From an uncultured Polaribacter sp. (GTDB taxonomy: Bacteria; Bacteroidota; Bacteroidia; Flavobacteriales; Flavobacteriaceae), in NCBI RefSeq assembly GCF_947500975.1, contig NZ_CANMUE010000008.1, positions 16,690-80,689 of the forward strand: 64,000 bases of DNA, read 5' to 3'. The position numbers and the translations under genes were made by a program. Below are positions 1 to 64,000 of this stretch, in pieces. How positions within the stretch are numbered: the stretch's first letter is position 1; the number at the start of each line of letters is the position of its first letter. The notes under the pieces are model-generated. The model was not told the DNA's origin. It did no database searches and worked only from the letters and a program-made list of their open reading frames with translations.

Positions 1-1
1 T

Positions 2-1135
2 AAAATAGTAACTTTTAAAACTGATGATTTATCTACTCCTTATACACAAATTACTGCTGGTGCTTTACCAGACATGGTAACTTTTACTCCTGATGGAAAA
101 TATATAATTGCAGCTAATGAAGGTGAACCTAACAAAGATTACACAATAGATCCCAAAGGTTCTATTACTTTAATAGATGTAGAAACACAAGCTACAACAC
201 AAATTTATTTTGATAATTTTAATTCACAAGAAGCAGCTTTAGAAGCAAATGGTTTTAGAGTTTTTGGTCCAGGTGCAGATTTAAGTACAGATGTTGAACC
301 AGAATATATTACAGTTTCTTCAGATTCTAAAACAGCATTTATAGCCCTACAAGAAAACAATGGTATTGCCAAACTAGATATCGATTCTAAAACCATTACA
401 GATATTTATCCATTAGGAACCAAAAATTATTCTGAAATTTTTTTTGACTTAAGTGATAAAGATGATATGGCTGGAAAACTAAGCTACTGGCCTGTATTAA
501 GCTTTTATCAACCAGATGCAATTGATTATTTTGAAATTAATGGTACAGGGTATATAATTTCTGCCAATGAAGGTGATGCAAGAGATTATGATGGCTACTC
601 AGAAGAAGAGCGTGTAGAAGATTTAACATTAGATCCTACATCTTATCCTGAAGCAGCAACACTCCAGGAAACAGTCAACTTAGGTCGTTTAAAAGTAACT
701 ACTGCAAATGGTGATATTGATAATGATGGAGATATAGATCAAATTTATGGTTACGGTGCACGTTCTTTTTCTATATGGAGTACAAATGGTGTACAACTTT
801 TTGATTCTGGTAACGAATTTACCTTAAAAGGTCTTTTCGATTTTGGTAACTATCCAGAAAACAGATCAGATGATAAAGGTACAGAACCAGAAGCCGTAAC
901 AACATTTACAGAAAACAATAATACCTATGCTATTATAGGCTTAGAAAGAAGTGGAGATGTATTAATATATAACATTTCAGATATTTACAACCCTGTTTTT
1001 GTACAAAGACTAAGAAACACTTCTCCAGAAGGATTGGTTATTGTAGATGCTGCAAATAGCCCTAATGGAAAAACACTTTTAATTGTATCTAATGAGTCTT
1101 CAGATGATGGTACTTTAAATATTTACACAAAATAA
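2..1135 (+). CDS. Choice-of-anchor I / alkaline-phosphatase-associated beta-propeller protein (5' end outside window)
   Basis: Frame is open from position 2 (KIVTFKTDDL...GALPDMVTFTPDGKYIIAANEGEP); motifs DVEPEYI, ANEGDARDY, GARSFSIW and RSDDKGTEPE are typical of this family. Confidence 0.75.
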   Translation, partial: KIVTFKTDDLSTPYTQITAGALPDMVTFTPDGKYIIAANEGEPNKDYTIDPKGSITLIDVETQATTQIYFDNFNSQEAALEANGFRVFGPGADLSTDVEPEYITVSSDSKTAFIALQENNGIAKLDIDSKTITDIYPLGTKNYSEIFFDLSDKDDMAGKLSYWPVLSFYQPDAIDYFEINGTGYIISANEGDARDYDGYSEEERVEDLTLDPTSYPEAATLQETVNLGRLKVTTANGDIDNDGDIDQIYGYGARSFSIWSTNGVQLFDSGNEFTLKGLFDFGNYPENRSDDKGTEPEAVTTFTENNNTYAIIGLERSGDVLIYNISDIYNPVFVQRLRNTSPEGLVIVDAANSPNGKTLLIVSNESSDDGTLNIYTK

Positions 1136-1156
1136 AAACGTATAAAATACCTATAC

Positions 1157-1190
1157 AAAGCCAGTAAACTTATTACTGGCTTTTGTTTTT
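1157..1190 (+). terminator. Intrinsic terminator
   Basis: AAAGCCAGTAA-actta-TTACTGGCTTT followed by a T-rich tract. Confidence 0.85.
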
Positions 1191-1222
1191 TATATACTTA
1201 TCAATCTTACAAACAAAGATTG

Positions 1223-1230
1223 TACCTTTG
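1223..1230 (+). promoter_or_regulatory. Bacteroidota housekeeping promoter -7 element for der
   Basis: TACCTTTG matches TAnnTTTG, 20 bp upstream of the ATG. Confidence 0.65.
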
Positions 1231-1250
1231 CAAAAAATTATCACTCAGAA

Positions 1251-2561
1251 ATGAATAGTATTGTTGCAATTGTAGGAAGACCAAATGTTGGAAAATCAAC
1301 ACTTTTTAATAGATTGGTTCAAAGAAGAGAAGCTATTGTAGATTCTGTTAGCGGAGTTACAAGAGATAGACATTATGGAAAATCTGACTGGAATGGAAAA
1401 GAATTTTCTGTTATAGATACAGGTGGTTACGTAATTGGATCAGATGATATTTTTGAAGGTGAAATTAGAAAACAAGTAAAATTAGCTATAGAAGAAGCAG
1501 ATATTATTGTTTTTGTTGTTGATGTTGAACAAGGTATAACACCTATGGATGCTGAAGTTGCAAAACTTTTAAGAAAAGTAAAAAAACCAATATTTACAGC
1601 AGTAAATAAAGTAGACAATGCAATGCGTGATGTTGATGCTGTAGAATTCTATAATTTAGGTTTAGGTGATTATTATACAATTGCTTCTATTAATGGAAGT
1701 GGAACGGGAGATTTATTGGATGCAATTGCAGACAAAATTCCTGAACCAGAAGCTATAGATTTAGAGGCTCAAGAACTACCAAGGTTTGCAGTTGTAGGAA
1801 GGCCAAATGCTGGAAAATCTTCATTTATTAACGCTTTAATTGGAGAAGAAAGAAATATAGTTACCAATATTGCTGGCACAACAAGAGACTCTATTGATAC
1901 TAAATATAACAGATTTGGATTTGATTTTAATTTAGTAGATACTGCTGGAATCAGAAAAAAATCAAAAGTAAAAGAAGATTTAGAGTTTTATTCAGTAATG
2001 CGTGCTGTAAGAACTATTGAATATTCTGATGTAATAATCTTAGTGGTTGATGCTACTCGTGAGTTTGAAGGTCAAGATGAGAAAATATTTTGGTTGGCAG
2101 AAAAAAACAGAAAAGGTGTAGTAATTTTGGTTAATAAGTGGGATTTAATTGAAAAAGAAACCAATACAATGCGTGATTATGAAGCTAAAGTTAGAAAAAC
2201 AATAGCTCCTTTTACAGATGTACCAATTGTATTTATTTCTGCACTTACAAAACAACGTTTATTTAAAGCAATTGAAACTGCTGTTGAAGTTTTTGAAAAT
2301 CGAAAAACAAAAATTCAAACAAGTAAGTTTAACGAAACTATGTTAGAAGTCGTTAAAAACTTTCCTCCACCAGCAACAAAAGGTAAATTTGTTAAGATTA
2401 AATATTGCATGCAGTTACCAACTTTAACACCACAATTTGTATTTTTCTGTAACCTACCACAATATGTTAGAGACCCTTATAAACGTTTTGTAGAAAACAA
2501 ATTAAGAGAAATCTACAATCTTTCTGGAGTTCCTATTACCATTTATTTTAGACAAAAATAA
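1251..2561 (+). CDS. der: Ribosome biogenesis GTPase Der (EngA)
   Basis: Two tandem G domains (GRPNVGKS / DTGG / NKVD and GRPNAGKS / DTAG / NKWD) plus a KH-like C-terminus. Confidence 0.98.
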
Positions 2562-2575
2562 AGTAGTAGATATTG

Positions 2576-2602
2576 TGTAACTTTTTATAGAATACTTCGT
2601 CT
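2576..2602 (+). promoter_or_regulatory. Putative ECF-sigma promoter upstream of the GAF protein gene
   Basis: TGTAAC-N15-TCGTCT; the same hexamers and spacing recur at 35158-35184. Confidence 0.5.
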
Positions 2603-2646
2603 AAAAAGAAAATAGCTTTCTTAAATTTTAGTCTAAAAAAATTAAT

Positions 2647-5034
2647 ATGAAAATCACTACTTCTAATTCAGTTTTGGAAAAAGATTTTCCCCTACAATTA
2701 AATATTTCTTTTGAAAAAGTATTTTTGTTATTTAAAAAGTATACCCAACAAGAATATATTAAGCACCCTTTTTATGCTTCTGCCAAAGAAATGGTAAACC
2801 TTTTTGAAAAATATCCTGAATTAAATGAAGGCTTTTCTGACTATACATTGTTAGATAAATACAAAGAACAAATTGATTTATTTCTAGAACCTTTATTTCC
2901 AGAACCTTTACAATTAAATGAAATAAAAGCTGCAAGTATACCTTTTACTTTTACTTCTTTTAAATTTACAGATCGTTTTAAGAATATTATAAATAATGCT
3001 GGTGAAGATTATGAATTAGTAGTTAGAAATTTTGAAGACGATGGTATGTATATCATGGCATGTACATTTATTTTGGGCTTTGTTTATAATTATAAAGTTG
3101 ATATAAAAAGACCATTTTATTTTGATATACCTGATAAAACATCAGGAACAATGAAATATTACAGAGCTACATTTAATGCCGATTTTTCTGAAATTACACC
3201 CACAAAAGATGCTCCCAAAATATCACCAGAAGATATTAAAGAACTTTTAAATAATTTTAATAACATAGATTTATGGAGAGAAAAATTTCCTCCTAACAGT
3301 TATATTTTTAAAGGTTTTGGGCTAATAAATTTATTTGATGTTACTGCAGAAGAAATGATTTCATCAATAAAAGCCAACCTTTTAGCTGGTGGAGATCAAT
3401 TAATTTCAAATTTACAAAACAACTTAAGAGATTTTTACAGTCTAAAAAATTTAAAATTAGGTTTTTCCCTTTTTGATAAATCTAACTCTAAAATAAACGA
3501 AACTGTTGTAAAAAATTCTAACAGTTTAATCTTAAAAAGTACTGAAGAAATTAATTGTATCACCTCTTATTTTTGTAAAGGTATAATGCAAAAAGTTTTT
3601 ACAAATCATGAAACTTTTATTATTTCTGATGTAGAAGCTTATGGTTTAGCAACTAATAAAAATCCTTTTTATAAAAACCTACATCAAAATAGTATTCAGA
3701 GTATAATTCTAATTCCTATAGAAGCTAAACAAACGGGTGATTTAGCTTTATTAGAAATAGCATCAACAAAAGCTTATGATTTAAACTCAGTAAACATCAA
3801 TAAATTAAAAGATATTATTCCGGTTTTTGATGCCGCAGTAAAAAGAACATCAGAAGAGCATCATAACATTTTAGAAGCTACAATACAAGAAAATTACACC
3901 TCTATACATAGTGCTGTAAAATGGCGTTTTTATGATGCTGCAGAAAAATATCATACTGAGCATCAAACAAATGAAAACGCAAAGCTAGATGAAATTGTTT
4001 TTAAAAATGTATATCCTTTATATGGTCAAAGTGATATTAAAGGTTCTTCATATGCCAGAAATAATGCCATTCAAGAAGATTTAACCACCCAACTTTCTTT
4101 AGGAATTGATGTTTTAAAAGACGCTTGTAACTCAGAATCTTTACCAATTTACAACGAATTAATGTTTAGAGTTGCAACTTATTTAAAAGATGTAAAAAAA
4201 GGCTTGAATGCTGGTGATGAAATAAATATACTCGAATTTTTAACACGTGAAATTTATCCAGTTTTTAATCATATTAAAGACATCAATAGTGTACTTTCAA
4301 AGAAAGTAAACATTTACATGAGTCGTTTAGATAAAGATTTAGGTGTTGTTTATGAAAAACGAAAAGAGTATGAAAAAAGTGTTGATATTTTAAATGAAAA
4401 ATTAGCAAAATTTATAGATTCAAAGCAAAAAGATGCACAAAAAATGTATCCGCATTATTTTGAAAGATATAAAACTGATGGACTAGAATTTAATATGTAC
4501 ATAGGAGAATCTATTACAAGAGAAAATTCTTTTGACCTTATTTATCTGCAAAATTTACGATTATGGCAATTGCAAGTCATGTGCGAAATGGAAAACATAG
4601 CTTATTATGAGCGCAAGAACATGAAGCAAGAATTGCGTATTGCCTCTTTAATTTTAGTTCATAGTAATCCAATGGCTATAAAATTTAGAATGGATGAAAA
4701 GCAATTTGATGTTGATGGTGCTTATAATATTAGATATGAAATTATTAAGAAAAGAATTGATAAAGCAAACATAAAAGGTACTGAAGAGCGTTTAACTCAA
4801 CCTGGTAAAATTGCAATTGTATACTCTCAAGACAAAGATGCTTTAGAATATATTAAATATATTAATTTTTTACAATCTAAAAATCAATTAGGTAAATTAG
4901 AATTCTTACAACTAGAAGATTTACAAGGTGTTGCAGGTTTAAAAGCTTTACGTGTAGAACTTATTTATCATAAAGATTTTGATGAAAAAAATACGATTAC
5001 TTTTAATGATTTAATTAAAGAAATAGAAATTTAA
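2647..5034 (+). CDS. GAF domain-containing protein with a putative cryptic class III nucleotide-cyclase C-terminal domain (795 aa)
   Basis: Central GAF-like segment (IISDVE...QSIILIPI...LALLEIAS...LNSVNINKL); C-terminal motifs YGQSDIKGSS, FERYKTDGLEF, LRIASLILVH, FDVDGAYN, QPGKIAIVYS, LQGVAGLKALRV. Confidence 0.7.
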   Translation: MKITTSNSVLEKDFPLQLNISFEKVFLLFKKYTQQEYIKHPFYASAKEMVNLFEKYPELNEGFSDYTLLDKYKEQIDLFLEPLFPEPLQLNEIKAASIPFTFTSFKFTDRFKNIINNAGEDYELVVRNFEDDGMYIMACTFILGFVYNYKVDIKRPFYFDIPDKTSGTMKYYRATFNADFSEITPTKDAPKISPEDIKELLNNFNNIDLWREKFPPNSYIFKGFGLINLFDVTAEEMISSIKANLLAGGDQLISNLQNNLRDFYSLKNLKLGFSLFDKSNSKINETVVKNSNSLILKSTEEINCITSYFCKGIMQKVFTNHETFIISDVEAYGLATNKNPFYKNLHQNSIQSIILIPIEAKQTGDLALLEIASTKAYDLNSVNINKLKDIIPVFDAAVKRTSEEHHNILEATIQENYTSIHSAVKWRFYDAAEKYHTEHQTNENAKLDEIVFKNVYPLYGQSDIKGSSYARNNAIQEDLTTQLSLGIDVLKDACNSESLPIYNELMFRVATYLKDVKKGLNAGDEINILEFLTREIYPVFNHIKDINSVLSKKVNIYMSRLDKDLGVVYEKRKEYEKSVDILNEKLAKFIDSKQKDAQKMYPHYFERYKTDGLEFNMYIGESITRENSFDLIYLQNLRLWQLQVMCEMENIAYYERKNMKQELRIASLILVHSNPMAIKFRMDEKQFDVDGAYNIRYEIIKKRIDKANIKGTEERLTQPGKIAIVYSQDKDALEYIKYINFLQSKNQLGKLEFLQLEDLQGVAGLKALRVELIYHKDFDEKNTITFNDLIKEIEI

Positions 5035-6242
5035 ACTGTTGCTCCTATTTTTTCTTGAACTTTAAATGAAATTGCAAACGCAAAAACACTTAAAATAATA
5101 CCAATCATAAAAACAGTATACGTAATTCTTAGTATTTTATATTTTCTGTTTAAAACCAAACCTAAAAAGTATAAATCTTTAGTTAAAGAGCTATATAAAT
5201 AATCTCGGTCTTGCATCATTTCTGTAATACCCCATTCAAAATCATTTAATTTCATTTGATGAAAATTACCAAAAAACAATAAATTTACTTTTTTATTAGC
5301 TACATCTTCTTTAGTAAATTTACCTTCAGTAACATTAGGTCTGGTTGCTAAAATTGATAAAATAATAGATGTTACAGTAAAAACTACAAACACTAAAGTA
5401 GGCAATATTAAGTATTCATTAGACGGATTATCTAATTTTGGTAATAAATTAGATAAAGCCAAAGAAATTATAATTGCATTTACAGATAGTAAAATATTAG
5501 CTTTTGTATCTGCAATATTACTTAAAGTCATATGGTTTTTTAAAGCTACTCTAAACATAGTTTCAACCCCTCTTTCAGGAACATCACTTTTATTCTTTTT
5601 AAAATCTAAAGCCTCTTTCTTTTGATTAAAATTTGTAAAATCTTTTTTTAATTTCTTTTTCTTTTTTAATAAGGAGGCTAAATTTTTTTCTTTTCTTTTA
5701 CTCCAATTTTTTAAAGCATATTCAGCATAATACTGATGTTTTTGTGTTAAAAAGTTAATATTTTCATCCGTCCACTCTATTTCAGTAAAAAATTTACTTT
5801 CTGTAAGTTCCCATTCTCTTCTTAATAACTCTCCATATTCATCAAAATTTTTACTGCCAAGATGAGAGCAATCTGCGTCAGTAATGATCTCTTCTAGCTT
5901 GTTTTTTGGAATATAATCCATCTTTGTTGCTAAAATTAATTGAGTAATTGTTAGAATCCTATCATCAGAAATTGACATGTTTTTTAAAAAGTCTGTAGCA
6001 ATTTCAACACTTTTTTCTTCATGATTTTCTCTACCATTTACATAACCAGTGTCATGAAACCAGGCCGCTATAACTAAATTTTCAGCTTCAATATTAGACA
6101 GCTTTAAGTTTTCTATAAATTCTTCTACTTTAGCAACAACTCTTTGTGTATGAGCTAAATTATGATATACGTAATTAGAACTTAATTGTTCACTAAATAA
6201 ATTATAAATATATTTTTCTACTTCAGATGTTATTGCAGTCAT
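5031..6242 (-). CDS. HD-domain phosphohydrolase fused to a Pycsar-effector-like (PycTM/DUF5706) transmembrane domain
   Basis: YHNLAHT...WFHDTGY...DADCSHLG (HD motifs); C-terminal RGVETMFR...IADTKANILLSVNAII plus hydrophobic helices. Start moved to ATG 6242 (MTAITSEVE) because the TTG at 6263 lies inside a promoter-like element. Confidence 0.8.
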   Translation of the reverse strand: MTAITSEVEKYIYNLFSEQLSSNYVYHNLAHTQRVVAKVEEFIENLKLSNIEAENLVIAAWFHDTGYVNGRENHEEKSVEIATDFLKNMSISDDRILTITQLILATKMDYIPKNKLEEIITDADCSHLGSKNFDEYGELLRREWELTESKFFTEIEWTDENINFLTQKHQYYAEYALKNWSKRKEKNLASLLKKKKKLKKDFTNFNQKKEALDFKKNKSDVPERGVETMFRVALKNHMTLSNIADTKANILLSVNAIIISLALSNLLPKLDNPSNEYLILPTLVFVVFTVTSIILSILATRPNVTEGKFTKEDVANKKVNLLFFGNFHQMKLNDFEWGITEMMQDRDYLYSSLTKDLYFLGLVLNRKYKILRITYTVFMIGIILSVFAFAISFKVQEKIGATV

Positions 6243-6260
6243 TAAAAAGTCTATTTTAAA

Positions 6261-6268
6261 CAAAAATA
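6261..6268 (-). promoter_or_regulatory. Housekeeping -7 element for the HD-PycTM gene
   Basis: Minus-strand TATTTTTG (TAnnTTTG) about 19 bp upstream of ATG 6242. Confidence 0.5.
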
Positions 6269-6420
6269 AGGAATAAAAATTAGCTATTTGTATTCGTATT
6301 TTGTCGTAAATTTAAATATTGCTTTCAAAGAAGTTTCAACTATTAATCTATGTAAGTTTACAGTACATTTTCGACTAATATTTTGAGCATATTAAACTAA
6401 TTATAAAAGAAAGGAACATT

Positions 6421-6882
6421 ATGCTAACATGGAAAGAAGTGATTAAATTCACATCAACAGCAAACCCAACTCCAAATAAAAGAGTGGAAAAAACAGAAAA
6501 GGAGTGGAAAGCAATTTTAACTTCTGAGCAATTTAGAATCACCAGAAAAAAAGGAACTGAAAGACCACATACTGGTGATTTATGCAGTATTTACGATGAA
6601 GGGCAATACAATTGTATATGTTGTAATACACCTTTATTTGACTCAATTATTAAGTTCAATTCTAACTCTGGCTGGCCTAGTTTTACACAACCAATCAAAG
6701 AAAATGCTATTAAATATTATAAAGACACTTCTTTTGGCATGATTAGAGTTGAAGTTATGTGTAATACTTGTGATGCACATTTAGGACACGTTTTTCCTGA
6801 TGGACCAGAACCAAGTGGTTTGCGTTATTGTATTAATTCAGAATCAATGCAATTAAAGAAAGACGTTGATAAAAATGATTAA
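6421..6882 (+). CDS. msrB: Peptide-methionine (R)-S-oxide reductase MsrB
   Basis: CICC and CNTC zinc ligands, GWPSF, HLGHVF, RYCINS catalytic motif. Confidence 0.96.
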   Translation: MLTWKEVIKFTSTANPTPNKRVEKTEKEWKAILTSEQFRITRKKGTERPHTGDLCSIYDEGQYNCICCNTPLFDSIIKFNSNSGWPSFTQPIKENAIKYYKDTSFGMIRVEVMCNTCDAHLGHVFPDGPEPSGLRYCINSESMQLKKDVDKND

Positions 6883-7112
6883 ATTATTTGGTGCAAAAAG
6901 ATGTCATAAAACACAATTCTATAAAAATTTTTATCCCCCATAATTTAGATTACGCTTTTTTAGATGTGGAAAAAAACCTAAAATATGCAGAAGAATTACG
7001 TAATTTGTACTCCAATAAAAAATTAAATTTTTCAACAATTGCAATTCACCATAAAAAGTTAAGAAACCCTTCTGAAAAAGAGCTTCAAAAATGGATAGAT
7101 AAAACATTATGA
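6875..7112 (+). pseudogene. Frameshifted glutaredoxin-like gene
   Basis: ATG 6875 overlaps the end of msrB and reads MIKLFGAKRCHKTQFYKNFYPP* (stop 6941-6943). The +1 frame continues HNLDYAFLDVEKN...NFSTI...LRNPSEKELQKW to TGA 7112, which overlaps the selO ATG. Confidence 0.65.
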
Positions 7113-8665
7113 AACTAAATATAAAAGAAACTTTTTGTGAAAAATTACCTGCTGACCCAATACTTGAAAACTCAAGAAGACAGGTTAAAAGTGCTGTTTT
7201 TTCTTATGTAAATCCTAAGAAAACAAAAGATCCAAAAGTAATTCACATTTCTAATGAAATGGCTTTAGAATTAGGAATTTCGGAAGAAGAAACACAATCT
7301 GATTTTTTTAAAAATGTGTTTACAGGAAATAAAATTTATCCTAATACAAAACCATTTGCAATGTGTTATGGAGGGCATCAATTTGGAAATTGGGCTGGGC
7401 AATTAGGTGATGGAAGAGCCATTAATTTATTTGAAGTTGAACACAAAAATAAAAATTGGAAAGTACAATTAAAAGGTGCAGGAGAAACTCCATATTCTAG
7501 AACTGCAGATGGTTTGGCCGTTTTACGTTCTTCAATTCGCGAATATTTATGTAGCGAAGCTATGTTCTATTTAGGCGTTCCAACAACTCGTGCCTTATCT
7601 TTAAGCTTAAGTGGAGATAATGTTTTAAGAGATATTTTATATGATGGAAACCCAGCATATGAAAAAGGCGCAATTGTATCAAGAATTTCTCCATCATTTT
7701 TACGTTTTGGAAATTACGAAATTTTTTCAGCAAGAAATGATGTAAAAAACTTAAAAGTATTGGTTGATTATACAATAAAACATCATTTTTCGCATTTAGA
7801 AAATTCTTCCAAAAAAACCTATCTAAAGTTTTTTAATGAAGTTTCTGAACGCACTTTAGAAATGATTATTCATTGGCAAAGAGTGGGTTTTGTACATGGA
7901 GTTATGAATACAGATAACATGTCTATCCTTGGTTTAACCATCGATTATGGACCTTATGGTTGGTTAGAAGATTTTGATTATAGCTGGACGCCAAACACAA
8001 CAGACAGACAACATAAAAGGTATCGTTTTGGAAATCAGCCAAATATTGGCTTATGGAATTTATACAAATTAGCAAATGCCTTGTATCCATTAATTGAAGA
8101 AGTAGAACCTTTAGAAGCAATTTTAGATCAATATAAAATTGACTTTCAAAAAAAATCTTTCTTGATGATGAAATCTAAATTAGGCTTGTTTGAAGAAGTT
8201 AAAAATGATTTGGAATTAATTCAAAATTTAGAAGATAATTTACAACTGGTAGAAACTGATATGACAATTTTCTTTAGAAATTTAAGTAATTTTAAAGGTG
8301 ATAAAATAGGATTTGAAATTATTAAAAAAGCTTTTTATGATGTTAAGAATATTTCTGAACAAGTAAAAATTCAATGGAATATATGGTTTAAAAATTACGC
8401 TGATAGATTACAAAAAGAATCTCTTAATCATCAACAAAGAAAAGAAAAAATGGATGCTGTAAACCCTAAATATGTGTTAAGAAATTATATGGCACAATTA
8501 GCAATTGATGCTGCAAATGAAGGTGATTATTCTTTAATTAATCAACTATTTCAGCTCTTAAAAAAACCTTATGATGAGCAACCTAAAAATGAAAAATGGT
8601 TTACAAAACGTCCTGATTGGGCTAAACACAAAGTAGGTTGTTCTATGCTAAGTTGTAGTTCTTAA
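7109..8665 (+). CDS. selO: Protein adenylyltransferase SelO (YdiU)
   Basis: [55 protein letters not shown]; C-terminal CSMLSCSS ends at TAA, so a Cys rather than Sec form. Confidence 0.96.
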
Positions 8666-9423
8666 TGGGTATTTTAAAATACATATTAGAGATTCCTGAA
8701 AGGCATTCATTTGGAATCTACAAAAACAAAAAATATAGTATTACCAAAGAGATTTTTAACAATGGTAAATCGTTTAAAATCTTTGCAAAAGAATTAAAAG
8801 GAAATAATTTTATCAGTTTAAATTATTATATCACATCAAAAAATGAATTTTTAAAACCTTGTGAAATGCCACAAGAAAAAGTAATTCACTTTTTAAAAAA
8901 CGTACAATTAAATAAAACAACAACAATGGGTACAAGTAAAAAAGCATATATAGCAGGTGGATGTTTTTGGGGAATGGAAGATCTTTTTAGAACAAGAGAA
9001 GGAATTTTAGATACAGAAGTGGGTTATATTGGTGGAGAAAATGATAATCCTACCTATAAAAATCATCCAGGTCATGCCGAAGGAATTGAAATTACATATG
9101 ATGCTAACAAAACTTCTTTCAAAGAAATTTTAGATTACTTTTTCAGAATCCATAATCCTACAACTATTGATAGGCAAGGAAACGATATTGGAACAAGTTA
9201 CAGATCTGCAATATTTTTTCAAAATGATGATGAAAAAGCAGAGGCAAAAGAAGTAATTAACCTTGTAAATGAATCTCATAAATGGGAAGGTAAAGTTGCC
9301 ACAACTTTAGAACCTTATTCTACTTTTTGGGCAGCAGAGCCAGAACATCAAGATTATTTAGTAAGAAACCCAAATGGTTATACTTGTCATTTTGAGCGAT
9401 TTAAAAATAGCTTTTTAAAATAA
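8665..9423 (+). CDS. msrA: Peptide-methionine (S)-S-oxide reductase MsrA with an in-frame 87-aa N-terminal domain
   Basis: [33 protein letters not shown]; the MsrA core begins at internal ATG 8926; the preceding segment carries LKPCEMP. Confidence 0.9.
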
Positions 9424-9627
9424 AAATATCTAATTAAAGTTAAGAATGACAACTTTAGGTAGACCACAATACATAAAATAAACAAGATGCAAGTTTTAGA
9501 AAACAAACAAATTTTACGTCAGTTAGCAGTCAAAGAAAATTATAGTTTTTGAACTTAAAACTTACAAAATAAGGAATTACTAATAACTTTAAAAGTTTTA
9601 TATTTAGGGTTCAACTCTTGTTTTAAA

Positions 9628-10650
9628 ATGATTCACGAACTTAAAGAAATTATCAATCAGGCTGTCTTCAATCAACAAAAAGGATTGAAAAACGTTTTGG
9701 CAAGCGTGGTGTATTTAGAAGGTTCATCTTATAGAAAACCAGGAGTTAGAATGTTAATTTCAGAAGATTTTAATTCTGTTGGAGCAGTAAGTGGTGGCTG
9801 TGTAGAAAAAGAAATTATTCAAAGAGCTAAAAATGTTTTTAAAGAGAATAAACCAAAAGTTATTACTTACGATGGTAGATATAGATTAGGTTGTGAAGGT
9901 ATTTTATACATTTTAATTGAACCTTTTTATGTTTCTAATGATTTTTTTAATTCATTTTCAGACGCAATTTCTAGCAGAGAAATTTTAAAAATTGATAGTT
10001 ATTTTATCAAAAAAGATGAAGCTTTTGGAAATTTTGGATCTGTAATTACCTTTGAAAATAAAACACAATTTACATTTTTAGAAACTTTTGATTTTGGAAA
10101 ATTAAATCAAACAGAAATTTTTACACAAATTTTACAACCAAGTTTTAAACTAATTATTATTGGTGGTGAACATGATGCTGTAAAACTGTGTAAAACAGCT
10201 TCTGATTTAGGTTGGGAAGTTGATGTAATTACCTCAGCAAAAGACAGCAAACAAATTACTGATTTTCCTGGTGCTAATACTGTTATTGGTAAAAATCCAG
10301 AAACTATTGAATTTAAAGATATTTCTGAAAATTGTGCTATTGTAATTATGAATCATAGCTATGTACAAGATTTAAAATATGTTGTTAAACTTGCTGATTA
10401 TCAACCAAAATATATTGGAATTTTAGGTGCTCCGAACAGAAGAGAACGTTTGTTTAATGAACTTTTTGAGTTTGCACCTCATATTACTGATGAATTTATA
10501 GAAAGTATATACACTCCTGCAGGTTTACATATTGGTGCTCAAACTCCAGAAGAAATTGCACTTTCTATTGTTGCAGAAATTTTGTCTGTTATTAGAAAAA
10601 AAGAACCTTTTTATTTGCGAAAATTAAACGGAAAAATTAATATTTGTTAA
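9628..10650 (+). CDS. xdhC: XdhC/CoxI family molybdoenzyme maturation factor
   Basis: GSSYRKPGVRM, GAVSGGCVE, LGCEG, YIGILG, PAGLHIGAQTPEEIALSIVAEI. Confidence 0.92.
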   Translation: MIHELKEIINQAVFNQQKGLKNVLASVVYLEGSSYRKPGVRMLISEDFNSVGAVSGGCVEKEIIQRAKNVFKENKPKVITYDGRYRLGCEGILYILIEPFYVSNDFFNSFSDAISSREILKIDSYFIKKDEAFGNFGSVITFENKTQFTFLETFDFGKLNQTEIFTQILQPSFKLIIIGGEHDAVKLCKTASDLGWEVDVITSAKDSKQITDFPGANTVIGKNPETIEFKDISENCAIVIMNHSYVQDLKYVVKLADYQPKYIGILGAPNRRERLFNELFEFAPHITDEFIESIYTPAGLHIGAQTPEEIALSIVAEILSVIRKKEPFYLRKLNGKINIC

Positions 10651-11249
10651 TGAAAAACATTGCTATTTTAGTTTTAGCTGCTGGTAAATCATCAAGGATG
10701 AAAAGCATAAAACAGCTAGAGAAAATCAATAATAAAACGCTGTTAGAAATCACATTAGAAAATGCTAAAAAAGTAACTTCAAGTAATATTTATTGTGTTT
10801 TAGGGGCAAATACTGATAAAATAAAACAAGAAATATCTGTAAAAAACATTGTATTCATTTTTAACAAAAACTATGAAAATGGCTTAAGTTCTAGCATTAT
10901 TTCTGGCATCAATTATTTAAAAAAAAATCAACTAAATTTTGATGGAGTTTTAATTTTATTAGCAGATCAACCAGCAATAGAAACTGAATATTTAAATTCC
11001 TTACTAGATTTATTTCAACAAAATAATGATAAAATAATAGCTTCAAAATATGAACATTTTTTTGGAGTTCCAGCAATTTTTCCAAAAAAACACTTTAAAG
11101 ATTTATTATTAATTAAGAACGATAAAGGTGCAAAGGAACTTATAAATAATCATAAAAACGAAGTTTTTTACCCTAAAATTAAAACCAATTTTATTGATAT
11201 TGACACAAAAGAAGATTTGTTTCTTTACAAAAAATCAATTTTAAAATAG
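10650..11249 (+). CDS. Molybdenum cofactor cytidylyltransferase-like nucleotidyltransferase (MocA family)
   Basis: VLAAGKSSRM, K-QL, LADQP, GVPAIF, DKGAK, DIDTKED; ATG coupled to the xdhC stop (TAATG). Confidence 0.88.
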   Translation: MKNIAILVLAAGKSSRMKSIKQLEKINNKTLLEITLENAKKVTSSNIYCVLGANTDKIKQEISVKNIVFIFNKNYENGLSSSIISGINYLKKNQLNFDGVLILLADQPAIETEYLNSLLDLFQQNNDKIIASKYEHFFGVPAIFPKKHFKDLLLIKNDKGAKELINNHKNEVFYPKIKTNFIDIDTKEDLFLYKKSILK

Positions 11250-11263
11250 TTAATTTTACATTC

Positions 11264-14200
11264 ATGAATTTATTGAAATTTTCATTATTTACAACAATCT
11301 TACTTTTGTTTTCAACTTGTGCTACTACTAATATGCAAGTTTTTGAAAATCAAAAATTTGAATCAAAAAAAGATACTTCAGAAATTGAACATTCGTTTTA
11401 TTTAATTGGAGATGCAGGTAATTCTACTTTAACAGAAGACTCACCAGCATTAAAATATTTAAAGAAAGAAACTGAAAATGCTTCAAAAAATTCTACATTA
11501 ATTTTTTTAGGTGATAATGTTTATGAAACTGGTATTCCTAAAAAAAAATCTAAAAAATATCCGTTAGCTAAAAGAAGAATTGAAGCACAAACAAATGTTG
11601 CAAAAAATTTTAATGGAAAATCAATTTTTATCCCTGGTAACCATGATTGGTATAATGGTTTATCAGGTTTAAAAAGAGAAGAAAAATTGGTAAAAAAAGC
11701 TTTAGGGAAAAAAGCTTTTTTACCACAAAATGGTTGTCCTTTAGAAAAAGTAAATATTACAGATAACATTGTTTTAATTATAATTGACACTCATTGGTAT
11801 TTAACAAATTGGGGAAATCACCCAACAATAAATGATAACTGCGAAATTAAAACTAGAACAAAATTTTTTGATGAACTTGAAGGTTTAATTAAAAAGGCAA
11901 GAGGAAAAACAACTATAATTGCAATGCATCACCCAATGTTTACCTATGGTTCTCATGGAGGTAAATTTTCATTTAAAAGCCACTTAAAGCCTTTGCCAAT
12001 ATTAGGGTCTCTAAAAAATTTATTGCGTACAACTACAGGTCTTTCTAATACAGATATTCAAAATAAAAAATATAATAAACTTAAAAAACACATTATAACT
12101 CTATCACAAGAAAATGATAAAACTATTTTTGTTTCTGGTCATGATCATAATTTACAATACATTGTACAAGATAATATTCCACAAATAATTAGTGGTTCTG
12201 GTTCTAAAAGTATGGCTACAAAATTATCTGGTGGCGCAAAATTTACTTACGGTACTCAAGGTTTTGCTAAACTAGATGTATACAAAGATGGTTCGTCTGA
12301 AGTACGTTTTTACTCTGTAAAAGATGATAAAATTGTGTATCAATCACAAGTATTATCTGCCAATGAAAAAAACAATTTTACAACATTTCCTGATAATAAA
12401 ATTACAGAAAAAAAAGCTTCTATTTATACTGATGAAGAAGTTACAAAAAGCAAAATGTATCGTTTTTTATGGGGAGAACGATATAGGCAATATTTTGGTA
12501 CAAAAATAAACGCACCCACTGTAAATTTAGATACGCTTTTTGGTGGATTAAAACCTGTTAGAAAAGGTGGAGGACATCAATCAAAATCATTAAGATTAAA
12601 AGATAAAAAAGGAAGAGAATATATGATGCGTGCTTTGCGTAAAAGTGCTGTTCAATTTTTACAAGCTGTAGCATTTAAAGATCAATATATAGAAGGTCAA
12701 TTTAATAATACAATAACAGAAAATTTTTTATTTGATGCTTTTACTGGTTCGCATCCTTATGCGCCATTTACCATAGGAAAACTATCTGATGCAATTGGGG
12801 TTTATCATACAAATCCGGTTTTATATTATATTTCTAAACAAAATAGTTTAGGCCATTTTAATGATGAATTTGGTGATGAATTATATATGATTGAAGAACG
12901 AGCAGCTTCTGGTCATGGAGAGCAAGCTAGTTTTGGTTTTGCAGATAAAGTAGTTAGCACAGACGATTTATTAAATAATTTAACCAAAAACGAAAATCAT
13001 GTTTTAGATGAAGAAGCATATATAAAAGCACGTTTGTTTGATATGTTAATTGGAGATTGGGATAGGCATGAAGATCAATGGAGATGGGCTGTTTTTAAAG
13101 AAAATAATCAAACAGTTTACAGGCCAATTCCAAGAGATAGAGATCAAGCTTTTTCTATTTTTGGAGATGGCATTATATTAAACACAGTTACCAAATTAAT
13201 ACCAACCTTACGATTAATGCAATCTTATAACGAAGAGCTAAAAAGTCCTAAATGGTTTAATTTAGAACCTTACCATTTAGATTTAATTTTAATTTCTAAA
13301 TCCAATAAAAACCTATGGAACAAGCAAGTTAAGCTTATTACTAATAATATTACTGATGAAGTTATAGATGATGCTTTTACTCTTTTTCCTGATGAAGTAA
13401 AAGATGAAACCATTGTAGAAATTAAAAGAAAATTACAAGGTAGAAGAAGTAATTTACAAAAAATTTCTGATAATTATTTTAACCATATTAATAAACTTCA
13501 AGTAATTACTGGTACCCAAAAAGCAGATTGGTTTGATATTGAAAGATTACAAAATGGACAAACTAAAATTACTGGCTATAGAATAAAAAAAGGGGAAAAA
13601 GATAAAGAATTTCATAAACGAACTTATCATAAAAAAGAAACCAAAGAAATTTGGATTTATGGTTTAGATCAAGAAGACGTTTTTGTTGTAAAAGGTGAAG
13701 GAGAAAAGTTAATTAAAATTAGAATTATTGGAGGTCAGAATAATGACATTTACAATATTAAAAATGGCAAAAAAGTAATTATTTACGATTATAAATCAAA
13801 GAAAAATACTTTTAAAACCAAGAAAGGAAAAAGAAAACTTACTGATGATTATGAAACAAATGTTTATGATTATAAAAAGTTTAAAAACAATCAAAATGTT
13901 ATTATACCAACAATTGGTTTTAATCCTGATGATGGTATAAAAATTGGGTTTTCCAATACATACACAACTTATGGTTTTGAGAGAAATCCTTTTACTACAA
14001 AACACAAACTTTCTGGAGCATATTATTTTGCTACTAATGGTTTTGAGTTATTTTACTCATCAGAAATAGCAAATGTAATTAACAACTTAAACCTTGGTTT
14101 TACAGCTACTTTTACAAGTCCTAATTTTGCTATAAATTACTTTGGATTAGGAAATAACTCTACAAACCCTGAAGCAAAAGATTTAAAAGACGAAAATTTT

Positions 14201-14959
14201 AATAGAGTAAAAATTAGAAAAATAGTTGCTGGTACTTTTATAAAATGGCAAGGAGAATTAGAAGACGAAATAAAGTTAGGTGTTAATTTTCAAAACTTAA
14301 AAGTAGAAAATACTTTAGATAGATTTATAAACACACAGTTTACTGAAAACGATCCTATTTTTAAACAACAAAAATTTATAAATACAGAAGCTAGTTATCA
14401 TTATAAAAATTCAGACAATTATGCTTTTCCTACAATAGGAATGAAAACAGAAATAATAGCTGGTTACACATCAAATTTAGAAAATAGTAATAATTTTGCC
14501 TATATTATTCCATCAATTTCTTTTGATCATAAATTAAACTCTGGTGGACAATTAGTATTTGCAACAAAAGTAAAAACACACTTTACTTTTGGTGATAGTT
14601 ATGAGTTTTATCAAGCAGCAAATATTGGTGGTAATGATGGTTTAAGAGGGTATAGAAACCAACGTTTTACAGGTAAAAACTCATTTTATCACAGTTCTGA
14701 TATTCGTTTAAAATTAAAACAATTTAAAACCAGTTTAATGCCTTTAAACTTTGGTGTTTTTGGTGGTTTTGATTATGGTAGGATTTGGGGTAAACAAAAA
14801 ATCTTAGTTATAAATCCTTTTTTAACAAATAAATTTTTTAATACTTCTTATGGTGGTGGAATTTTCCTTAGTGCTGCAAATATGATGTCTGGTAACCTTT
14901 CTCTTTTTAATAGTGATGATGGTTTAAGATTAACATTTACATTTGGTTTTGCCTTTTAA
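11264..14959 (+). CDS. Lipoprotein: calcineurin-like metallophosphoesterase + atypical-kinase-like middle domain + C-terminal outer-membrane beta-barrel (1231 aa)
   Basis: Lipobox-like LFSTC; GDAG, GDNVY, PGNHDW, MHHP, SGHDH; DMLIGDWDRHEDQW; amphipathic beta-strands ending FTFGFAF. Confidence 0.8.
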   Translation: MNLLKFSLFTTILLLFSTCATTNMQVFENQKFESKKDTSEIEHSFYLIGDAGNSTLTEDSPALKYLKKETENASKNSTLIFLGDNVYETGIPKKKSKKYPLAKRRIEAQTNVAKNFNGKSIFIPGNHDWYNGLSGLKREEKLVKKALGKKAFLPQNGCPLEKVNITDNIVLIIIDTHWYLTNWGNHPTINDNCEIKTRTKFFDELEGLIKKARGKTTIIAMHHPMFTYGSHGGKFSFKSHLKPLPILGSLKNLLRTTTGLSNTDIQNKKYNKLKKHIITLSQENDKTIFVSGHDHNLQYIVQDNIPQIISGSGSKSMATKLSGGAKFTYGTQGFAKLDVYKDGSSEVRFYSVKDDKIVYQSQVLSANEKNNFTTFPDNKITEKKASIYTDEEVTKSKMYRFLWGERYRQYFGTKINAPTVNLDTLFGGLKPVRKGGGHQSKSLRLKDKKGREYMMRALRKSAVQFLQAVAFKDQYIEGQFNNTITENFLFDAFTGSHPYAPFTIGKLSDAIGVYHTNPVLYYISKQNSLGHFNDEFGDELYMIEERAASGHGEQASFGFADKVVSTDDLLNNLTKNENHVLDEEAYIKARLFDMLIGDWDRHEDQWRWAVFKENNQTVYRPIPRDRDQAFSIFGDGIILNTVTKLIPTLRLMQSYNEELKSPKWFNLEPYHLDLILISKSNKNLWNKQVKLITNNITDEVIDDAFTLFPDEVKDETIVEIKRKLQGRRSNLQKISDNYFNHINKLQVITGTQKADWFDIERLQNGQTKITGYRIKKGEKDKEFHKRTYHKKETKEIWIYGLDQEDVFVVKGEGEKLIKIRIIGGQNNDIYNIKNGKKVIIYDYKSKKNTFKTKKGKRKLTDDYETNVYDYKKFKNNQNVIIPTIGFNPDDGIKIGFSNTYTTYGFERNPFTTKHKLSGAYYFATNGFELFYSSEIANVINNLNLGFTATFTSPNFAINYFGLGNNSTNPEAKDLKDENFNRVKIRKIVAGTFIKWQGELEDEIKLGVNFQNLKVENTLDRFINTQFTENDPIFKQQKFINTEASYHYKNSDNYAFPTIGMKTEIIAGYTSNLENSNNFAYIIPSISFDHKLNSGGQLVFATKVKTHFTFGDSYEFYQAANIGGNDGLRGYRNQRFTGKNSFYHSSDIRLKLKQFKTSLMPLNFGVFGGFDYGRIWGKQKILVINPFLTNKFFNTSYGGGIFLSAANMMSGNLSLFNSDDGLRLTFTFGFAF

Positions 14960-14968
14960 TATTTATAT

Positions 14969-15352
14969 ATGACACAAATCGCATTAGTTTTCGGGAGTTT
15001 ATTTGGATTTTTAGCAATAATTTTTGGAGCCTTTGGAGCACATTTATTAAAGAAAAAACTTACTTTAGACCAGTTACATAGTTTTGAAACTGGTGTTAAA
15101 TATCAAATTTATCACGCCATTGTTTTGCTTTTTTTAGGGTTTTATTTAGATAGCTCATCTGCCATTAATACATATATTATTTATGCCTTTATTATTGGAA
15201 CAATACTATTTTCTTTTTCAATTTATGGCTTGGTAATTTCTTCATCAAAAAACAAGAAATTAAATTTTTTAGGACCTATTACACCTCTTGGAGGGTTGTT
15301 TTTAGCTTTTGGATGGTTGCTTTTGTTATATAAGTTTGTAGTTTTATTTTAA
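14969..15352 (+). CDS. DUF423 (YgdD/TMEM256-like) membrane protein
   Basis: GAFGAH, F.TGV.YQ.YHA, GPITPLGG. Confidence 0.9.
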   Translation: MTQIALVFGSLFGFLAIIFGAFGAHLLKKKLTLDQLHSFETGVKYQIYHAIVLLFLGFYLDSSSAINTYIIYAFIIGTILFSFSIYGLVISSSKNKKLNFLGPITPLGGLFLAFGWLLLLYKFVVLF

Positions 15353-16192
15353 TTTCAACTCATATAAATTACCTCCAGCACCATGTCCTTTTTCATCGGT
15401 AATTAAAAGTGTATTGTTATCTTTAAAAGTAATTCCTTCCTTTTGAGAATAATGTTTTAAATCGATTTTTTTAACTTTTCCTGAAAAGAAATTATCACCT
15501 TCAAAATCCGTAAAAACTAAAATATTTTTTTGAGAAAGTAATACTACTTTTTTACCATCAGCAGAAATATCTGCAGATGTTACCCAACATTCTAAATCGA
15601 TACAATTTTCAAATTCTGAAATTAATTTTGCAATATGCTTCCCTTTTTTAGCAGGTACTTTATAGAGTGAAGTTTTGCCATATTTATTTTTAACTCTACT
15701 TTTTGTAAAAATATAAAAGTAATTATTATAATAAAAAAAAGCTTCTGCATCAAAAAACATAGCTTTCTTTTTTGGCGGAAATTTTATTTGATTTTCATAG
15801 CTAAATTTTATTTTTTTAGCTTTTGCTTTTTTAGTTTTTAAATATTTTTTGTCAATCTTTAAAATTCTTAAATTTTTTCTTTTATTTAAGTTATTACCAA
15901 AATCTCCAATATATATATTTCCTTCTTTATCAGAAGTTAAATCTTCCCAATCATGGTTTTTTTCGTTAATATAGATTTTTCTTTCAATATTGCCATTTTT
16001 AGAAACAGCATATAACAAGGGTCTGTTTTCACTATCATTTAACATCCAAATAAGATCAGATTTTCCTAAAACTTCTGCCCCAGAAACTTCTTTTAAACTT
16101 TTAGGCAAATGAGAAATTAAATTTAATTTTTCAAAATTTTGACAACATAAAAAAATCGAGAATCCAAAAAATAAAATTATTTTCTTCAGCAT
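15344..16192 (-). CDS. Hypothetical lipoprotein, probable beta-propeller (SdiA-regulated-like)
   Basis: Signal peptide ending FLCC; repeated acidic motifs EVSG, DWEDL, IGDFGNN, DAEAFF, QKEGI. Confidence 0.6.
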   Translation of the reverse strand: MLKKIILFFGFSIFLCCQNFEKLNLISHLPKSLKEVSGAEVLGKSDLIWMLNDSENRPLLYAVSKNGNIERKIYINEKNHDWEDLTSDKEGNIYIGDFGNNLNKRKNLRILKIDKKYLKTKKAKAKKIKFSYENQIKFPPKKKAMFFDAEAFFYYNNYFYIFTKSRVKNKYGKTSLYKVPAKKGKHIAKLISEFENCIDLECWVTSADISADGKKVVLLSQKNILVFTDFEGDNFFSGKVKKIDLKHYSQKEGITFKDNNTLLITDEKGHGAGGNLYELKLK

Positions 16193-16245
16193 AAAAAATT
16201 AAATAAATAGAAATTATTTTTTTGATGTAAATTTAAGTAGAATAA

Positions 16246-17070
16246 TTACCAACCACCAGAAGCGCCACCTCCACCAAAGCTTCCGCCTCCAAAACCGCCA
16301 CCAAATCCACCACTAGAAGAACTTCCGCCACCAAAACCGCCACCAAAACTTCCGCCACTTCTTCTACCAGAATTGGTTAAAATAATGGTTTCAAAAATGT
16401 CTCCAGCAAAGTTACCCGTTCTATTACCTCTTCCTCTATTATTTTTATTTCCTTTAGAAATGATAATAAAAAAGATGAAAATAATGATGATGAAAATAAT
16501 GATACTAGGGTCAAAATTTGATTTTTCTTGTCTAGAACCTGTAAACTCTCCGTTTAACGTTTTAAAAATATAATCAGAACCCTTGTCTAAACCTCTATAA
16601 TAATCTCCTTTTTTAAATTCAGGAATTATAATTCTTTCAATAATTCTTTTGGATGTAAAATCAGTCAATAAATGCTCTGTTCCTTTTCCTGCTTGTATCG
16701 TAATTTTTCTGTCACCTTTTGCCAATAACATTAAAACACCATTGTCTTTCTCATCATCTCCTATACCCCATTTTTCTCCCCAATTTGCAGCTAAATAGGC
16801 TATATTTTCTCCTTCTGTAGAATTGACAATTGCTACTACAATTTGTGTTGATGTGGTATCTGAATACCTAACAAGTTTGTTTTCTAAACTTTGTTTTTGA
16901 GAAGCTGATAATAGGTTTGCATAATCATAAACACTCGTTTGAAAGCTTGGTTTTTCTGGTATTTTATATCCTTGTGAGAATAAATTTAAGGAAATAAATA
17001 ACATCAGTAAAAAAACAACTTTCTTACTAAAAACTAAAAACTGAAAATTAAAAACTCTTTTTAAACTCAT
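16246..17070 (-). CDS. TPM domain protein with TM helix and Gly-rich tail
   Basis: VYDYANLL, QIVVAIV, WGIG...DNGVL, EHLLTD; TM segment then GGGFGGG repeats. Confidence 0.88.
   Translation of the reverse strand: MSLKRVFNFQFLVFSKKVVFLLMLFISLNLFSQGYKIPEKPSFQTSVYDYANLLSASQKQSLENKLVRYSDTTSTQIVVAIVNSTEGENIAYLAANWGEKWGIGDDEKDNGVLMLLAKGDRKITIQAGKGTEHLLTDFTSKRIIERIIIPEFKKGDYYRGLDKGSDYIFKTLNGEFTGSRQEKSNFDPSIIIFIIIIFIFFIIISKGNKNNRGRGNRTGNFAGDIFETIILTNSGRRSGGSFGGGFGGGSSSSGGFGGGFGGGSFGGGGASGGW
17029..17056 (+). repeat. Degenerate heptamer tandem repeat (4 units)
   Basis: AAAAACT AAAAACT GAAAATT AAAAACT inside the 5' end of the TPM gene. Confidence 0.6.
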
Positions 17071-17504
17071 CCTTTAGAAATCTCGTTTGAAAGTTCGTTA
17101 ACATCATCTGTTTGATAAGGAAAATGGGTCTTTAATTCTAAACCGGCTTTTAAGATTCCGTCAATAATACCTTGTTTAAAATTACCTGATTTAAATTGAG
17201 CTTGAATAGCATCTTTAGTAGAATTCCAAAAATCTTTTGGCACTACTTTATCAATGCCTTTATCACCATAAATAACAAATTTTTTATCATTTACAGCAAC
17301 ATAGATTAACACAGCATTTGCATCTTTTGTATTCTCCATTTCTAAGAGATAAAATACTTCTAACGCACGTTTATAATGATCTATTTTAGAACTAGATTCA
17401 ATATGTACACGAACTTCGCCAGAAGTATTTTTCTCTGCAATTCTAATCGCAGAAACAATTTCTTCTTCTTCTTCTTTGGTAAGAAATTCTTCTACTTTAG
17501 ACAT
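17067..17504 (-). CDS. Small TPM domain protein
   Basis: AEKNTSGEVRVHIE, NAVLIY, GDKGI; standard partner of lemA. Confidence 0.88.
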   Translation of the reverse strand: MSKVEEFLTKEEEEEIVSAIRIAEKNTSGEVRVHIESSSKIDHYKRALEVFYLLEMENTKDANAVLIYVAVNDKKFVIYGDKGIDKVVPKDFWNSTKDAIQAQFKSGNFKQGIIDGILKAGLELKTHFPYQTDDVNELSNEISKG

Positions 17505-18116
17505 TTAGGCTGCTTTCTTTTTAAAGTCAAAATTAACATTTGGTGCATTTTCTGAACCTGGATTTGATTTAAAACGATCCATTTCAACAAATTTAAATAA
17601 GCCAGCTAATAAAGAATTTGGAAAAACTTTAATGTGTTTATTATACTTATTTACACCTTCATTAAAACGATCTCTAGCTACATTAATTCTGTTTTCTGTA
17701 CCTTCTAACTGACTTTGTAATTCTAAAAAGTTAGCATTTGCTTTCAATTCTGGATAACGTTCTACAGATACTAATAATTTAGATAACGCTCCACTCATAC
17801 CAGCCTGAGCTTGTTGAAATTGTGCCATTTTATCTGGTGTTAAATCACCAGCATTAATATTTACAGAAGTTGCTTTAGCTCTTGCATTTATAACTTCTGT
17901 TAAGGTTTCCTTTTCAAAATCTGCAGCACCTTGTACTGTTTTTACCAAATTACCAATTAAATCATTTCTACGTTGGTAAGAACTTTCTACATTAGACCAA
18001 GTTGTTTTTGCATCTTCTTGTAATTCTACTGCTGTATTATTAAATCCTTTTCCCCAACTATACACTGCATATGCAATTACAGCAAGAACTATTACAGGTA
18101 CTAACCATTTTTTCAT
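17505..18116 (-). CDS. lemA: LemA family protein
   Basis: WSNVESSYQRRNDLI, ERYPELKAN.NF..LQ.QLEGTENRI.VAR. Confidence 0.95.
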   Translation of the reverse strand: MKKWLVPVIVLAVIAYAVYSWGKGFNNTAVELQEDAKTTWSNVESSYQRRNDLIGNLVKTVQGAADFEKETLTEVINARAKATSVNINAGDLTPDKMAQFQQAQAGMSGALSKLLVSVERYPELKANANFLELQSQLEGTENRINVARDRFNEGVNKYNKHIKVFPNSLLAGLFKFVEMDRFKSNPGSENAPNVNFDFKKKAA

Positions 18117-18175
18117 AATTTCAAATTTTAATTTTATTTTGATTTTTTTGTTTTCACAAATTTACTTAATATTCT

Positions 18176-18928
18176 TTAAAGTGATGTTCCACCGTCTAAA
18201 GTAATCGTTTGTCCGGTAATAAATTTCGTGTTATCTGAGGCCAACCAAACCACAGCATCAGCAATTTCATCTGCTTTTCCATAGCGTTTCATAGGAATTA
18301 CACTTTTTAAAATGGCATCCATTTCTGGTTTTGCTTCTATTAATTGATTCAACAATGCAGATTCTGTATAACCAGGGCACACCGCATTAACTCTAATATT
18401 TTTAGTTGCATATTCCATGGCAGCAGATTTTGTCATACCAACAACAGCAAATTTACTTGCACTATAACTAATATTATTAGGTGAAGCTTTTAAACCTGCC
18501 AAAGAAGCAATATTTACAATATTTCCTCCTCCTTGTTTTAAAAATTGTGTCAAAGCAACTTTCATACAATAATAAACACCTGTTTGATTTACAGCAATTA
18601 CTCTATCCCAATCTTTTAATGTAGACTCGTGTGTTCTTAATAAATGAGGACCAATCCCTGCATTATTTACAATTACATCTAACCTATCAAATTCAGAAAC
18701 TGTTGTATTTATTAAATTTTCTACATCTTCAAATTTTGCAACGTTTGCTTTTATTGGTAGCGCTTTTCCTCCATTTGTTACAATCTCTTGCGATACTTTT
18801 TCTGCATTTTCTAAATTGATATCAGAAACCACTACAGTTGCACCATGTTTTGCAAAATGTTTTGCGGTTGATTTTCCTATTCCAGAACCCGCTCCGGTAA
18901 CTATTACTATTTTATTATTTACTTTCAT
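18176..18928 (-). CDS. Short-chain dehydrogenase/reductase
   Basis: TGAGSGIG, NNAG, YSASK, VNAVCPG. Confidence 0.95.
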   Translation of the reverse strand: MKVNNKIVIVTGAGSGIGKSTAKHFAKHGATVVVSDINLENAEKVSQEIVTNGGKALPIKANVAKFEDVENLINTTVSEFDRLDVIVNNAGIGPHLLRTHESTLKDWDRVIAVNQTGVYYCMKVALTQFLKQGGGNIVNIASLAGLKASPNNISYSASKFAVVGMTKSAAMEYATKNIRVNAVCPGYTESALLNQLIEAKPEMDAILKSVIPMKRYGKADEIADAVVWLASDNTKFITGQTITLDGGTSL

Positions 18929-18936
18929 AGTTTATT

Positions 18937-19305
18937 TTATTTACAAAAAATTAAACGAGCATCAGATAAAGCTGATGTTCTTAATGCTGATGGATAATTT
19001 TTCATTTCCATCAACTTAAAAAATTCATTTTTATTCGAGTATTTTACAATTAAAACCTCATCCCAAAGTTCTTCTTTTAATGGGCCAATAATGCAAGTAA
19101 TAGGTTTTCCTTTAAAAATAATATCAGCTTCAATCTTTTTAAAAAAAGGTAAAGCGGCATTCATATACTCTTTATAAGTTTCTTTTCCTGTTTTACCTGT
19201 TGATGATACAATAGATTTATACTTCAAATAATTCATCATAAAAATAGGCTTATTTTCATCAAAAGTTGATAAAATTTTTAATCCTTCTCTATTTATTTCA
19301 TCCAT
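18937..19305 (-). CDS. DUF1330-like small protein
   Basis: PIFMMNYLKY, G.E.Y..Y, WDEVLIVKY, R..AL.DARL. Confidence 0.75.
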   Translation of the reverse strand: MDEINREGLKILSTFDENKPIFMMNYLKYKSIVSSTGKTGKETYKEYMNAALPFFKKIEADIIFKGKPITCIIGPLKEELWDEVLIVKYSNKNEFFKLMEMKNYPSALRTSALSDARLIFCK

Positions 19306-19316
19306 TTTTTATTTTT

Positions 19317-20468
19317 TTAAATTCTATTTAACAAAATTTGAAAAGTAGTTCCTTTATTTATTTCAGAATTTTGCACAAATATTTTTCCTTTATGATAATC
19401 TTCAATAATTCTTTTTGATAATGACAAACCTAAACCCCAACCACGTTTTTTAGTAGTAAAACCTGGTTTAAATATTTGTTTGAATAATTTTTTGGGCATT
19501 CCTTTTCCTGTATCCTCTATTGTAATTTTTACCTTTTTTTGATCCGTTTCAATTTTTAAACTCAATTTACCTTTTCCCAGCATTGCATCAATGGCATTTT
19601 TGATAAGATTTTCAATCACCCAACCAAATAACTCATTATTTATTTGAACATTAGTTACATCATTTGAGCTAGAAAATGAAAACGAAATTTGTTTAGAGCT
19701 TCTAGATTCTAAATAATCAAACGCTTGTTTTGTTACTTCAACAACATTGTCTTTTTTTAACTCAGGTATTGAACCTATTTTAGAAAAACGATTTGCAATT
19801 GTATTTAATCGATGTACATCTTTTTCAATTTCGTAAATATAAGTTTCATCAACTTTTTCCATTTTCAAAATAGCAATCCACCCTAATAAAGAAGATAATG
19901 GTGTGCCAATTTGATGTGCAGTTTCTTTGGCCATTCCTGTCCAAAGTTTATTGGTTTCTGCAGCTTTATTAGAACTATAAAATAAATAAATCACAGCCAA
20001 AAACAATACTAATATTAATATTAATGCTAAAGGATAGTAGCTTAATTTGTTTAATAAGTAGGAGTTTCTATAGTAAACAAATTTTTTATTTCTCCCTTTA
20101 TAACTTATCTCAATTGGTTTATTCTCAGATTTCATTTTTTTCAATTGATCTGCTAAATATTTTGGATTGAGAGATTTTATAGAATCAAGGTTTTGAATAT
20201 ATTCAATAACATCATTTTCATCTACCAAAATCATTGGAATATTGCTGTTATTTTCAAGTATTTTTAAGGGTAAATCTACATTTGCATCAAGATTTAAATT
20301 GGTAGCAAGCTCTCTATGAGCAGTTGCTAAAATTTCCATTTTAATACGTTCTTCATTCTTAAATTCCTGAAAAAAGATGTAAGTATTCCATAAAATTAAA
20401 GAAACAATTACAAAAGATACAGTAATTGTAATTCGCTTAAAAAGAAGAGTATTAGAAGTTAAATTCAT
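19317..20468 (-). CDS. Sensor histidine kinase (two TM helices, no adjacent response regulator)
   Basis: H-box AHQIGTPLSSL, N-box ENLIKNAIDA, DTGKG, FTTK..GWGLGL. Confidence 0.93.
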   Translation of the reverse strand: MNLTSNTLLFKRITITVSFVIVSLILWNTYIFFQEFKNEERIKMEILATAHRELATNLNLDANVDLPLKILENNSNIPMILVDENDVIEYIQNLDSIKSLNPKYLADQLKKMKSENKPIEISYKGRNKKFVYYRNSYLLNKLSYYPLALILILVLFLAVIYLFYSSNKAAETNKLWTGMAKETAHQIGTPLSSLLGWIAILKMEKVDETYIYEIEKDVHRLNTIANRFSKIGSIPELKKDNVVEVTKQAFDYLESRSSKQISFSFSSSNDVTNVQINNELFGWVIENLIKNAIDAMLGKGKLSLKIETDQKKVKITIEDTGKGMPKKLFKQIFKPGFTTKKRGWGLGLSLSKRIIEDYHKGKIFVQNSEINKGTTFQILLNRI

Positions 20469-20545
20469 TAAAACAAATATAATGGTTTATTGAAGATAAC
20501 TCATTTAAAGATTAGATAGTATCTTTACACAACAAAACTTTAAGT

Positions 20546-21406
20546 ATGATTTCTATCAATCCAAAAGAAATATCAACAGGTAAATTACATAGTTACCTAT
20601 TAGGTGCAATTGCGCCTAGACCAATTGCGTTTGCTAGTACTATTGATAAAAAAGGAAACTCAAATTTATCACCTTTTAGTTTTTTTAACGTGTTTGGTTC
20701 AAATCCACCTACTCTAATATTTTCTCCTGCAAGAAGAGTAAGAGATAATACTATTAAAGATACTTTAGAAAACGTAATTTCTACCAAAGAAGTGGTAATT
20801 AATGTGGTAAATTATGATATTGTTCAACAAATGTCATTGAGTTCTACTGAATACCCTAAAGGGATAAATGAATTTGAAAAAGCTGGTTTTACCATGTTAA
20901 AATCTGATGAAATAAAACCCTTTAGAGTTGCAGAATCTCCTGTTCAGTTTGAATGTAAAGTACAAGATATAATTTATACAGGTAATGAAGGAGGTGCAGG
21001 AAATTTAATAGTTTGCGAAGTAGTAAAAATTCATGTTTCTGAAGCTGTTTTAGCTGAAGATGGAAGCATTGACCAACATAAAATAGATTTGGTTGCTAGA
21101 GCTGGCGGTAGTTATTATACAAGAGCAAGAGATGGCTTTTTTGAAATTCCAAAACCTATATCTACACTAGGTATTGGTGTTGATGCAATTCCAAAACACA
21201 TTAGAAATAGTAAAATTTTAACAGGTAATAATTTAGGCATGTTAGGCAATGTAGAGCAGCTTCCATCAGAAGTAACTGTTGATAACTTTGCAAAAGAACA
21301 TCCACAATTTATTGGGTTAGAAACTGTAAAAAAACATACATTTGCTCAAGATTTTTTAAATAAAAATGATGTAGAAAGTGCTTGGTTAGTACTTTTATTA
21401 AAATAG
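20546..21406 (+). CDS. Flavin reductase family protein (DIM6/NTAB)
   Basis: PRPIAFAST, NLSPFSFFN, RVAESPVQFEC. Confidence 0.9.
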   Translation: MISINPKEISTGKLHSYLLGAIAPRPIAFASTIDKKGNSNLSPFSFFNVFGSNPPTLIFSPARRVRDNTIKDTLENVISTKEVVINVVNYDIVQQMSLSSTEYPKGINEFEKAGFTMLKSDEIKPFRVAESPVQFECKVQDIIYTGNEGGAGNLIVCEVVKIHVSEAVLAEDGSIDQHKIDLVARAGGSYYTRARDGFFEIPKPISTLGIGVDAIPKHIRNSKILTGNNLGMLGNVEQLPSEVTVDNFAKEHPQFIGLETVKKHTFAQDFLNKNDVESAWLVLLLK

Positions 21407-21411
21407 TAATT

Positions 21412-21780
21412 ATGGAAGTTATAGGTAAAGTAAAGTTAATTGGAGAAGTTCAAACTTTTGGATCTAATGGGTTTAGAAAAAGAGAATTAGTAGTAACAAC
21501 TGATGAGCAATATCCACAAATGATTATGATTGAGTTTGTACAAGATAAATGTGATTTATTAAACAATTATGCTGTTGGACAAGATGTAAAAGTTTCTATC
21601 AATTTAAGAGGTAGAGAATGGATTAATCCACAAGGAGAAGCTAAATATTTTAATTCTGTACAAGGATGGAGAATAGAAAATTTAGGTTCTGCTGCTCAGG
21701 CTCAAAATTTACCACCAGTTGATCAGTTTCAGCCGGCTAGCAATGTTTCTAATGATGAACCAGATGATTTACCATTTTAA
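21412..21780 (+). CDS. DUF3127 protein (OB-fold, SSB-like acidic tail)
   Basis: Start MEVIGKV at ATG 21412; FRKRELVV, YPQ.I..EF.QDK, GREW, YFNSVQGW; ends DDLPF. Confidence 0.85.
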   Translation: MEVIGKVKLIGEVQTFGSNGFRKRELVVTTDEQYPQMIMIEFVQDKCDLLNNYAVGQDVKVSINLRGREWINPQGEAKYFNSVQGWRIENLGSAAQAQNLPPVDQFQPASNVSNDEPDDLPF

Positions 21781-21823
21781 GTAAACGCTTCTAGATTTAT
21801 ACTAGAAGGCATAACTTTTAAAC

Positions 21824-21867
21824 AATAAAAAGAGAGAATTCGTAATTACGAATTCTCTCTTTTTATT
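21824..21867. terminator. Bidirectional terminator (perfect 44-bp palindrome)
   Basis: AATAAAAAGAGAGAATTCGTAATTACGAATTCTCTCTTTTTATT between convergent genes. Confidence 0.85.
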
Positions 21868-21906
21868 TTTACATGTTTTATCGTCTTTATAAAATTAACG
21901 GCAAAC

Positions 21907-22152
21907 TTATTTTTTATCTCCTTTTTTAGGCATTGGCCCACGTAAATGAATTACTAAGCCATTTAAAAAGTTTCTTAAAATCTGATCTCCACACTCTACA
22001 TATTTAGGATGATCTTCATTTCTAAAAAAAGCACCTAACTCCCCTCTTGAAACTTTAAAATCAACTAAAGCACAAATTTCAATAATGTCTGTATCTCTAA
22101 ATTTATGAGCTACTCTTAATTTTTTAAAAATATCGTTGTTTGATAATCCCAT
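21907..22152 (-). CDS. DUF1456 (YehS-like) protein
   Basis: NNDIFKKLRVA, FFR.E.HP.YVECGDQ.LRNFLNGL. Confidence 0.88.
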   Translation of the reverse strand: MGLSNNDIFKKLRVAHKFRDTDIIEICALVDFKVSRGELGAFFRNEDHPKYVECGDQILRNFLNGLVIHLRGPMPKKGDKK

Positions 22153-22173
22153 ATAACCAATCTAAATGTTTTT

Positions 22174-22797
22174 TTAATTAACTACTTGAAAAATTGCCCA
22201 TGCATAAGCAGCAAATCTCACAAATCTAAATAAACCTAATAATGCTACATTTTTAAAAGAATATTTTATCATTCCAGCAGCAAGGCAAGCAATAGAAAAA
22301 GGCAATGGTAAAACTGCTCCTACTAATATTAAAATCCCTCCCCATTTTCTTGCATTACTTAATCTTTCTGCCATTTTTACTTCTAAATATTCTTTAACAG
22401 GCCCTATTTTTGAAGCCGTTTTCCCTAAAAAATAAGAAATTAAACCGCCAAAATAAGAAAGTGTAGCTAATAAAAATAAATTAAAAATTGGTTCCTCAGT
22501 TTTTTTAGACCAAGCAATAAAAATTTCTGGAGGTATTAAACCAAGTAAAGTTTCAGAAATAAAGAAAGTTATTAAAATTGTAAGTCTAGAAAAAGTTTCT
22601 GTAAAATGATGTAACCCATCATTAATATTATATACATATTTATTAAATAAAAAAATAGCTAAAATAACGCCTACAATTGGTAAAAAAGCACTTTTTAAAT
22701 TTTTCCACACAAACGAATAAAGCCCTGTACGTAAATAATATTTATGTGCAAACTTTACTTTTTCTGTTTTTGTTTTCTCTTTCTTCTTACGTCCCAA
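22174..22797 (-). CDS. YqaA/DedA (VTT) family membrane protein
   Basis: SETLLGLIPPEIFIAW, LPLPFSIAC..AG, F..R..RF; multiple TM helices. Confidence 0.8.
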   Translation of the reverse strand: MGRKKKEKTKTEKVKFAHKYYLRTGLYSFVWKNLKSAFLPIVGVILAIFLFNKYVYNINDGLHHFTETFSRLTILITFFISETLLGLIPPEIFIAWSKKTEEPIFNLFLLATLSYFGGLISYFLGKTASKIGPVKEYLEVKMAERLSNARKWGGILILVGAVLPLPFSIACLAAGMIKYSFKNVALLGLFRFVRFAAYAWAIFQVVN

Positions 22798-22961
22798 AAT
22801 TATTTTTTTAATGTATTTAAAGGATATGCAAAAATAACGCCATTTTTTTTAAAAAATGAAGTTGTTTTTGAGTATTAACACTTTTTTTAATCATAGTTTA
22901 TGTTGATGGTTTTCTAATCATATTACATTCATTATGAAACTTTTGAGTGTTTCAATTCTAT

Positions 22962-22992
22962 TTTGTTCATTTAATTAAATAACTTATATTTG
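22962..22992 (+). promoter_or_regulatory. Housekeeping promoter of the PL6 gene
   Basis: TTTG (22962-22965)-N19-TATATTTG (22985-22992), the Bacteroidota -33/-7 consensus. Confidence 0.7.
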
Positions 22993-23014
22993 GTTTACCA
23001 ATTTGGTAAACCAA
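22990..23014. promoter_or_regulatory. Tandem GntR/FadR-type operator pair
   Basis: TTGGTTTACCAA-T-TTGGTAAACCAA: a 25-bp inverted repeat whose halves are each TTGGT-nn-ACCAA, overlapping the -7 element. Confidence 0.7.
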
Positions 23015-23043
23015 TTTTATTTTAACAATTAATAAATTTCAGA

Positions 23044-25698
23044 ATGAAAAAAAACTACTTTTCTATCTTACTTTGTATAATGTTTTTACCAAGCCATTTT
23101 TTTGGTCAAACAACATATTATATTGATGACCCCGAATCTTTAAAAGAAGTTATTTATAAAGCAGGAGATGTAATTATTTTAAAAAATGGTGTTTATGACA
23201 CAGATGAAAGAATGATATTTCTTGGGTCTGGAACAGCAGAAAATCCTGTTACTTTTAGAGCGGAAACACCTGGTGGGGTAATTTTTACCGGTGGACCAAG
23301 ATTAACAATTGGAGGCGAATCTGATGGTAATGATTTAGCAACTGGTGAATATTTAGTTGTTGATGGTTTTCACTGGAAAGGTGGTTATGGAGCTAGTAAT
23401 TTTATAGAATTTAGAAATGGAGACGATTATGCACACCATAGTACAATTCAAAATTGTGTTATAGATGGTTTAGGTGTTGAACAAAGTGAACTAGATGAAG
23501 ATTTAGCCGATGAACAAATTACAAAACATAGATGGATAGTACTATATGGTACCTATAATACAGTAATTAACTGTGCATTTATGAATAAAGTTACAGCAGG
23601 TGCAATAGTTTTAGGAGAATATTCTTATAACGCATTTCCAAATGTACCAGATGGAACACCAGAAGTTAACAATAGCTGTGAAATTGTTGGACATACTATT
23701 ATGAATAATTATTTTTATAATTTTGAAAAACTAACAGAAAAATACGGTAGAAAAGCAAATGGTGATGAATTATCAAATGCTGGTGATAGTGAAACAATAC
23801 GAATAGGTACAAGCTCTTATCAAATGGTAAATAGCAACGTAGTAGTTTCTAATAATTATTTTGTTCAATCTGATGGCGAAAATGAAATTATCACAAATAA
23901 AAGTAAAGGAAACACTTATACAAATAACACATTTAGAAGATGTAGAGGTTCTTTAGTTTTAAGACATGGATCTAAAGCCAAAATAGAAGGAAATTATTTT
24001 TTAGGTGAAGATGTAGATGGTACAGGAGGAATTAGAATTTCTGATAGCGATCACGTTATTACAAATAACTATATTCAAGATTGTATTACAGTTGATAATT
24101 TTGCTAAATGGAACAACGGAATTACCTTTATTGGTGGAAGTGCTAATGCAGATGTAGATTGTACTACTGATGATGTTTCAAATGGATATCAAAAAACAGA
24201 AGATATTACCGTTTCTAACAACACAATTATAAATACAAATGCCCCTTTATTTTATAACGTTAACACAGATAATAATAGTGACGTAAAGGGTAATATAGAA
24301 AATAACTTAATCTATTTTGAAGCTAATGACCCAAACTTATCACCCGTAATTTCTGGTGATGAAACAACATCTTATGCTAGTATCGGAGCATCATTAACCT
24401 ATTCTGGTAACGTTTTTAGTGGTACTACTTTAGGAGAAACAAACACTGGTTTTTCTGAAGAAACAGGAATTACCGCTACTAAAGATGGAGAAATCTTTAC
24501 TTTTTCTGGAGAAGGTTCTACAGGTAAAGGTGCAAATATGGGATCATATACACCTATTACAGATGCTATGGTTGGTTACGGAATTGGAGCTTGCTTTTTA
24601 GATTATGAAGGAGCTAATATTACTGACGGAAACTGTACAATTAAAGTAAGTGAATCTTTAACAGTTAGTAGTTTATCAACACTAGCCCCAGAAGCTGCTA
24701 GTTATGATGTTACTGTTACTGCAAATGTAAGTTGGACAGCTGCTTCCAATGATTCTTGGTTAACTATTGACACCAACTCTGGTACAGGTAACGCAACAGT
24801 TTCAATTACTGTTACTGAAAATACGGATACAAATAGTAGATCGGGATCAATAACTTTTACACAAGATGCAGGAGGTGATGATATTGTAAGAACTTTAACG
24901 CTTTCTCAAGATGGGGCTAATTTAATAGATTTATACAACCTTATTAATACAGGAACAGGTTTATCAACAGATAAAGTTACAGTACATTCTCTATCAAAAG
25001 AAAATACATCAAAATCTGAGCTTGCAATTAATTCTTTAGATAAAAATATTGATACAGAATGGACTGCTGATGATGAAGATGTTTTATCTGGAGATTATAA
25101 AGCAGATGGTGAGTATATTATTTACGATTTAAGTAGTATTCATAGTGTAGGCTTAATTCAGTTTAGAACAACTAATAAATCAGATGCTTTTGGTTTTCAA
25201 ATATTAACATCTACTACAGGTACTGAAGATGCAGATTTTACTATGATTTTACCAACTTCTGGAGAATTATTATTAACAGCAACTAATACCACCGAATTTA
25301 ATCAGTACGAAATTAATACAGATGCGCGTTATATAAAAGTAATAGGTTATGGTAGATTTAACAGTGATGGTGATACTAGAAAAAGCGCATGGAGTGCCAT
25401 TAAAGAAATAGAGTTTTATGAAAAGAAAAATGCCCTTAGTATAAATGAAAATGAAATTTTAAATGTTTTAATTTACCCAAATCCAGCAAATAACACTTTA
25501 TTTATTAAAGATTTAGAAAACCAAATTAGCAAAGTTGAAATAATTAGTTTAGAGGGTAAAATAGTAACATCGCTCGCTCAAAATAACAATAATGAACTCA
25601 AAATAGACACTTCTCATTTAGCAAACGGCATGTATTTTATCAAACTTTCTAATGATAAAAAAGAAAGTAAAACCAAACTAATAGTTATCAATCATTAA
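23044..25698 (+). CDS. Polysaccharide lyase family 6 (chondroitinase-B/alginate lyase fold) + BACON + F5/8-type CBM + T9SS C-terminal domain
   Basis: Signal peptide; FRAETPGGV, ETIRIGTS, GENEIITNKS, LRHG, GGIRI; BACON-like WTAASNDSWLTI..SGTGNATV; discoidin-like ARYIKVIGYG...WSAIKEIEF; IYPNP...GMYFIKL. Confidence 0.85.
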   Translation: MKKNYFSILLCIMFLPSHFFGQTTYYIDDPESLKEVIYKAGDVIILKNGVYDTDERMIFLGSGTAENPVTFRAETPGGVIFTGGPRLTIGGESDGNDLATGEYLVVDGFHWKGGYGASNFIEFRNGDDYAHHSTIQNCVIDGLGVEQSELDEDLADEQITKHRWIVLYGTYNTVINCAFMNKVTAGAIVLGEYSYNAFPNVPDGTPEVNNSCEIVGHTIMNNYFYNFEKLTEKYGRKANGDELSNAGDSETIRIGTSSYQMVNSNVVVSNNYFVQSDGENEIITNKSKGNTYTNNTFRRCRGSLVLRHGSKAKIEGNYFLGEDVDGTGGIRISDSDHVITNNYIQDCITVDNFAKWNNGITFIGGSANADVDCTTDDVSNGYQKTEDITVSNNTIINTNAPLFYNVNTDNNSDVKGNIENNLIYFEANDPNLSPVISGDETTSYASIGASLTYSGNVFSGTTLGETNTGFSEETGITATKDGEIFTFSGEGSTGKGANMGSYTPITDAMVGYGIGACFLDYEGANITDGNCTIKVSESLTVSSLSTLAPEAASYDVTVTANVSWTAASNDSWLTIDTNSGTGNATVSITVTENTDTNSRSGSITFTQDAGGDDIVRTLTLSQDGANLIDLYNLINTGTGLSTDKVTVHSLSKENTSKSELAINSLDKNIDTEWTADDEDVLSGDYKADGEYIIYDLSSIHSVGLIQFRTTNKSDAFGFQILTSTTGTEDADFTMILPTSGELLLTATNTTEFNQYEINTDARYIKVIGYGRFNSDGDTRKSAWSAIKEIEFYEKKNALSINENEILNVLIYPNPANNTLFIKDLENQISKVEIISLEGKIVTSLAQNNNNELKIDTSHLANGMYFIKLSNDKKESKTKLIVINH

Positions 25699-25735
25699 AC
25701 AATTAACCAAACTCGTTAAGAATTAATTCTTACTT

Positions 25736-25767
25736 AAAACTCCAACAGTTTTTGTTGGAGTTTTTTT
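25736..25767 (+). terminator. Intrinsic terminator after the PL6 gene
   Basis: AAAACTCCAACA-gtttt-TGTTGGAGTTTT followed by T's. Confidence 0.85.
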
Positions 25768-25784
25768 GTGCTTATTTTTACAAA

Positions 25785-26411
25785 ATGATTTGGCTAACAG
25801 ATAAAATAGAATTTCCACCTTATAATTTTACTACTAAAGAGGGTATTATTGCTTTAGGTGGAGATTTATCTACAGAAAGATTAATTTATGCCTACAAAAA
25901 CGGAATTTTCCCTTGGTTTTCTGAAGATGATCCAATTGTTTGGTATTGCCCACATGAACGAATGGTTTTATTTCCTGATGATTTAAAAATTTCAAAATCA
26001 ATGCAAAAAATCATCAAAAAAAATGAATTTACAATTACTGAAAACACAACTTTTGAAGAGGTTATTTATAATTGTAAAAGTATTGATAGAAATGACGGTT
26101 TAGGCACTTGGATTACTGATGATATGCAACAAGCATATATCAATCTTCATAAAAAAGGAATTGCAAAATCAATAGAAATTTGGCAAAACAAAAAATTAGT
26201 TGGTGGATTGTATGGTTTAGAAATCAATAATATTTTTTGTGGCGAAAGTATGTTTAGTAAAATATCAAATGCATCTAAATTAGCCTTTATTTATTTAGTA
26301 AAAAACAAAAATTATAAATTAATCGATTGCCAAGTTTATAATGATCATTTAGCAAGTTTAGGCGCAAAAGAAATTGATAGAAATTTGTTTTTGAATATTT
26401 TGAAAAAGTAG
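25785..26411 (+). CDS. aat: Leucyl/phenylalanyl-tRNA--protein transferase
   Basis: Start at ATG 25785; GGDLS..RL..AY.NGIFPWF, TWIT, SIEIW..KKLVGGLYG, FCGESMFS, DCQV...HL.SLGA. Confidence 0.95.
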   Translation: MIWLTDKIEFPPYNFTTKEGIIALGGDLSTERLIYAYKNGIFPWFSEDDPIVWYCPHERMVLFPDDLKISKSMQKIIKKNEFTITENTTFEEVIYNCKSIDRNDGLGTWITDDMQQAYINLHKKGIAKSIEIWQNKKLVGGLYGLEINNIFCGESMFSKISNASKLAFIYLVKNKNYKLIDCQVYNDHLASLGAKEIDRNLFLNILKK

Positions 26412-26565
26412 TTTTTTAATCTTTTTTTTGACCGTCAACTATCTATTCAGTATTTCTTTTTTTTATCAATTTTAAAATCCATAAAGAAACTTAAAAGTAA
26501 GCTATCAATAGTTTTTTTACAAAAATATTAAAGAGGTGTTGAATATTTTTTTAACCCTTTTTTTA

Positions 26566-26602
26566 TTTTCCCTAATTCATTTCATTTTTTCCCCAATTCA
26601 TT
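26566..26602 (+). promoter_or_regulatory. Direct repeat with 21-bp period, putative LytTR binding site
   Basis: TTTTCCCTAATTCATT (26566) and TTTTCCCCAATTCATT (26587), 15/16 identical; -7 element TACTTTTG at 26635-26642. Confidence 0.65.
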
Positions 26603-26672
26603 CTGCAGCTATTTTAAAAACTAAACGATCAAGATACTTTTGGGGTGTTATTAATTTTTAATTACTATTATT

Positions 26673-29039
26673 ATGAAAATCACAACAACACTTTTAATCG
26701 CTTTTATATGTTCAATTAGTTTTGGACAAACGTTTACTGGAAAAGTAATCGATAAACAAAATCAATTTATCTCATTTGCAAACATTGTAGCAAAAAACAA
26801 AACCGACAATTCAATAATTACGGGTGTAATTTCTGATGAAAATGGTGAATTCACTATCAAAACAAAAAATAACGATGTGTTTTTGGAAATTAGTTTTGTT
26901 GGATTTATAACTAAAAAAATCTACCCAACTAAATCTAATGTTGGAACAATTATTTTAGAAGAAGAAGGTCAACAATTAAATGAAGTTGTTATTACTGCTC
27001 GTAAAAAACTTATTCAACAAAAAGTAGATAGATTGGTTTTTAATGTAGAAAATACGGTTGCAGGAACTGGTGGAACAGCACTAGATGCATTAAAAGCTAC
27101 GCCAAGTGTTACTATTGATACTGATAAATTAGCTATTGTTGGAAAAGGCGCTGTACGTGTAATGGTAAACGATAGAATTATACAATTATCTGGAAATGAA
27201 TTAAACGCTTATTTGAGCACCATTGCTTCTGATGATATTAAAAATGTTGAAGTTATTACATCTCCTCCATCTAAATATGATGCCGAAGGTAATAGTGGAC
27301 TAATAAATATTGTACTAAAAAAGTCAAAAGAAAATAGCTGGAACAATCAAGTGAGAACTTCTTACACACAAGCTACATATCCATTATTTAATTTTGGAAA
27401 TACTTTTACTTATAATAAAGATAAGGTAAGTGTAGTTGCATCCCTAAATGGAACTAAGGGAAATACCGCTCAATTCAATCAATTTGATATTATTTATCCA
27501 TCTGCATCAACGGTAACAAATTTAGATATGAAAAATAGAGAGCAAATGATTTCTGGTAGATTAGGATTAGATTATAATTTAACAGATAATGCTACTGTTG
27601 GTATTTTATATTCAGGTTCATTTGAAGATAAAGGCGTTTTTGATGATGGAAAAACATTAATAAATGATGGTAATGGAACGTTTACCCTTAATGAAGGTAA
27701 TGCAGACATTACAAACAAAAATCACTCTATAAATGCACATTACATTCAAAAATTAGATACGCTTGGTAAAAAACTTTCTATTGATGTTGACTATTTTAAT
27801 TTCGACAATTCTAATACTAGAAATTTTAGTAGCGAACAATTTATTACAAGTCCTAGTTTTTTTGAAGCAGAAAATAGCACTAATCAAAATATTAAAAATT
27901 ACAGTGGAAAAATAGATATGATACACCCGACTAAATGGGCTAATTTTTCATACGGACTAAAAACAACAATTACAAAAACGGAAAGTGATGTTGTTTTTTA
28001 CAATACCTCTACAGGCACATCAATATTAGACCCAACACAAAGTAATGAGTTTATGTATTCTGAAAATATTAATGCTTTATACGCAGATATGTCTAAACCA
28101 TTGGGTAAAAAATGGCAAACAAAAATTGGACTTCGTTTTGAAAATACACAAACAAAAGGAGTTTCAAAAACAAACAACCAAACAGATACTAATTCTTATA
28201 ATAAATTATTTCCATCTCTATTTTTAGGATACAATCCTAGTAATATAAATATGTTTAATATAAGTTATAGTAGAAGAATTCAACGTCCTAGTTTTGAACG
28301 TTTAAATCCGTTTCGTTTTTACATAAATTCAATTTCTTATCAAGAAGGAAACCCTTTTTTACAACCTCAAATTTCAGACAACTTAGAATTTAAGCATATT
28401 TATAAAGGTAAATTAATAAGTAAGGCATTTGTAAGCTATATAGATGATGGGTATTTTAACATTATTAGTGCAGAAGATGATGAACAACAAAGAATAGTAG
28501 TAACGTATGATAATTTTTATACTGCTTACAATTATGGATTAACTGAAACTTTATTATACAACCCAACAAAATGGTGGAATACAACTACTCAAGCAACATT
28601 ATCAAGAATGGATACACATTACAAAAATGGTTTTGATTTAGATGCCGAGTTAGTAAGTGGATGGAATTTTCAATTATACAATAGAAATACTTTTCATTTA
28701 AATGAAGAAAAAACAATACAAGCAGAAGCAACATTTATTTATGCTTCTCCACAAAAATTAATGTATTTTTCCACCTCAGAAATGGTTAATTTAGATGTAG
28801 GTTTAAAGTTTTCATTATTAAATAAAAAACTAAATTGCACTTTAGCTTTTAATGATATTTTTAAGAGAAAAGCTATGGATGTTAACACTAAAACAAACGG
28901 AATAGATCAAACTTATTATAATTATTTTGATACCCAAAATTTTAAAATCAGTTTAAATTATAGCTTTGGAAATAAAAAAATAAAAGTTAAACAACATAAT
29001 TCTGGAAACGAAGAAGAACGAAATAGGGCAAAGAAATAA
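26673..29039 (+). CDS. TonB-dependent-receptor-like outer-membrane beta-barrel protein
   Basis: Signal peptide, carboxypeptidase-regulatory-like N domain, plug motif GGTALDALK.TPSV and SKYDAEG.SG.INIVLKK, barrel strands, YSRRIQRP. Confidence 0.88.
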   Translation: MKITTTLLIAFICSISFGQTFTGKVIDKQNQFISFANIVAKNKTDNSIITGVISDENGEFTIKTKNNDVFLEISFVGFITKKIYPTKSNVGTIILEEEGQQLNEVVITARKKLIQQKVDRLVFNVENTVAGTGGTALDALKATPSVTIDTDKLAIVGKGAVRVMVNDRIIQLSGNELNAYLSTIASDDIKNVEVITSPPSKYDAEGNSGLINIVLKKSKENSWNNQVRTSYTQATYPLFNFGNTFTYNKDKVSVVASLNGTKGNTAQFNQFDIIYPSASTVTNLDMKNREQMISGRLGLDYNLTDNATVGILYSGSFEDKGVFDDGKTLINDGNGTFTLNEGNADITNKNHSINAHYIQKLDTLGKKLSIDVDYFNFDNSNTRNFSSEQFITSPSFFEAENSTNQNIKNYSGKIDMIHPTKWANFSYGLKTTITKTESDVVFYNTSTGTSILDPTQSNEFMYSENINALYADMSKPLGKKWQTKIGLRFENTQTKGVSKTNNQTDTNSYNKLFPSLFLGYNPSNINMFNISYSRRIQRPSFERLNPFRFYINSISYQEGNPFLQPQISDNLEFKHIYKGKLISKAFVSYIDDGYFNIISAEDDEQQRIVVTYDNFYTAYNYGLTETLLYNPTKWWNTTTQATLSRMDTHYKNGFDLDAELVSGWNFQLYNRNTFHLNEEKTIQAEATFIYASPQKLMYFSTSEMVNLDVGLKFSLLNKKLNCTLAFNDIFKRKAMDVNTKTNGIDQTYYNYFDTQNFKISLNYSFGNKKIKVKQHNSGNEEERNRAKK

Positions 29040-29049
29040 TCAATAGAAA

Positions 29050-29084
29050 AAAGCTGTTTATAATTAAATATTATAAACAGCTTT
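29050..29084 (+). terminator. Hairpin, probable terminator, between the receptor and kinase genes
   Basis: AAAGCTGTTTATAAT-taaat-ATTATAAACAGCTTT. Confidence 0.7.
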
Positions 29085-29129
29085 GTTTAAACTAAACATG
29101 TATTTTGTACCTCTAAAAAATATAAGCAA

Positions 29130-30170
29130 GTGAAGATTTTTAATAAAGAAATAAGTTTAAAACAAATTTTAATAGTAATTATACTATTATTAATAAGCAA
29201 TAGCACTAAAATATTTTTCTTTTATAGCTTACGCACCAACACTAATTCTAGTGACATTGATTTTTATGATTATTTTGATCACATCTCTGTTTTTATTTTT
29301 TCTATACTTTCAGTACTGTCGGTTATTTTTTCTTGGAAAATCATTAACAAGATAGATATTACAAATACAATTTTAAAATTTGTTAAGGTCTATATTTTAT
29401 CTTTTTTTATATTTACCTTCTTAGGTGTTTTTATAGATTATACTGTTTTACATGTTATTTTAAGTAGTAAATCGGAATATAATATTGTAGCTAGGAGTTT
29501 AAATACAATGTCTGTAGCTTTTATTTTGGCTGATATTTTTGCACTTACTTCAGCCTTTTTATATTTCAGACAGTCGCAAAAAATTACACTAGAATTAGAA
29601 CAAACCGAAAAGGAAAAAGCCATTTTACAATCGCAAATATTACAAAAGAATTTAGAGCCCCATTTTTTATTCAATAATTTGAGTGTTTTATCAGGGTTAG
29701 CTAGAAAAAAACCGAATCAAATAGAAGATTTTATTGAAGATTTTTCAGATGTTTATCATTATTATTTAAAACATGGAAAAAAGCAATTGGTTGAGTTAAA
29801 AGATGAACTCTCTTTTTTAATAAGCTATATGAATTTAATGGAAAAACGGTTTGGAAATGCTTATAAAATTCAAAATAGTATTAAAAATACAACTGGTTTT
29901 ATCATCCCCTGCTCATTACAATTATGTATAGAAAATGCAATAAAACATAATAAAGCAAGTGAAGAAAATCCGTTACTGATTTCACTATCATCAGAAGAAG
30001 ACACTTTAATAATCAAAAACAAAATAAATAAAGTAGATTTTACGCTTGGTACTGGAACCGGAAATGATTATTTAAAACGTCAATATCAACTCAATTTTAA
30101 CAAAGACGTTATTTTTACAGAAACTAATCATAATTTTATTGTTGAAATCCCTTTAATTTCAGAAATATGA
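29130..30170 (+). CDS. LytS-type membrane sensor histidine kinase
   Basis: N-terminal TM helices; NLEPHFLFNNL, LKDEL.F...Y, LQLCIENAIKHN, GTG..YL. Confidence 0.92.
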   Translation: MKIFNKEISLKQILIVIILLLISNSTKIFFFYSLRTNTNSSDIDFYDYFDHISVFIFSILSVLSVIFSWKIINKIDITNTILKFVKVYILSFFIFTFLGVFIDYTVLHVILSSKSEYNIVARSLNTMSVAFILADIFALTSAFLYFRQSQKITLELEQTEKEKAILQSQILQKNLEPHFLFNNLSVLSGLARKKPNQIEDFIEDFSDVYHYYLKHGKKQLVELKDELSFLISYMNLMEKRFGNAYKIQNSIKNTTGFIIPCSLQLCIENAIKHNKASEENPLLISLSSEEDTLIIKNKINKVDFTLGTGTGNDYLKRQYQLNFNKDVIFTETNHNFIVEIPLISEI

Positions 30171-30910
30171 AAGTACTCATCATAGAAGACGAAGCTATAA
30201 ATATTGAAATTATTACAGATCATATTCTTCGATATAATAATACTGTTGAAATTGTAGCTTCATTAAAAAGTAAAGAAGAAATTGATAAATGGTATAAAAC
30301 CAATGATCAAGTAGACTTGGTGTTTTCTGATATTGAATTGTTAGACGGAAATGTGTTTTCTTTATTAAAAACCAATATTATAAAATCGCCCATTATTTTT
30401 ACAACGGCATATAACACTTTTTACCAAGATGCTTTTGATGTAAACGGAATTGCTTATTTACTAAAACCAATTAGCTATAATAAGTTTAGTAAAGCGATGA
30501 AAAAGTTTGAAAGCATACAAAACAAAGAGGTTGATTGGAAAAAAATATCAGAAACAATTCATGGATTAAATAAAAGTTATAAAGAACGTATTATCATAAA
30601 AACGAAAGCGGAAATAAAAATTTTAAACACAAAAAATACGGGTGCAATCTTATCTAATTCTGGAAAATGTATTGCGATTGATGAAAACGGAAAAGAAAAT
30701 GAATTTCGTTACAAATTATCCGATTTAATAAAAGAGTTAAACCCAAAAGAGTTTTTTCAAATTAATCGTGGTGAAATTGTAAATATCAATTTTATCCAAA
30801 AAATTGAGCCTTATTTTGGAGATAGATTGGCAATTTCAATTAAAAACTATAAACAGCATTTAATTACAAGTGCATCCACAACAAGTGAATTTAGAAAATG
30901 GATTGAGTAA
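30167..30910 (+). CDS. LytTR family response regulator
   Basis: IIEDE, FSDIELLDG, IIFTTAY, YLLKP; C-terminal FFQINRGEIVN. Confidence 0.94.
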   Translation: MKVLIIEDEAINIEIITDHILRYNNTVEIVASLKSKEEIDKWYKTNDQVDLVFSDIELLDGNVFSLLKTNIIKSPIIFTTAYNTFYQDAFDVNGIAYLLKPISYNKFSKAMKKFESIQNKEVDWKKISETIHGLNKSYKERIIIKTKAEIKILNTKNTGAILSNSGKCIAIDENGKENEFRYKLSDLIKELNPKEFFQINRGEIVNINFIQKIEPYFGDRLAISIKNYKQHLITSASTTSEFRKWIE

Positions 30911-30953
30911 AAGTTAGCAATTGCTATAAATCTGGTAAGTATAGAATTCACAA

Positions 30954-30979
30954 AAAACCTAAGCAAAAGCTTAGGTTTT
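30954..30979. terminator. Bidirectional terminator
   Basis: AAAACCTAAGC-aaaa-GCTTAGGTTTT between convergent genes. Confidence 0.85.
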
Positions 30980-30996
30980 AAGTATTTTAAGAAAAA

Positions 30997-31407
30997 CTAT
31001 TTCTTAGCTAATAAATCTCTAATTTCAGCTAATAAATCTTCTTGACTTGGTCCTGCTGGAACAGCTGGAGCTTCTTCCTCTTTCTTTTTAGTTTTATTGT
31101 ATGCTTTTACAATCATAAACATTACAAAACCTACAATTATTAAATTAATAATTGTGTCTATCCAAGCACCATAAGTTATTGCATTTTCTGGAGTAATTAC
31201 TTTTCCTGCAGCATCGGATACAGCTTCTGATAAAACATATTTTTTATCTGCTAAACTTACATCACCTGTAAACATACCAACAACTGGCATAACTATATTA
31301 CTTACAAAACCTTTTACTACAGCTCCAATTGCACCTGCCATAATTACTGCTACTGCAAATTCAATTACATTACCTCCAGTAATAAATTCTTTAAATTCTT
31401 TTAACAT
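30997..31407 (-). CDS. mscL: Large-conductance mechanosensitive channel
   Basis: MLKEFKEF..GNV...AVAVI.AGA, YG......IN..IV, LL.EIRDLL. Confidence 0.97.
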   Translation of the reverse strand: MLKEFKEFITGGNVIEFAVAVIMAGAIGAVVKGFVSNIVMPVVGMFTGDVSLADKKYVLSEAVSDAAGKVITPENAITYGAWIDTIINLIIVGFVMFMIVKAYNKTKKKEEEAPAVPAGPSQEDLLAEIRDLLAKK

Positions 31408-31451
31408 TCTGATTAATTTTAATTGTTAGGTTGTAAAAATAGTGAAAAATA

Positions 31452-32552
31452 TTAAGATTTTAACGTTTTTTTAACACGTTGAGAAATAGCAGTCAAAGTC
31501 TCATAAACAATTGTTTCTGAGATATTTGAATTATGCTGAATCATCTCTTGAGTATTAAAAATGATCACCTCATCACCTTCTTTACAATCAATTTTTGTAA
31601 CATCAACCATAATCATATCCATACAAACATTTCCAATAATTGGTGCTTTTTGATTATTGATGATTACAAAGCCTTTTTTATTACCTAATCTTCTTGATAT
31701 TCCATCTGCATGACCAATAGGAATTGTGGCAGACTTACTTGGTCTTTTAGCTACAAAAGATCTATTATAACCAACAGTTTCACCAGGTTGTATTAAATGA
31801 ATTTGGGAAATTATTGATTTTAAATTATGTGTATTTTTTAGTTGTAAAGTTTCTTCTTTGGTATTTCCAAAACCAAATAAACCAATACCAATCCTAACCA
31901 TATCAAATTGTGCCTGAGCGTAGTTTACAACTCCAGATGTATTTAAAATATGCAACATTGGTTGGTAATCTAAATGCTTATAAAACTGCTGTGCTATATA
32001 TGCAAAATTGTTTATTTGATTTATAGTAAACTCTTTTTCTTCCAAATCTTCACTAGCTGCTAAATGAGAAAAAATTGAAACTACTTTTACATGATTTGTT
32101 TCTTGTAAACTTGTTAGTATTTTAGGTATATCATTATGCCAAAAACCCAATCTATTTAAGCCTGTATTAAACTTTATATGAATTGGATAATTCATTAAAG
32201 GAGCTTTGTCTGCTAATTTTAAAAAAGCATTAAAAATTTTAAAATTATATAAATTTGGTTCTAATCTATAATCTACTATAGGCTGTAAATTTGGTATTTG
32301 TGGATGTAAAACTAATATTGGTTTTTTAATTTCCGCTTCTCTTAATGCAATACCCTCTTGTGTATAAGCAACAGCAAAATAATCTACCTTATTTTCTATG
32401 TATTTTGCAACTTTTACGCCATCACTTCCATAACCAAAAGCTTTAACAACAGCTAAAATTTTTGTTTTAGACTCTAATTTTTGTTTAAAATAATTGAGAT
32501 TGTGGTCTAATGCTTTTCCATCAATTTCTAAAACAGTTACATGATTATTCAT
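31452..32552 (-). CDS. alr: Alanine racemase
   Basis: AVVKAFGYG (PLP Lys), HIKFNTGLNRLG, FSHLA, VGY, GNVCMD. Confidence 0.96.
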   Translation of the reverse strand: MNNHVTVLEIDGKALDHNLNYFKQKLESKTKILAVVKAFGYGSDGVKVAKYIENKVDYFAVAYTQEGIALREAEIKKPILVLHPQIPNLQPIVDYRLEPNLYNFKIFNAFLKLADKAPLMNYPIHIKFNTGLNRLGFWHNDIPKILTSLQETNHVKVVSIFSHLAASEDLEEKEFTINQINNFAYIAQQFYKHLDYQPMLHILNTSGVVNYAQAQFDMVRIGIGLFGFGNTKEETLQLKNTHNLKSIISQIHLIQPGETVGYNRSFVAKRPSKSATIPIGHADGISRRLGNKKGFVIINNQKAPIIGNVCMDMIMVDVTKIDCKEGDEVIIFNTQEMIQHNSNISETIVYETLTAISQRVKKTLKS

Positions 32553-32604
32553 TTTGTACTTAATTTATTTCAGTATCATTTTTAAGCTAAACTTGTTTAA
32601 TTAT

Positions 32605-33222
32605 CTAAGATTCTGATTTTTTAGAAGATAAATTTTCTTTTAATTTCTTTTTACTTGCTTTATAATAAGCAGCTCTACTTAAAGGCTCATATTCTTGAGT
32701 TTCACCCAGCATTACTAACTTATCGTTTTGCGCTTTTCTAAAACTATAATGCGCTAAATTCCCTGTATGAGTACAAACCGCATGTACTTTTGTTACATAT
32801 TCTGCAGTTGCCATTAAAGCAGGCATTGGACCAAAAGGATTGCCTTTAAAATCCATATCTAAACCAGCCACAATAACCCTAATACCTCTATTAGCTAAAT
32901 CGTTACAAACGGCTACTATTTCATTATCAAAAAACTGTGCTTCATCAATACCAACAACATCCACATCATTGGCTAATAATCTTATATTCGAAGCTACAGG
33001 AACAGGAGTTGAACGAATTCTAGAATCATTATGAGACACTACTTCTTCTTCATCATACCTTGTATCAACAGATGGTTTAAAAATTTCTACACGCTGTTTT
33101 GCAAATTGAGCTCGCTTTAAACGTCTTATTAATTCTTCCGTTTTACCAGAAAACATAGACCCACAAATAACTTCTATCCAACCAAATTGTTCTGTATGAT
33201 TTACTGTATTTTCAAGAAACAT
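32605..33222 (-). CDS. tdk: Thymidine kinase
   Basis: [36 protein letters not shown]. Confidence 0.97.
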
Positions 33223-33344
33223 TTTGTAAATTTAGGCGTTCTTTTTTATATAATTTGTTTTACTTTGAGTTTCAACAAATTTAGGAATATTTACGAGTTA
33301 AAAATAATTTATGCTGAACTTGTTTCAGTAACAACCTACAACTT

Positions 33345-34145
33345 ATGCACAAAAAACTAGAAAGAGATTTAATGAGTTTAGCACACAGTGTTTTACAAAT
33401 GAAAAACAAAGAAGATGTTATTGAATTAAAAGAAAAAGCAAAGGATCTTTATGAAAAATTATCTGTACTTTCTTTTGTTGAAGAATATATAAAAACTACT
33501 CCTAATTTAACAGAAACTAAAGAAGAACTGGTTGATAAAATTGAAGATTCATTTTTATTAAAAGAAGCAATTACTGAACACGAAGCTGTTTTTGAAACTG
33601 AAGTTGAAACTACAACTGAAGCAGAAGAACTACCTAATAAAATTAACGAAACAGTAATTGAAGAAGTTGTAACTGATGAAATTATTTCTAATAAAGATGT
33701 AATTAAAGAGGAAGAAATTGAACAACCTTTTGATGAATTAGAAACTTTAATGTTTTCTACTAATGATACCGCAGTAGACTTTAAAAATGATGTAAAAGAC
33801 GTCGCTGGAATAAAAAATGCAACTTTAGAAGAAGAACTAAAAGATACACTTTCTGTTGATTTAATGGCCGATTTATTTGAAACTGCACAACCCATAAAAT
33901 CATTAAATGACAAATTATCTTCTAACATTCAAATTGATTTAAATGACAGAATTGCATTTGTAAAAAACTTGTTTGATAATAATCAAGAAGATTATAATAG
34001 AGTCGTTTCTCAATTAAACACTTTTAAAACCAAAAAAGAGGCTAATAAATTTATTATAAACATGGTAAAACCTGATTATAATTGGTCTGAACATGAAGAA
34101 TTAGAAGCGCGTTTTATCGAAATAATTGAACGCAAATTTGCATAA
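33345..34145 (+). CDS. Conserved acidic hypothetical protein
   Basis: 266-aa ORF; helical N-terminus, E/T-rich linker, C-terminal IDLNDRIAFVK.LF domain. Confidence 0.75.
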   Translation: MHKKLERDLMSLAHSVLQMKNKEDVIELKEKAKDLYEKLSVLSFVEEYIKTTPNLTETKEELVDKIEDSFLLKEAITEHEAVFETEVETTTEAEELPNKINETVIEEVVTDEIISNKDVIKEEEIEQPFDELETLMFSTNDTAVDFKNDVKDVAGIKNATLEEELKDTLSVDLMADLFETAQPIKSLNDKLSSNIQIDLNDRIAFVKNLFDNNQEDYNRVVSQLNTFKTKKEANKFIINMVKPDYNWSEHEELEARFIEIIERKFA

Positions 34146-35139
34146 AAATCTTTTTTTGAAACCCTTTTTAATTCATACACATTTTCATAAACGCAAAACT
34201 GGAGTTACCAGGAGTATAGAAAATGTGCTTCCTTTTTTTAGTGATGAGTTTGAAACTTACGTATATGGTTATAATGTTGATGGAGTAAAAATTAACACAC
34301 CTAAACTAAAAAAAATATTATTTTCTAACCAAAAGGTTACAGTACATTGTCATCGAAATAATGAAATTCTAAGAATGTTATGGTATCGTTTTTTGGGAGC
34401 AAATTTTTTATTGATTGCAACACGGCATTCAGAAACTATGCCTTCTCGTTTAACTAAATTTTTACTAAAAAAAGCCGATAAGGTTATTACTTTAATTAAT
34501 AGTGTTAGTAGCAACTTAAAAATTAAAAATACTGTAATTGGACATGGAATTAAAATTAACGAATTTGAGCCTAAAAAAAATGTTATTTTAAATGATATAA
34601 AACAAGAAAATATTATTTTAAATGCTGGTAGAGTTAGAAAAGCAAAAGGACAATTAACTTTATTAGAAGCCGCAAAAACATTAAAAAACCATGATAACTG
34701 GGCATTGGTAATTGTTGGTCAAGTTGATAAACCTGAATTTTTATCAGAATTAAAATCAATAACTAAAAAGCATAACATAGAAAATCAAGTTTATTTTGTA
34801 GATGAAACCAGAGACATTATTTCTTATTATCAAGCGGCAAAAATTGTAATTGCTCCAAGTTTTTCTGAAGGATTTTCTTTGGTTACTGCAGAAGCAATGG
34901 CTTGTGAATGTTCAGTAATTGCTACTAAAAATGTAGGTGTGCATTCTGATTTAATTACACATAAAAAAAACGGTTATTTGTTTGAAGCAGGAAATGTTGA
35001 AGAGTTAAAAACAATATTATCAAAAAATATTACAGGAGAGTTTCCACTTTTAGGACAAGCGGCTAGAGAAGAAATTGTAAACAATTGGAGTGCAAAAAAA
35101 GAAGCAAAAAAATTAATGAAAATATATCAATCAAATTAA
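34126..35139 (+). CDS. Glycosyltransferase family 4 (LpcC-like)
   Basis: SFSEGFSLVTAEAMACE (GT4 EX7E), GRVRKAKG; N-terminal KRKTGVT and HRNNE. Confidence 0.85.
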   Translation: MNANLHKNLFLKPFLIHTHFHKRKTGVTRSIENVLPFFSDEFETYVYGYNVDGVKINTPKLKKILFSNQKVTVHCHRNNEILRMLWYRFLGANFLLIATRHSETMPSRLTKFLLKKADKVITLINSVSSNLKIKNTVIGHGIKINEFEPKKNVILNDIKQENIILNAGRVRKAKGQLTLLEAAKTLKNHDNWALVIVGQVDKPEFLSELKSITKKHNIENQVYFVDETRDIISYYQAAKIVIAPSFSEGFSLVTAEAMACECSVIATKNVGVHSDLITHKKNGYLFEAGNVEELKTILSKNITGEFPLLGQAAREEIVNNWSAKKEAKKLMKIYQSN

Positions 35140-35157
35140 TTTAAAACAATAACTGAT

Positions 35158-35184
35158 TGTAACAAATTTTATTGGTAATCGTCT
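35158..35184 (+). promoter_or_regulatory. Putative ECF-sigma promoter upstream of the DUF4252 gene
   Basis: TGTAAC-N15-TCGTCT. Confidence 0.5.
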
Positions 35185-35203
35185 GAAAAGAAAACCAAGT
35201 ATT

Positions 35204-35680
35204 ATGAAACAAATTACAACCATTTTATGCGCACTTTTTATGATAAGTGCTGTTGCACAAGAAACTACTTTTAAAAAATTTTACAAAAAGCACAAAGAAC
35301 AATCTGCTTTTTCCATTAATTTATCAGCCTCTTTTGCAGGTTCTTTTTTAGATGAAGGAGATAATGAGGATTTACAAAAACTACTAAAAAAATCAGGCGA
35401 TTTTAAATTAATGATCTTTAATAACGAAGACGCTTCTGTATCTAAAGACTTTAAAAAGTATATCAAAAAAAATAACTTAAAAACTATGGCACGTGTAAAA
35501 GGAGACGATGGTAAAGCCGCTTTTTACATTTTAGAAAAAAATGACATTGTAAAAGAAATCGTCTTACAAGCTAATAGTGATAATGATAAAGTTGTTTTGT
35601 TCGGATTAAAAACTAATTTAACTATGGATGAATTAGCAGAAATGATGTCTAATTCAGACATAAAATTTTCATCAAAATAA
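35204..35680 (+). CDS. DUF4252 family secreted protein
   Basis: Signal peptide; F.KFY.K, EIVL, VVLFG.KT. Confidence 0.7.
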   Translation: MKQITTILCALFMISAVAQETTFKKFYKKHKEQSAFSINLSASFAGSFLDEGDNEDLQKLLKKSGDFKLMIFNNEDASVSKDFKKYIKKNNLKTMARVKGDDGKAAFYILEKNDIVKEIVLQANSDNDKVVLFGLKTNLTMDELAEMMSNSDIKFSSK

Positions 35681-35689
35681 AAGCTTAAA

Positions 35690-35720
35690 AAAAGAGAAGA
35701 TTTAACCAATCTTCTCTTTT
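35690..35720. terminator. Bidirectional terminator overlapping the stop codon of the ArsC-family gene
   Basis: AAAAGAGAAGATT-taacc-AATCTTCTCTTTT. Confidence 0.75.
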
Positions 35721-36049
35721 AAACTTTCAATTACTTTTTTGCTATTTCCAATAAAAATTTCACCATCAAGTATAAAAACAGGACGTTTTAAAAACGTGTA
35801 TTCATCCAAAATAAACTGTTTGTAATCAGCTTCGGTTAAAACCTGATTCTTTAAATCCATAGATTTATACAACTTTGCACGTTTGTTAAACAAAGCTTCA
35901 TAACTTCCAGAAAGTTTGTGCATTTCTTCTAATTGAGAAACAGAAACGTTATTTGCTTTTATTTCTTGGCGCTCAAAATCATCAATATTTACCTCTTTTA
36001 AAATTCGTCTGCAAGTATCACAAGTTTGCAAAAAATATACTTTCTTCAT
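35702..36049 (-). CDS. ArsC/Spx family (arsenate reductase-like) protein
   Basis: CDTCRR, LFNKRA, FLKRPV. Confidence 0.88.
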   Translation of the reverse strand: MKKVYFLQTCDTCRRILKEVNIDDFERQEIKANNVSVSQLEEMHKLSGSYEALFNKRAKLYKSMDLKNQVLTEADYKQFILDEYTFLKRPVFILDGEIFIGNSKKVIESLKEKIG

Positions 36050-36091
36050 TTTTTATCAATTATATTTACATTTTCAAAATTACACATAAAA

Positions 36092-36547
36092 ATGAAGAAT
36101 CAATTTGATGTTTTAAGAAAATCTAGAGAACTTGTTCTAAAAGAATTAGAAGGTTTAACATTAGCAGAAATACACGCAATACCTGAAGGGTTTAAAAATA
36201 ATATTGCTTGGAATGTTGCACATTTAGTAGTAACCCAACAACTTTTACATTATAAATTATCTGGTTTAAACCCTTTATGTCCAGATGATTTAATTGACGC
36301 ACATAGAAAAGGTACATCTCCAACAAAAATATTTACAGAAGAAGAATTTGAAGAAGTAAAAGAACTTTTAATTGGTTTACCAGATACTTTAGAAGAAGAT
36401 TTTAATGCAGGTATTTTCGAAAACTATAATGAGTATCCAACAAGTACTGGCTTTGTTTTATCCTCAATAGAAAACGCTATACCTTTTAATAATTTTCACG
36501 AAGGAATACATTATGGAATCATAAGATCTATTAAAAAGTTTTTGTAG
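36092..36547 (+). CDS. DinB family protein
   Basis: Start at ATG 36092; IPEGFKNNIAWNVAH, FNNFHEGIH.G. Confidence 0.88.
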   Translation: MKNQFDVLRKSRELVLKELEGLTLAEIHAIPEGFKNNIAWNVAHLVVTQQLLHYKLSGLNPLCPDDLIDAHRKGTSPTKIFTEEEFEEVKELLIGLPDTLEEDFNAGIFENYNEYPTSTGFVLSSIENAIPFNNFHEGIHYGIIRSIKKFL

Positions 36548-36570
36548 AAGCTATTTACAACTTTCGCTAT

Positions 36571-38226
36571 TTATTCAATTTTAAAATTCTCTTCTAAAAA
36601 ATAATTGGCTCTTAAATCGGCATTATTTATTTCAGAATGATATATAATTTTCTCTGGAGAAATTCTTTTCAAGAAATTACCAGTATCCCATTTATTGTTT
36701 TTATTTTCATCAATAATAGCTCTAATAGTATATTTTTTAGGCTCTAACAAATCAAATACAATAGTTTGAGATTTGCTTATAAAAACACGTTCAACTAATT
36801 TGTTTTGGTCTTTACCTGAAAGAATTTCAATAATTAAATTTTTAGAATTTATATTGTTTATATTTAAAGTAATTCTACCATAATCATCTAACTCTTTAGT
36901 TGAAAAACCATAGTTTAAAGTGTCATTTTTAACATCAAAAACATCAACTAATGAGTTGGGCAAAAACTTAAAATTATATTTTTCTTTAGGTTTTTTATCA
37001 AAAATAAATCCAATTTTATTTTCTTTTTTAGATAATAGAGTTTTAAACTTAACAGCAATAGTGTCTTTATCTACCAAGCTTATTTTGCTTGTATCAATCT
37101 TTATAATTGGATTATTTGTTTTTAAATAAAAAGTATCTCTTAAATGTAAAATACCATTTATTGATGAGCTAATTATTAAAGAATCTATTTTTTTCTTTCT
37201 CAATTTAACGGTTACAGTATCTATAATAGATTTATTTTTTACAATAAAATTTAAAGAATCTGCTTCAAAAGGAGTAAACCAATAATTTAAAGTGTCTTTA
37301 TTAACTTCGTATTTAGAAATACTTTTAAAATCTTTAGGTACTTTTGATAGCATTTCGATTTGTAAATTTCTTGAATCTCCTTCAAAGCCAAATTCAATTT
37401 TACCTTTAGTAACTTCTTTCCCTCTCTTAAAAGTATATGGTTTAGTTTCTTTAAATAATACAATAGGTTTTTTTATAATACTATCTCTAGGCAATTGAAT
37501 TGTATCTGTTAAAAAACCAATTTTATCTGTCTTTGCATTAAAAATATAATCATTAGAAGGTTCTTGTAATGCTAACATTAAATACTTTCCTTTTTTTAAG
37601 TTAGTAAAATTAAAAACGGTAGTATCTAGTGCACTTGCAATATAATTTGGTTTCTTTTTGTAAACAATAGAATCATTAAATGAACTGTCTAATTTATATA
37701 ATAAAACATTTACATTTTTAGGTGTTTCAAAAAGTGTTGCATCTTTAATAGATCCTTTAATATTAAGAGAATCTATATATTTTCCGGTAGAAAAAACATA
37801 TTTAAAATTTTCTAATTTATTAGATTCATTATTGTCTTCAATGGCATCACCAAAATTAAAAATATAGGTAGTATTTGCTATTAAAGTATCTAAAATTTTA
37901 ATTTTTAAAAACTTAGTTGCTGAACCTTGAGGAGATACTAAGGCTGGGTTTTTTAATGGTGGCGAAACCACTAATTTTTTGTTTAAATCCTTTAATTTTA
38001 CATATTCATTAAACTGAATTTTTATTTCTTTTTTGTCAAAGTTAATGCTCTCATAAGGTGGATTTGCATTTACAAACAACGGTGCTTCTTCATCTTTAGG
38101 ACCACCTTCTGGCCTACCAATTTTAGCACATTTTACCAAAATTGTTGTTATAAATAATAAAAAAATAAATCTAAAAATTGATTTCACAAAGTCTAATTTT
38201 AAACAAAGAAACAACTTATTTTTCAT
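36571..38226 (-). CDS. Ig-like (Big_5) domain lipoprotein
   Basis: Lipobox LVKC followed by A...P.GGPKD, F.EYVKL, NTTYIFNFG.AI.DNNE; true start may be GTG near 38187. Confidence 0.8.
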   Translation of the reverse strand: MKNKLFLCLKLDFVKSIFRFIFLLFITTILVKCAKIGRPEGGPKDEEAPLFVNANPPYESINFDKKEIKIQFNEYVKLKDLNKKLVVSPPLKNPALVSPQGSATKFLKIKILDTLIANTTYIFNFGDAIEDNNESNKLENFKYVFSTGKYIDSLNIKGSIKDATLFETPKNVNVLLYKLDSSFNDSIVYKKKPNYIASALDTTVFNFTNLKKGKYLMLALQEPSNDYIFNAKTDKIGFLTDTIQLPRDSIIKKPIVLFKETKPYTFKRGKEVTKGKIEFGFEGDSRNLQIEMLSKVPKDFKSISKYEVNKDTLNYWFTPFEADSLNFIVKNKSIIDTVTVKLRKKKIDSLIISSSINGILHLRDTFYLKTNNPIIKIDTSKISLVDKDTIAVKFKTLLSKKENKIGFIFDKKPKEKYNFKFLPNSLVDVFDVKNDTLNYGFSTKELDDYGRITLNINNINSKNLIIEILSGKDQNKLVERVFISKSQTIVFDLLEPKKYTIRAIIDENKNNKWDTGNFLKRISPEKIIYHSEINNADLRANYFLEENFKIE

Positions 38227-38242
38227 ATTAAAATCATAAAAT

Positions 38243-38929
38243 TTACTCTGTATAAGCGATTGTTAAAATACTAATATTACAATTTTTTGATTTCAAAAAC
38301 TCATTTGCACAAGCTTCTAAAGTTGCTCCAGTAGTAATAACATCATCAATTATTAAAACATTTTTATTATCAAAATAAGATGAATCGTCTAATAAAAACT
38401 TAGTATCATTATTTGTAAATCGTTCAAAACGAGCCTTAAAGGTTTGTGTTCTAGTTAATGAAACCCTTTTTAATTTACCTTCAATCAAAGGTTTATTTAA
38501 GTAAAAACTCAAACGCTCACCAAATTTAGTAACCTGATTATAACCTCTTTCTTTTAATTTTTCGGGATGTAAAGGAACAGGAATTATATAATCTATATTT
38601 TTAAATTCTTGATTTTTATTTAAAATTTCTCCAAGCCAATTACCAAAAAAAACACCAACATCTTCATTTCCTTTGTATTTTAAATCGTGAATTAATTTTT
38701 GTGTTACACCTTCTTTTCTAAAGAATAATAATGCAAATGCTTTTTCAACTAAAACTCTACCATAAAATGTTTGAGTTACCTTATTATTTTTATAATTAAT
38801 AAAATTTGTAAGCGGTAAATCGTGTCTGCAAAGTGTACAAATTGTAGTTTCGTTTTGTGTTAAATTTTCTTCGCAAATTGCGCATAATTTTGGATAAAAA
38901 AGATAGAATAAGTCTTTAAAAAATAGCAT
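38243..38929 (-). CDS. comF: ComF family protein (double zinc ribbon + PRTase)
   Basis: CAIC, CTLC, PVPLH, RGYNQ, IDDVITTGATL. Confidence 0.9.
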   Translation of the reverse strand: MLFFKDLFYLFYPKLCAICEENLTQNETTICTLCRHDLPLTNFINYKNNKVTQTFYGRVLVEKAFALLFFRKEGVTQKLIHDLKYKGNEDVGVFFGNWLGEILNKNQEFKNIDYIIPVPLHPEKLKERGYNQVTKFGERLSFYLNKPLIEGKLKRVSLTRTQTFKARFERFTNNDTKFLLDDSSYFDNKNVLIIDDVITTGATLEACANEFLKSKNCNISILTIAYTE

Positions 38930-38980
38930 CTTTACGAAAAAATATTTTTAGAAATATACTTATTAAATTAAAAACAGCAA

Positions 38981-39544
38981 TTGTTAAGTAGAATAAATTT
39001 TTTAAAAGAAGCTATTAAAAACCTTAAAACATTGGGTACAATTACACCCAGTTCAAGGTTTTTATCAAAGAAAATGCTAAAAGGAATTAATTTTTCTGAA
39101 GCTGATGTTTTAGTAGAGCTTGGCCCCGGTAATGGGGCAATTACAAAGTATATTTTAGAAAAATTATCGCCAAAGGCTATTTTAATTTGCTTTGAAATTA
39201 ATGATAGTTTTTACAATCAATTACAAGATTTACAACACCCACAATTAGTTATATTAAAAAAATCTGCTGAAAATATAGAAGAAGAGTTAAAAAAATTAAA
39301 ATTACATAAGGCAAACCATATTATTTCTAGTGTACCACTTACAATTATTCCTGATGAAATTTCAGCAAAAATTTTACAAGAATCTTATAAAACATTAAAT
39401 ATTAATGGTACTTTTATTCAGTATCAGTATAGTTTAACCTACTTTAAAAAACTTAAAAATGTTTTTAAAGATTCTATTTCTTTAGGTTTTGAGCCATTAA
39501 ATATACCTCCGGCATTTATTTATCGCTGTAAAAAAGTCGAGTAA
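38981..39544 (+). CDS. Class I SAM methyltransferase, PmtA (phospholipid N-methyltransferase)-like
   Basis: G.I.PSS.FL...M, VELGPGNGAIT, IISSVP, FIQYQY, NIPPA; TTG start. Confidence 0.8.
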   Translation: MLSRINFLKEAIKNLKTLGTITPSSRFLSKKMLKGINFSEADVLVELGPGNGAITKYILEKLSPKAILICFEINDSFYNQLQDLQHPQLVILKKSAENIEEELKKLKLHKANHIISSVPLTIIPDEISAKILQESYKTLNINGTFIQYQYSLTYFKKLKNVFKDSISLGFEPLNIPPAFIYRCKKVE

Positions 39545-39573
39545 ATTTTTCTTGAAAAACTTGTGTAAACGTG

Positions 39574-39581
39574 TATCTTTG
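39574..39581 (+). promoter_or_regulatory. -7 element for glyQS
   Basis: TATCTTTG 8 bp upstream of the ATG, implying a very short leader. Confidence 0.6.
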
Positions 39582-39589
39582 CGCTCATT

Positions 39590-41131
39590 ATGGCAAAACA
39601 AGAAGATCAGTTTAAAAAAGTTTTATCGCACGCAAAAGAATATGGTTATGTTTTTCAGTCTTCTGAAATTTATGATGGATTAAGTGCGGTTTACGATTAT
39701 GCTCAAAATGGAGTTGAGCTAAAGAAAAATATAAGAGATTATTGGTGGAAAGCAATGGTGCAAATGCACGAAAACATTGTAGGTATAGATGCTGCAATTT
39801 TAATGCACCCTACAACCTGGAAAGCTTCTGGACATGTAGATGCTTTTAATGACCCGTTAATAGATAATAAAGATTCTAAAAAACGTTACAGAGCTGATGT
39901 TTTAGTTGAAGACTTTAGAGAGAAAATAAATCAGAAAATAGAAAAAGATATTACCAAAGCAAAAAAACGTTTTGGAGAATCTTTTAATGAAGAAGAGTTT
40001 AGAGCTACTAATCAAAATGTAATTCGTCGTCAAAAACAAATGGACGAAATTACTGTTGAATTAACAAGGGTTCAAGAAGAAAGTGATTTAGAAGGTTTTA
40101 GACAGTTAATTATAGATTTAGGAATTAATTGCCCAGTTTCTGGATCTAATAATTGGACGGAAGTAAAGCAATTTAATTTAATGTTTGGTACTAAAATTGG
40201 TGCCTCAGCAGAAAACTCTACTCAAGTTTATTTAAGACCAGAAACAGCGCAAGGTATTTTTGTAAATTTCTTAAATGTTCAAAAAACCGGACGTATGAAA
40301 ATTCCTTTCGGAATTGCGCAAACGGGTAAAGCTTTTAGAAACGAAATTGTTGCAAGACAATTTATTTTTAGAATGCGTGAATTTGAACAAATGGAAATGC
40401 AATTTTTTGTAAAACCAGGAACTCAAAAAGAATGGTATAAAGAATGGAAAGAAACGCGTTTAAAATGGCATTTATCTTTAGGAATGGGTGCAGAAAATTA
40501 CCGTTTTCATGACCATGATAAATTAGCACATTATGCAGATGCAGCAGCAGATATTGAGTTTAATTTTCCTTTCGGATTTAAAGAATTAGAAGGAATACAC
40601 TCAAGAACTGATTTCGATTTAAAAGCTCATGAAGAATATTCTGGTAAAAAGTTACAATACTTTGATCATGAAGAAAACAAAAGTTATGTGCCTTATGTTG
40701 TAGAAACTTCTATAGGTTTAGATAGAATGTTTTTGGCCGTTTTTTCTAATTCTTTACAAGAAGAAGCTTTAGAAAACGGAACTACAAGAACTGTTTTAAA
40801 ATTACCAGCAGTTTTAGCACCTTTTAAAGCAGCTATTTTCCCTTTAGTTAAAAAAGATGGTTTGCCTGAAGTTGCTCGTAAAATTATGGATGACTTAAAA
40901 TGGGATTTCAACGTTTTTTATGATGAAAAAGATGCAGTAGGTAAACGTTATAGAAGGCAAGATGCAGCTGGTACACCTTTTTGTATTACCGTAGATCATG
41001 ATACTTTAAAAGATAATTCTGTAACAATAAGACATAGAGACACAATGGAACAAAAACGTGTTGCAATTGCAGATTTAAAACAAATTATAAAAGATGCGGT
41101 TGATGTAAAAACGTGGTTGCAAAAAATGTAA
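39590..41131 (+). CDS. glyQS: Glycine--tRNA ligase (homodimeric type)
   Basis: SGHVDAF.DP, LRPETAQGIF, FRNEI, REFEQME, ETSIGLDR; anticodon domain IGKRYRR-like (VGKRYRRQD). Confidence 0.97.
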   Translation: MAKQEDQFKKVLSHAKEYGYVFQSSEIYDGLSAVYDYAQNGVELKKNIRDYWWKAMVQMHENIVGIDAAILMHPTTWKASGHVDAFNDPLIDNKDSKKRYRADVLVEDFREKINQKIEKDITKAKKRFGESFNEEEFRATNQNVIRRQKQMDEITVELTRVQEESDLEGFRQLIIDLGINCPVSGSNNWTEVKQFNLMFGTKIGASAENSTQVYLRPETAQGIFVNFLNVQKTGRMKIPFGIAQTGKAFRNEIVARQFIFRMREFEQMEMQFFVKPGTQKEWYKEWKETRLKWHLSLGMGAENYRFHDHDKLAHYADAAADIEFNFPFGFKELEGIHSRTDFDLKAHEEYSGKKLQYFDHEENKSYVPYVVETSIGLDRMFLAVFSNSLQEEALENGTTRTVLKLPAVLAPFKAAIFPLVKKDGLPEVARKIMDDLKWDFNVFYDEKDAVGKRYRRQDAAGTPFCITVDHDTLKDNSVTIRHRDTMEQKRVAIADLKQIIKDAVDVKTWLQKM

Positions 41132-41147
41132 ACAAACCTTATTTTAT

Positions 41148-41179
41148 AAAAAATCCTCATCAAATGATGAGGATTTTTT
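41148..41179. terminator. Bidirectional terminator
   Basis: AAAAAATCCTCATC-aaat-GATGAGGATTTTTT. Confidence 0.88.
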
Positions 41180-41209
41180 ATATATTTTTTTGAGGTAAAA
41201 AAATTACCC

Positions 41210-41518
41210 TTACATATGTTTATCAACATCGCCCCAAGGACCACCGTTAATTACATCTACTCCGTGATTTGTTAAAAACTGTGTTGCTTGTCCACTTCTA
41301 GCTCCACTTCTACAAACGGCAATTACAGGCTTATTCCAAGATTTTATTTCATCAATATTTAAAGGAATAACATTTAAAACTATATGCTTAGCTCCTTCTG
41401 TATGACCTTCATTCCATTCCTCAATAGTTCTAACATCTAAAACAACTGCTCCTTTTTTTAAATATTCTTTTATTTCGTTATCCATATTTTTTCTTTTAAA
41501 CAAGTTAAACAACCTCAA
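41210..41518 (-). CDS. Rhodanese-like domain protein
   Basis: LDVRT..EW..GH, CRSGARS; start is TTG 41518 or ATG 41485. Confidence 0.9.
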   Translation of the reverse strand: MRLFNLFKRKNMDNEIKEYLKKGAVVLDVRTIEEWNEGHTEGAKHIVLNVIPLNIDEIKSWNKPVIAVCRSGARSGQATQFLTNHGVDVINGGPWGDVDKHM

Positions 41519-43273
41519 CTAACTTTCATAATTTTTACATAAAGCTAATCCGTTTGAAATTAACTTTTTGAAATTACTATTTTCTTGTAATTTTTTCAAA
41601 TGTAAAATAATTTCTTCTTTAATGGAAAAATTATGTTGCAAAGCTAATTCATAGATTTCTAAATTAAGCAACCAATCTAAAGGAAATTTAATTTTTAACT
41701 GATTAAATATTTCTGTTATTTTTTGTTCGGTTGATAAATTTTCTTCGCGCATTTCTCTTACTTGGTCGTATAAAATGTATAAATCTTTCTCAGATTTGGA
41801 ATAAGATATCTTACTTGTTTTTGTATCAGAAACTTTGCCCAAATTATTAAAAGAATCTACATCTGCTGGACCGGAATATGCTGAAATTACTTCTTTACCA
41901 ATTGCCATATCATAAATACCCCACTCTGGCTTAAATAGTATTTGATTATCATAAGTAACAGTACATTCATCTAAAGAAATAATTAAAATTTTACCTCTTA
42001 AATCTCTAGTACCAGTAATTGCTTTTCCTTTTACTACTACTCCACTTTCAAATTCTAATGTCATAAATTCACCTTCGTAAATTCCATAAGCTTTTAAATC
42101 TCTAGGACTCATATCTTCAATTGGTAAATTAATGCCTTTTAATTTTCCAACTGGACATCCAAAACCATCAGCATGACTGGTTATTCCATGACCAATTAAT
42201 TCTTTATCTCTATTAGACAAAGCTGTTGCACCAGTAGTTTGTAAGTAAGCAACTTTGTTATTTTTAAACTGAATTACTTTGGTAAAAACACCCGAAATTT
42301 GAATTCCTGTTGTTAACTCTACCGTTCCTAAATTTTTAGAATTTATTAATTTTTGAACTCCTTTAAGTCCTCCAGTTCTTAGAGCCATTGTTTTTGCAAA
42401 TTCATCTAAAACCAAACTTAAATAAGCAAAATCTGGCGTAACAAACAATTGAGGCTGAGGCTTTGTAATATCAAAACTAATATTTGCAGCTTCAATAGAA
42501 TAAGGCACTTTTTTTACTTCATCTTTCATACACCAAGCACTTTCTCCAATTGATGATAATAATCCTGCTCCATAAATTTTAGGGTTATCAACAGTACCTA
42601 TTAAACCATATTCAACGGTCCACCAATGCAAGTTTCTAATTTGAGACATTTCAGACAACTCACCCATATTGTTTTGCAACCACTCTACTTTTTCTTGAGC
42701 ATTATCAATATCTTTTTGATTTGAATTAGGATCTTCTTTTAAAATGGATAAAAGCCTAATTGCTTCATACATTTCATAATCTTTTTCTGATGAAATAGCC
42801 TTACTTCCTATTTCTCCAAAACGTCTTAAATATTCTGCATACTCTGGGTTTGCAATTATAGGTGCATGACCAGCAGCTTCGTGAATAATATCTGGCGCTG
42901 GTGTATATTCTATATGATTTATAGTTCTCATATCCGAAGCAATTACCAACACGTTATATGCTTGAAACTCCATAAAAGCATTTGGTGGAATAAAACCATC
43001 TACAGAAACTGCAGCCCAACCAAGTTCTTTTAAAATTCTATTCATACCTTCCATATGAGGAATACTTTCTGAAGAAATTCCTGTTTTTTGTAAACCTGGA
43101 ATGTATGATTTATGAGCAACCTTACTTAAATAATCAATATTCATTCTCATTACATACCTCCAAACTGCTTGATTTTGAGAAGTATATTCATTGTAAGGCT
43201 GTTTTACTATAAATTTATGTAAATGTTTTGGTAACTTTTTAGTTACAGAGTTCATTTCAAAATGCATATCCAT
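41519..43273 (-). CDS. phhA: Aromatic amino acid hydroxylase (phenylalanine 4-monooxygenase, long form)
   Basis: PAPDIIHEAAGH, WWTVEYGL, YGAGLLSS.GE; about 300-aa C-terminal extension. Confidence 0.9.
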   Translation of the reverse strand: MDMHFEMNSVTKKLPKHLHKFIVKQPYNEYTSQNQAVWRYVMRMNIDYLSKVAHKSYIPGLQKTGISSESIPHMEGMNRILKELGWAAVSVDGFIPPNAFMEFQAYNVLVIASDMRTINHIEYTPAPDIIHEAAGHAPIIANPEYAEYLRRFGEIGSKAISSEKDYEMYEAIRLLSILKEDPNSNQKDIDNAQEKVEWLQNNMGELSEMSQIRNLHWWTVEYGLIGTVDNPKIYGAGLLSSIGESAWCMKDEVKKVPYSIEAANISFDITKPQPQLFVTPDFAYLSLVLDEFAKTMALRTGGLKGVQKLINSKNLGTVELTTGIQISGVFTKVIQFKNNKVAYLQTTGATALSNRDKELIGHGITSHADGFGCPVGKLKGINLPIEDMSPRDLKAYGIYEGEFMTLEFESGVVVKGKAITGTRDLRGKILIISLDECTVTYDNQILFKPEWGIYDMAIGKEVISAYSGPADVDSFNNLGKVSDTKTSKISYSKSEKDLYILYDQVREMREENLSTEQKITEIFNQLKIKFPLDWLLNLEIYELALQHNFSIKEEIILHLKKLQENSNFKKLISNGLALCKNYES

Positions 43274-43419
43274 TAAATAATTAATAAAATTTACATTGTA
43301 AAATTACGAATTTTACAATTAAAGTATTTTTTTTTAACATTAAAAATTAATCTAATAATATAAATAAAAAACATTGTAACATTTATTGGTTTTCAGCTAC
43401 TAATAGTTAAACACTTATT

Positions 43420-43687
43420 ATGGCTGGAGAAGGATTTATTGCACACATGATTGCTAGTTTAAAAGCTAACAAAAGAAATCGTGCCTCTACTTTTGAAAGA
43501 ATAAAGGATTTCAAAGGTAAAGAGTAAAATTAAAGTTCATTTTAATAAAAAAGCCACTCCCAAACAACTCAAGGAAATTAGAGAAAAATTGCAATCTGAA
43601 AACAAAAAATCTTTACAAACAAAAATTGTTCTTATGCTTATTTTTATAACTGTAATGATTTACGTTATCGGTTTCGTAAAATTTTAA
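43420..43687 (+). pseudogene. Frameshifted small protein with C-terminal TM anchor (absent from the ORF track)
   Basis: MAGEGFIAHMIASLKANKRNRASTFERIKDFKGKE* (stop 43525-43527); the +1 frame continues SKIKVHFNKKATPKQLKEIREKLQSENKK...IVLMLIFITVMIYVIGFVKF* to 43687. Confidence 0.65.
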
Positions 43688-43733
43688 AAATATTTTTAAA
43701 ATCTTTCTTATTTTTACTGCTTAAAATACAATA

Positions 43734-45251
43734 ATGAACAAGAAAGTTATCTTAATGATTTTGGATGGATGGGGAATTACCCAAGACCCTAAAGTATCAG
43801 CAGTTTACAATGCTAAAACACCTTTTATAAATTCTTTATATGACAAATATCCTCATGCTGAATTGAGAACTGATGGAGAGCATGTTGGTTTACCGGAAGG
43901 ACAAATGGGAAATTCTGAAGTTGGGCATATGAATTTAGGTGCCGGTAGAATTGTATACCAAAATTTAGCAAGAATTAACAAAGCCGTCAAGGAAAAAACG
44001 TTAGGGCAAGAAAAAGTACTGTTAGATACTTTTAAATATGCTAAAGAAAACAATAAAAATGTTCATTTATTAGGTTTGGTTTCTAATGGTGGAATTCATG
44101 CGCACATCAATCATTTAAAAGGATTATTAGATGTTGCTACAGAAAATAAAGTTGATAATGTATTCTTACATGCTTTTACTGATGGACGTGATTGCGACCC
44201 AAAATCGGGCACATATTTTATCAACGAAGTTCAAGAATACATGAAAGAATCTACTGGCGAATTAGCAACCATAACAGGTCGTTATTATGCTATGGATAGA
44301 GATAATAGATGGGAACGTGTTAAGGAAGCTTATGATGGCGTTGTAAATGCTATTGGAACAAAAACCACAGATGCAATTGCAACAATGAATGCCAATTATG
44401 AAGCTGGTTTAACAGATGAATTTCACAAACCAATCATTATTACTAATGAAGATGGATCACCAAAAACACAAATAAAAGATGGTGATGTAGTTTTATTTTT
44501 TAATTACAGAACAGATAGAGGAAGAGAATTAACAAATGCTTTATCTCAAAATGATTTTCCAGAATTTGGAATGAAAAAATTAGACTTATATTATACAACA
44601 ATGACTTTGTATGATGAATCTTTTAAAGGGATTAATGTTATTTATAATAGTGATAATATTAAAAATACTTTAGGTGAAGTTTTATCAGCAGCCGGTAAAA
44701 AACAAATAAGAATTGCTGAAACAGAAAAATACCCACATGTAACTTTTTTCTTTTCTGGAGGTCAAGAAGCTCCATTTGAAGGCGAATCTCGTATTTTAAG
44801 AAACTCGCCAAAAGTTGCTACGTATGATTTAAAACCAGAAATGTCTGCATACGAATTAAAAGATGCTTTGTGTGAAGATTTACAAAAAGGCGAAGCAGAT
44901 TTTGTGTGTTTAAACTTTGCAAATGGAGATATGGTTGGTCATACAGGTATTATGGAAGCTGCAATAAAAGCTTGTGAAACTGTAGATATTTGTGCCAAAG
45001 AAGTAATTGAAACAGGATTAGCAAATGGCTATTCTACTTTATTAATTGCTGATCATGGAAATTGTGAAACTATGATGAACCCTGATGGGTCTCCTCATAC
45101 GGCGCACACCACAAACCCTGTTCCATTTATTTTAATTGATGATAAAATAAAATCAATAAAAAGTGGTATTTTAGGCGATATTGCTCCTACAATTTTAGAT
45201 TTACTTGGAGTAGAACAACCATTAGAAATGACACAAAAATCACTTTTATAA
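43734..45251 (+). CDS. gpmI: 2,3-bisphosphoglycerate-independent phosphoglycerate mutase
   Basis: ILDGWG, GNSEVGH, GRYYAMDRD, ETEKYPHVT, ADHGN, AHT. Confidence 0.98.
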   Translation: MNKKVILMILDGWGITQDPKVSAVYNAKTPFINSLYDKYPHAELRTDGEHVGLPEGQMGNSEVGHMNLGAGRIVYQNLARINKAVKEKTLGQEKVLLDTFKYAKENNKNVHLLGLVSNGGIHAHINHLKGLLDVATENKVDNVFLHAFTDGRDCDPKSGTYFINEVQEYMKESTGELATITGRYYAMDRDNRWERVKEAYDGVVNAIGTKTTDAIATMNANYEAGLTDEFHKPIIITNEDGSPKTQIKDGDVVLFFNYRTDRGRELTNALSQNDFPEFGMKKLDLYYTTMTLYDESFKGINVIYNSDNIKNTLGEVLSAAGKKQIRIAETEKYPHVTFFFSGGQEAPFEGESRILRNSPKVATYDLKPEMSAYELKDALCEDLQKGEADFVCLNFANGDMVGHTGIMEAAIKACETVDICAKEVIETGLANGYSTLLIADHGNCETMMNPDGSPHTAHTTNPVPFILIDDKIKSIKSGILGDIAPTILDLLGVEQPLEMTQKSLL

Positions 45252-45253
45252 TT

Positions 45254-45859
45254 ATGAAAAATTTTACAATCTTATTACTTACCATAATTTTTACAGCATG
45301 TAGTGCCAATAAAAAAATTATAGAATCAGAAAAACAAATTCAAGAGCCAGTTATTGATAAGGTTGAGATGAAAGTTGAAGAGAAGGTTATAAAAGTAACT
45401 GCAAAAAAAGATGCAAGCGGTCATTTAAGTGGTATTGCAAATAAACAGTCTTTTGCAGACCCTTCTTTTAAACCTTGGTTTGACAGCAAATACAATACTT
45501 ATATTACCGATAAAGAAACAATAAGCAAATTAACAGAAGCTTTAAAAGGTTATACTATAAAAGGTTTTATGGGAACTTGGTGTGGAGATAGTAAAAGAGG
45601 AGTGCCACGTTTTTATAAAATTTTAGATCAAACCGGTTTTGATCAAAATAATTTTGAACTTATTACTGTTGGAAGAAATAAAAAAACTCCAGACAATCTT
45701 CAAGAAGGTTTTAATCTTATAAGAGTACCTACTTTTATCTTTTTTAAAAATGGTAAAGAAGTTGGACGTTATGTAGAAAGACCTAGAGAAACTCTAGAAA
45801 AAGATATTTTGAAAATTGTAACAAATCAACCATATAAACATTCTTACGATAAAAGTTAA
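45254..45859 (+). CDS. Thioredoxin-family lipoprotein
   Basis: Lipobox FTAC; GTWCGDS (CxxS), RVPTFIF. Confidence 0.85.
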   Translation: MKNFTILLLTIIFTACSANKKIIESEKQIQEPVIDKVEMKVEEKVIKVTAKKDASGHLSGIANKQSFADPSFKPWFDSKYNTYITDKETISKLTEALKGYTIKGFMGTWCGDSKRGVPRFYKILDQTGFDQNNFELITVGRNKKTPDNLQEGFNLIRVPTFIFFKNGKEVGRYVERPRETLEKDILKIVTNQPYKHSYDKS

Positions 45860-45931
45860 CATATTTCTTAGCGTTATAATTTTAAACTATTACTTTGAAA
45901 AGTACTAACTTTGCGTTTCAATTTTTATAAT

Positions 45932-46738
45932 ATGATTAAGATAAAAACTAGGGAAGAAATAGAAATTATGCGCGAGAGTGCATTAGTAGTTTCTAAAACA
46001 TTAGGTATGCTTGCCAAAGAGGTAAAACCTGGAGTTTCTACTTTATATTTAGATAAACTTGCTGAAGAATTTATTAGAGAACAAGGTGCAATTCCTGGTT
46101 TTTTGGGTTTATATGATTTTCCAAATACACTTTGTATGAGTCCAAACTCTCAAGTAGTGCACGGAATTCCTAATAAAGAACCTTTAAAAGAAGGAGAAAT
46201 AATTTCTATAGATTGTGGCGCATTAAAAAATGGTTTTTATGGCGATCATGCATATACATTTGCCGTAGGTGAAATTGATATTGAAACTCAAAAACTATTA
46301 GAAGTCACCAAAGAAAGTTTATATGTTGGTATAAGAGAATTTAAAGCTGGTAATAGGGTTGGCGATGTTGGTTTTGCGATTCAAAATTTTACAGAAAAAC
46401 ACGGATATGGTGTTGTTAGAGAATTAGTTGGTCATGGTTTAGGTCGTAAAATGCACGAAGATCCAGAGATGCCAAACTATGGAAAAAGAGGAAGAGGAAA
46501 AAAATTTGTAGAAGGAATGGTAGTTGCAATTGAGCCGATGACAAACTTAGGAACACACAAAATAAAACAACATTCAGATGGATGGACAATTACCACTTTA
46601 GATAATAAACCTTCAGCTCATTTTGAGCATGATGTTGCAATTGTTAACGGTAAACCAGAATTACTTTCTACATTTAAATATGTTAATGAAGCTTTAGGTA
46701 TTGTTACTGATATTGAAGATGAATTTAGAGCGAATTAA
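45932..46738 (+). CDS. map: Methionine aminopeptidase type I
   Basis: VHGIP, SIDCG, GDHAYT, GHGLG..MHE.P, AIEP, AHFEH; ATG 45932 lies downstream of promoter element TAACTTTG (45906-45913). Confidence 0.97.
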   Translation: MIKIKTREEIEIMRESALVVSKTLGMLAKEVKPGVSTLYLDKLAEEFIREQGAIPGFLGLYDFPNTLCMSPNSQVVHGIPNKEPLKEGEIISIDCGALKNGFYGDHAYTFAVGEIDIETQKLLEVTKESLYVGIREFKAGNRVGDVGFAIQNFTEKHGYGVVRELVGHGLGRKMHEDPEMPNYGKRGRGKKFVEGMVVAIEPMTNLGTHKIKQHSDGWTITTLDNKPSAHFEHDVAIVNGKPELLSTFKYVNEALGIVTDIEDEFRAN

Positions 46739-46741
46739 TAA

Positions 46742-47512
46742 GTGTCTCTTTTCAAATCCATATTAAATACAGTTCCAAGACCCTGGTTAATTAAAGTAAG
46801 TTATCTGGTACGTCCAATAATTGCTTTTTCTTTAAAAGGCGATAAATTTACTGATCCTATTGATGGAAAAAGCTTTCGAAAATTTTTACCGTATGGATAT
46901 GAAAAACAAAGAGAAAACGCACTTTCTCCATCAACATTATCTTTAGAAAGACATAGATTAATGTGGCTTTTTTTAAGAGATGAAACAACTTTTTTTACAT
47001 CCAAAAAAAAACTAAAAACATTACATATAGCACCTGAACAATGTTTTTTAGATATTTTTAGAAAACAGAAAAACCTAGAGTATATAACTTCAGATTTAGA
47101 GTCTCCAATTGCAGATGTAAAAGCAGATATTTGTAATTTACCATTTAAAGATAATGAGTTTGATGTGGTATTTTGCAATCATGTTTTAGAACACATTACT
47201 GATGATACAAAAGCAATGAAAGAATTGTTTAGAGTATTAAAAAAAGGTGGATTTGGTATTTTTCAAATTCCGCAAGATTTATCAAGAAAAACAACTTTTG
47301 AAGATAATACTATTACAGATAAAAAAGAACGTGCCAAAATATTTGGACAGTATGATCATGTAAGAATTTATGGTCAAGATTATTTTGATAAACTACGCTC
47401 TATAGGTTTTAAAGTTGATGAAATAGATTATACAAAAAAAATTATTCCAGAAGAATTAGAACGATTTTGTTTGATGAAGAATGAAATTCTTCCTGTATGT
47501 TATAAAACATAA
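46742..47512 (+). CDS. Class I SAM-dependent methyltransferase
   Basis: SLERHRL.WL, LHIAPE, DI..LPF.DN.FDV..CNHVLEH; GTG start. Confidence 0.88.
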   Translation: MSLFKSILNTVPRPWLIKVSYLVRPIIAFSLKGDKFTDPIDGKSFRKFLPYGYEKQRENALSPSTLSLERHRLMWLFLRDETTFFTSKKKLKTLHIAPEQCFLDIFRKQKNLEYITSDLESPIADVKADICNLPFKDNEFDVVFCNHVLEHITDDTKAMKELFRVLKKGGFGIFQIPQDLSRKTTFEDNTITDKKERAKIFGQYDHVRIYGQDYFDKLRSIGFKVDEIDYTKKIIPEELERFCLMKNEILPVCYKT

Positions 47513-47535
47513 ATTTACATATACAAAACACCAAC

Positions 47536-48519
47536 CTATTTGTAGCTATATGAAGAAAATTCTTTAAAATTTCCTTCAGCATCTAAATAATGAAGTATTG
47601 CTTCAATTTTTGAATTTGTTTTTAAAAACTCTTTTGTTTTTTCTAACCCCATTGCCATAAAAGCAGTTGCATAAGCATCTACATCTGCACAATCTAAATC
47701 TGCAATTACATAAACACTTAGCAAATTACTTTCTTTTGCAAAACCTGTTTTTGGATTTACAGTATGCACATACTTTTTGCCTTCATCTGTAATTCTAAAT
47801 TTTCTAAAATTACCTGAACCCGCTACAGACTTATTATTTAATTTAATTATTTTAGAAAGGCTTCGAGTTCCATTTGAGTTAGGATAATCAAGTCCAATAC
47901 TCCATAATTTACCTTGTTGATTTTGCCCTTTTGCTCTAATTTCTCCACCAATTTCAATCAAATAATTTGCTATTTTTTTACTTTCAAAAAAACGAGCTAT
48001 TACATCAATTCCAAAACCTTTTGCAATAGAATTAAATTCTAAATATACTTGTGGATCTTCTTTAACGATTTTTCTTTTTTGTAGAGAAACTTTATCTAAA
48101 CCAACAAATTGCATCAATTCTTTAACTTCCATCATAGTAAGATTCTTTTTCCTTTTTTTTGAGCCAAATCCGTATGCATTTACCAAATTTCCTACTGTTG
48201 GATCAAAATAACCGTCTGTTTCTTTAAAAATCTTTTTTGATTTATTAAAAACTTCCATAAAAAAATCATCAACAATTACAGTAGCATCTCCATTGTTAAT
48301 TTTAGAAATATCAGATGTAGGTATATAGGTTGATAAAGATTTATTTACCAAATAAAACAAACTATCAATCTGTTTTTGATAATTAATTTTTGTATCTAAA
48401 TAACTGATATTGTATGTAGTGCCAAAAACATTACCATTTAAATTTATTTTTTCTTTTTGGCAAGCACTAAAAAGAATTATAAATGTTATAAAAGTAAAAA
48501 AATTTCTATGTATCATCAA
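47536..48519 (-). CDS. apbE: FAD:protein FMN transferase
   Basis: Lipoprotein signal; G.VFGTTY, FDPTVG, SIAKGFGID, EIGGE, SGNFR, DAYATA. Confidence 0.93.
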   Translation of the reverse strand: MMIHRNFFTFITFIILFSACQKEKINLNGNVFGTTYNISYLDTKINYQKQIDSLFYLVNKSLSTYIPTSDISKINNGDATVIVDDFFMEVFNKSKKIFKETDGYFDPTVGNLVNAYGFGSKKRKKNLTMMEVKELMQFVGLDKVSLQKRKIVKEDPQVYLEFNSIAKGFGIDVIARFFESKKIANYLIEIGGEIRAKGQNQQGKLWSIGLDYPNSNGTRSLSKIIKLNNKSVAGSGNFRKFRITDEGKKYVHTVNPKTGFAKESNLLSVYVIADLDCADVDAYATAFMAMGLEKTKEFLKTNSKIEAILHYLDAEGNFKEFSSYSYK

Positions 48520-48627
48520 ATTGGTGAATTTTTAACAAAAATAGCACATAAAGTTTTCACAAATTATTGTTAAGTCTGTTTTTTTGTTAGGGATTTTGTT
48601 AAATTTGTTTACTTAAATGATTTTAAA

Positions 48628-49473
48628 ATGAAAAAAATATCAATAATACTATTAACAGCAATTACTTTAAGTTCTTGTGTTTCTAAAAAACAGTTTGTAG
48701 CTTTAGAAGCTGAGCATGCTCAAACAAAAGAAGAACTACTTGCTGTAAAAACGAATTTGCAAAAGTGTTTAATTGAAAGTGAAAAAGAATCTAGTAGGGC
48801 TTTTGCACTAACTGAACAAGTAAAATCTTTAAAAGATGATAAAAAAACAGCTTTAAAACAAGTTGAAAACTTAACTGTTTTAACACAATCTTCTTCTGAC
48901 AATATTAAAAATGTTATTTCTCAGTTAAGTGAAAAAGACAGATATATTAATGGTGTAAGAAAAGCAATGACTCAAAAAGACTCATTAAACTTGGCCATAA
49001 AATATCATTTAACAAAGAACTTAACGGACGGAATACAAGATAAAGATATAGAAGTAAATGTTGAAAAAACAGTTGTATTTATCTCTATTTCTGATAAATT
49101 ATTATTTAAAAGCGGAAGCTATAATGTAACTGAAAGCGCTTATACTGTTTTAGAAAAAATTGCAAAAGTAATTAACGATCAGCCTAAAATGGAAGTTATG
49201 ATAGAAGGACATACAGATCCTACTCCAATTAAAAGAAATCTTATACAAGACAACTGGGATTTATCTGCTTTAAGAGCAACTTCAATTACAAGAATTTTAC
49301 AGTATAAATTTAATGTACAACCAGAAAGGTTAATTGCTGCTGGTAGAAGTCAATATATACCTTTAGCACCAAATGATACAGCTGAAAATAAAGCTAAAAA
49401 TAGAAGAACAAAAATTATTATCATGCCTAAATTAAATCAATTCTTTGATTTGTTAGAGCAAGATGCTAAATAA
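48628..49473 (+). CDS. OmpA/MotB-family lipoprotein with coiled coil
   Basis: Lipobox LSSC; LLFKSGS, EGHTD, NWDLSALRA, NRRT. Confidence 0.92.
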   Translation: MKKISIILLTAITLSSCVSKKQFVALEAEHAQTKEELLAVKTNLQKCLIESEKESSRAFALTEQVKSLKDDKKTALKQVENLTVLTQSSSDNIKNVISQLSEKDRYINGVRKAMTQKDSLNLAIKYHLTKNLTDGIQDKDIEVNVEKTVVFISISDKLLFKSGSYNVTESAYTVLEKIAKVINDQPKMEVMIEGHTDPTPIKRNLIQDNWDLSALRATSITRILQYKFNVQPERLIAAGRSQYIPLAPNDTAENKAKNRRTKIIIMPKLNQFFDLLEQDAK

Positions 49474-49499
49474 TTTTTTTCAAGAGATTACTTAAAATT

Positions 49500-49528
49500 A
49501 AAACCCAACTCTATGAGTTGGGTTTTTT
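49500..49528. terminator. Intrinsic terminator
   Basis: AAAACCCAACTC-tat-GAGTTGGGTTTT followed by T's. Confidence 0.85.
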
Positions 49529-49586
49529 GTTAAATTAAATTTGATGTTTATAAAGACAAACTTTTAAAAAAGTTCTTTTTTATTTT

Positions 49587-50093
49587 TTAATCAAAGCTTT
49601 TATCCATTTGATATTGTTTAACTTCTATAACCATATCATTCTTAAAAATTAACTCCAAACATTCTTGTTGCTCGTTAAATGCACCAGGTTTAAAACCTAA
49701 ATTATAATTCCATTTTTCTGATGAATTTACTTTTAAACTATCATCCCAACCAAACCACTCACTGCTTCCTAAAGCTTCTTTCACCTCTTTTTTAGTTTTG
49801 TCAATAAATAAATTATTTTCTATTATTTGATTGCTCATTTCATAACGCAAAGCAGGTTTTTCTTTCCAAGCAGTTTCATTAAAATATTTTTCATGATGAT
49901 AACTACTAAAAATATTTAATAAAGGATAAAAAAGATAAAAATACACAACAGGTGTAAGTAATAAACTTACTAAAATACTTAACCATTTTCTATCGTCTAT
50001 CGTCTTAATAAAAAGCCATAGCAATATGAATACGATTGTTAAAAAAACAAAAAAACTAGGATATAGAATCATTTTTGATGATATTTTAGGCAA
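49587..50093 (-). CDS. Hypothetical membrane protein, SmpA/OmlA-like C-terminal domain
   Basis: Two N-terminal TM helices; KTKKEV..ALG and W.YNLG; start may be ATG 50072. Confidence 0.65.
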   Translation of the reverse strand: MPKISSKMILYPSFFVFLTIVFILLWLFIKTIDDRKWLSILVSLLLTPVVYFYLFYPLLNIFSSYHHEKYFNETAWKEKPALRYEMSNQIIENNLFIDKTKKEVKEALGSSEWFGWDDSLKVNSSEKWNYNLGFKPGAFNEQQECLELIFKNDMVIEVKQYQMDKSFD

Positions 50094-50307
50094 TTACTTC
50101 TATAAAAAAGTAACTTTATAAATCTAGTACGAATTTATAAAAATTTAAATTTCTAAGATGATTTCTTTATTCCTTTTTTAGCAAAACTACACAATTGACT
50201 TTCTTAAAAAAATGACTAACTTCGTTTAACTTTTGATTTAAAACATTAAAATGTTGTATATCAATGTTAGTTGTAAAACATCTGTTATAAAATTGAACCC
50301 AAATATT

Positions 50308-51804
50308 ATGATTAAACTTTTACTTTTTATTACCCTAATAACATCTTTTACTTTTTTTAGTCAAACTCAAATAGCTTCTAGTATTTACGGAGAAGCAGCT
50401 GAAGATCATTCCGGTTGGGGTGTTAGTTTATCAAGTGATGGAAATATAGTAGCTGTTGGAGCATATAAAAATGATGGATTAAATGGAGAAGATTCTGGTC
50501 ACGTCCGCATATATAAAAATACGAATGGAACATGGGTACAAATTGGTGATGATATTGATGGAGAGGCTGCAGGAGATTATTCAGGATATTACGTAAGCTT
50601 ATCAAGTGACGGAAATATAGTAGCCATTGGCGCTAAATATAACAGTGATTCAGGCTTCTGGTCTGGTCATGTCCGTATCTATGAAAATATTAACGATGTT
50701 TGGACACAAATAGGGCAAGATATAGATGGTCGAGCTTCTTATGATGAATTCGGAAGAACTTTGAGTTTATCAAGTGATGGAAATACATTGGCTATTGGAG
50801 CATACAATAATGACGGCTTAAATGGGCAAGATTCTGGTTACGTAAGTGTATACAAAAACATGAATGCAACATGGGTACAAATAGGTGATGACATAGAGGG
50901 TGAAACAGTAGGTGATAGGTTTGGTTATAGTGTAAGTCTGTCTAGTGAAGGAAGCATAGTAGCCATTGGGGCAAACAGAAATGATGGAGTAAACGGTGAA
51001 GATTCTGGTCATGTACGTATATATAAAAATATAAATAATGTTTGGACTCAAATTGGACAAGATATAGATGGAGAAGCTGAAAGGGATGGCTCTGGTATTG
51101 CTGTTAGCCTATCAAATGATGGAAATATAGTAGCAATTGGAGCTGCGCTTAATGATGGTGTAAATAAACCAGGAGTTGGTCATGTTAGAATATATAAAAA
51201 TATTAATGGTGTATGGACACAAATAGGTGATGATATTGACGGTGAAGCAGCTGGGGATTTGTCAGGTTACGGATTATGTTTATCTGGTGATGGTAGCATT
51301 GTTGCGATTGGTGCTCGATACAACAATACAAATGATACTACCTACTCTTCTGGACATGTACGTATATATAAAAATATAAATAATGAATGGACACAAATAG
51401 GTGTTGATATAGACGGAGAATCTCTACATGATTTTTCAGGTGTTGGAGTAAGCCTATCTAATGATGGTTCAATTATTGCAATTGGCACATATGGAAATGA
51501 TAATATTAATGGAGAAGATGCTGGTAATGTTAAGGTTTTTGATTTAAGTGCAACACTAAGTTTAAATAACTCAATATCATCTCTATTTAAAATATATCCA
51601 AATCCTTCTTCTAATAAAATATCAATAGAATTAGAACCTGGATTAAAATTGAAAAAAGCAACACTTTATAATTTATTAGGACAATCTGTAAAAGAAGCAT
51701 TTCACCCCATTATTGATGTTTCTTCTTTAGTCAAAGGATTTTATATAATAGAAATTGAAACTACTGTTAAAGGAAAAACAACTAAAAAAATCATGGTTGA
51801 ATAA
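50308..51804 (+). CDS. T9SS-secreted protein with seven FG-GAP-like repeats (beta-propeller)
   Basis: Signal peptide from ATG 50308; seven approx. 57-aa units G..VSLS.DG..VAIGA..ND....SGHVRIY....W.QIG.DIDG; C-terminal IYPNP...GFYIIEI. Confidence 0.88.
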   Translation: MIKLLLFITLITSFTFFSQTQIASSIYGEAAEDHSGWGVSLSSDGNIVAVGAYKNDGLNGEDSGHVRIYKNTNGTWVQIGDDIDGEAAGDYSGYYVSLSSDGNIVAIGAKYNSDSGFWSGHVRIYENINDVWTQIGQDIDGRASYDEFGRTLSLSSDGNTLAIGAYNNDGLNGQDSGYVSVYKNMNATWVQIGDDIEGETVGDRFGYSVSLSSEGSIVAIGANRNDGVNGEDSGHVRIYKNINNVWTQIGQDIDGEAERDGSGIAVSLSNDGNIVAIGAALNDGVNKPGVGHVRIYKNINGVWTQIGDDIDGEAAGDLSGYGLCLSGDGSIVAIGARYNNTNDTTYSSGHVRIYKNINNEWTQIGVDIDGESLHDFSGVGVSLSNDGSIIAIGTYGNDNINGEDAGNVKVFDLSATLSLNNSISSLFKIYPNPSSNKISIELEPGLKLKKATLYNLLGQSVKEAFHPIIDVSSLVKGFYIIEIETTVKGKTTKKIMVE

Positions 51805-51999
51805 ACGTTTTACAACAATGAATAAAATTAATACATACTTTAGTGTTTAACGCGATGTTTAGTCTGTTTTTTAATTTCCGCCAAATTTTTTGATTTGGCT
51901 TTGGAACAGAAAAAAAATAAAAAGTTTTGGCCAAGTGCTTAATCGAAAGTTCTCCACTTTTAATTCCCTTACTAACCCTAGCAAAACCCTTAAACAAAC

Positions 52000-52365
52000 C
52001 TACTCCAAAATCTTAATAAAATCTTCGAAAGCAACATAATAAGGTTGGTCTTTAAAAACAGGGTTTTCAACACTTTCTGCATTTGCAATTCCTACCCCTG
52101 CAAACCACACTTTAGCATTTTGTTTTTTGGCATGCTCTTTAAAAGTTTCCATCCAAAGAACATCATATTCTTCTGGATTCTGAATATTATTGGTTGCTTT
52201 TACCAACACAAAAATAGTAGGTTCTCCTTTTTTAAATAACACAAACTGCGGGTGTCTTTTTAACTGACTATTAATGGCTTGAAATTCGTAACCCATTTTC
52301 TGTAACTTTTTGCCAACTATATTCATTGCCAAATTATGCAATTCTTGTGCTGTTAAAACCTGCAT
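52000..52365 (-). CDS. Conserved hypothetical protein, translationally coupled to the helicase gene
   Basis: 121-aa ORF, TAATG coupling; LQKMGYEFQAINS...HPQFV...FVLVKA. Confidence 0.75.
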   Translation of the reverse strand: MQVLTAQELHNLAMNIVGKKLQKMGYEFQAINSQLKRHPQFVLFKKGEPTIFVLVKATNNIQNPEEYDVLWMETFKEHAKKQNAKVWFAGVGIANAESVENPVFKDQPYYVAFEDFIKILE

Positions 52366-53717
52366 TATTTTTTCTTATTACGTTTGTTGTAATTTTTATC
52401 TCCTCTAGTTTTTGGTTTCTTATATTTCTTGGCAATTTCTCTTCTATAAGAACCTCCTTGATTGGTTTTACTATTCTTTTGACTCTTTTCATGAAAAGCT
52501 GGCCCTGGCACATACTCTAAACCAGTTCTGTTTTTAGATTGCTCTCTATCTTCTTTAGGGCGTTCATCTTCAGTAAGCATAGTAGAAATTTCTACTGATT
52601 CAGGAATCTCTAAAACAGGAATCTTATAATCCATCAATTCTTCTATTTTTTCTTTAGAAACCTGTTCTTTTTTAGTTGAAAATAAAATAGTTTTTCCTTC
52701 TTTTTCTGCACGACCCGTTCTACCTATTCTGTGCATATAATTTTCAGGAAAATCTGGCGTATCAAAATTAATTACGTGACTAACGTTGTCAAAATCTAAA
52801 CCACGAGCCATTACATCTGTTGCTAATAAAATTCTATTTTTACCTTCATCAAACTGCCTAATAGAACGTATTCTGTAATTCTGAGTTTTATTAGAGTGAA
52901 TAACACATGATTCGCTACCAAATACTTCTTCTAAATGCTTAAATAACAAATCTGCGGTTCTTTTAAAGGATACAAAAATTAAAACTTTATGAAATTTTTG
53001 CTTGTCTTTTAAAAGTAAATGCAACAAATTTACTTTGGTAAAAAAGTTAGGAAGATTATATGAAACCTGTTCAATATTATCTAACGGAGTTCCACTAACA
53101 GCAATTGAAATTTTTTCAGGATTTTTAAAGAAATCGTATAGCAAAGCATCAACATCATCTGTCATGGTTGCAGAAAACAAAATATTTTGTCTTCTGTCAG
53201 GCAAAACATCTAAAATATTAACTAGTTGAAATCTAAAACCTAAATCTAACATTACATCAACTTCATCAATCACTAATTTTTGAATAGTTTTTAGCTTTAA
53301 AACGTTACTCAATGCTAAATCATACAAACGTCCTGGAGTTGCAACAATAATATCTTGACCTTGTGCAATAGCTTGTTTTTGAGTGTTGATATTTGTACCT
53401 CCGTAAACCCCTAAAACACGCACATTTATATATTTTGCAAGCTTTTCTATTTCATCAACAACTTGCAAAACCAATTCACGAGTTGGCACTAAAACCAAAA
53501 CTCTTGGGTGTTGCGTTTTTAAAAACTTTAAATCTCTTAAAATTGGCATCATGTACGCAAAGGTTTTTCCTGTTCCTGTTTGCGCAATTCCAACTACATC
53601 TTTACCAGATCTAACAACAGAAAATGCTTGTTCTTGAATTGGCGTAGGATTTTTAAATCCTAAATCATCAATAGCGTATTGTAACTGATTAGATAAATCT
53701 AAATCTTCAAAAGTCAT
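52365..53717 (-). CDS. DEAD/DEAH-box RNA helicase
   Basis: Q motif PTPIQ, AQTGTGKT, PTREL, TPGRL, DEVD, SAT, ARGLD, HRIGRTGRA; start at ATG 53717 after promoter element TACCTTTG (53741-53734). Confidence 0.96.
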   Translation of the reverse strand: MTFEDLDLSNQLQYAIDDLGFKNPTPIQEQAFSVVRSGKDVVGIAQTGTGKTFAYMMPILRDLKFLKTQHPRVLVLVPTRELVLQVVDEIEKLAKYINVRVLGVYGGTNINTQKQAIAQGQDIIVATPGRLYDLALSNVLKLKTIQKLVIDEVDVMLDLGFRFQLVNILDVLPDRRQNILFSATMTDDVDALLYDFFKNPEKISIAVSGTPLDNIEQVSYNLPNFFTKVNLLHLLLKDKQKFHKVLIFVSFKRTADLLFKHLEEVFGSESCVIHSNKTQNYRIRSIRQFDEGKNRILLATDVMARGLDFDNVSHVINFDTPDFPENYMHRIGRTGRAEKEGKTILFSTKKEQVSKEKIEELMDYKIPVLEIPESVEISTMLTEDERPKEDREQSKNRTGLEYVPGPAFHEKSQKNSKTNQGGSYRREIAKKYKKPKTRGDKNYNKRNKKK

Positions 53718-53819
53718 TCTAAATAATTTTATGCAAAGGTACGTTTTATAAAAAAGCTTATCAATATTGGTTTCACATTTAATATCATTAGTTTTGTTGA
53801 TGAAAATTGATCTAAAAAA

Positions 53820-54584
53820 ATGATTACAGACACACATACACACTTATATTCTGAACAATTTGATGAAGACAGAAAAGAAATGATGCAACGCGCAAAAGAC
53901 AACGGAGTTTCTCGTTTTTTTATTCCTGCCATAGATTCTTCGTATACAGAAAGCATGTTTTTGTTGGAAAAAGAATACCCAAATGATGTGTTTTTAATGA
54001 TGGGTTTGCATCCAACTTCTGTAAAAGAAAATTATCTTGAAGAACTACAACATGTAAAAAGTTGGATTGATAAAAAAGATTTTTTTGCTATTGGAGAAAT
54101 TGGTATCGATTTATACTGGGATAAAACTTTTTTACTTCAACAACAAGAAGCTTTTATAACTCAAATTAAATGGGCAAAAGAAAAAAAACTACCAATTGTT
54201 ATTCACTGTAGAGATGCTTTTGATGAAATTTTTGAAGTTTTAGAAACTGAAAAAAGTGAGGGTTTAAGAGGGGTTTTTCACTGTTTTACAGGAACTCTAG
54301 AACAAGCAAAAAAAGCTATTTCTTATAATATGAAGTTAGGTATTGGTGGTGTTGTTACTTTTAAAAACGGAAAGATTGATAAATTTCTAAATGAAATCGA
54401 TTTAAAACATATTGTTTTAGAAACAGATGCACCTTATTTAGCTCCTACCCCATATAGAGGCAAAAGAAACGAAAGTTCTTATATTACAAATGTTATTGAT
54501 AAATTAGTAGATATTTATGATGTTTCTTTCGATGAAATATTAAAAATTACAACTCAAAACTCTAAAGACGTTTTTGGTATATAA
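53820..54584 (+). CDS. tatD: TatD family hydrolase
   Basis: DTHTH, IGEIGID, IHCRDA, FHCF, ETDAPYL. Confidence 0.96.
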   Translation: MITDTHTHLYSEQFDEDRKEMMQRAKDNGVSRFFIPAIDSSYTESMFLLEKEYPNDVFLMMGLHPTSVKENYLEELQHVKSWIDKKDFFAIGEIGIDLYWDKTFLLQQQEAFITQIKWAKEKKLPIVIHCRDAFDEIFEVLETEKSEGLRGVFHCFTGTLEQAKKAISYNMKLGIGGVVTFKNGKIDKFLNEIDLKHIVLETDAPYLAPTPYRGKRNESSYITNVIDKLVDIYDVSFDEILKITTQNSKDVFGI

Positions 54585-55066
54585 TGCAAGAAATAAAAAC
54601 AACTTACTATAAAACACCTATAGGAACTGCAAAAATTGCAGGAAACGAAAACGGAATTCAATCTGTTTCTGTTTTAGATGAAGACATTAAAACATCTTCA
54701 GAAATTCCTGAATGTTTACAAGCTTGTGTTGTTCAATTAGACCAATATTTTGCTGGAGAAAGAACTAATTTTGATTTAAAATTAAATCCACAGGGAACAA
54801 TATTTCAGAAAAAAGTTTGGCAGGAATTACTTAATATTCCTTTTAATAAAACCAGAACGTATTTAGAACAAAGCAAAGCTTTAGGCAATGCAAAAGCAAT
54901 AAGAGCAGTTGCAACTGCCAATGGCAAAAACCCTATTTGGATTATTATTCCCTGTCATAGAGTTATTGGTTCTGATGGTTCTTTAACAGGTTACGCAGGT
55001 GGTATTTGGCGTAAAAAATGGTTATTGGCACATGAAAACCCTGTAAAACAACAATCTTTATTTTAA
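54584..55066 (+). CDS. ogt: Methylated-DNA--protein-cysteine methyltransferase
   Basis: GT.FQKKVW, RAVA.ANG.NP..IIIPCHRV. Confidence 0.96.
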   Translation: MQEIKTTYYKTPIGTAKIAGNENGIQSVSVLDEDIKTSSEIPECLQACVVQLDQYFAGERTNFDLKLNPQGTIFQKKVWQELLNIPFNKTRTYLEQSKALGNAKAIRAVATANGKNPIWIIIPCHRVIGSDGSLTGYAGGIWRKKWLLAHENPVKQQSLF

Positions 55067-55123
55067 AGAAACTACAAAGATTAAATAACATATTTTTACG
55101 TTAGTAAGATATGATTTGTGTTT

Positions 55124-58100
55124 ATGCTTCATAAAATTCTTTTTTTTGGTTTGTTTTTAATTGGATTTTCTATCCAATCGCAAACGCTTACAAAGAATTT
55201 AATCACCAAGAAAATTCAAATAAAAAAAGACACAATCCAATTAGATTCTGTACCCATAAATCCTCAAAAATTTAAAATCTTAAATACATTAAAAACTGAA
55301 ATTTCTTCAGACAATTATAAAGTCGATTTTAATAAAGCGATAATAATAATCAACTCAAAAACATATCCAGAAATTATAGTTGAGTACTTTAGATTCCCTG
55401 ATTTTATTACCAAAATATACACACCATTTGACGAAAAATTGATTTTAGAAAACAGCAATAATAATGGTCAATTATATAGTTTAACTACCAATAAAAAGGC
55501 ATCTGAAATCAAACTTTTTGAAGGTTTGCAAACCAAAGGTTTTATTACTAGAGGAATTACCTCTGGTAACAATCAAAATGCAGTTACAAACTCAGCCTTA
55601 GATTTAGAAATTTTTGGAAAACTATCAAAAGAAGTTACCTTAAAAGCACATATTTTTGACACCAATATTCCCATTCAACAAAATGGGTATTCTCAAAATA
55701 TTACAGATTTTGATCGAATTTTTATTGAGATGTTTACAGATAATTGGAATGTTAAAGCTGGTGATATTTCTTTACAAAATAAAGAAAGTTATTTTTTACC
55801 TTTTAACAAACAAATTGCAGGTTTACAGGTAAAAGCATCTATAAATAAAAACTTACAAATAGAAGCTTCTGGAGCGGTTGTTAGAGGTAAATTTAATAGG
55901 TTTAATATTACTAGCATCGAAGGTAACCAAGGGCCTTATAAAATTTATGGCGCTAATAATGAATCTGCAATTATAATTATTGAAAACAGCGAACAAGTTT
56001 ATATAAATGGTATTCAAATAAAACGAGGAGAAAATGAGGATTATAGTATTGATTATAATTTAGGAGAAATTAGCTTTAATACAACGTTTCCAATTACAAA
56101 TGATATGAGAATTTGGATTGATTTTCAATATTCCGATAGAAATTATACACGCTTTATCACCTATGAAAAGGCTTCTTACAAAAATGAAAAATTTAGCCTA
56201 TCAGGATATTTTTATTCTGAAAATGATGCCAAAAATCAACCTCTGCAACAAGATTTAACAGTAGATCAAAAACAAATTTTAGCAAATGCTGGTAATAATA
56301 GCGATTTAATGGTTGCTGAAAGTGCGTTTTTAGACACTTTTAATGAAAACAAAATTTTATACAAAAAAGTAATTGTAGGCAACACAGAAATTTTTGAATA
56401 CTCTACAAATGAAGTAGATGAATTATACACGGTTACTTTTTCAAATGTTGGTGCAAATAATGGCGATTATATATTAGATAGAACTATTGCCATAGGAAAC
56501 ATCTTTGTTTATGCTGGCGAAAACTTAGGAAGTTATAAACCAATTATTAATCTAATTCCGCCAAATAAATATCAAACATTTGTTTTAAAATCCGATTATA
56601 ATCTTTCAAAAAAAACACAATTTAATTCTGAAATTGCATTAAGTAATAATGATGCAAATCTATTTTCTACTATTGATGATAATCAAAATACAGCCATTGC
56701 TACCAAAATTGGTTGGCAGCAAATTTTAATTGATAAAAAATGGCAATTAACAAGTAATATTAATTATGAGTTTGTAGAAAAAAACTTTAATACCGAACAA
56801 GGTTGGGAACCAATAGAGTTTAATAGAGATTGGAATATTATAACCAACAATGCTACAAAAAGTTATTTGCAATCAGATTTTATTTTAGAAAACAAAAAAA
56901 ATGGTTATGTAAAATACAGCTTTAATAATTTAACCTATAAGAACAATTTTAAAGGTAACAAACATCAATTACAATCTAAATTAAATTTCAAAAAAACTAC
57001 TCTTTCTATAAATAGCAGTTTATTAGAAAACACTTCTACAGAAGAAGATAATTTATTTTTTAGGGCAAAAGCAAAAGCAGAAAAAAGTTTTCCTAAAAAC
57101 TGGATTGGAGCATTTGTTAATTTTGAAAACAATTCTAGAAAAAATGTTAATACTCAAAATTATATCAATACAAGTCATCGTTTTAAAGAATATGAAACTT
57201 ATGTAGGAATCGGAGATTCAAGCAAAGTATTTGCAAAAATCGGTTTTAATTACAGAAAAAACGATAGTATAAAATCGAATGTATTTACTGAAATTAATAA
57301 TAGAAAAACATTTTACATCAACAGTAAAATAATTCAAAACAAGAACACTAATTTAAGTGCATTTGCAAATTATAGAATTACAAAAAACAACTTTTCTGAT
57401 GATGAAAAAGCACTAAATTCAAGAATTATTTTTAATCAGAAATTATTCAACAATTTTTTAAATATTAGTACTGTTTATGAAACTTCTTCAGGTAACATTG
57501 CGCAACAAGATTACATTTATGTACTAACTGAACCGGGCTTGGGTTTTTATACTTGGATAGATTATAATAATGATGATGTAAAAGATTTTAATGAGTTTGA
57601 AATTGCGCAGTTTCAAGACCAAGCAAATTACTTGCGTTTACCCAAACCTAACTTACAATATATAGCTACTCAACGAGCAAAATGGAAACAAACAATTACT
57701 ATAAATCCGGGTATTTGGACTACAAAAACTGGTATTAAAAAAATAATTTCTCATTTTTATAATCAAAGTTATTTATCTGTTGAAAATGAACAAGAAAGAA
57801 GTGCAAATTCGTTTCAATTAAACCCATTTGATTTTAATGAAAATACCTTAGTTGGTTTAAATTTTAACCTAAGAAATAATTTGTACTTCCGAAAAGATTT
57901 GCAAAACAATAGCATTACTTACACTTACGCTAACTCAAATATAAAACAACAATATTTTATTGGTAGCCAAGAAAATAACATTAAATTAAATCAAATAGAT
58001 TATACACATAAATTTGCTAATTTTTGGTTGCTTAATTTTATGGGAAAAGCATCTAAAAACAGTTTAGAAACAGAAAATTTTAGTGATAGAAATTACAATA

Positions 58101-58501
58101 TAAATACAAAAGAAATTTTACCAAAAATTAGTTTTTTATATAATGAGAATAACCGTTTTTCTTTCTCCTATCACTTTAAAAAGAAACTAAATAAATTAGA
58201 AGCCTTTGAAGAATTACAACAACATAAATTTGGTGGTGAATATTTTTATATTACCAAAAAAAAGAATCAAATATCAGCAAATGTAAGTGTATTTTTAAAT
58301 GATTTTATTGGAGTTACAAATACACCCGTTGCATATCAAATGTTAGAGGGCTTACAAGCCGGTGAAAATTATACTTGGAGTTTAATTTTTAATCAAAAAC
58401 TGAACTCCACTTTAAATTTAAATCTTAATTATTTAGGTAGAAAAAGTAAAAACTCAACAACTATTCATACAGGAAGCGTTCAATTAAAAGCTAATTTTTA
58501 A
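55124..58501 (+). CDS. Large outer-membrane beta-barrel protein of unknown function (about 1125 aa)
   Basis: Signal peptide, long run of amphipathic strands, C-terminal LKANF; internal SEQVYINGIQIKRGENEDYSIDYNLGEISF motif. Confidence 0.8.
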   Translation: MLHKILFFGLFLIGFSIQSQTLTKNLITKKIQIKKDTIQLDSVPINPQKFKILNTLKTEISSDNYKVDFNKAIIIINSKTYPEIIVEYFRFPDFITKIYTPFDEKLILENSNNNGQLYSLTTNKKASEIKLFEGLQTKGFITRGITSGNNQNAVTNSALDLEIFGKLSKEVTLKAHIFDTNIPIQQNGYSQNITDFDRIFIEMFTDNWNVKAGDISLQNKESYFLPFNKQIAGLQVKASINKNLQIEASGAVVRGKFNRFNITSIEGNQGPYKIYGANNESAIIIIENSEQVYINGIQIKRGENEDYSIDYNLGEISFNTTFPITNDMRIWIDFQYSDRNYTRFITYEKASYKNEKFSLSGYFYSENDAKNQPLQQDLTVDQKQILANAGNNSDLMVAESAFLDTFNENKILYKKVIVGNTEIFEYSTNEVDELYTVTFSNVGANNGDYILDRTIAIGNIFVYAGENLGSYKPIINLIPPNKYQTFVLKSDYNLSKKTQFNSEIALSNNDANLFSTIDDNQNTAIATKIGWQQILIDKKWQLTSNINYEFVEKNFNTEQGWEPIEFNRDWNIITNNATKSYLQSDFILENKKNGYVKYSFNNLTYKNNFKGNKHQLQSKLNFKKTTLSINSSLLENTSTEEDNLFFRAKAKAEKSFPKNWIGAFVNFENNSRKNVNTQNYINTSHRFKEYETYVGIGDSSKVFAKIGFNYRKNDSIKSNVFTEINNRKTFYINSKIIQNKNTNLSAFANYRITKNNFSDDEKALNSRIIFNQKLFNNFLNISTVYETSSGNIAQQDYIYVLTEPGLGFYTWIDYNNDDVKDFNEFEIAQFQDQANYLRLPKPNLQYIATQRAKWKQTITINPGIWTTKTGIKKIISHFYNQSYLSVENEQERSANSFQLNPFDFNENTLVGLNFNLRNNLYFRKDLQNNSITYTYANSNIKQQYFIGSQENNIKLNQIDYTHKFANFWLLNFMGKASKNSLETENFSDRNYNINTKEILPKISFLYNENNRFSFSYHFKKKLNKLEAFEELQQHKFGGEYFYITKKKNQISANVSVFLNDFIGVTNTPVAYQMLEGLQAGENYTWSLIFNQKLNSTLNLNLNYLGRKSKNSTTIHTGSVQLKANF

Positions 58502-58554
58502 TAATTATTGGCATTCTTTTTGATACATTTGAATTCTTAAAACAAACAATTATT

Positions 58555-59115
58555 ATGAAAAAAATTACACTACTTATTTTATTATTTATTTGTTCAATTT
58601 CTATTGCTCAAGATAAAGAAAACACGAAACTGCAAGACATAGATAAAAAGCACGAATTAAAAATTAATGCTTTCAATTTAATTGCATTTTCATCTTTAGA
58701 CCTTTCTTATGAAAGGCTAATAAACTCAGAATCTTCATATGGAATTGCTTTATTTTATAATTTTACTGATATCCAAAATGATGATATTGGCTTTCCTAAA
58801 AAATTCTCTCTAACACCTTATTATAGATGGTTTTTTTCTGAGAGAAATTATGCAAGAGGCTTTTTTGTAGAAGGTTTTGGAATGTTAAACACTTACGAAG
58901 AAAATATTTATAATTATGATGATGGTACAGAAAGTTTTGATAAAGAAACAGGGTTTGCTTTAGGTATTTCTGTTGGTGGAAAATTTGTAACAAAAAAAGG
59001 CTTTACTACAGAAGTATATTTAGGTGTTGGTAGAAACCTTATTAATGCTGACAACTCTGTTGAAATTAATGATATCGTTGGTAGATTTGGAATTTCATTA
59101 GGCTACAGGTTTTAA
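58555..59115 (+). CDS. DUF3575-like small outer-membrane beta-barrel protein
   Basis: Signal peptide; ELKINAFN, SYE..I...SS.G, TPYYR.FF, GGKFV, ends GYRF; upstream -7 element TACATTTG (58524-58531). Confidence 0.75.
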   Translation: MKKITLLILLFICSISIAQDKENTKLQDIDKKHELKINAFNLIAFSSLDLSYERLINSESSYGIALFYNFTDIQNDDIGFPKKFSLTPYYRWFFSERNYARGFFVEGFGMLNTYEENIYNYDDGTESFDKETGFALGISVGGKFVTKKGFTTEVYLGVGRNLINADNSVEINDIVGRFGISLGYRF

Positions 59116-59164
59116 AAACATACTTTAGTACAGTATAAAAACGTTATTTAAAAAAATTAAACAC

Positions 59165-59662
59165 ATGAAAAAATTAATTTTACTTTTTACAATATTTATT
59201 AGTTCATTTAGTTTTGCACAGCAAGAAATAAAAATTGATATTGCTGATGCGCTAATAATTAGAGGCCTAGAGTTTTCTTATGAGCACTATTTATCAGAGG
59301 ATTCTTCTTTTGGAGTTTCTGCTTTATTTAATTTAGCAAAACAAACTGTTGATTTTAGATACAATGAAAACACAATGATTACTCCTTATTATCGTCATTA
59401 CTTTACAACACACAGCCAATGGAACATTTTTGGTGAAGGGTTTTTAGGTATAAATTCTGGAAAAAAAGAATCTATAAAAGACTCTGGTATATATGACATA
59501 AAATATACTGATGGAGCTCTAGGAATTGCTGTAGGTACTAAATATATTGCTAAAGGTGGTTTAGTAATTGACTTATATGGTGGAATTGGACGTAATTTAT
59601 TTGGATCAGATTCGCCAATTTTAGTTCCTAGAGTTGGTTTAAACGTTGGTTGGAGATTTTAA
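59165..59662 (+). CDS. DUF3575-like small outer-membrane beta-barrel protein (tandem paralogue)
   Basis: EIKID, SYEHYLSEDSSFG, TPYYRHYF, G.KY, ends GWRF. Confidence 0.75.
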   Translation: MKKLILLFTIFISSFSFAQQEIKIDIADALIIRGLEFSYEHYLSEDSSFGVSALFNLAKQTVDFRYNENTMITPYYRHYFTTHSQWNIFGEGFLGINSGKKESIKDSGIYDIKYTDGALGIAVGTKYIAKGGLVIDLYGGIGRNLFGSDSPILVPRVGLNVGWRF

Positions 59663-59688
59663 AGAAGGAGAATATCTTTTTATGTTTA

Positions 59689-60636
59689 TTAAAAAGTGAT
59701 GTGCTTAAATTGTGAGACAATAGTTGCTTTTTTCTTTTCTAAATTTGATAGAAATTTTTGATATTGCTCAGAATGCTCATTAAAAGGTTTATGTGCCAAA
59801 CCTTTTTGAATAATATCAATTTTTTTCATTGTAGAAAACGAATTTTCAGAAATCCATTCATTTAAAAATTTATCCCAAATATAATTAACAGCTGTATTAT
59901 TGGGATGAATCATATCTTCAGTATAAAAACGATAATCACGCAATTCATCCATCATAATTTCATAAGAAGGAAAATAAAACACATCATTTTCTTGCAATAC
60001 TTGATGAATAGCGGTTATTAAATGAGATTTACTAAGGGTATTTTCTACAAATCCATCTTTGAGATGTCTAACTGGAGAAACTGTAAAAATAACTTTAGCT
60101 TCTTTGTTTACTGATTTTATCAGCGATAAAGTATTTTTTAAACTTTGTGTTATCTCATCAACATTCAATAGCGTTTTTAAAAATTTATTTTGCGGTATTT
60201 TATGACAATTAGCAACTATTTTACCAGTTTCAATAAACTTATAAACCCAAGCTGTACCCAATGTAATAGTAATGTGCGTGGCTTCTTTTACCTTTTTTTT
60301 AGTTTGTAAAATGGCTAAATTTAAGTTCTCTAAAAGAGCATTTTTATCTAAACTACTTAACCTAGAATGTGCCTCAAAACAATGCCAACGTTCATTTTGA
60401 AAAACTAAATCTTCATCTTTATAAATTTTGTCTTGTATAGCAGCATCTAATAAATTTTCAATTGCCTTTGGATGAAATAAAATGCCAAACGGATTTTGTG
60501 AAGATTGAAACTTAAAATAGCTTAATTTATCACTAATATTTTCTGAAAAACAAGAACCTAATAATAGAATATTAGAATTATAATCTATCTGATTTATAAG
60601 CTGTTTTTTTATTGGAATTTTGGTTTGTAGTTTCAT
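59689..60636 (-). CDS. GSCFA domain protein (SGNH-like)
   Basis: LGSCFSEN, NPFG..FHP, TLGTAW, NCHKIP, TVSPVRH, YFPSYEI..DELRDYRFY..D..HP. Confidence 0.92.
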   Translation of the reverse strand: MKLQTKIPIKKQLINQIDYNSNILLLGSCFSENISDKLSYFKFQSSQNPFGILFHPKAIENLLDAAIQDKIYKDEDLVFQNERWHCFEAHSRLSSLDKNALLENLNLAILQTKKKVKEATHITITLGTAWVYKFIETGKIVANCHKIPQNKFLKTLLNVDEITQSLKNTLSLIKSVNKEAKVIFTVSPVRHLKDGFVENTLSKSHLITAIHQVLQENDVFYFPSYEIMMDELRDYRFYTEDMIHPNNTAVNYIWDKFLNEWISENSFSTMKKIDIIQKGLAHKPFNEHSEQYQKFLSNLEKKKATIVSQFKHITF

Positions 60637-60701
60637 AAAAACGCTACTTTTAAAATAAAAAGAACTTATAAACTAAATTCCATAACCTGATAAAAAAAAT
60701 A

Positions 60702-63320
60702 TTAAACTAAATATTCTTTCACTTTTTCTAATGCTTTAGGAATTCCTCCAGGGTTTTTACCACCAGCAGTTGCAAAGAAATTTTGACCACCACCACCTCC
60801 GTGAATTAATTTTCCTAATTCTCTAACTACTTTACCAGCATCATAACCACGCTCGTTTGCTAATTCTTTTGATATATAGCAAGTTAACATTGCTTTATCT
60901 TTAGCTGGAGCTGTTGCAAATAGTAAAAATAAATTTTGATATTCTTTACCAATTGAAAAAGCTAAGTTTTTAATTCCGTTTGCATCTAAATTTACTTTTG
61001 CTGCTAAAAATTGAACACCATTAATTTCTTGTAACTGGTTTTTTATTTCACCAGATAAATTTTGTGCTTTTTCTTTTAGTAATTGCTCAATTTGTTTTTT
61101 AAGTGATGTATTTTCTTCTTGTAAAGTCTGTACTGCTTTTACAGGGTTTTTTGTATTATTTAATAAGTCTTTTACTTCAAATAAAGTTTTATTACTATCA
61201 AAATAAAAATCTTTAACAGCATCATTTGTAATTGCTTCAATTCTTCTTATTCCTGCAGCAACTGCACTTTCAGATTTTATTTTAAAATGCCAAATATCGC
61301 CAGTATTTTTAACGTGAGTTCCACCACAAAGTTCAACAGAGTTTCCAAATTTAATTGCTCTAACTGTATCACCATATTTTTCTCCAAACAAAGCCATTGC
61401 TCCTTCATCTAAAGCTTCTTGCATTGGAATATTTCTTTTTTCTATCAAAGGTAACTTTCCAGATATACGTGCGTTTACAAAATTTTCTACATCACGTAAT
61501 TCATCTACAGTTAATTTAGAAAAATGAGAAAAATCGAAACGTAAATATTTAGAATGCACTGCAGAACCTTTTTGCTCAACATGTGTTCCTAAAACCTCTC
61601 TTAAAGCCTGATGCAATAAATGGGTAGCTGTATGATTACATTCTGTTCTAAAACGTTGTTTTTGATCAACAACTGCCTTAAAACTTCCATTTAAGTGTTT
61701 TGGTAAATTTTTTGAAAAATGAATAATAACATTGTTTTCTTTCTTAGTATCTAAAATATAAACAACATCTCCATATACATCCTCTAAATATCCTTTATCA
61801 CCAACTTGTCCTCCTCCTTCTGGATAAAAAGGTGTTAAATTAAATACTAATTGATACATTTCACCATCTTTTTTAGAGGTTACTTTTCTGTATTTAGTTA
61901 ATTTAACATTAGATTCTAAAGCGTCATATCCAATAAATTCTTCAACAGCATCATCAGCTAAAACTGTCCAATCTTCAGTAGACATTTCACTTGCTGCTCT
62001 AGATCTATTTTTTTGCTTTTGAAGTTCTTCTTGAAAACCTTTTTCATCTAAAGTTAACCCTTTTTCTGAAAGAATTAAAGCTGTTAAATCTATAGGAAAA
62101 CCAAATGTATCGTATAACTCAAAAGCTTTATCGCCAGAAATTTCTTTTGTTTTTGCAGAAGAGATAATATTATCTAGTAAAATTAAACCCTGATCTAAAG
62201 TTCTTAAAAAAGAAGTTTCTTCTTCTTTAATTACATTTTCAATTAATTGTTTTTGAGCTTTTAATTCAGGAAAAGCATCTCCCATTTTTTTACTCAATAC
62301 ATCAACTAATCTATATAAAAATGGTTCTTTTTTATCTAAAAAAGTAAAACCATACCTAACTGCTCTTCTAAGAATTCTACGTATTACATAACCTGCACCA
62401 GTATTACTTGGTAGTTGCCCATCTGCAATTGAAAAAGCAACGGCTCTAACATGATCAGAAATTACTCTTGTAGCAATATCTTGTTTTTCATTTGAACCGT
62501 ATTTAGTGTTTGTAATGGTTTCGATTTCTCTTATAATTGGCGTAAAAACATCTGTATCATAATTAGATTGAACATTTTGTAAAACCATACATAAACGCTC
62601 AAACCCCATTCCGGTATCAATATGTTTGTTTGGCAAGTTTTCAAGAGAAGCATCTGCTTTTCTATTGTATTGCATAAAAACTAGATTCCATATTTCTACC
62701 ACTTGAGGATGATCTTCGTTTACTAAAGTTCTACCGTCAACCTTTTCTTTTTCTTCTTTTGAGCGGATATCAACATGGATTTCTGAACATGGGCCACAAG
62801 GTCCTTGCTCTCCCATTTCCCAGAAATTATCTTTTTTATTACCTTTTAAAATTCGATCTTCAGCTATAAATTGTTTCCATATATCATAAGCTTCAGTATC
62901 CATAGAAAGATTATCAGCATCATCAGACCCTTCAAAAACAGTTACATATAAAATATCTTTATCAATTTTATAAACTTCTGTCAATAATTCCCAAGCCCAA
63001 GCTATAGCTTCTTTCTTAAAATAATCACCAAAAGACCAGTTTCCTAACATTTCAAATAAAGTATGATGATAAGTGTCATACCCTACTTCTTCTAAATCAT
63101 TATGTTTACCAGAAACTCGTAAACATTTTTGCGAATCAGAAATTCTGTTACTTTTAGGTGTTCCGTTTCCAAGAAAATATTCTTTAAATGGAGCCATTCC
63201 CGAGTTAACAAACATCAAAGTTGGATCGTTCTTTGTTACCATTGGCGCAGAAGGAACAATTAAATGAGATTTTTCTTTGAAAAAATTTAAAAAAGTGGCT
63301 CTGATGTCTTGAGATTTCAT
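60702..63320 (-). CDS. alaS: Alanine--tRNA ligase
   Basis: [58 protein letters not shown]. Confidence 0.98.
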
Positions 63321-63490
63321 AAATGAAATGAAGTTTCTCCCGAAAATTCGGGGTTGGTTTTTGTTAATTTATATGTAAAAAAACTAACTTAAAAAGTAGT
63401 TGTAAAACATTTTGTAAATTTGTAAGTTCTTATAAAAACGATTTTACTTTAAAATCGATTTAAAAGAACAAAAATAATATATTTAGCAAT

Positions 63491-64000
63491 ATGGCAAAAG
63501 TAAAATATTATTATGATGCAGATACACTTTCTTACAGAAAAATTACTGTAGTTAAGAGTGATTATTATAGAAAAATAATTGTTGGTTTTTTTGGTGTAGC
63601 TATAATTGCTATTGTTGGCTTTATTGGGTTGAGCCAATTTATAATGTCGCCAACTGAACGTGCACAAAAAAGAGAAATAGAAAACTTAAAGTTTCATTAC
63701 GAATTATTAAATAAAAGGTTAGAGGAAAGTTCATCAATCTTAAATCAACTACAAGAAAGAGACAATAATATTTATAGAAGTTATTTTGAAGCAAATCCTA
63801 TTACATTAGAGCAGCGTAAAGCTGGTTTTGGTGGTGTAAATAGATATAAAAATTTAGAAGGTTTTGATAATTCTCAGCTTATAAAAAAAATAACTAAAGA
63901 AGTAGATATTTTATCTAAACAAATGGTTGTACAGTCTAAATCTTTAGATGAAATTGTTGCATTGGCTAAAGAAAAAGAGGTAATGCTAGCCTCTATTCCG
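63491..64000 (+). CDS. M23 family metallopeptidase (3' end outside window; absent from the ORF track)
   Basis: MAKVKYYYDADTLSYRKI, TM helix, coiled coil, RDNNIYR..FEA.PI, RKAGFGGVNRY, QSKSLDEI...LASIP; open to the window end; upstream TAAATTTG at 63415-63422. Confidence 0.85.
   Translation, partial: MAKVKYYYDADTLSYRKITVVKSDYYRKIIVGFFGVAIIAIVGFIGLSQFIMSPTERAQKREIENLKFHYELLNKRLEESSSILNQLQERDNNIYRSYFEANPITLEQRKAGFGGVNRYKNLEGFDNSQLIKKITKEVDILSKQMVVQSKSLDEIVALAKEKEVMLASIP

What the first reader, a model, noticed from the sequence alone, without database searches (positions are those of the whole stretch)
4021..4956. Cryptic class III nucleotide-cyclase signature in the C-terminal half of the GAF protein
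Seen, in canonical order: YGQSD463IKGSS (compare beta1 F-x-D-I-x-G-F/S-T; the Ser ending recalls PycC-type D-x-x-G-S); FERYKTD611GLEFNMYIG (compare K-x-I-G-D-x-x-M, second metal Asp); LRIASLILVH (compare LRIGIH); FDVDGAYN...KRIDK (compare D-x-x-G-D-T-V-N-x-A-x-R-x-E); LTQPGKIAIVYS (compare A-x-P-G-x-I-x-x-S); LQGVAGLKALRV (compare V-K-G-K...V-x-V-Y). The two Asp residues are 148 aa apart rather than about 44, which implies a helical insertion of roughly 100 aa. Such an insertion could explain why profile annotation would report only GAF. The match was made by eye.
Basis: partly seen in the sequence, partly recalled or inferred. Interest (0 to 1): 0.75.

Follow-up and report, generated by a model that had tools for sequence, protein, structure and literature searches.

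The report
Hidden cyclase fold in GAF protein
The unannotated C-terminal half of a 795-residue Polaribacter "GAF domain" protein folds like a class III nucleotide cyclase interrupted by a ~135-residue helical insert, keeps invariant candidate catalytic residues, and its gene sits next to a Pycsar-effector-like membrane protein across the Flavobacteriaceae, which suggests an undescribed cyclic-nucleotide circuit that has not been tested biochemically.

Summary
By sequence the match is not above chance. Pfam, NCBIfam, PADLOC, PDB sequence and profile searches and hhalign against 20 real cyclase domains find nothing, with or without the proposed insert. A template-free AlphaFold2 model of aa 420-795 (pLDDT 95.6) has class III cyclases as its top 41 PDB matches (Cya2, CyaC, sGC, AC9, PycC; TM 0.45-0.57 over the whole ~195-aa domain), with no GGDEF. 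D463 ends strand β1 and D611 sits at the β2-β3 hairpin turn. Both are invariant in 175 homologues, as are S467, D478, G691, K701, R703, D705, K706, R715, G764 and R769. Helices 467-600 form the insert. The gene is single-copy and found in 48 of 61 sampled genera of the family. An HD-PycTM gene lies next to it in 66 of 77 loci, 4 of them co-directional. Catalysis, product, dimer geometry and the Asp-Asp distance were not testable. This scan found the same family before in another Polaribacter genome (e1-5270781), with the same conclusion.

The parts
2647..5034 (+). Whole gene: a 795-aa cytoplasmic sensor-enzyme made of an N-terminal α/β domain, a GAF domain, linker helices and a divergent class III cyclase-fold domain.
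   Evidence: ORF listing. AlphaFold2 full-length model with pLDDT 93.7 and pTM 0.82. More than 7951 homologues, single-copy, about 790-810 aa.
2647..3351 (+). N-terminal α/β domain (aa ~1-235) of unassigned function. Together with the GAF domain it superposes loosely on PAS-GAF bidomains of phytochromes.
   Evidence: Secondary structure. Full-length Foldseek hits 8r45, 9f4i and 6tc7 (PAS-GAF, TMt ~0.37-0.38). No Pfam hit.
3364..3861 (+). GAF domain (aa ~240-405).
   Evidence: Family profile against PDB sequences: 3p01 at E=1.5e-5, 3o5y at 1e-3, and fRMsr-type GAFs such as 3ksf at 4.5e-3. Foldseek GAF hits 6oza, 1f5m and 3w2z with TMt 0.57-0.62. The local Pfam GAF models do not reach threshold on the single sequence.
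3817..3969 (+). Linker helices (aa 391-416 and 425-441) joining GAF to the catalytic domain. They contain the invariant W426 and F428 and the nearly invariant T418 and H421.
   Evidence: DSSP of the models. Conservation. Their role as a signal-transducing helix is inferred by analogy with sensor-cyclases such as 6fht and 6jt0.
3997..4038 (+). Strand β1 of the cyclase fold (aa 451-464), ending in the invariant D463 (codon 4033-4035), followed by G466-S467-S468 at the N-cap of helix α1. D463 is the candidate first metal-binding Asp and the G-S-S stretch the candidate phosphate-binding turn.
   Evidence: DSSP E451-464 and H467 onward. D463 and S467 are 175/175 and S468 is 168/175. The only local hhalign match pairs DIKG (463-466) with the DFKG of a real cyclase, but it is not significant.
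4045..4446 (+). Five-helix insertion (aa 467-600) between β1/α1 and β2. It is absent from canonical class III domains and holds the invariant D478 and the nearly invariant R471, N472, E525, Y557, Y569, R572, N583 and Q598.
   Evidence: Helices 467-497, 500-518, 524-546, 548-560 and 571-600 at pLDDT 95-98. Asp-Asp spacing is 148 here against 43-44 in real cyclases. Conservation.
4456..4503 (+). β2-β3 hairpin (aa 604-619) with T610-D611-G612 at the turn (D611 codon 4477-4479). D611 is the candidate second metal-binding Asp. A K/R sits four residues before it.
   Evidence: DSSP E604-609 and E612-619. D611 and G612 are 175/175, T610 is 168/175, and position 607 is K or R in 158/175.
4537..4962 (+). 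Remainder of the cyclase core (aa 631-772): helix 631-656, strands 665-671, 676-681 and 686-689, helix α4 693-706, strand 721-726, helix 729-744 and strands 748-756 and 766-772. It carries the invariant G691, K701, R703, D705, K706, R715, G764 and R769.
   Evidence: DSSP. Foldseek aligns 200-217 columns over whole ~195-aa cyclase domains. Conservation.
4723..4764 (+). Helix α4 (aa 693-706, YNIRYEIIKKRIDK), the candidate transition-state and phosphate-binding helix. It holds N694, R696, E698, K701, K702, R703, D705 and K706.
   Evidence: N694 is 169/175, R696 172/175, and K701, R703, D705 and K706 are 175/175. The helix position corresponds to the G-D-T-V-N-x-A-x-R-x-E helix of real cyclases by order of secondary-structure elements only, and the spacing differs from the canonical N-x-x-x-R.
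5031..6263 (-). Convergent partner gene encoding an HD phosphohydrolase domain fused to a PycTM (Pycsar effector) membrane domain. The likely start is the ATG at 6242. Its stop codon interlocks with that of the GAF-cyclase gene in TTAA at 5031-5034.
   Evidence: Pfam PycTM PF18967 at E=2.2e-37 and HD at E=2.2e-5. PADLOC PycTM at 4.6e-17 and CBASS 2TM effector models. Adjacent in 66 of 77 loci. HD metal residues are conserved at 97% or more. Junction sequence.

Best explanation
The protein is a cytoplasmic sensor-enzyme. An N-terminal α/β domain and a GAF domain sense a small ligand and pass the signal through linker helices to a highly divergent class III (cyclase-homology) catalytic domain at aa ~445-775. 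In this domain β1 ends in D463, a five-helix bundle (467-600) is inserted after α1, and the β2-β3 hairpin carries D611 at its turn. By analogy with class III cyclases, the two Asp would hold two Mg2+/Mn2+ ions, the G-S-S turn and the basic residues (R471, R696, K701, R703, K706, R715, R769) would bind the triphosphate, and a homodimer would convert an NTP into a 3',5'-cyclic NMP. In the Flavobacteriaceae the product would act on, or be degraded by, the adjacent membrane HD-PycTM protein. The fold, the invariance of the candidate catalytic residues, the insertion, the GAF domain and the conserved gene pairing are shown here. Metal binding, dimerisation, the cyclase reaction, the identity of the nucleotide and the functional link to HD-PycTM are inferred.
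For: The model of aa 420-795 has pLDDT 95.6 and pTM 0.90 and was built without templates. Its top 41 PDB matches are all class III cyclases (2w01 Cya2 TMt 0.56 over 217 columns, 1wc1 CyaC 0.57, sGC 3uvj and 2wz1, AC9 6r4p and 7pdd, PycC 8jsz 0.45). Generic ferredoxin-like folds follow only at TMt 0.24-0.28 and probability 0.25 or less, and no GGDEF or polymerase palm appears. The full-length model best matches sensor-cyclase proteins 6fht and 6jt0. D463, S467, D478, D611, G612, G691, K701, R703, D705, K706, R715, G764 and R769 are 175/175 in homologues down to ~30% identity. D463 and D611 sit at the end of β1 and at the β2-β3 turn. The GAF domain is confirmed. An HD-PycTM gene is adjacent in 62 convergent and 4 co-directional loci out of 77, while other neighbours are not conserved. 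PycTM is the cNMP-activated effector of Pycsar, whose cyclase PycC is class III-like (PMC11224242).
Against: There is no sequence-level similarity to PF00211 or to a 20-member cyclase profile. The canonical N-x-x-x-R pair and the R of RIGIH are not reproduced. The extra invariant basic cluster K701-K702-R703-x-D705-K706 is not a class III feature and could mean a different substrate or product. Most gene pairs are convergent and so not co-transcribed, the four co-directional cases are close relatives (68-70% identical to the query) and may reflect one event, and outside the Flavobacteriaceae the gene has no HD-PycTM neighbour.
Confidence: 0.6

Rival explanations
1. The domain has the cyclase/palm fold but carries out different chemistry. 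It would be a nucleotidyltransferase or a synthase of another nucleotide signal (a linear or cyclic di- or oligonucleotide, or a modified nucleotide), or an NTP-binding regulatory pseudo-enzyme.
For: There is no sequence similarity to any cyclase family. The α4 residue spacing is non-canonical and there is an additional invariant KKRxDK cluster plus R715 and R769. A large conserved helical insert holding the invariant D478 and R471 could form a second binding site.
Against: All top structural matches are mononucleotide cyclases, not GGDEF, Cas10 or polymerase palms. The two invariant Asp are at the positions used for two-metal catalysis in cyclases. The conserved neighbour is of a type known to respond to cyclic mononucleotides (PMC11224242).
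Confidence: 0.25
2. The gene pair is an anti-phage defence system. It would be a Pycsar variant with a GAF-regulated cyclase and an HD-PycTM abortive-infection effector, not a physiological signalling circuit.
For: The neighbour matches the PycTM and CBASS 2TM effector models of PADLOC and Pfam PF18967. A cyclase next to a TM effector is the Pycsar layout (PMC11224242).
Against: The gene is single-copy and found in 48 of 61 sampled genera of the family at a conserved locus. Its similarity to the query falls off gradually from Polaribacter to other genera. There is no match in 50,697 phage records, and the only plasmid matches are in two large non-mobilisable replicons. PADLOC has no model for the cyclase protein. 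Most pairs are convergent, not operonic.
Confidence: 0.1
3. The resemblance is spurious. The model converges on a generic ferredoxin-like βαββαβ arrangement, and the domain is unrelated to cyclases in origin and function.
For: Foldseek E-values are modest (4e-4 to 1e-2) and TM-scores are 0.45-0.57. Profile-profile comparison is null.
Against: Forty-one consecutive top hits come from one family and cover the entire target domain, including the C-terminal β7-β8 part. Other ferredoxin-like folds score far lower. The model confidence is very high. The invariant Asp residues fall exactly where that family needs them.
Confidence: 0.05

Closest known systems
Class III nucleotide cyclase homology domain (Pfam PF00211 Guanylate_cyc; e.g. 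Cya2 2W01, CyaC 1WC0-1WC6, soluble guanylate cyclase 3UVJ, AC9 6R4P)
   Same: The overall fold and the order of secondary-structure elements match. There is an invariant Asp at the end of β1 followed by a small G-S-S turn, an invariant Asp at the β2-β3 hairpin turn, and conserved Asn and Arg in the helix after β5. The domain is fused C-terminally to a sensor (GAF) through long helices, as in 6FHT and sGC.
   Different: There is no detectable sequence similarity. A ~135-aa five-helix insert lies between α1 and β2, so the two Asp are 148 residues apart and not 43-44. The spacing is N-x-R and not N-x-x-x-R, there is no conserved RIGIH Arg, and there is an extra invariant KKRxDK cluster. Activity is untested.
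Pycsar (PycC pyrimidine cyclase plus PycTM or PycTIR effector)
   Same: A cyclase-fold protein is encoded next to a protein with a PycTM domain. The PycC structure 8JSZ is among the structural matches (rank 36).
   Different: The pair looks like a conserved chromosomal core locus, not a sporadic or mobile one. Genes are mostly convergent. The cyclase carries N-terminal sensor domains and a helical insert. The effector carries an N-terminal HD phosphohydrolase domain. PycC is not the closest structural relative.
GAF-regulated adenylyl cyclases (cyanobacterial CyaB1/CyaB2 type) and engineered phytochrome-cyclases (6FHT)
   Same: The architecture is sensor (PAS-like/GAF), then helical linker, then C-terminal class III catalytic domain. 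6FHT is the top full-length structural match.
   Different: Those enzymes have canonical PF00211 domains recognisable by sequence. Here the catalytic domain is unrecognisable by sequence and contains the insert. The comparison with CyaB1/CyaB2 rests on my own knowledge and was not tested here.
DUF2652 cyclase-like proteins of Bacteroidetes, Actinobacteria and Proteobacteria (PMC4886424)
   Same: This is another case of a cryptic class III cyclase-like family in Bacteroidetes predicted computationally.
   Different: DUF2652 proteins are about 180-385 aa, mostly single-domain, and are detectable as cyclase relatives by profile methods. The present protein has no DUF2652 hit at E<=10 and a different architecture.
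GGDEF diguanylate cyclases
   Same: They share a related palm-like core, with a metal-binding acidic residue at the β2-β3 hairpin.
   Different: No GGDEF structure is among the top 50 matches of the C-terminal model, there is no Pfam GGDEF hit, and the C-terminal β-strand subdomain matches class III cyclases.

Membership tests
Class III nucleotide cyclase (cyclase homology domain) | Cyclase-homology fold: a β1-α1-α2-β2-β3-α3-β4 core plus a β5-α4-β6-α5-β7-β8 extension | tested here: met
   The aa 420-795 model (pLDDT 95.6) has class III cyclases as its top 41 PDB hits. About 200-217 columns align over ~195-aa targets, with TMt 0.45-0.57.
Class III nucleotide cyclase (cyclase homology domain) | Sequence membership: a match to PF00211 or to a profile of real class III domains | tested here: not met
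   hmmscan found no hit at E<=10. A six-frame PF00211 search of the own genome gave 0 matches. hhalign probability is 0.1-0.2%, no better than reversed nulls, while controls reach 99%.
Class III nucleotide cyclase (cyclase homology domain) | Two conserved metal-binding Asp, one at the C-terminal end of β1 and one at the β2-β3 hairpin | tested here: met
   D463 lies at the end of strand 451-464 and D611 between strands 604-609 and 612-619. Both are 175/175 conserved. Their spatial proximity could not be measured because no coordinates are exposed.
Class III nucleotide cyclase (cyclase homology domain) | Transition-state-stabilising Asn and Arg in helix α4 (N-x-x-x-R) | tested here: inconclusive
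   N694 (169/175) and R696 (172/175) lie in helix 693-706, but the spacing is N-x-R. Position N+4 is E698. K701 and R703 are invariant further along the helix.
Class III nucleotide cyclase (cyclase homology domain) | Substrate-specifying pair (Lys/Asp for ATP, Glu/Cys or similar for GTP) | tested here: inconclusive
   Aligning by secondary-structure elements only, position 607 (four residues before D611) is K or R in 158/175, and D688 (three residues before G691) is D in 160/175. This would be AC-like, but no residue-level structural alignment was available.
Class III nucleotide cyclase (cyclase homology domain) | Head-to-tail dimer with active sites at the interface | not testable with these tools
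Class III nucleotide cyclase (cyclase homology domain) | Conversion of an NTP to a 3',5'-cNMP plus pyrophosphate | not testable with these tools
   This needs a biochemical assay.
Pycsar anti-phage system | Effector with a PycTM (or TIR) domain encoded next to the cyclase | tested here: met
   PF18967 at E=2.2e-37 and PADLOC PycTM at 4.6e-17. The effector gene is adjacent in 66 of 77 loci.
Pycsar anti-phage system | Cyclase recognisable as PycC (a compact class III-like pyrimidine cyclase) | tested here: not met
   PADLOC has no match for the protein. PycC 8jsz ranks only 36th among structural matches at E=0.04. The protein is 795 aa with sensor domains.
Pycsar anti-phage system | Sporadic, horizontally mobile distribution typical of defence systems | tested here: not met
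   The gene is found in 48 of 61 sampled genera, single-copy, at a conserved locus. There is no phage match, and the only plasmid matches are two large non-mobilisable replicons.
Pycsar anti-phage system | Protection against phage by abortive infection | not testable with these tools
   This needs phage challenge experiments.
GGDEF diguanylate cyclase | GGDEF fold and signature detectable by profile or structure | tested here: not met
   There is no Pfam hit and no GGDEF structure in the top 50 Foldseek matches.
DUF2652 cyclase-like family (PMC4886424) | Match to the DUF2652 profile; short, mostly single-domain protein | tested here: not met
   There is no Pfam hit at E<=10. The architecture and length differ.

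The most novel reading that the evidence does not exclude
The Flavobacteriaceae carry a conserved chromosomal cyclic-nucleotide circuit related to Pycsar. A ligand-sensing GAF protein with a sequence-unrecognisable class III cyclase domain makes a cyclic mononucleotide, possibly a pyrimidine one. That nucleotide gates a membrane PycTM domain and is hydrolysed by the HD domain fused to it. This would be a housekeeping relative, or an evolutionary source, of an anti-phage system, and a new large family of nucleotide cyclases.
Probability: 0.3. Interest if true: 0.8.

Novelty: new variant of a known kind. Interest (0 to 1): 0.65.

Why it matters
If the domain is an active cyclase, thousands of proteins currently labelled only "GAF domain-containing" or "hypothetical" would gain a function. 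These include a gene found in most sampled genera of the marine Flavobacteriaceae and in other Bacteroidota families. The class III cyclase superfamily would gain a branch that sequence methods cannot see, with a large helical insert of unknown regulatory role. The conserved pairing with an HD-PycTM membrane protein would connect a module known only from abortive-infection phage defence with ordinary physiology. That bears on the open question of where defence signalling modules come from. It would also give a tractable entry point, for example in Flavobacterium johnsoniae, into cyclic-nucleotide signalling in Bacteroidota, which as far as I know is little studied.

Tried and rejected
- Family and sequence searches: Pfam, NCBIfam and PADLOC scans of the protein and of its C-terminal half gave no meaningful hit. 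A PDB sequence search with the single protein gave nothing. With the family profile it found only GAF domains.
- Profile-profile comparison: hhalign against a cyclase alignment built here from 20 relatives' PF00211 domains gave nothing above reversed nulls.
- Alternative Asp: one alternative local alignment paired GLEFNMYIGE with GLEKIKTIGD, which would put E621 in the metal position. I rejected it because it is not significant, position 621 is not conserved, and it conflicts with the hairpin in the model.
- PEP carboxylase: I briefly considered a by-eye resemblance to PEP carboxylase motifs (TAxHP, YGxSD). I dropped it because the motif order does not fit and no such fold was returned.
- PF27174: this is the precomputed Pfam label on all homologues. 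It is not in the local library or in the literature index, so I could not learn its name. It may already catalogue this domain.
- Literature: searches for PycTM with HD, and for DUF5706, found nothing. The DUF2652 paper concerns another family.
- Other searches: the viral structure library gave nothing significant. The promoter and terminator scan was at chance level.
Full report
**Observation.** The finding lies in a 795-codon ORF at 2647..5034 (+). Residues 463 and 611 are Asp, 148 residues apart. The upstream gene is der/EngA. The convergent downstream gene (5031..6263, -) encodes an HD domain fused to a PycTM (Pycsar effector) membrane domain, and it is followed by msrB, selO and msrA.

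**Is the sequence match more than chance?** By sequence, no.
- Pfam and NCBIfam give no hit for the protein or its C-terminal half, not even GAF. PADLOC gives none either.
- A PDB sequence search gives nothing with the single protein. With a profile of 136 family members it finds only GAF domains at about aa 240-405 (3p01, E=1.5e-5).
- A six-frame PF00211 search finds no match anywhere in the window's own genome. In relatives it matches only other loci.
- I built a genuine class III cyclase alignment from 20 of those matches and compared it with the family profile by hhalign. Reversed-sequence nulls scored 0.4-4.9%, and cyclase subgroups recognised each other at 98.9-99.6%.
- Only the first motif is individually rare. 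D[ILVF].G[FSY][ST] occurs in 0.9% of shuffles of the protein and in 13 of 20 real cyclases.

**Structure.**
- A template-free AlphaFold2 model of the whole protein, built on the 136-sequence alignment, has pLDDT 93.7 and pTM 0.82. A model of aa 420-795 alone has pLDDT 95.6 and pTM 0.90.
- The C-terminal half reads as follows: strand 451-464 ending at D463; helices 467-497, 500-518, 524-546, 548-560 and 571-600; hairpin 604-609/612-619 with T610-D611-G612 at the turn; helix 631-656; strands 665-671, 676-681 and 686-689; helix 693-706; strand 721-726; helix 729-744; strands 748-756 and 766-772.
- Foldseek of the C-terminal model against the PDB returns class III nucleotide cyclases as all of the top 41 hits. 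Examples are AC9 6r4p, Cya2 2w01 (TMt 0.56, 217 columns), CyaC 1wc1 (0.57), soluble guanylate cyclase, AC5 and the Pycsar uridylate cyclase 8jsz (0.45).
- Unrelated ferredoxin-like folds follow only at TMt 0.24-0.28 with probability 0.25 or less. No GGDEF or polymerase palm appears in the top 50.
- The full-length model best matches sensor-cyclase proteins: phytochrome-cyclase 6fht and soluble guanylate cyclase 6jt0.
- The viral structure library gives nothing significant.

**Conservation.**
- In 136 representatives of 50%-identity clusters (29-62% identical to the query), the invariant residues are G223, W426, F428, D463, S467, D478, P602, D611, G612, W640, G691, K701, R703, D705, K706, R715, G764 and R769.
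- Adding 39 genome loci gives 175 sequences, and the C-terminal invariants that were re-checked (W640 was not) remain 175/175. R471 is 174/175, R696 is 172/175 and N694 is 169/175.
- The canonical N-x-x-x-R spacing is not reproduced; it is N694-x-R696 here. The Arg of the RIGIH motif is not conserved.
- An invariant K701-K702-R703-x-D705-K706 cluster has no class III counterpart.
- Aligning by secondary-structure elements only, a K/R sits four residues before D611 (158/175) and D688 sits three residues before G691 (160/175). This would resemble the Lys/Asp pair of adenylyl cyclases, but it is inference and not a measured superposition.

**Distribution and context.**
- The family is large: more than 7951 proteins at 90% clustering, and 1112 clusters at 50% identity.
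- It is named "GAF domain-containing protein" or "hypothetical protein", and the closest relatives are Polaribacter.
- It is single-copy, about 790-810 aa, and found in 48 of 61 sampled genera of the same family and in 30 of 201 sampled genomes of the phylum.
- It has no match in 50,697 phage records. The only plasmid matches are in two large non-mobilisable replicons, Chondrinema and Haliovirga, the latter a member of the Fusobacteriota.
- Of 80 genome loci fetched with flanks, 77 have enough downstream sequence to judge. Of these, 62 have the HD-PycTM gene convergent and adjacent, 4 have it co-directional immediately downstream (a 6-nt gap in L047 and L049), 2 have it within 4 kb, and 9 lack it. 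Eight of those 9 are non-Flavobacteriaceae.
- Der, msrB, selO and msrA are not conserved neighbours.
- Outside the Flavobacteriaceae the flanking genes are unrelated to one another.
- In the partner protein, the HD metal residues (H34, H38, H70-D71, D129, D131, H134) are at least 97% conserved in 63 sequences. The PycTM half is the most conserved part, with mean column identity 0.72-0.82 against 0.52-0.63 for the HD half and the Lys-rich linker.
- The two genes end in interlocking stop codons, TTAA at 5031-5034, with no intergenic terminator.

**Interpretation.**
- Shown: the fold, the insertion, the invariant acidic and basic residues at the expected topological positions, the GAF domain and the conserved pairing.
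- Inferred: two-metal catalysis by D463 and D611, triphosphate binding by the G-S-S turn and the basic residues, dimerisation, cyclisation of an NTP, and a functional link with HD-PycTM.
- In Pycsar, a class III-like cyclase (PycC) makes cCMP or cUMP, which activates PycTM (PMC11224242).
- Here the pair looks like a conserved chromosomal core locus and not a mobile one, so a physiological signalling role is more likely than defence.
- I put the fold assignment at about 0.9, an active nucleotide cyclase at about 0.6, and the full circuit with HD-PycTM at about 0.3.

**Comparison with what is known.**
- The domain works like, and folds like, a class III cyclase. It fails the sequence-membership test for PF00211 and differs by the ~135-aa insert and the altered α4 motif.
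- It is not DUF2652, the previously predicted cyclase-like family of Bacteroidetes (PMC4886424).
- It is not GGDEF or PycC.
- All homologues carry a precomputed Pfam label, PF27174, that is absent from the local library and from the literature index. The domain may therefore already be catalogued under a name I could not retrieve.
- I found no paper describing the family or the HD-PycTM pairing.

**Earlier notes of this scan.**
- The same family was flagged on another Polaribacter genome (e1-5270781), and a follow-up agent reached the same fold-level conclusion.
- Several first readers in other genomes noted the unassigned C-terminal half.
- The pair and the HD-PycTM protein in this window were also noted (e1-5279919, e1-5279921).
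- My conclusions rest on the tests run here.

**Limits.**
- No model coordinates are exposed, so the D463-D611 distance was not measured.
- No multimer modelling was available.
- The genome search closed and the look-up of sequencing runs. This prevented a genome-wide co-occurrence test and an expression check.

Noticed in passing
window 5031-6263 (-): The HD phosphohydrolase and PycTM fusion protein is conserved next to the GAF-cyclase gene. HD metal residues are at least 97% conserved in 63 orthologues, and the membrane (PycTM) half is more conserved than the HD half. I found no paper on an HD-PycTM fusion.
   Followed up: partly
window 5031-5034: The two convergent genes end in interlocking stop codons (TTAA: TAA on the + strand at 5032-5034 and TAA on the - strand at 5031-5033). 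There is no intergenic space and no terminator-like hairpin. Another reader noted the same arrangement in a different genome (e1-3880001).
   Followed up: yes
window 6421-9423 (+); GAF domain at 3364-3861: The genes msrB, selO and msrA follow the pair. msrB is near the pair in 15 of the 80 loci. The GAF domain's solved relatives include free methionine-R-sulfoxide reductase-type GAF proteins (3ksf, 3mmh, 1f5m). This hints that the sensor might respond to oxidised methionine or to redox stress, but no conserved Cys was seen among the near-invariant residues.
   Followed up: partly
all homologues listed: Every homologue carries the precomputed Pfam accession PF27174.1. This accession is missing from the local Pfam copy and from the searchable literature. 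C-terminal fragments of about 450 aa also carry it, so it probably models the C-terminal region.
   Followed up: partly
L113 (Haliovirga abyssi pHIC, 297 kb), locus 5798-8119: A full-length family member (43% identical in the C-terminal half) occurs in a Fusobacteriota replicon. It is flanked by IS3 and Rpn transposase genes and followed by dihydrofolate reductase, which suggests horizontal transfer out of the Bacteroidota.
   Followed up: no
L041, L046, L047, L049 (Aureibaculum and related MAGs): In these four loci the HD-PycTM gene is co-directional and starts a few bases after the GAF-cyclase stop codon (about 6-10 nt in three of them), which is an operon-like layout. It may be a single inversion event in one clade.
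   Followed up: partly
relatives' genomes, (e.g. L032, G037:C1:213639-214172): Many Flavobacteriaceae genomes carry ORFs of about 360-385 aa with weak PF00211 matches (E between 1e-7 and 1e-12). These may be the DUF2652-type cyclase-like proteins described in PMC4886424. The window's own genome has no PF00211 match at all.
   Followed up: no
window 2647-3351 (+): The N-terminal ~235 residues form a confident α/β domain (pLDDT above 90) with no family assignment. Together with the GAF domain it aligns loosely with the PAS-GAF bidomains of phytochromes.
   Followed up: no
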